A DNA stretch of 20,000 nucleotides from an uncultured virus (IMG/VR IMGVR_UViG_3300030102_007128) (taxonomy: Duplodnaviria; Heunggongvirae; Uroviricota; Caudoviricetes). Shown piece after piece: positions 1 through 20,000 of this stretch. The number at the start of each line of letters is the position of its first letter. The stretch's first letter is position 1. A program made the translations under genes and the position numbers. The notes beneath the pieces were generated by a model. That model was not told the DNA's origin. It worked only from the letters and a program-made list of their open reading frames with translations, and made no database searches. Location of the stretch: IMG/VR virus record IMGVR_UViG_3300030102_007128, one strand, 5' to 3'.

Positions 1-2
1 TA

Positions 3-89
3 AAACCAGCGACGGCAGGCCTTGGTGACAACAAAACACTTTTGTATATTGCCATTGGAATAGGAGTTATATTACTTTTGAGAAAATAA
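3..89 (+). CDS. 3' end of an upstream tail-anchored membrane protein (partial)
   Basis: Manual translation KPATAGLGDNKTLLYIAIGIGVILLLRK*: hydrophobic C-terminal segment followed by basic residues, like downstream genes. Confidence 0.75.
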   Translation, partial: KPATAGLGDNKTLLYIAIGIGVILLLRK

Positions 90-93
90 TGTA

Positions 94-294
94 ATGTCAA
101 GAACAAAAGCGTTAGAGATAGTCAAAAATATGGAGAGAACACTCTCTACTATGATTGATATTGAAACGAATGTTCATAACGAACAATTTCCACCAGCGAG
201 AATGAAAAGAAGTGTTTTAAGAAAAATGCAACAAAAACTATTGAAAAAATATAGTATAAATGAAAATGAGTATAAACCGAGTATTAACCCTTAA
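94..294 (+). CDS. hypothetical protein (66 aa, basic)
   Basis: ORF track; tightly packed after the upstream stop; no recognisable motif. Confidence 0.7.
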   Translation: MSRTKALEIVKNMERTLSTMIDIETNVHNEQFPPARMKRSVLRKMQQKLLKKYSINENEYKPSINP

Positions 295-305
295 AAAATT
301 AAAAA

Positions 306-404
306 ATGTTTGATATTAATAGTCCAGATTTTTTAGGAGGTAACAATGTTCATAATGTTATCATTATTGGAATGTTAGGTTACCTTATCTATAAATGTAA
401 GTAA
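306..404 (+). CDS. small membrane protein (32 aa), not in ORF track
   Basis: MFDINSPDFLGGNNVHNVIIIGMLGYLIYKCK*; A-rich leader (aaaaaattaaaaaATG); C-terminal hydrophobic segment plus K. Confidence 0.65.
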   Translation: MFDINSPDFLGGNNVHNVIIIGMLGYLIYKCK

Positions 405-416
405 AAAAGAAAAAAA

Positions 417-542
417 GTGAATAACAATATAGTAATAGGTTCTGTTTTAGTAGTTTGTGTAGTAGGCTCTGCCGTTTTATTCAGAGGTGCTTACAGAAAA
501 ATAGTTCAAATTTCTACAAATAAGAGATTTGAAAATGAATGA
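417..542 (+). CDS. small membrane protein (41 aa, GTG start), not in ORF track
   Basis: MNNNIVIGSVLVVCVVGSAVLFRGAYRKIVQISTNKRFENE*; fills the intergenic space and overlaps the SOD start. Confidence 0.55.
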   Translation: MNNNIVIGSVLVVCVVGSAVLFRGAYRKIVQISTNKRFENE

Positions 543-1200
543 TACAACACAACTTAATTCTATGCGTTTTTCACCAATTAAATTGCCTTATAGGTATAAT
601 TCATTAGAGCCTTATATTGATGAGGAAACTATGATGATACACTATAATAAGCATTATTTAGGTTATTTGAAAAAATTTAATGATTTAGTTGATAGATATG
701 ATATAAACCAACCTGTCATACCTATTATGCAAGATGTTAATAGATATCCTGAAGATTTAAGAAACAATGGAGGTGGTTATGTAAATCATTCGTTGTTTTG
801 GAAAATGTTAAAGCCAAACCCTAAAGGAAAATTAAATAAACCAAAAGGTGCCTGTATGCAGAAAATACTTGAAGAATACGGAACCTTTGGTGAATTTAAG
901 AATTTAATAGTAGAGGCTTCAAAACAAAGGTTCGGTTCAGGATGGGTATGGTGGGTAATGAATAAAGATGGAAGCACAAATATCTTATTAACGCCCTATC
1001 AAGACAATCCTTATATGCCTGAATATAATGCTTATCCATTATTAGGTATTGATGTGTGGGAACACGCATATTATCTTCAGTATGATGCTGATAGAGAAAA
1101 ATATGTAAAAAACATATTTAATATCATAGATTGGGATGAAATAGAAAATAGATGTGTAGTAGGCAATAGAAGTATTTTTGATGTTCAAATTGTTAATTAA
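535..1200 (+). CDS. sodA: Fe/Mn superoxide dismutase (Mn-type signature)
   Basis: LPYxYxxLEPYID, HYNKH..Y, NNGGGYVNHSLFW, FGSGWVW, QD and DVWEHAYY motifs; all four metal ligands present. The ATG at 535 is more likely than the TTG at 529. Confidence 0.95.
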   Translation: MNDTTQLNSMRFSPIKLPYRYNSLEPYIDEETMMIHYNKHYLGYLKKFNDLVDRYDINQPVIPIMQDVNRYPEDLRNNGGGYVNHSLFWKMLKPNPKGKLNKPKGACMQKILEEYGTFGEFKNLIVEASKQRFGSGWVWWVMNKDGSTNILLTPYQDNPYMPEYNAYPLLGIDVWEHAYYLQYDADREKYVKNIFNIIDWDEIENRCVVGNRSIFDVQIVN

Positions 1201-1211
1201 AAAATTAAAAA

Positions 1212-1400
1212 ATGAAAAAATTGTTTGATATATTAGGAGGAAGAAAGACAGCGTTAGCGATTATTTTATTCATAATTGCTACCGTTTTATTATGTGTAGG
1301 AAAGGCAGATTTCTCTAATTGGAGTGAGTTTGTTAAATGGGTATTTGGTATCTATGCCGTAGGTAATGGTGCTGAACATATAGCCAAACGAGGAAGTTAA
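1212..1400 (+). CDS. putative holin-like 2-TM protein
   Basis: 62 aa, GGRK followed by two hydrophobic helices and a charged C-terminus; sits next to a spanin-like gene. Confidence 0.5.
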   Translation: MKKLFDILGGRKTALAIILFIIATVLLCVGKADFSNWSEFVKWVFGIYAVGNGAEHIAKRGS

Positions 1401-1410
1401 ATGTAAATAT

Positions 1411-2085
1411 ATGTTCTCGAAACTTAAAAAACACGCCCTACTGATTTGTATTTTTATGTTATGTTTTTTTATATGGCAAACATTTAGTGCAAATAGTAGA
1501 TTACAAGATTATAAAAATCAAGTAATTAAGTTAAAAGATGGAGAACAATTATTTATTGAGAAGTTAAACGAGAAGGGAGAGAAAATAGCCGAGCAAGACC
1601 AGATAATCTTAACACAAAAAGATGCGATTGCTCACAACCTGCTTGAGATAAGTAATCTTAAAAAAATTAAATCTCAAGTTAAGATACAGACAATAACAAA
1701 GATAGATAGTATATATATCCCTGTTATTGATACGGTAGATAGAATTGTTTATGATACAACAGGTTTAGCGTTATTGAAACTTCCTACAAAGTTTGGTTTA
1801 GAAAGTGAATGGTATTCTATCTTTTCAACTATCAATAAAAATGGTATGTTGTTAGATAGTTTATCTTTATATAATAGACAGATAATAACAATAGGGATGA
1901 AGAGTAACGGTATATTTAAGTCGCCGACACCTTCAGTCGTAGTTAAGAACGAAAATCCTTATGTTAATATAAATAGTATGAATAATGTCGTTATCAAAAA
2001 TGATACACGATTTTATGATAAAAAAGGTTTTTGGTTTGGTGTAGGAGTAGGAACGGGTGTGTTGATACCAATATTAATAAAATAG
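1411..2085 (+). CDS. putative spanin-like/lysis accessory membrane protein
   Basis: N-terminal TM, coiled-coil, beta-rich middle (TITKIDSIYIP, DTVDRIVYDT) and C-terminal hydrophobic FWFGVGVGTGVLI; architecture recalled from Bacteroidota phage lysis cassettes. Confidence 0.45.
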   Translation: MFSKLKKHALLICIFMLCFFIWQTFSANSRLQDYKNQVIKLKDGEQLFIEKLNEKGEKIAEQDQIILTQKDAIAHNLLEISNLKKIKSQVKIQTITKIDSIYIPVIDTVDRIVYDTTGLALLKLPTKFGLESEWYSIFSTINKNGMLLDSLSLYNRQIITIGMKSNGIFKSPTPSVVVKNENPYVNINSMNNVVIKNDTRFYDKKGFWFGVGVGTGVLIPILIK

Positions 2086-2087
2086 AG

Positions 2088-4993
2088 ATGAATAAAACAG
2101 AAGACATAAAAAAACAACTTGAAAATCTATCAGATGATGATGGATATATTGGCTATTACGAGGCTCGAAATTTTTTACAATCTAATTTACCTGATTTAGA
2201 TGAATTTGAGTTAGATGAGGCTATGGAAGATTTAGAACCTGATTATTCAAATTATGAAGATGAAGAGGTTTTTTATGTATTAGATGTAGAAAATAAATAT
2301 GATGAATTAAAAACATCTTATGCAAAAGGAGGTAAAATAAAAATGTATGATGAATTACAGGAATATGAAAACGATGCTCAAATAGGAGATAAAATCTATG
2401 TAGGATATGGACTTGCTAAAAAAAATATAACTAAACCTGAATACGAGGTGGTTGGTAAAAACCCTGATGGAACAATAAAAGTAAGAAATTATGGAAGTAA
2501 GGCAAAGAAAACTTTTTTAACATTTGGTCCGCAATCTTATGATGAGCAAGTTATGGTGTTTTCAAAAGGCGGGAAAATAGATGTAGTTGATGAAAGAAGT
2601 GTAGGTAAAATGAAAATAATTGTTTTGAATGATGGTAAAACTTCAAGAACAATAACTTTCAAAGATGGAGTTCAAAATAAATTCAATAGAAACAAAAAAG
2701 AAGATATAGAAAAACTTTGGGATTTGTCTGGTAAAGTTCCTTACGGCACGATAGTAGATAAAAACTACAAGTTTGAACACGGTGGTAGTATATTAGAGAA
2801 ATCTTATAATCCTCAAGAAGTTTTTGATATGATAACTCAAGCAGGAACTTGGGAAGAATTTATGAGTGCAGACGGAGATGGTAGATTAGAAATATATAAT
2901 AACGCAAAATACAGATTTGAAAAGGGTGGTAAAACAATAAGCAGAGAAGAAGTAGTAGAAGTCCTTAAAGATAAGTTAGAAGATGTATTAGAAGATGCTA
3001 ATCAAGAATATGAAGGACAAGAAATAACAGGAGAAGAGGTAGAATACGAAAGTAGAGATGGTTTTATACCTTATACTGATGGGGGTTATGAATACAGATT
3101 TTTTACATACGGAAACTATTTGACAGGTTCAGGAAAATCTTTACCTACAAATACTTTAGATGCTGAATTAGAAAGAGTAGAAAATCTAAATTATGAATAT
3201 GGCAAAGAAAGATTTGAAGAAGAATATCCTGACATAGTAAAAGAATTAGGAGGTATTGAAAATGTTGATTATAATTCCTTATCTGAGGCAGGTTATGAAA
3301 GTGAGGCAGATGATTTAGATGAGTTTTCGAGAAGTGATGATGATAGTATTATGTTTGAAGTAGAAGCATTTTATTACAAACCTGATAATGATAGAGGTGT
3401 TGATGGTAAACATACAATCGTATTATCAGGAAGTGTAAATATGGAGGCGCCTTATCACCGAACAGGTAATATGGAAGATTATATACAAGAAACATTCACT
3501 TTTGATAGTATAAAAGATTTAGAAGACAAGTTAGATAAATCTATACCTAAAATAGAGGCTTGGTTTGATGGAGATAATTATAAACAAGGAAAAGAATTAA
3601 AAATGGGAAGATTTGAAAAAGGTGGTGAGGTTGAGAAACACTATAAAATAGAGTTTTTAGATGAAAATGAAGAGATTATAGATGTTGAAAGATATGGAAA
3701 CACAGAGCCGGACCAAGATGATTACTATGAGATGGCGAGCAAATTAAACGCATTTTCTGGAATTGTTTATAGTTATGATGAAGATGATGAAGATGGCACC
3801 TTGAAAGATGAGGGTTTTTATGAAACTGATTTTGGTGTTTTTCAATATAAAAAAGGTGGTTTAATCAGAGAATATATCAAACCAAAAGGAATGAGATTAC
3901 TTTCTGATGAAAGAAAACAAAAAATAAAAGAGGCACAAAAAGAGTATGATAAAAAACCAAACGACATAAATCAAGCAGCATTACAAGGACAAATAGATAG
4001 AGCAGTAGATGAGGTAGAAAATAGAGTAATGGGTATTGATGGAAAATACGAAAGTTATTTAGTTAGATATGCAAAAGGTGGTAGAATTTTGGTAGGTAGA
4101 TTTGATGAAAAACAACTTAAAAATAAAGAGGATAAAAAAGCGATAGAAAAGGCACAAAAAGAAAGTGGCTTAACATATATAGATAGTAAAATCATTAAAA
4201 AAGGTGGTAAAATGTTTATGGAAGTTTATCTAATCCCTAATGAAGAATACTATAAATCCTCAAAATTTTCAAAAGGGGGTTATGTTACCTCAAGAAATAT
4301 AAAAGAGAGTGTAAGAGAGTATTTAATGGATAAGGTGCCTTATGTTCGAAAGCCTGTTGATTTAGAAGAGGTTAATACGGTATTAGATTTTACTAAATTA
4401 CCTGATGATGTGAAAACTGCTATCTTAAATATGAAAAAAATAGTAGTAAGAGATGATGAAGATTTATCTTTCTTCAAATCAAGATTAGATGGAGATATAC
4501 AATTCTATATTCTATTTATTAAAGGAGAGCCTTATTTAGTAGATACACAGGGATACGATTACGCTCGATATATAGTAAGAATAGTTGGGGCAGGAGAAGA
4601 GTTAAGTGTTAAATTATCTAATTATGTAGAATACACCCCTTATGCAAAAGGTGGTATAATAACAGGAGCAGGAAAACCAGGTTTAGATAAAATTAAAAAA
4701 ATATCTAAAGACAATCCAAGTCAAATGTATAAGGTAACTGATGATAATTATACAAATATTGGAACCTTTTATCTTAAAAATGGAAAGTTTGCTAAAATGA
4801 CGGTTTCAAATGCAGATTATGATTTTGCTTACAACAAAGTATCATTAAGACCTAAACGAGATGTTATATATAAAGCAACAGAGATAGAAGNNNNNNNNNN
4901 TTCGCAAAAGGAGGAAAAGTAAAAAGTAATAATAACGAAATGATAATTGGAGGTTTAGCAGGTATTCTGTTTGGCTTCTTATTAAATAAATAA
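2088..4993 (+). CDS. modular polyprotein-like protein with ten [FY]x[KH]GG linkers and a C-terminal membrane anchor
   Basis: Likely start is the ATG at 2088, 2 nt after the upstream TAG. After the N gap (4891-4900) the frame beginning at 4901 reads FAKGGKVKSNNNEMIIGGLAGILFGFLLNK* and stops at 4993, 1 nt before the next ATG. Confidence 0.85.
2319..4915 (+). repeat. dispersed peptide repeat [FY]-x-[KH]-G-G-x-[IVT], 10 copies
   Basis: Motif starts at 2319 YAKGG, 2559 FSKGG, 2772 FEHGG, 2916 FEKGG, 3612 FEKGG, 3846 YKKGG, 4068 YAKGG, 4266 FSKGG, 4641 YAKGG and 4901 FAKGG; degenerate IKKGG at 4194. Confidence 0.95.
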
Positions 4994-4994
4994 T

Positions 4995-5918
4995 ATGAGT
5001 AAAGTAGATTTAGCAAAAAAGACAGCGAAGTTAATGGTTGAGAAACTCTCTCCACAAGAGTTAGAGAATGAGTTATATCAACTATTGGTTTTATTATCTG
5101 ATGATGATTTAGATTACGCTTATGATGATATAAGTAGAGGTGATATAGCCGGTCCTCCATCAGATTATACACCAATGTCAGCGTCTAATTTTGAAGATGA
5201 GTTAGATGATATGGAAGAAGCAGGCGTGTTAATAAATAATCCACAAGATACAGAAGAGTATTTAAGAACATCAACTTATGTAGAGGGAGATGAAAAGAAG
5301 CCTACTTTTGAATTAGATGAATTTGTTTACGCTTATGAACCTGGTATGGATAGATGGCTTCCTTATACTATTCATAATATTATAGGTGATAATAAATATG
5401 AGTTAAGAGAATATGGAGTGGGAGCACCATCACAAGCAGGAGATATAATTGAATATGAAGGAGAGTTGAAAAAACAGCCAGAGGACAAAGTGTTTTTAGT
5501 TCAAGATTACCTATACGCCAATAGTGGTAAAGATTTTGAAGATTTTGTAAAGAAAAGTGACCTTGTAAAAGATGTTTTTATAGATACTATGAGTGGAACG
5601 GTAGATTTAGAATGGAATGACCCTACTATGAAAGGATATATTACACAAGCCACTCCGTTTTGGAATGAGCCAGATGAAATACCCGTTCAAGTAACGACTG
5701 AAGAAGGTGTCCTTATAGATGGTAGTGGAGTTTTAGAATACGAAGATTTGAATGTTCGTTTTAAGCCAACACCAGAGTTTGATATAGATAATGCTGTTTA
5801 TCCTAATGACCCTGATGACTTTTATCGGGCTTATATATCTGCTTTACCAAAAATACTGAAAATAAGTAAGCAAATTGTAGATATATATGAAGATTATCAG
5901 TCAGAGCAAGAAGATTAA
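4995..5918 (+). CDS. highly acidic hypothetical protein (307 aa)
   Basis: ORF track; D/E-rich; central segment (FELDEFVYAYEPGMDRWLPYTIHNIIGDNKYELRE) resembles an SH3/Tudor-like barrel. Confidence 0.8.
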   Translation: MSKVDLAKKTAKLMVEKLSPQELENELYQLLVLLSDDDLDYAYDDISRGDIAGPPSDYTPMSASNFEDELDDMEEAGVLINNPQDTEEYLRTSTYVEGDEKKPTFELDEFVYAYEPGMDRWLPYTIHNIIGDNKYELREYGVGAPSQAGDIIEYEGELKKQPEDKVFLVQDYLYANSGKDFEDFVKKSDLVKDVFIDTMSGTVDLEWNDPTMKGYITQATPFWNEPDEIPVQVTTEEGVLIDGSGVLEYEDLNVRFKPTPEFDIDNAVYPNDPDDFYRAYISALPKILKISKQIVDIYEDYQSEQED

Positions 5919-5936
5919 TAATAATAAAATAAAAAT

Positions 5937-7013
5937 ATGTCAGGAAATATAACACAAGGATTCGGTTTTAACAAAGGAGGAAGTTCAGGAGGTGGAGGAA
6001 CTAATACCAATATTGCTAACGCTGATTTAACAAGTGATGGAAATCACACTTTAGATGTAGCAGCCACTACACTAACAATAGATAGTGGAGCAGTTGATAT
6101 GGCTAAATTTAACGGAACAACTAATAAAATAACATTTGGACCAAGTGGGGATGACTATACATTTCCTGATGAAAGACCAGGAGCAACAGGTGATGTTTTA
6201 AGTGCCGCAGACACAAGTGGTAATTTAGAGTGGATAACTCCAACACCTAATACTAATACGAATGTCGCAAACGCTGATTTAACATTGGATGCGAACCATA
6301 CAACTGATGTTGGCGCGAATACTTTAACATTTGATAGTGGAGCGACTAATATAGCACAATTAGTAGGTGGTGATAATACTTTGTCTATCGGTGGGGCTAA
6401 TCCTTACAAAATGCCTACCGCAAGATTAGGAACAGCAGGAGGGGTTATACAATCAACAAACACAACAACAGGAACTGCTTGGGTAAGAAATGGATTTACA
6501 TTACCTTTTCGTTTATATTTGGATGGTGTTGGAAATTTTAACTACTATTATCCAGAACCAATGACTAACAACAAGGCGTTGGCCTTGGCGAGTGATGCTG
6601 GTGCTAATGCAGTTGGAAGTTTAAGTTTTACGACACCAAATGTTTTGAGAAGAAGTTTAGCCTTACCAGGAGGAGCAGGTATTTCTATAAGAGATATTTC
6701 TTTTTGGGGTTCTTGTGTTGATAATGTTGCGAGTACCACACCACAAATAGAGGTAAATATTGTTCAAACGACACCTATACAAGCAAATACGGCAAATTTA
6801 GGAGTAACAAGTGTTATTGATGCGACAACAACAGGTTCAGGTGACAACAATAGTAGATTATATAGAGCCACTAAATCTTTAGCGACACCGGTAGATGTAG
6901 GGCAATATTCTTTTATAATTCCTATGTTCAAATTAATTGTGGAAGAAGCACCTGAAGAGATAAATTATGATGTTTATATAAATGGAAGTATCTCTGGTTA
7001 TTATACAGCCTAA
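5937..7013 (+). CDS. putative spike/fibre (receptor-binding) protein
   Basis: G/T/N/A-rich, N-terminal poly-Gly linker, two 84-aa-period repeats, YTFP..G..G.VL....SGNLEW fibre-like motif and beta-rich C-terminal domain. Confidence 0.6.
   Translation: MSGNITQGFGFNKGGSSGGGGTNTNIANADLTSDGNHTLDVAATTLTIDSGAVDMAKFNGTTNKITFGPSGDDYTFPDERPGATGDVLSAADTSGNLEWITPTPNTNTNVANADLTLDANHTTDVGANTLTFDSGATNIAQLVGGDNTLSIGGANPYKMPTARLGTAGGVIQSTNTTTGTAWVRNGFTLPFRLYLDGVGNFNYYYPEPMTNNKALALASDAGANAVGSLSFTTPNVLRRSLALPGGAGISIRDISFWGSCVDNVASTTPQIEVNIVQTTPIQANTANLGVTSVIDATTTGSGDNNSRLYRATKSLATPVDVGQYSFIIPMFKLIVEEAPEEINYDVYINGSISGYYTA
6000..6485 (+). repeat. two tandem ~84-aa repeats in the spike-like protein
   Basis: TNTNIANADLTSDGNHTLDVAATTLTIDSGA (6000) vs TNTNVANADLTLDANHTTDVGANTLTFDSGA (6252); period 252 nt. 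Confidence 0.9.
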
Positions 7014-7014
7014 T

Positions 7015-7161
7015 ATGCCAAGTGTAAACGAGAAAATAAAAGATGAAGATAAAACAAAAGTATTAAAATATGTAAAAATTGCTGGTATAGGTTTAGGAGC
7101 GTTATTATTACTAATAGGAATACCTTTGATATATATAGCAACAAAGAAAAAAGAAAAATAA
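7015..7161 (+). CDS. small single-TM protein (48 aa), not in ORF track
   Basis: MPSVNEKIKDEDKTKVLKYVKIAGIGLGALLLLIGIPLIYIATKKKEK*; fills the gap between neighbours. Confidence 0.8.
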   Translation: MPSVNEKIKDEDKTKVLKYVKIAGIGLGALLLLIGIPLIYIATKKKEK

Positions 7162-7164
7162 ATT

Positions 7165-7359
7165 ATGGCAAGAAATTTTAGAGATGATAAACATAAAACT
7201 ATTATAATGGCTGATGACAATAAAACTATGATTGAATACAGCAATTTTTTAGGAACAGGAGTTTCTACTTTCAAAATTATATGGTGGAGTTTAGGAGCGT
7301 TGGTAGTTCTTGCAGTAATAGGAAAAGGAGTAAAAGTTTATAAAGAAATAAAAAATTAA
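7165..7359 (+). CDS. small C-terminal-TM protein
   Basis: IIWWSLGALVVLAVIG followed by a basic tail. Confidence 0.8.
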   Translation: MARNFRDDKHKTIIMADDNKTMIEYSNFLGTGVSTFKIIWWSLGALVVLAVIGKGVKVYKEIKN

Positions 7360-7363
7360 AATT

Positions 7364-8128
7364 ATGTGGTTAGATAGTGAAAACAACTCAAATTTCGGAG
7401 TAAATCAATATGAAGATGATGGCTTTTTCAATCATATAAATTGGTTCACAACATCAAGTCATAATGAAAATCACAGATATAATGATGTTTATGCAAATTA
7501 TCAAAGTCAATACCCTGCTTCATCAAGTGATTCCTGCGCAGACCTGAAAATTGCTTTAGATGGTATGAAAAGTAAAGTGGCGAGTGCAAATGCGATGAGT
7601 ACCGGTAGTTCAGGTCAAAGAAGAGTAAGAGATAGACATATAAAAGCGTCAAAAGCCTGGAGAGATAAAATACAAGGATGGTATAACGCAGGTCAATGCG
7701 ATGCTGTATTAACAACAACAACACCAGGGTGTACCAATCAATCAGCATTAAATTATAATCCTAATGCCGACCAAGATGACGGTTCTTGTGTGTTTCCTTC
7801 CGCAGTAGTTTATGGATGCACGGATTCTGGAGCCACTAATTATAATTCAAACGCAACTAATGATGACGGAAGTTGTCAATACCCGCCACCTGTTACCACA
7901 ATATACGGATGTATGGACCCTGATGCGAATAATTATAATAGAAAGGCAACTCAAGAAGACGGTTCGTGTGTTTTTCCTGCTCCTACTAATATATTTGAAA
8001 CACCAACTACAATAACAGAAGAAGAAATAGACGGAGGTGAAGAATTGAGAAGTGAAGATATGACAATGTGGTATGTAATAGGAGGTGCTTTAGCATTAAC
8101 AATGGGATACATATTATTGAAAAAATAA
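7364..8128 (+). CDS. tail-anchored protein with three GCTD (GCxDxxAxNYNxxAxxDDGSC) repeats
   Basis: Three Cys-bounded repeats, P/T/E-rich stalk and C-terminal WYVIGGALALTMGYILLKK. Confidence 0.88.
   Translation: MWLDSENNSNFGVNQYEDDGFFNHINWFTTSSHNENHRYNDVYANYQSQYPASSSDSCADLKIALDGMKSKVASANAMSTGSSGQRRVRDRHIKASKAWRDKIQGWYNAGQCDAVLTTTTPGCTNQSALNYNPNADQDDGSCVFPSAVVYGCTDSGATNYNSNATNDDGSCQYPPPVTTIYGCMDPDANNYNRKATQEDGSCVFPAPTNIFETPTTITEEEIDGGEELRSEDMTMWYVIGGALALTMGYILLKK
7727..7978 (+). repeat. three GCTD-type peptide repeats
   Basis: GCTNQSALNYNPNADQDDGSCVFP / GCTDSGATNYNSNATNDDGSCQYP / GCMDPDANNYNRKATQEDGSCVFP. Confidence 0.95.
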
Positions 8129-8524
8129 ATGAAAGCAAAAGGTATAATAGTAGATAACGAAAGTGGAGAAGTATTATCACGAGCAACAATATTCGTTAGT
8201 GATAGTAATGGAAACCCGGTAGAAAACTCAAACAAAGTAACTGGTGATGATGAAGGCGTTTTTGAAATTGAAGTTATGCCTGCTGATTATATTACAATTT
8301 CTTATGTCGGGTATGAAAATAAAGTTGTTGCTATAAAAGAGTTTTCATCTGATTTGAAAGAAATAGGTTTAAGATATATATCTGCTAAAGACGGCAACAC
8401 AGGATATTTCAAAGAAAGAGATAATGAAACAGATGGTTCTTTATCAAATAAACCAATCAGTATGTGGGTGTGGGTAGTGATAGGAATAGTAGGGTTTTAC
8501 ATATATAAAAAATATAAAAAATGA
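8129..8524 (+). CDS. carboxypeptidase-regulatory-like (CarbopepD_reg_2-type) domain protein with C-terminal TM
   Basis: KGIIVDNESGEVLSRATIFV...DDEGVFEI...ITISYVGYE pattern typical of the N-terminal domain of SusC-type receptors; MWVWVVIGIVGFYIYKKYKK anchor. Confidence 0.75.
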   Translation: MKAKGIIVDNESGEVLSRATIFVSDSNGNPVENSNKVTGDDEGVFEIEVMPADYITISYVGYENKVVAIKEFSSDLKEIGLRYISAKDGNTGYFKERDNETDGSLSNKPISMWVWVVIGIVGFYIYKKYKK

Positions 8525-9144
8525 TACAATTACAATCAAATATGAGAATCCGTCATTATTTAGGAGGAACAGGTCCTAACTCTCGTTCAATGGTTATGGG
8601 AGTAGCAACGGGTTTATGTAGAAACAATCCTCAATCAGGTATATATGAGTGTGAGATTATGACTGATGAGATAAACAGAACAAAAAGATGGATGCCAAGA
8701 ACAGAACTTACTGCTATTGGTAACACAGGAACTAACTCTATTGAAAACAAGCCTCAAGTGTGGATTGATAATATGATGGCTCAAAGAGGTAGTTTAATAG
8801 CGACTAATTTTAATTCTGTAAACAACACACCTACACAGAATACACAATTTAACAATCTTATGATAAAACAAGGACTTCCTCATAGAGTAGGTCCTGGTAA
8901 TGAAAAACTTGAAAAAAATTATACAAGTCAAGATGATTGTCCTTCTGGCACAATTTTTACTACACCTGATGGAGGAGCATCTGTTGGTAAGTGTATTCCA
9001 ATAGACATAACAGAACCAGAAGGATTAGGAAAAATAACACCAAAAACAGCAGGCGTTGGAAAAGGTTTTCCACTACCAGCAATATTAATAGTAGGAGGGT
9101 TTTTATATTACGCCTACACAAAAGGATTATTAACAAAAAATTAA
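8521..9144 (+). CDS. tail-anchored hypothetical protein
   Basis: ATGA overlap with upstream gene; two Cys pairs; C-terminal LPAILIVGGFLYYAYTKG. Confidence 0.8.
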   Translation: MIQLQSNMRIRHYLGGTGPNSRSMVMGVATGLCRNNPQSGIYECEIMTDEINRTKRWMPRTELTAIGNTGTNSIENKPQVWIDNMMAQRGSLIATNFNSVNNTPTQNTQFNNLMIKQGLPHRVGPGNEKLEKNYTSQDDCPSGTIFTTPDGGASVGKCIPIDITEPEGLGKITPKTAGVGKGFPLPAILIVGGFLYYAYTKGLLTKN

Positions 9145-9150
9145 AATATT

Positions 9151-9690
9151 ATGACCAGTATAGCGTGTAATAGAAGAGGAGTTTGTGGGACACAAATGCC
9201 AGGAGTACCCTCACTACCAGGACCTACTCTTCCGCCTTTCCCACAGAAAACACCAAATTATGATATAAAAGTAAATTGTGCAAACGAAACAGGATATCCT
9301 AAATGTTTGATACCAACGACTACTTTTGCACCTGTTTGTAAGGTTATGCCTGACCCACAAGTCGAGGTAAATTGGACACAATGTGTTGCAAGAAAACTGA
9401 ATACAGAGCCTACTACGGTTCGCCCTATTGATAGACCAAGACCGATACCAGTTCGACAGCCAGGTCAAAAATGTAGTGATTTTAGTTTTGGAACTCAAAG
9501 AAACGGACCAAAATGTCCTGCTGATTGTACCGGAAACCCTTTACAATCTCTTTTAGAAAGACAAAGAATGGGAGGAGGTAGATGTAGAAGTAGTAGTTCT
9601 TTGGGTTACATATCAGAAAAAACAGGTTTAACTAACACAGGAATATTAATAATAGGAGGTTTACTCTTATATGCAATTTTTAAGAAATAG
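9151..9690 (+). CDS. Cys/Pro-rich tail-anchored protein
   Basis: Many Cys and Pro; ends GILIIGGLLLYAIFKK. Confidence 0.8.
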   Translation: MTSIACNRRGVCGTQMPGVPSLPGPTLPPFPQKTPNYDIKVNCANETGYPKCLIPTTTFAPVCKVMPDPQVEVNWTQCVARKLNTEPTTVRPIDRPRPIPVRQPGQKCSDFSFGTQRNGPKCPADCTGNPLQSLLERQRMGGGRCRSSSSLGYISEKTGLTNTGILIIGGLLLYAIFKK

Positions 9691-9692
9691 AT

Positions 9693-9818
9693 ATGAAGTT
9701 CAAGCATCCATTAGATACAAAGTCATTCATAATAGGGGTTTTAGCCTCTGTAACGGCTGTTGTATTGTGGGATATCATAAAATATGAACGAAAACTGCTT
9801 GAACATAAAAATAAATAA
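9693..9818 (+). CDS. small single-TM protein (41 aa), not in ORF track
   Basis: MKFKHPLDTKSFIIGVLASVTAVVLWDIIKYERKLLEHKNK*; 2-nt spacing to both neighbours. Confidence 0.8.
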   Translation: MKFKHPLDTKSFIIGVLASVTAVVLWDIIKYERKLLEHKNK

Positions 9819-9820
9819 GA

Positions 9821-10042
9821 ATGTATTACAATATAGAAGGTGTAAAAGATGAAGATGTAGGTAGAATAATGGCTAAATGGGCTTATATCGGTGTAGGTGT
9901 AGGTTTATTAGCAACTTATTCTTATTTAGGTATTATGAAAACTAATAAACAAAAATTATTTATTGGTTCATTATTTACATTAGGAGGTTTAGCAGTAGGA
10001 AGTTATATAGGAACAAGAGAAGTAGAAAACTTAAAGAAATAA
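9821..10042 (+). CDS. small 2-TM Gly-rich membrane protein
   Basis: WAYIGVGVGLLATYSYLG and LFIGSLFTLGGLAVGSYIG. Confidence 0.8.
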   Translation: MYYNIEGVKDEDVGRIMAKWAYIGVGVGLLATYSYLGIMKTNKQKLFIGSLFTLGGLAVGSYIGTREVENLKK

Positions 10043-10048
10043 AATAGT

Positions 10049-10408
10049 ATGAATGGAGATATGAAAACATTATTACTAATAGGAGGAGGTTTACTTGCCT
10101 ACTACTTAATTAGAGATAATAAACTTGAAATAGATGAGCCAAAAAGACCTTTAGGAGAAATAGTAGATGGAAGTGATTGCGCATCAACTTGTGGTGGATA
10201 TAACAATCCTTATTATAATCCATCAATTCAGGGAGGTCCTCAAGACCTTATAAATAAACCTTGTATATGTGAGGGTCCTGGAACGGCACAACCTTGTCCT
10301 GAAGGAGAAGAATTTATAGATAGAATTTGTTGGAACGGAGGATGTTTTATGGGTTGTGCAACTCCGAAAAAGAAAGACAATCTAATAATGCTATCTATGG
10401 TATCTTAA
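10049..10408 (+). CDS. N-terminally anchored Cys-rich protein
   Basis: TLLLIGGGLLAYYLI followed by 8 Cys in ~65 aa. Confidence 0.8.
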   Translation: MNGDMKTLLLIGGGLLAYYLIRDNKLEIDEPKRPLGEIVDGSDCASTCGGYNNPYYNPSIQGGPQDLINKPCICEGPGTAQPCPEGEEFIDRICWNGGCFMGCATPKKKDNLIMLSMVS

Positions 10409-10418
10409 AAATATAATT

Positions 10419-10661
10419 ATGGCTACAATAACAAGAACGGTAATACCTGGAAAACCAGCAGTTGAACCATCAAAATATGATGTATTACTAAAACCATCAG
10501 TTGTTATGCCTGATGACCCAAGTTCTATTGAAAGGCAGGTGAGTGAGGGAATGAAAAATAGTAGAGAGAGGGCAAGAAAAAGAAAATTTTTGATGACTGG
10601 CCAGATAGTAGTTGCAGGAGTTTTACTCTATTATATATTAAAAAAACTTAAAAAAAGATAA
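10419..10661 (+). CDS. small tail-anchored protein
   Basis: IVVAGVLLYYILKKLKKR at the C-terminus. Confidence 0.8.
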   Translation: MATITRTVIPGKPAVEPSKYDVLLKPSVVMPDDPSSIERQVSEGMKNSRERARKRKFLMTGQIVVAGVLLYYILKKLKKR

Positions 10662-10675
10662 AAAGAATAATTATA

Positions 10676-11083
10676 ATGAGTTTAGAAATAAATAAAGATA
10701 TAAGAACAGATGCGTTTGTTAGATATCCGTGTAGAAACCCACAAACAGGACAAATATGTTGGTGTAATAAAAACTCAATGAAATGCAGAGCAAGAGGTGT
10801 AAAAATTAGAGATTTTGCAGGAGGAGAATATAATAATTATATGGGAGAAGAGAGTATTGTTGAGGACTACAAGAGAATAGTAAATAATATAATAAGACCT
10901 TCTGCCTGGTTTGGTTATTTGCCATTAGTTATATTTGGTTTAACAATTTATGGGACTTATTATTATTACAAAAAAAATAAATTAAAAACGGCGGCTGTAA
11001 TAGGTGCTATCCCTATGGCTTATTCACTTTCACCAATAACCAGAAGATTAACAAAGCCTTTACAGGAAGAGCCAGGAAATTAA
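10676..11083 (+). CDS. membrane protein with N-terminal Cys cluster
   Basis: C-x8-CWC-x6-C, then hydrophobic WFGYLPLVIFGLTIYGTYYYY and AAVIGAIPMAYSL. Confidence 0.8.
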   Translation: MSLEINKDIRTDAFVRYPCRNPQTGQICWCNKNSMKCRARGVKIRDFAGGEYNNYMGEESIVEDYKRIVNNIIRPSAWFGYLPLVIFGLTIYGTYYYYKKNKLKTAAVIGAIPMAYSLSPITRRLTKPLQEEPGN

Positions 11084-11086
11084 AAT

Positions 11087-11365
11087 ATGCCTTATAAGAT
11101 AACCGCATATACTAAAAGAAAAGCCAAAGAGTATGGTTTAGAAGTAAAGCCTTCAAAAGTAAAAGGTAAAAAGATAGATGTATTCAAGAAAGGTAAAAAA
11201 GTAGCAAGTGTAGGAGCGATAGGATATAATGATTATCCTACTTATATAAAGAAGAAAGGAAAGAAATATGCAGATGAAAGAAGAAGATTGTATAAGATAA
11301 GACATAAAAACGACAGAACAAAAAGAGGTACACCAGGTTGGTATGCCGATAAATTATTGTGGTAA
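11087..11365 (+). CDS. basic DUF5754-like viral protein
   Basis: KPSxxKxKKIDV, GAIGYNDYPTY, ERRRLYKIRH and PGWYADKLLW motifs recalled from this virus-associated family. Confidence 0.7.
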   Translation: MPYKITAYTKRKAKEYGLEVKPSKVKGKKIDVFKKGKKVASVGAIGYNDYPTYIKKKGKKYADERRRLYKIRHKNDRTKRGTPGWYADKLLW

Positions 11366-11574
11366 TGAAAATAACAGAAACACAAACAACAACAATTAAA
11401 GAACTATCAAAAAGTCAAAACATTCGACTTATTGATGTTTTTTTTATAGGTCCCTTTATGATGTATGTAGGTTATAAAGCGAAAGGCATAACAGATTTAG
11501 AAAGATATATGTTGTATGGATTAGGGATTGCTACAATATATTATAATGGAAAAAACTATTTAAGTAATAAGTGN
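11365..11574 (+). CDS. small 2-TM viral membrane protein
   Basis: TAATG overlap start; KSQNIRLIDVFFIGPFMMY...GIATIYYNGKNY; probably ends NK-TGA at the gap edge. Confidence 0.75.
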
Positions 11575-11589
11575 NNNNNNNNNTAATAA

Positions 11590-12267
11590 GTGAGAACAAG
11601 AAATGCCATAATAGGAATAAGTATTGGTCTTGTAGTTATGACAGGAGTAATTCTATTATCTCGTAGATTAAGATTGTCAGGATTTAAGAAAAGAGTTGTT
11701 GATAATGCTATAAGAGAATGGAAACTATGGGGAAAGCCTATTAGGTCTGTTTCAGGCGATTTTCAGGGAGGAGAAACAGAATGCACCCCGATATATAAAG
11801 AAAGAGTAGGAGAGTATTGGAAAAAAGGCACAGGTAAAGATATTGACGGATGTGATAGAGGAACACCTTGGTCATCTGCTTTCATATCGTTTATAATGAA
11901 AAAAAGTGGAGCAGGTAATGATTTTGTTTACTCTTCATCTCATTCTAAATATATACGAAGTGCTATATCAAACACAAAGTCAGGTGGAAAATATCCATTT
12001 ATGGCTTACAGGTTATCAGAAAAACCCGTATCTTTGGGCGATTTAGTTTGCTATTCAAGACAATCAGGAGTAGATTACAATACAACCGGCTCTTACAAAT
12101 CACATTGTGATATAGTAGTAAAAGTGAGTAAATTAAGAGGTATTATAGAAGTGATTGGAGGTAATGTAGCAGATGGAGTAACCAAAAGAGTTCTTAAAAT
12201 CGATAGACAAGGATATCTAATCGACAAAAGTAATGATTGGTTTACTATAATAAAGATAAATAAATAA
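11590..12267 (+). CDS. DUF2272-type (CHAP/NlpC-P60-like) putative peptidoglycan hydrolase with N-terminal anchor
   Basis: PWSSAFISFIM, SHSKYI, GDLVC, SHCDIVV and IGGNV motifs; N-terminal TM followed by RR. Confidence 0.75.
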   Translation: MRTRNAIIGISIGLVVMTGVILLSRRLRLSGFKKRVVDNAIREWKLWGKPIRSVSGDFQGGETECTPIYKERVGEYWKKGTGKDIDGCDRGTPWSSAFISFIMKKSGAGNDFVYSSSHSKYIRSAISNTKSGGKYPFMAYRLSEKPVSLGDLVCYSRQSGVDYNTTGSYKSHCDIVVKVSKLRGIIEVIGGNVADGVTKRVLKIDRQGYLIDKSNDWFTIIKINK

Positions 12268-12268
12268 A

Positions 12269-13582
12269 ATGGACGGATATTTACTTGACTTAAAAAACCA
12301 TTCAACAGACGCTCAAGAGATAGATTTATTTAACTCGAGTGACCAAGATGGTAGAAGCACAGGTATAACTTGGATATTTCAATGTAATGAAATGTTTGCT
12401 TATGGTCCTAATCCTGTCTATAATACAGCGAGTGGAGAGTGGTTTGACCAGGCAATTAGTGCTAATCCAGGAACTATAACCGTAAGTTATGAATTGCCTG
12501 GAGGAGGTTCAGCGTCAAAAACAGCCACAGGACTCGTAGATGTAGATTTTGTTCATATCGCAGAAAAACTTAATGACCCTGGTGTGGGAGATACAGGTGA
12601 TATCGGAGTTTGGAGTGTAGTAAAAACAGGTACACAAAATTTTCAATTTATATGTGCGGTAAAAGAGAGTTTTGAAGGTAATCTTGACTTAACTACTCGA
12701 ACTTTAGGCGCAGAGGCTATCAGTTTTACAGGAACAGGGTTTACTACTTTTACATCAGATGCGGTTGATAATCCTAATGACTTTTATAGAAGTATGGCTT
12801 CTAATAAAAATATTCAAATATCTACTTTTAATGATTTTGACTACACTCAATTTTTATATTCTGTTACTCAAAGAAATTATGATGTAAAACAATTCGAAAT
12901 ATTTTCTGCTAATAAAAATCAATTATTAGAACCTTTTTTATTTGACAGAAAGTTAGCAACAGGTAAAGTATATCAAAAGGTGCTTACACCTACAATCGAC
13001 CCTTATCAGTCAAACAACTACTTAAGAACAGATGACAGAAAAGGTTATATCATAGATGGATTTACAAAATTAAAATATAAAATTTTACCAAGTTCATCTG
13101 CAAGATTAGTGATGAGATATAACTATATTGATTTAGCCACACCTCTAATAGTTAGAAAAGTAGAAAATGACTTATATTCTAATCAAGCAGGGCAATACAA
13201 CCCTAATGTTCTTACTCCACTAAATGCTACATTTATTAATAATATAAATACAGGTTACGATAAGTTTGGTTGTAAATTCTTGAACTCAAGGTTAGCCATT
13301 CAAGAAAGTAAATTAAATGATTTAGTGTCGGCAGGAACCAACCCAAGATGGCAAGATTTCTTGAAAGAAAGAATACAATATATTAAAGACAAACTCTCAT
13401 CAGAAGGTTGTAATGTGGAACCAGAAGTGCCACAATTTTCAACAATAGGAAGTCAATATAGGCCAAGAGATTTGTTTATTCCTACAAATGATTTCATTCA
13501 GCATCAAATAAACGAAGAACAAGGTATAAATAAATTAATAGAAGATACTGACTTTCCAATAGACAAAACCGAAGTTTCATAG
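12269..13582 (+). CDS. putative virion structural protein (beta-rich, possible jelly-roll) with C-terminal Cys-bracketed helical hairpin
   Basis: Alternating beta-strand pattern; YxQFL, NQLLEP, PTIDPYQ and IDGFTKL motifs recalled from an uncharacterised family of uncultured-virus proteins. Confidence 0.5.
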   Translation: MDGYLLDLKNHSTDAQEIDLFNSSDQDGRSTGITWIFQCNEMFAYGPNPVYNTASGEWFDQAISANPGTITVSYELPGGGSASKTATGLVDVDFVHIAEKLNDPGVGDTGDIGVWSVVKTGTQNFQFICAVKESFEGNLDLTTRTLGAEAISFTGTGFTTFTSDAVDNPNDFYRSMASNKNIQISTFNDFDYTQFLYSVTQRNYDVKQFEIFSANKNQLLEPFLFDRKLATGKVYQKVLTPTIDPYQSNNYLRTDDRKGYIIDGFTKLKYKILPSSSARLVMRYNYIDLATPLIVRKVENDLYSNQAGQYNPNVLTPLNATFINNINTGYDKFGCKFLNSRLAIQESKLNDLVSAGTNPRWQDFLKERIQYIKDKLSSEGCNVEPEVPQFSTIGSQYRPRDLFIPTNDFIQHQINEEQGINKLIEDTDFPIDKTEVS

Positions 13583-13635
13583 GTTATTTTTAGGATTTTC
13601 ACGAAAAATTCATATATTTCTAAAAACTTTTTTAT

Positions 13636-13643
13636 TATATTTG
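13636..13643 (+). promoter_or_regulatory. Bacteroidota sigma70 -7 box (TAnnTTTG)
   Basis: TATATTTG in the 185-nt AT-rich intergenic region upstream of the early/middle block. Confidence 0.55.
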
Positions 13644-13698
13644 TAATCAGATAAATTTAATACTTTGAAAAAAAAAATTAATTTTTATTCAAAATATT

Positions 13699-13728
13699 TT
13701 TGTAGAATAAATAAATTTATTACTTTTA
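13699..13728 (+). promoter_or_regulatory. second putative Bacteroidota-type promoter (TTTG-N18-TACTTTTA)
   Basis: -33 TTTG at 13699-13702 and a one-mismatch -7 box at 13721-13728, ~40 nt before the ATG at 13768. Confidence 0.45.
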
Positions 13729-13767
13729 CACCGAAATCAAATATTAACAAACTAAAATAATTAAGTT

Positions 13768-14043
13768 ATGGCACAAAAAGAAAGCAAAACGGTTACTCAA
13801 AAAACTGATAATAAAAAAATGGCTCGTGATTTATTTCACAATATGAGAGGTCAATATATTATCGGTCAAGCATTGTATTTGGCACAAAAATATCTTAACG
13901 AACAACCAGTAGAAAAAAGAGAAGTATCTAACATATTAGATATGAAACTTCTTGGCGAAGAACTTTTTGCAATAGGCTACACACCTACACAAATGTTGTT
14001 TGAAGACAAAGCGTTTGCAGAATACAGAAAACTTAAATCTTAA
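13768..14043 (+). CDS. hypothetical protein
   Basis: ORF track; A-rich leader; first gene after the promoter region. Confidence 0.8.
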   Translation: MAQKESKTVTQKTDNKKMARDLFHNMRGQYIIGQALYLAQKYLNEQPVEKREVSNILDMKLLGEELFAIGYTPTQMLFEDKAFAEYRKLKS

Positions 14044-14046
14044 ATT

Positions 14047-14442
14047 ATGATGAAATCAATAAACTTTGTATCTGAATATTCAGATGTTCCTTTTGAAATA
14101 GATTTGTTTAACGACAATGAATATGTGAAAAATTTACTTAATCTTGATTATGATGCTGACTATATAGATATAGGTGTTTCATATTGTAAGGTAGAGTGGG
14201 AGTTTACTATTGAAACTCGAGAATGGGGTGTAAAAACTCTTTCTGCTTACGCTACAAATGTTTCATTAGAGTTAAATTGTGAATGGTATGATGAAGATGA
14301 TAACGATTATGAAAAACAATTGGATATAGATTTATCAGATTGGGAGATAAATAGTAATACAGATGAAGGATTTAATGACAATGTATCTGTAAGAAATGTA
14401 GAATTTAATTTTGAAGAAAAAACAATTAATGTAGAATTTTAA
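14047..14442 (+). CDS. acidic beta-rich hypothetical protein
   Basis: ORF track; strongly D/E/N-rich; VEWEFTIETREWGVK motif. Confidence 0.8.
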   Translation: MMKSINFVSEYSDVPFEIDLFNDNEYVKNLLNLDYDADYIDIGVSYCKVEWEFTIETREWGVKTLSAYATNVSLELNCEWYDEDDNDYEKQLDIDLSDWEINSNTDEGFNDNVSVRNVEFNFEEKTINVEF

Positions 14443-14456
14443 TAAAATAGAAAAAA

Positions 14457-15008
14457 ATGGAAGAACAAAACACACCTCAACAAGATGTCGTATTAACCGA
14501 CCAAGAGAAAAAACAACTTGAAACTTATGAAGGAAATAATTCATTTCTAACTTCATTAAGTGAGAAATTCAAAGAGTATGGTAAATTAACCCCAAGACAA
14601 ATATTAGCATTTAGAAATCAAGGAAAAGACAAAGTTTCTATTGAAAAATGTCTTCATACTGGTTTAACATTAAATCAAGTTTGTCCTTTCAAAGATAGAG
14701 ATAAAACCATAAAGGTTTGTATAAAAACTATTAGAGAAAAGGCTATTAAAATGGAAGAAGTAAATACTAATAATTACGCCTGGGTACCTTCAAAAGCACT
14801 TGTAGTAGAAGATTATTTTGATAACTCAACCGGTGAAGAAGGACAAGGAGTTTCATTGGCAAGTTGGTTTACAAGAAAAGATGATTTCTGGAAAGAAAAT
14901 CAACCTTACACACCTCCTGTTAAAGAAGAGCCTAAAGAAGTTCCGGTACAGACACCTACTTCAGATTTGAATATACAAGATGAAGAAGAAGACGGACTGC
15001 CATTTTAG
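14457..15008 (+). CDS. hypothetical protein with SSB-like acidic C-terminal tip
   Basis: Ends DEEEDGLPF after a P/E linker; N-terminal YEGNNSFLTSL...YGKLTPRQ helical motif. Confidence 0.6.
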   Translation: MEEQNTPQQDVVLTDQEKKQLETYEGNNSFLTSLSEKFKEYGKLTPRQILAFRNQGKDKVSIEKCLHTGLTLNQVCPFKDRDKTIKVCIKTIREKAIKMEEVNTNNYAWVPSKALVVEDYFDNSTGEEGQGVSLASWFTRKDDFWKENQPYTPPVKEEPKEVPVQTPTSDLNIQDEEEDGLPF

Positions 15009-15014
15009 ATAGTT

Positions 15015-15437
15015 ATGAGAAAAAGTATGAAGGATTTAGAGAGTTCTATAACTACTCTAAAAAATGGGGTTAGAGTTGCTAATTTCAGTAGTCCTCACAA
15101 TTACACTTTTGAAGACGGTAGTAAACTTGCAAAAGTAGATATGAGAGAGGCAGGATTATTCAAAGTTCATTTTAGAGAAAAGGTAGTTAAAGATGTAAGA
15201 GATATTTCAGGTATAGAAATGGATTTTATGTTAAGTAAGGCACTTTTATCAAGAATGAATATGTGGGAACAACTTTACAATGATAAAAAAGTAGATGTTG
15301 TTTTTTGTTCTCTTCCTTTACTTACTGCGATAAAAAAAGTGATAGATGTTTCCGAGTTGAGAAAAATGCCATTTAGAGGAGTTCGAACTAAAGATAGAAC
15401 AAAAAAAGTATTATTAACAGACAGATTTGTCATATAA
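15015..15437 (+). CDS. hypothetical protein
   Basis: ORF track; NFSSPHxYTFEDG motif; no function assignable. Confidence 0.8.
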   Translation: MRKSMKDLESSITTLKNGVRVANFSSPHNYTFEDGSKLAKVDMREAGLFKVHFREKVVKDVRDISGIEMDFMLSKALLSRMNMWEQLYNDKKVDVVFCSLPLLTAIKKVIDVSELRKMPFRGVRTKDRTKKVLLTDRFVI

Positions 15438-15445
15438 AATTAATT

Positions 15446-16054
15446 ATGAATTTACAAAACACACCAATACAAGAAAAATTCAAAATGTTAGCATATTTAC
15501 AATCTAACATAAAGGGAGTAGGTCAGTTTATTATAACTTATCTTAAAACAAAACAAACTTTTCAAATTTCATTCATAAATGGAATATTGTTTAGCACACA
15601 GGCAGATGATATCGAAACCTGCTTAAAAGCCACTATAATAGAATTAGATATTCGTTATAAGGCTCTAAACAAAAGAAGTTTTTATACAGATTATGAAATG
15701 CAATCCAATGTAGAAAAGTATAAAGAAAGAATATCAGAGTTAGAAAATAAGTTAAAATTTTTAGAAGAGAAATATAGTCGAGATGTTGTAGGAGTAGAAA
15801 AAAGAAGAAGAGGAAGGCCAAAAAAAGTAGAATTAACACCTTTACAATCTAACGGAGTTAAAGAGTATTTAGAAGAAAAAAACAAAATGCCTTCTGAATA
15901 TAAAGGAATGTTTTCAGAATTAGAAATTCAAAAAGAAATGATAAGAGTTTCTCCTAATTTAGATATTAAATATATAATAAAAGGAAACTCTAAAAGATAT
16001 AGAGAAGAAAGAAAGAAAGCGTATAAAAGATTGTATAACCGTAAAAGAAAATAA
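15446..16054 (+). CDS. putative DNA-binding protein with coiled coil and AT-hook
   Basis: KYKERISELENKLKFLEEK coiled coil followed by KRRRGRPKK; basic C-terminus. Confidence 0.65.
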   Translation: MNLQNTPIQEKFKMLAYLQSNIKGVGQFIITYLKTKQTFQISFINGILFSTQADDIETCLKATIIELDIRYKALNKRSFYTDYEMQSNVEKYKERISELENKLKFLEEKYSRDVVGVEKRRRGRPKKVELTPLQSNGVKEYLEEKNKMPSEYKGMFSELEIQKEMIRVSPNLDIKYIIKGNSKRYREERKKAYKRLYNRKRK

Positions 16055-16055
16055 G

Positions 16056-16307
16056 ATGAGCCATATTAAAAAAGGCGAAGGAAATTCACTTGGTGATATG
16101 TTAAATCCAGAAGTTAGAAACATTTTAGAAAAACTTAAAAGATTAGGAGTTTTAACTTATCAAATGGGTATAGATAATGATAAAGGAACAGATATAAAAT
16201 GGTTGTCTGAAAATTTAGAAAAAACATACTCTGACCATAAGAACTTCAAAGAAGTTATAGATTTGTGTGTAAAACTTAAGAAATTGAAAGTTGATAAAAA
16301 TAAATAA
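16056..16307 (+). CDS. hypothetical protein
   Basis: ORF track; tight packing. Confidence 0.7.
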   Translation: MSHIKKGEGNSLGDMLNPEVRNILEKLKRLGVLTYQMGIDNDKGTDIKWLSENLEKTYSDHKNFKEVIDLCVKLKKLKVDKNK

Positions 16308-16309
16308 TA

Positions 16310-16474
16310 ATGGAATTAAACTTAACAGATGAACAATGTCTTTATTTGATTAAACTCATTGAAGAAAAACTTAAAGAAAAACTTGAAGTTTCTTCAAGTG
16401 AAGAAAGCAAAATGATACACAATTTGTATTCTAAATTAGTTGTTCAGGCAGGAAGAGATAATTTAATAAAATAA
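16310..16474 (+). CDS. hypothetical protein (54 aa), not in ORF track
   Basis: MELNLTDEQCLYLIKLIEEKLKEKLEVSSSEESKMIHNLYSKLVVQAGRDNLIK*. Confidence 0.7.
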   Translation: MELNLTDEQCLYLIKLIEEKLKEKLEVSSSEESKMIHNLYSKLVVQAGRDNLIK

Positions 16475-16479
16475 TTAAT

Positions 16480-16745
16480 ATGATAAGTAAAGACAAATAT
16501 AACAACACTATCGAGTTTAGTATAAACACTTTAGATGAAGTTATTAAAGCCAAAAAGAAAGGTGTTGAAATAATNNNNNNNNNNCTAAAAAGTATGTTGA
16601 GCATTATTCAGAAAAAACCAGAGATTTGATAGGCACTTCAGAATTACAATTACTTATTTTAGAAAAAAGAAAAAAAGTAGGAGACAATAAGTTTACTAAA
16701 AGAGATTGGAATAAATTAATAAAATCTTTTCAGAAAAATGCCTGA
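16480..16745 (+). CDS. hypothetical protein(s) interrupted by a scaffold gap
   Basis: MISKDKYNNTIEF...GVEI before the gap (16575-16584); KKYVEHYSEK...SFQKNA* after it. May be one gene or parts of two. Confidence 0.55.
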
Positions 16746-17037
16746 ATGGATTAAAGATATGGATGATGATTTTTGTTTTTCTTGTAATGAGAAAAAAGAA
16801 GTCAATTTTGAAGGACAATGTAAATACTGCTATGATAATGGTGTAGTTCAATGTATGAGTTGTTCTAATTGTAGTAATTGGCAAGATTATTATGATATGG
16901 AAGACGGAGATTATCAATGTGAAGAATGTTATCAGCCTACTTGTATGTATTGTAATGAAGAAGTGTATGAAGTAGGGGATTTTTGTTCAGATGATTGTGT
17001 AAAAGGTTATCAATGGGATAATTATAGAGAAAAATGA
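16738..17037 (+). CDS. Cys-rich multi-CxxC zinc-finger-like protein
   Basis: CFSC, CKYC, CMSCSNC, CEEC, CMYC and FCSDDC motifs; acidic. Confidence 0.75.
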   Translation: MPEWIKDMDDDFCFSCNEKKEVNFEGQCKYCYDNGVVQCMSCSNCSNWQDYYDMEDGDYQCEECYQPTCMYCNEEVYEVGDFCSDDCVKGYQWDNYREK

Positions 17038-17858
17038 AAGAAAAAGAATTAAGAATAAGTCAATCTTTATTAAAGGCATTAACTAAATATGCCGACAAAA
17101 AAGAGTGCGGTTTGAAAATAGAGGCTCAATATATTGACAGAATTTCTGATATACCAACACAAGCACAAGCCATAGGTAATTGGTTTGAATACGAATGCAC
17201 AGGAGCCTTACCCCCATATAATCCTGTCATTCCAGAGCCAAAAGTTCTTAAAACAGGAAAACTCGCAGCCGCATATGAAAGAATGTTAAGTCAAATAGAA
17301 AATTTCAAATCTGCTATGAAACACTATAAAGTGAAGATAGTAAAGGCAGGTTATGATATGAAGTTTAACAATATAACAGGAACGGCAGATTTATTAGCCG
17401 AAATGGATGGTAAAAAATGTATTATTGATATAAAGACAACAGCATTATTTGATGATAAATGGAATGAGTATGGATGGAGCACAGAACACTTGACAGGTGG
17501 ATTTAGACCTAAATTAACACTTTTAGTTCAGGCGGTTCATTATGTTTGGCTATATCATAAAATGCACGGAGAATGGTTAGATTTTTACTTTTGGGTATTT
17601 TCAACTCAAAACACTCACGACTTCAAAATAATTAAAGTAAATATCGACCCCGAATTATTTGATGAACACGCTCAAGATATAAAAACAGGATTAAATTTTT
17701 TAATGTATAGTGTTGAAAATGGATTTAAGGCTTACCCTGGCATATCAAGATGTGCTAAATGTTTTCTTAAAGATAATTGTAAATCAAAAATGGAAGTGCC
17801 TGTTATAAGTGTAGTAGATTATTCTTTAGCAGATAAACAACAAGGAGAACCAATATAA
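17034..17858 (+). CDS. PD-(D/E)xK nuclease, Cas4/RecB/AddB-like with probable 4Fe-4S ligands
   Basis: GTADLL...IIDIKT catalytic motifs, QAVHY (QxxxY), one N-terminal Cys plus C-terminal CAKC-x5-C. Confidence 0.85.
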   Translation: MKEKELRISQSLLKALTKYADKKECGLKIEAQYIDRISDIPTQAQAIGNWFEYECTGALPPYNPVIPEPKVLKTGKLAAAYERMLSQIENFKSAMKHYKVKIVKAGYDMKFNNITGTADLLAEMDGKKCIIDIKTTALFDDKWNEYGWSTEHLTGGFRPKLTLLVQAVHYVWLYHKMHGEWLDFYFWVFSTQNTHDFKIIKVNIDPELFDEHAQDIKTGLNFLMYSVENGFKAYPGISRCAKCFLKDNCKSKMEVPVISVVDYSLADKQQGEPI

Positions 17859-18163
17859 TGAACAAAATATTATTAGTCATATTATTTTTCTTAATAGGTC
17901 ATATTTTAATATGGATTCAAACTAATGGGCAGTTTTTATGGAAATTTTTTGAAAAAAACCCTATTCTTTTATCTTTTACTTTTGGTGGAGTTATTTCTTA
18001 TTTTTTCATAATGGCTACTAAATATTCTTATCAATCATTTGATGAGTTAGTATCTTATGCAATTCTTACATACATATTACTTAATGAAGGAGTTACCACT
18101 AAAACCCTAATCTGTTTAGTGTTGTCTTTACTAATTTTAACTATACAATTATTATGGAAGTAA
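17858..18163 (+). CDS. small multi-TM membrane protein (SMR/DMT-like)
   Basis: 101 aa, 3-4 hydrophobic helices; WxQxNGQF and LxEGxTxKTL motifs. Confidence 0.6.
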   Translation: MNKILLVILFFLIGHILIWIQTNGQFLWKFFEKNPILLSFTFGGVISYFFIMATKYSYQSFDELVSYAILTYILLNEGVTTKTLICLVLSLLILTIQLLWK

Positions 18164-18939
18164 AAAACGCAGAACATTATTTAGAATTAGTTAAAGATTG
18201 GAAAGACCCTTATCCTATGCCTGAAATAAGACACTTTGGCGACATTATAGTTGTAAGAGATGATTTATTAGAAGCAGGTTCTAAAACAAGATTTTTAGAT
18301 TTATTAATACAATCGACAGATGTTGATGAGTGGGTTTTTGGAGGAGCGAACAAAATAGGTTGGGGTCCAACATCTTTAGCGTATTTATGTAAAAAATATG
18401 GTAAAAAATGCACTACTTTTTGGGCAAAAAGAAACAAGCCGACACTACAACAACAAATGTATTTAGATTATGGCGGAAAAATAGAATGGGTAAATATGGG
18501 TATGTTAACCGTTACCAAGGCAAGAGCCAGAAAGTATTATGAAGAAGATACGAAAAGAAGAAAACTTCTGCCTTTAGGTTTGGAAGATGATTTAGTTAAG
18601 GGTTGTGCCATAAAAGTTATGAGAGAAATGGCTGATTATCATAACATAAAACCAGAAAGTTTGTGGTCAGTAGGCTCAAGTGGAACACTAAATCGTAGTT
18701 TACAAATGGCCTTTCCTGAAGCAGATGCTAATGTTATTCAAGTAGGACACAAAATGACAGAATATGAAATAGGCAGAGCCAAACTTTATATTGCTGACTA
18801 TAAGTTTGACAAAGCCGTCAAAGAAGATGAAAAACCCCCTTTCCCTTCTGCTCCTGAATACGATGCTAAAGGATGGAAAATAATGAAAGAAAATAGAGAT
18901 AAATCAAAGTGTAATTTATTTTGGAATGTAGCGAAATGA
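18154..18939 (+). CDS. fold-type II PLP-dependent enzyme (TrpB/D-cysteine desulfhydrase/ACC deaminase-like)
   Basis: VRDDLLEAGSKTR (Schiff-base Lys motif), SVGSSGT phosphate loop, PEYDAK and LFWNV. Confidence 0.85.
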   Translation: MEVKNAEHYLELVKDWKDPYPMPEIRHFGDIIVVRDDLLEAGSKTRFLDLLIQSTDVDEWVFGGANKIGWGPTSLAYLCKKYGKKCTTFWAKRNKPTLQQQMYLDYGGKIEWVNMGMLTVTKARARKYYEEDTKRRKLLPLGLEDDLVKGCAIKVMREMADYHNIKPESLWSVGSSGTLNRSLQMAFPEADANVIQVGHKMTEYEIGRAKLYIADYKFDKAVKEDEKPPFPSAPEYDAKGWKIMKENRDKSKCNLFWNVAK

Positions 18940-19481
18940 ATACTGAAAATACTAAATATAAAGAAAAAATAACTGAATTAAATACATTATTAACATTTGT
19001 TGAAAATAATATATTAGATGAATTATTACAAAAAAGATATATCAAAGTTTTAAGATTTCAAAAGGCATTGATAAGAGATATAGATAGAAAGGGAAGAAAA
19101 ATACCTGAAAATATACCTTTTGTTTGTGAGATTACTGGTGTTGAGGTTAATACCATACGAGAAAAAGAGCCTCCTTTCAAATTAAAAAGAAACATCAAGT
19201 TGGGTAATGATAATGATGTTAATGAATTGATGTTGAATGAGTTGTTGAATGATAGTATATCACATAACTCATATGAGCATTTACTAAACAACTACTCACT
19301 AAAAGGGGTTAAAAAACTTTTAGGTAGAAAATTAGAGTTTGATGATTTAAGTAGTGTTCAAGAAAATATAATTGTTATTATGGAGTTGTTAAAACATAAA
19401 TCATATTATAAAAAATACACTAATATAAAATCATTTGAAAAACAATTACAACAAATCATAAAAGTAGTAGAAGAAATGTAA
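18936..19481 (+). CDS. hypothetical protein
   Basis: Likely ATG at 18936 (ATGA overlap with the PLP gene stop); helical, L/N/K-rich. Confidence 0.7.
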   Translation: MNTENTKYKEKITELNTLLTFVENNILDELLQKRYIKVLRFQKALIRDIDRKGRKIPENIPFVCEITGVEVNTIREKEPPFKLKRNIKLGNDNDVNELMLNELLNDSISHNSYEHLLNNYSLKGVKKLLGRKLEFDDLSSVQENIIVIMELLKHKSYYKKYTNIKSFEKQLQQIIKVVEEM

Positions 19482-19488
19482 AATCTTT

Positions 19489-19498
19489 TATATTTGCA
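19489..19498 (+). promoter_or_regulatory. Bacteroidota sigma70 -7 box
   Basis: TATATTTGCA directly after the stop at 19481. Confidence 0.6.
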
Positions 19499-19817
19499 AC
19501 AGAAATAAATAAATTGATAATACTAAACATATACTTACTAATAGGCTTTATAGAATACTTTAGATATTCTAAAGAGTTTAGAAAAAAATTACGAGAAGAT
19601 TATCCTTTTCATNNNNNNNNNNNNNNNNNNNNNNNNCTCCATTATTAATTTTTAAGATATTGTCTTACATAAAAGATTTTCTTTATAAAATATATAAAAA
19701 GTTTACTTTTCCTTTTAGATTGTTGATATTTAGAAATAAACTAAAGAAAATGAGTAAAGAAAAAGATAACAAAAAAGCAGTAGAAATGCTCTTTGATGCT
19801 ATGCGAGATGTATTAAA

Positions 19818-20000
19818 ATGAGAAGAACTCCAATACGAAAAAAAAGTAAAAAACAATCTGCAATAGATAGAGAGTTGAGAAAAGTTTATCAAGAGATGTC
19901 TGAAACACGAAGACATTGTTGTACCGGTTGTGGCACAAATCAACAACTTTCTCATAGTCATCTTATTCCAAGGTCAAGAAGAAGAGATTTAATTACCGAT
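19818..20000 (+). CDS. HNH/NinG-like Zn-binding endonuclease (5' part, runs off window)
   Basis: MRRTPIRKKSKKQSAIDRELRKVYQEMSETRRHCCTGCGTNQQLSHSHLIPRSRRRDLITD: basic N-terminus, CxxC, then SHSHLIPRS. Confidence 0.7.
   Translation, partial: MRRTPIRKKSKKQSAIDRELRKVYQEMSETRRHCCTGCGTNQQLSHSHLIPRSRRRDLITD

Follow-up and report, generated by a model that had tools for sequence, protein, structure and literature searches.

The window, the whole 20,000-nt stretch of DNA analysed here, derives from an uncultured marine bacterial virus. Its + strand carries an open reading frame (ORF) for a polyvalent protein (2088..4890, modules S1 to S10), which extends over 934 codons from an ATG at 2088, used by relatives as well, to a run of 10 N (4891..4900). 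Translation of this ORF gave 934 residues with nine copies of the motif [FY]x[KH]GG (residues 78, 158, 229, 277, 509, 587, 661, 727, and 852), and a tenth copy, FAKGG, begins at nt 4901, right behind the N-run; the ten copies of the preliminary description were thereby recovered. Its list of segment lengths was likewise identical on re-translation (77, 80, 71, 48, 232, 78, 74, 66, 125, at least 83, and 30 aa between motifs). The reading frame differs between the two sides of 4891..4900, so the N-run may not be truly 10 nt long; at precisely that length, the ORF would meet a stop at 4922 and the tail would fall in another frame. The tail (4901..4993) was joined to the ORF because two relatives, P0002 and P0086, finish with the same tail, and it would thus belong to the same protein. 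In P0002 this tail is 90% identical across 30 aa, and in P0086 the end of S9 is followed by the motif and then the tail.

The joint motif accounts for ten of the 14 GG dipeptides; it was seen 10 times vs 0.115 times expected by composition, with a maximum of three in 20,000 shuffles; a six-frame scan of the entire window gave a single extra match, at nt 5967. The 45 related loci contain 256 strict motifs in 51 motif-rich ORFs (44,559 aa) and 40 in their other 514 ORFs (107,924 aa). The joint consensus across cassette boundaries is [Y/F]-[A/E/K/S]-K-G-G-x-[I/V/T]. The KGG stress-induced repeat (Pfam KGG) was set aside, since the 934-aa protein is without any Pfam family at E ≤ 0.01.

Directly upstream, on the same strand, lies a gene for a 224-aa membrane protein of conserved sequence (1411..2085), found at this place in 12/14 loci; it has N-terminal and C-terminal hydrophobic segments, a middle/C-terminal domain, and a stretch that, as read from the sequence, is heptad-rich and helical-looking. 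A complete relative, G001 (68.8 kb), has inverted terminal repeats, a gene for a small FtsK/HerA/Zot-like ATPase, and many genes for small proteins ending in a hydrophobic, membrane-anchor-like tail. The ATPase (270 aa) forms a conserved pair with a protein of 230-450 aa (window 12269-13582). G001 encodes the recombination proteins RecT and PD-(D/E)XK, the latter being present in the window also. Terminase, portal, and HK97 capsid genes were not detectable in G001, and neither G001 nor the window has a recognised tail gene, apart from that for a 159-aa Phage_lysozyme2 protein. PDB sequence searches with the ATPase, a 350-aa protein of G001, and a 358-aa protein of the window, and those with profiles of the 437-aa and ATPase families, gave nothing significant. 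The 350-aa protein was also considered as a capsid protein, a guess left unsupported by a poor model, whose matches had low TM-scores (≤0.43) and named no family.

When the 934-aa protein was compared by tblastn with 50,697 phage records, no match was obtained, and among these records the DUF2272 protein and a 261-aa protein have only distant cultured relatives. In IMG/VR, the whole protein or S5 alone gave nothing usable as a query, and an alignment of S5 gave 10 loci. None of the bacterial genomes scanned with this alignment matched, so no host was identified, and no membrane-containing flavobacterial virus of such a kind was found described in the literature.

Modules, joints and tail

The modules, all on the + strand, are given here with the joint that precedes each. 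S1 (77 aa, acidic; 2088..2318) is the first module in 5/5 proteins of its cassette family, and was matched by BLAST in P0001-P0003, P0087, and P0092. Joint 1 (YAKGG, 2319-2333) and S2 (80 aa) occupy 2319..2558, and a cassette of P0079 is 91% identical to S2. Joint 2 (FSKGG) and S3 (71 aa) occupy 2559..2771, as delimited by motif position and BLAST; S3 was also found in P0002, P0055, P0058, and P0019, each time at a different position from here, and in motif-free proteins. Joint 3 (FEHGG) and S4 (48 aa), placed by motif position and sequence comparison, occupy 2772..2915. With 87% identity, S4 matches the N-terminal part of P0104, a protein of the NeuB family, and may thus derive from a captured piece of a gene.

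Joint 4 (FEKGG) leads into S5 (232 aa; 2916..3611), the most widespread large module, with enzyme-like invariant Asp/His/Glu/Asn residues. It is followed by joint 5 (FEKGG) with S6 (78 aa; 3612..3845), which, unlike here, is the second module in P0002, and by joint 6 (YKKGG) with S7 (74 aa; 3846..4067), placed by motif position and BLAST. Joint 7 (YAKGG) and S8 (66 aa) occupy 4068..4265; a cassette of P0059 is 100% identical to S8 over 65 aa, and apart from it no window module was found in P0059 by BLAST. Joint 8 (FSKGG) with S9 (125 aa; 4266..4640) was again placed by motif position and BLAST, and joint 9 (YAKGG) with S10 (at least 83 aa; 4641..4890) forms the most shuffled cassette. None of the window's ten modules was matched in searches of Pfam, PHROG, and NCBIfam.

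The last part (4901..4993), recognised by the tails of relatives, comprises joint 10 (FAKGG, 4901-4915), the tail cassette KVKSNNNEMIIGGLAGILFGFLLNK, and the stop codon (4991-4993). The 25 residues after FAKGG include a hydrophobic stretch, in which a transmembrane helix, MIIGGLAGILFGFLL (4940..4984), was predicted by reading the sequence, without a topology program; this helix has Gly at every fourth residue. The same tail was present in 28/139 distinct motif-rich sequences. The C-terminal membrane anchor pointed out in the preliminary description is thus itself a conserved, glycine-zipper-like cassette. Secreted proteins with the GlyGly-CTERM/rhombosortase signal end in Gly-Gly followed by a transmembrane helix and basic residues. 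The 30-aa tail had no NCBIfam match at E ≤ 0.01 in a test for this signal, although such a short tail may escape an HMM, and the N-terminus of the polyvalent protein is acidic and non-signal.

AF2 models were obtained for S5 (mean pLDDT 87, with residues 1-5, i.e., the joint, below 50) and S10 (pLDDT only 64, with 19 residues through the joint below 50, and with the first strand beginning directly after GG). In both modelled modules the joint is predicted to be a disordered linker, which agrees with the separate segments envisaged at the outset. Foldseek searches of the PDB and BFVD with the S5 model gave no match at E ≤ 0.001, and its best VIA-wide Z of 7.5, within the tool's stated noise range, gave no clear fold match. 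For S10, the best Z was 4.8 and the ESM Atlas gave no match; neither S5 nor S10 was assigned a function.

Cassette exchange at the joint

The proteins were cut at the motif, and the resulting 631 segments from 71 proteins fell into 290 families; 2623 of 4141 HSPs covered at least 80% of both segments. BLAST matches of modules start and stop at motifs, and their positions differ between proteins. The S10 cassette, found in 27 proteins, is flanked by members of 15 families on its left and of 19 on its right, which bears out the expectation that module orders would differ among relatives. Across 385 junctions, residues from -4 to the aromatic position track the upstream cassette (H ~0.4-0.6 vs 0.95-1.7 bits), and residues past the GG track the downstream cassette (0.5-0.7 vs 1.1-1.5). 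The crossover thus maps inside x-K-G-G, and modules are swapped as whole cassettes exactly at the joint peptide. MAFFT could align the shuffled modules neither from full-length homologues nor from fragments trimmed at the motif.

The view of the segments as small independent modules without mutual similarity held, in that ten unlike segments were found separately, in other orders and in other proteins. The anticipated stand-alone homologues, in the sense of true single modules, were rare in the close lineage. A stub of 6-9 residues precedes the first motif in 22/121 family members, and 13/139 end no more than 15 residues past the last motif. In other lineages, related domains are fused without any motif (P0026, L086, and L090, 0 motifs each), which indicates that the modules need no release to work.

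Relation to known polyvalent proteins

By its own architecture and by the domains of its relatives, the gene product belongs to the phage-type polyvalent (multi-effector) proteins described by Iyer et al. (2017, PMC5512222). As described in the main text of that paper, such proteins of phages or conjugative elements contain 2-15 unrelated domains per polypeptide, drawn from a conflict repertoire (ArdA, ART, RelA/SpoT, kinases, methylases), and are packaged in the virion and delivered into the host with the DNA; a zincin-like MPTase peptidase hub is present in ~36% of them and is not obligatory (PMC5512222). The window protein has many unrelated domains, i.e., ten unlike segments, in a viral gene context. 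Conflict domains in the 45 relatives scanned were ArdA (7), RelA_SpoT (3), Zeta_toxin (1), and an Eco57I-type methylase (1); in adjacent proteins that also bear the motif, ART-PolyVal and Zeta_toxin were found, and ART-PolyVal proteins end in ...RFEKGGKI and ...FNKGGYVRI. Like the polyvalent proteins of Iyer et al., the family thus combines unrelated conflict domains (those of relatives) with extensive mosaic domain shuffling in a viral gene.

Unlike those proteins, it has no MPTase or other peptidase module (none was found in the window protein or the 45 relatives scanned), and one conserved joint peptide stands at every boundary of the window protein. The window modules are also very small (48-232 aa) and are followed by a conserved C-terminal membrane-anchor cassette, and neither a terminase nor a portal was recognisable in the virus.

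Because the window's own modules are without a family match, their effector nature is suggested by the relatives. Of the proposed anti-defence or host-takeover effectors, ArdA, RelA/SpoT, zeta toxin, Eco57I, and ART-PolyVal of relatives fit the proposal, and the window modules gave no match of their own. The proposal of a modular cargo protein was supported by exchangeable modules, effector domains of relatives, and linker joints. The suggestion that such a delivery system would be unusual in a virus of bacteria overstated its novelty; multi-effector polyvalent proteins were described, and their processing was predicted, in 2017 (Iyer, Burroughs, Anand, de Souza, and Aravind, J Bacteriol; PMC5512222). 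The terms 'linker', 'glycine', 'KGG', 'GG motif', and 'transmembrane' are absent from the main text of that paper, supplements aside (PMC5512222). Among the papers listed by literature searches, none was relevant to the joint motif by title or abstract, and none described such a joint in polyvalent proteins with cleavage sites. We know of no general cutting signal for polyvalent proteins; the class is known, but this joint peptide, which may be a site of cutting, lacks a published description.

Proposed processing, recombination and docking at the joint

Our preferred reading, held tentatively and at somewhat below even chances, is that the gene encodes a polyvalent cassette string with a tail anchor, whose joint peptide is both cut, yielding separate proteins, and used as a recombination joint. 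The product is a string of at least 10 cassettes, each folding and being exchanged independently of the others, with a predicted membrane anchor as the last element, and the tail would bring the chain to a membrane, either the host's or the virion's. The chain would then be processed at the joint peptide, serving as the recognition site, into separate small proteins. The cutting protease was not recognisable in the viral DNA examined and might be a host enzyme, as has been suggested for the cut in the T5 tail protein. These conserved joint codons would in addition provide the in-frame joint for cassette recombination between genomes.

An adenain- or Ulp1-like protease, as suggested in the preliminary description, was not found: searches of 20 ORFs of the window, 93 ORFs of G001, and 40 conserved neighbour families for protease families, including C5, C48, and C57, detected none, and a six-frame search of G001-G003 with Peptidase_C48 gave no match at E ≤ 1. 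This lack of a protease family weighs against processing. The 224-aa upstream protein, in which neither a His nor a Cys is conserved, was rejected as a protease. The only papain-fold candidate, the DUF2272 protein (11590-12267), is unlikely to be the junction protease, since it carries a signal-anchor at its N-terminus and Ser at the position of the CHAP Cys; it resembles a cell-wall hydrolase.

Precedents were compared in phage tail proteins and in GG-directed proteolysis. Reportedly, to go by the title of the work of Zweig and Cummings in 1973, the host is involved in the T5 tail-protein cut. The T5 tape measure pb2 is cut after R1127 according to Linares et al. (2023, PMC10038345), and the bond at R1127 in the T5 record reads FVPR|AEGGMM, the only experimentally documented case that was confirmed here; lambda gpH is processed to gpH* plus gpHC (PMC12617516). 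The pb2 cut adjoins A-x-G-G with a hydrophobic residue after it, to which the likeness with the window joint is confined, and the T5 bond lies between a hydrophobic stretch and an enzyme domain; the catalyst of the T5/lambda cut is unknown or host-linked. Unlike the repeated joint of the window protein, in which Ala is present in 4/10 copies, T5 has one site, and its cut precedes Ala and does not follow GG; the site in lambda gpH is unmapped. The window protein itself had no tape-measure family match and was rejected as a tape measure.

Proteases known to be GG-directed include adenain, ASFV pS273R, poxvirus I7, coronavirus PLpro (LXGG), and deubiquitinases acting on polyubiquitin. Like their substrates, the window protein has head-to-tail units at x-[K/R]-G-G, with a basic P3 and G-G at P2-P1, as in ubiquitin-like tails. 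The window joint differs from these systems in having its hydrophobic residue at P5, not P4, and in the bacterial host, and no clan CA/CE protease was found in the viral DNA searched.

The chain may instead remain uncut, as beads on a string, with the motif serving as a flexible hinge and a DNA joint that is recreated by every successful swap and therefore persists, an alternative that we regard as a real possibility, if a doubtful one. The crossover inside x-K-G-G, the absence of a protease in G001-G003 and the 40 neighbour families, the resemblance of S4 to a captured NeuB gene fragment, and the RecT and PD-(D/E)XK genes favour it. The stubs and post-motif ends look like leftovers of joint-to-joint recombination; if cut, they would give useless peptides, so a recombination joint or a tag fits them at least as well as cutting does, and the motif-free fusions of P0026, L086, and L090 tell against cutting as well. 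Joint codons are also more uniform within a lineage than in the background: the joint Ala is GCT in 20/20 cases in L001/L003 and GCA in 4/4 in the window (background, GCT 35% and GCA 47%), and Gly1 is GGT in 172/226 junctions (background, 43%).

However, the invariant DNA core of the joint spans only ~8 nt, with synonymous variation around it. Among 226 distinct junctions, Gly2 is encoded by GGT (109), GGA (66), GGG (33), or GGC (18), Ala by GCA (95) or GCT (82), and Tyr by TAT (89) or TAC (56). The flanks are kept by amino-acid class and not by codon (Y/F, 98% before; I/V/T/L, 92% after, chiefly beta-branched), and K-G-G is 94-100% conserved across diverged lineages preferring different Ala codons; Ala occupies the variable position in 66% of 342 contexts in relatives, and A-K-G-G was found in 4/10 copies in the window. 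This variation in the joint codons argues that selection acts on the peptide itself, as had been deduced from the varying Gly codons of the window, and speaks against a joint kept for recombination alone.

Docking or packaging, already offered as the alternative in the preliminary description, is an unlikely third explanation, in which the motif would be an uncut linear tag, repeated for avidity and bound by a viral or host partner such as the capsid interior, membrane machinery, or a chaperone. A motif near the extreme N-terminus (the 22 members with stubs) or C-terminus (the 13 with short ends, and the ART-PolyVal proteins) is sensible for a tag and not for a cut, the joint is exposed and disordered in the models, and the conserved membrane protein is encoded directly upstream. 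A tag, however, needs neither to mark every module boundary nor to match recombination breakpoints, and no candidate partner was identified.

Returning to a joint that is both recombined and cut, a broader and rather improbable version makes it a universal adaptor, cut by a host or new viral protease, in a possibly non-tailed marine virus lineage, as suggested by the features of G001 given above. Through the same codons, small effector cassettes, hundreds in number, could recombine in frame in any combination, and the C-terminal anchor would attach the cargo to a membrane inside the virion, where polyvalent proteins have explicitly been said not to occur.

In the 71 proteins sampled, with their 290 cassette families, a near-invariant short peptide marks each module boundary. 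Should the joints be cut, the family would list hundreds of small viral proteins whose limits are set by nature, and of which many are probably anti-defence factors, and would suggest that marine bacteria or their viruses have a GG-directed protease; if uncut, it would illustrate clearly how cassettes are exchanged in frame, in nature, at a constant adaptor.

That the motif is a by-product of an RNA or DNA signal, a AAAGGAGGT-like Shine-Dalgarno sequence driving internal initiation at each module, is highly improbable. Two of the 10 window copies contain AAAGGAGG, but the majority read AAAGGTGG or GGC/GGG. The gene starts at 2088 and 4995, the two that were viewed, are without an upstream Shine-Dalgarno sequence, and the residue two codons past the GG is I, V, or T, seldom a start codon.

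The motif-divided protein and its relatives

The polyvalent gene occupies 2088-4890 on the + strand of the window (31% G+C, with nearly all longer ORFs on that strand), and its translation yielded 934 residues with nine copies of the motif [FY]x[KH]GG, at residues 78, 158, 229, 277, 509, 587, 661, 727 and 852, in agreement with the segment lengths of the preliminary description. Immediately behind a run of 10 N (4891-4900), FAKGG leads into a tail of 25 residues, hydrophobic towards its end, before the stop at 4991-4993. Taken literally, this run places the tail in a frame different from that of the ORF; since it shifts the reading frame of the gene, the lengths of the four N-runs in the window (the others at 11574-11583, 16575-16584 and 19613-19636, of 10, 10 and 24 bases) were not regarded as true lengths. 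The inferred joining of tail and ORF is well supported, because the tail of the related protein P0002 is 90% identical and another relative, P0086, carries the end of module S9, the motif and the tail in succession. The motif count expected from composition was 0.115, with a maximum of 3 in 20,000 shuffles, and one extra match (nt 5967) occurred in the other five frames and all remaining window ORFs. Separately, window 5937-7013 encodes a 358-aa protein without a family match; its N-terminus is rich in Gly (FNKGGSSGGGG), units of the form N-x-A-N-A-D-L-T...D-S-G-A recur in it, and it resembles a fibre or spike protein.

The 934 residues matched none of the Pfam, PHROG and NCBIfam models and no record of the phage collection. 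In a large protein collection, 76 relatives of similar length and 31 shorter ones were detected, with up to 17 motif copies, most of them having just one or two segments in common with the window protein, placed elsewhere. ART-PolyVal (an ADP-ribosyltransferase in polyvalent proteins), Zeta_toxin and DUF5824 were found in adjacent motif-bearing proteins on related IMG/VR contigs. A Pfam scan of 45 relatives gave ArdA in seven (N-terminal, middle or C-terminal), RelA_SpoT in three, and Zeta_toxin, Eco57I methylase, DUF5824, DUF7659, DUF2958 (E=4e-4, on the curated cut-off) and NeuB in one each; no peptidase domain was found among them. Because neighbouring motif proteins and relatives hold domains of the ArdA, RelA_SpoT, Zeta_toxin and ART-PolyVal type, their content assigns the gene to the phage-type polyvalent proteins, an already known class, as set out by Iyer et al. 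2017 (PMC5512222). The literature searched on polyvalent proteins and on the motif contained no description of the joint peptide.

Exchangeable cassettes and a peptide-selected joint

The window protein is a polyvalent protein built from cassettes that can be exchanged. Its joint is conserved, exposed and under selection as a peptide, and one cassette, likewise conserved, is a predicted membrane anchor. When its segments (S1-S10, between motifs) were compared one by one by BLAST (n=10), alignment ends coincided with motifs: S6 is the second module of P0002, S8 matches a cassette of the 1558-residue P0059 over 65 residues with 100% identity, and S10 is present in 40 proteins. The 71 proteins with at least three motifs, split at the motif, gave 631 segments in 290 families (204 singletons), and 2623 of 4141 HSPs spanned at least 80% of both segments. 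In this set the S10 family occurred in 27 proteins, at module index 2 to 16, with 15 left and 19 right neighbour families. The modular cargo proposed in the preliminary description is supported by the cassette architecture, the shuffled positions and the domains of the relatives. As a side observation, the 48-aa S4 (window 2772-2915) shares 87% identity with the beginning of P0104, a NeuB-family (sialic-acid-synthase-like) protein of 256 aa whose own first residues are a stub and motif (MKIKKSYEKGG), so some cassettes may be captured gene fragments.

Over 385 distinct junctions K-G-G was near-invariant; residues from -4 to the aromatic one tracked the upstream cassette (conditional entropy ~0.4-0.6 bit given its family vs 0.95-1.7 given the downstream one), and those past G-G the downstream cassette (0.5-0.7 vs 1.1-1.5 bits). 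This switch places the module boundary and exchange point within x-K-G-G. The consensus of 342 distinct contexts was [Y 59%/F 39%]-[A 66%/E 18%/K 6%]-K 94%-G-G-[K/E/S]-[I/V/T/L 92%].

Two modules were also modelled separately, as had been proposed. The AlphaFold2 model of S5 (232 aa, 16-row alignment) had a mean pLDDT of 87.1 and a pTM of 0.80, with residues 1-5 (FEKGG) below 50 and a second drop in confidence just ahead of the next motif. The weaker model of S10 with 15 upstream residues (39-row alignment, mean pLDDT 63.9) was below 50 at residues 1-19 (upstream tail and joint), and its first strand opened immediately past G-G, with the beta-branched residue there opening the next domain. In both cases tested, the low pLDDT at the joint thus puts the motif in a flexible linker. 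Fold searches with either model gave no convincing match; in the S5 alignment, a group of invariant Asp, His, Glu and Asn residues looks enzyme-like.

When 27-mers of 226 distinct junctions at 45 metagenome loci were compared, synonymous variation was present at every position (Gly2: GGT 109, GGA 66, GGG 33, GGC 18; Ala: GCA 95, GCT 82; Tyr: TAT 89, TAC 56), and the flanks were kept by residue class, not codon, which indicates selection on the peptide; the counts are given without P values because the junctions are related by descent. Gly1 was GGT in 172 of the 226 (vs 43% elsewhere in the same genes), and the Ala codon was uniform per lineage (GCT in 20/20 at the related loci L001 and L003, GCA in 4/4 in the window), which fits joints also being copied or recombined as DNA. 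That the joint DNA serves as a Shine-Dalgarno sequence is unlikely, as AAAGGAGG occurred in just two window motif copies and no sequence of this type lay upstream of the two gene starts viewed.

Scanning metagenomes with the S5 alignment gave 71 loci, 45 with an S5-bearing ORF of at least three motifs, all on contigs of 27-39% G+C. On contigs of at least 41% G+C, S5 homologues either stood alone as proteins of ~195-270 residues or belonged to large proteins, and lacked the motif except for two cases with one or two copies. Motif-free AT-rich large proteins exist as well (e.g. L086, 1611 aa), and the S10 core was found in 200-750-residue proteins at 24 IMG/VR loci, where one of 22 ORFs examined had a single motif copy and the rest none. 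Since S5 and S10 homologues are mostly motif-free elsewhere, the joint characterises one lineage rather than the domains. Stand-alone module homologues, which the preliminary description proposed to seek, were found for S5 at higher G+C; among close relatives single-module proteins were rare, and short matches were mostly contig fragments.

Readings of the joint and the search for a protease

The joint might be a processing site that releases the modules, which we favour tentatively and short of calling it probable. The main rival, only slightly less likely, is a chain that stays uncut, with the joint as hinge and recombination adaptor; a second rival, that the joint is a docking tag, is improbable. 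The three are not mutually exclusive. Protein ends bear on all of them. Among 139 distinct motif-rich sequences (fragments included), 28 closed with the window-type tail (...K-G-G-x-V-K-K-K-x-N-E-M-L-I-G-G-L-A-G-I-L-L-G-I-F-L-x-K) and 13 had at most 15 residues left after the last motif, several of them ending in ...YAKGGKTRKKVKK; the remaining C-termini included basic or acidic helical tails. The first motif lay within 12 residues of the start in 22 of 121 Met-starting sequences (e.g. MENKLKYAKGG), and some relatives had a hydrophobic N-terminus instead. Such stubs are hard to account for by cutting alone and are compatible with a recombination joint or a tag.

The adenain-like protease postulated in the preliminary description is not supported: neither Peptidase_C48 nor another protease family was detected in the window ORFs, in G001 (a complete relative) or in 40 conserved neighbour families. 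The 20 window ORFs gave no peptidase match except DUF2272 (11590-12267), the 93 scanned ORFs of G001 no protease family, Peptidase_C48 nothing in six frames of G001 and two further related records (G002, G003), and representatives of the neighbour families no peptidase match beyond DUF2272/CHAP. The DUF2272/CHAP-like protein shares 52% identity with its counterpart in G001. Its N-terminus forms a signal-anchor, and it reads W-S-S-A-F at the position of the CHAP catalytic Cys (Ser-Ser instead); these two features make it unlikely as joint protease, the simplest reading being a cell-wall hydrolase, and it may be a signal-anchored one with an unusual nucleophile. Clustering of the neighbours at 45 motif-rich loci showed a conserved order of superoxide dismutase, 62-aa ORF, 224-aa protein and polyvalent gene, with the 224-aa gene immediately upstream in 12 of 14 loci; its product has a hydrophobic segment at each end and a heptad-rich, helical-looking stretch (read by eye) and lacks conserved His or Cys. 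Given the negative scans of window, G001 and neighbour families, a virus-encoded protease of known family is unlikely; a protease of a new kind, or a host enzyme, is possible. For the cut in a T5 tail protein, the title of Zweig and Cummings 1973 points to a role of the host.

In phage T5, the cut in the tape measure pb2 follows R1127 and separates a hydrophobic stretch from a peptidase domain (Linares et al. 2023, PMC10038345); lambda gpH is cut in a glycine-rich region, with site and catalyst not established (PMC12617516). The T5 record reads FVPR before this cut and AEGGMMYPGV after it; this one mapped site has just A-x-G-G and a following hydrophobic residue in common with the window joint, so the likeness is a lead, not membership.

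Virus type and neighbouring genes

In G001 (loci L011-L014; 68,799 bp, CheckV 100% complete, inverted terminal repeats of ~125 bp read by eye from both ends), no terminase, portal, HK97 capsid or tail genes were detectable. It encodes a 270-aa ATPase with weak FtsK/HerA/Zot-like matches, after which a conserved protein of 230-450 aa comes in every case, and many small proteins with a terminal hydrophobic, membrane-anchor-like tail (read by eye from ORF ends); at least five ORFs with such predicted tails lie at window 7364-10042. A tailless virus with an internal membrane is one possibility for this lineage, but no PDB sequence was matched by the profiles searched for virion type.

Two polyvalent genes lie on either side of a conserved block in G001-like relatives (L001 1979-5124; L003 4281-7205; L004 3424-6605). 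The block holds an AAA_5/MoxR-like ATPase of ~450-470 aa and a protein of 520-610 aa that matches DUF7192 weakly; the two may be a chaperone pair for polyvalent proteins. An Fe/Mn superoxide dismutase (Sod_Fe_N and Sod_Fe_C, E 1e-22 to 1e-32) is encoded by the virus at window 529-1200; 14 related loci have it in the same place, two genes ahead of the polyvalent gene. The 261-aa protein at window 18154-18939 matches phrog_7093 (threonine dehydratase/PLP-like) and is 34-35% identical to Erythrobacter and Microcystis phage genes annotated as DNA modification methylases, so that its annotations conflict.
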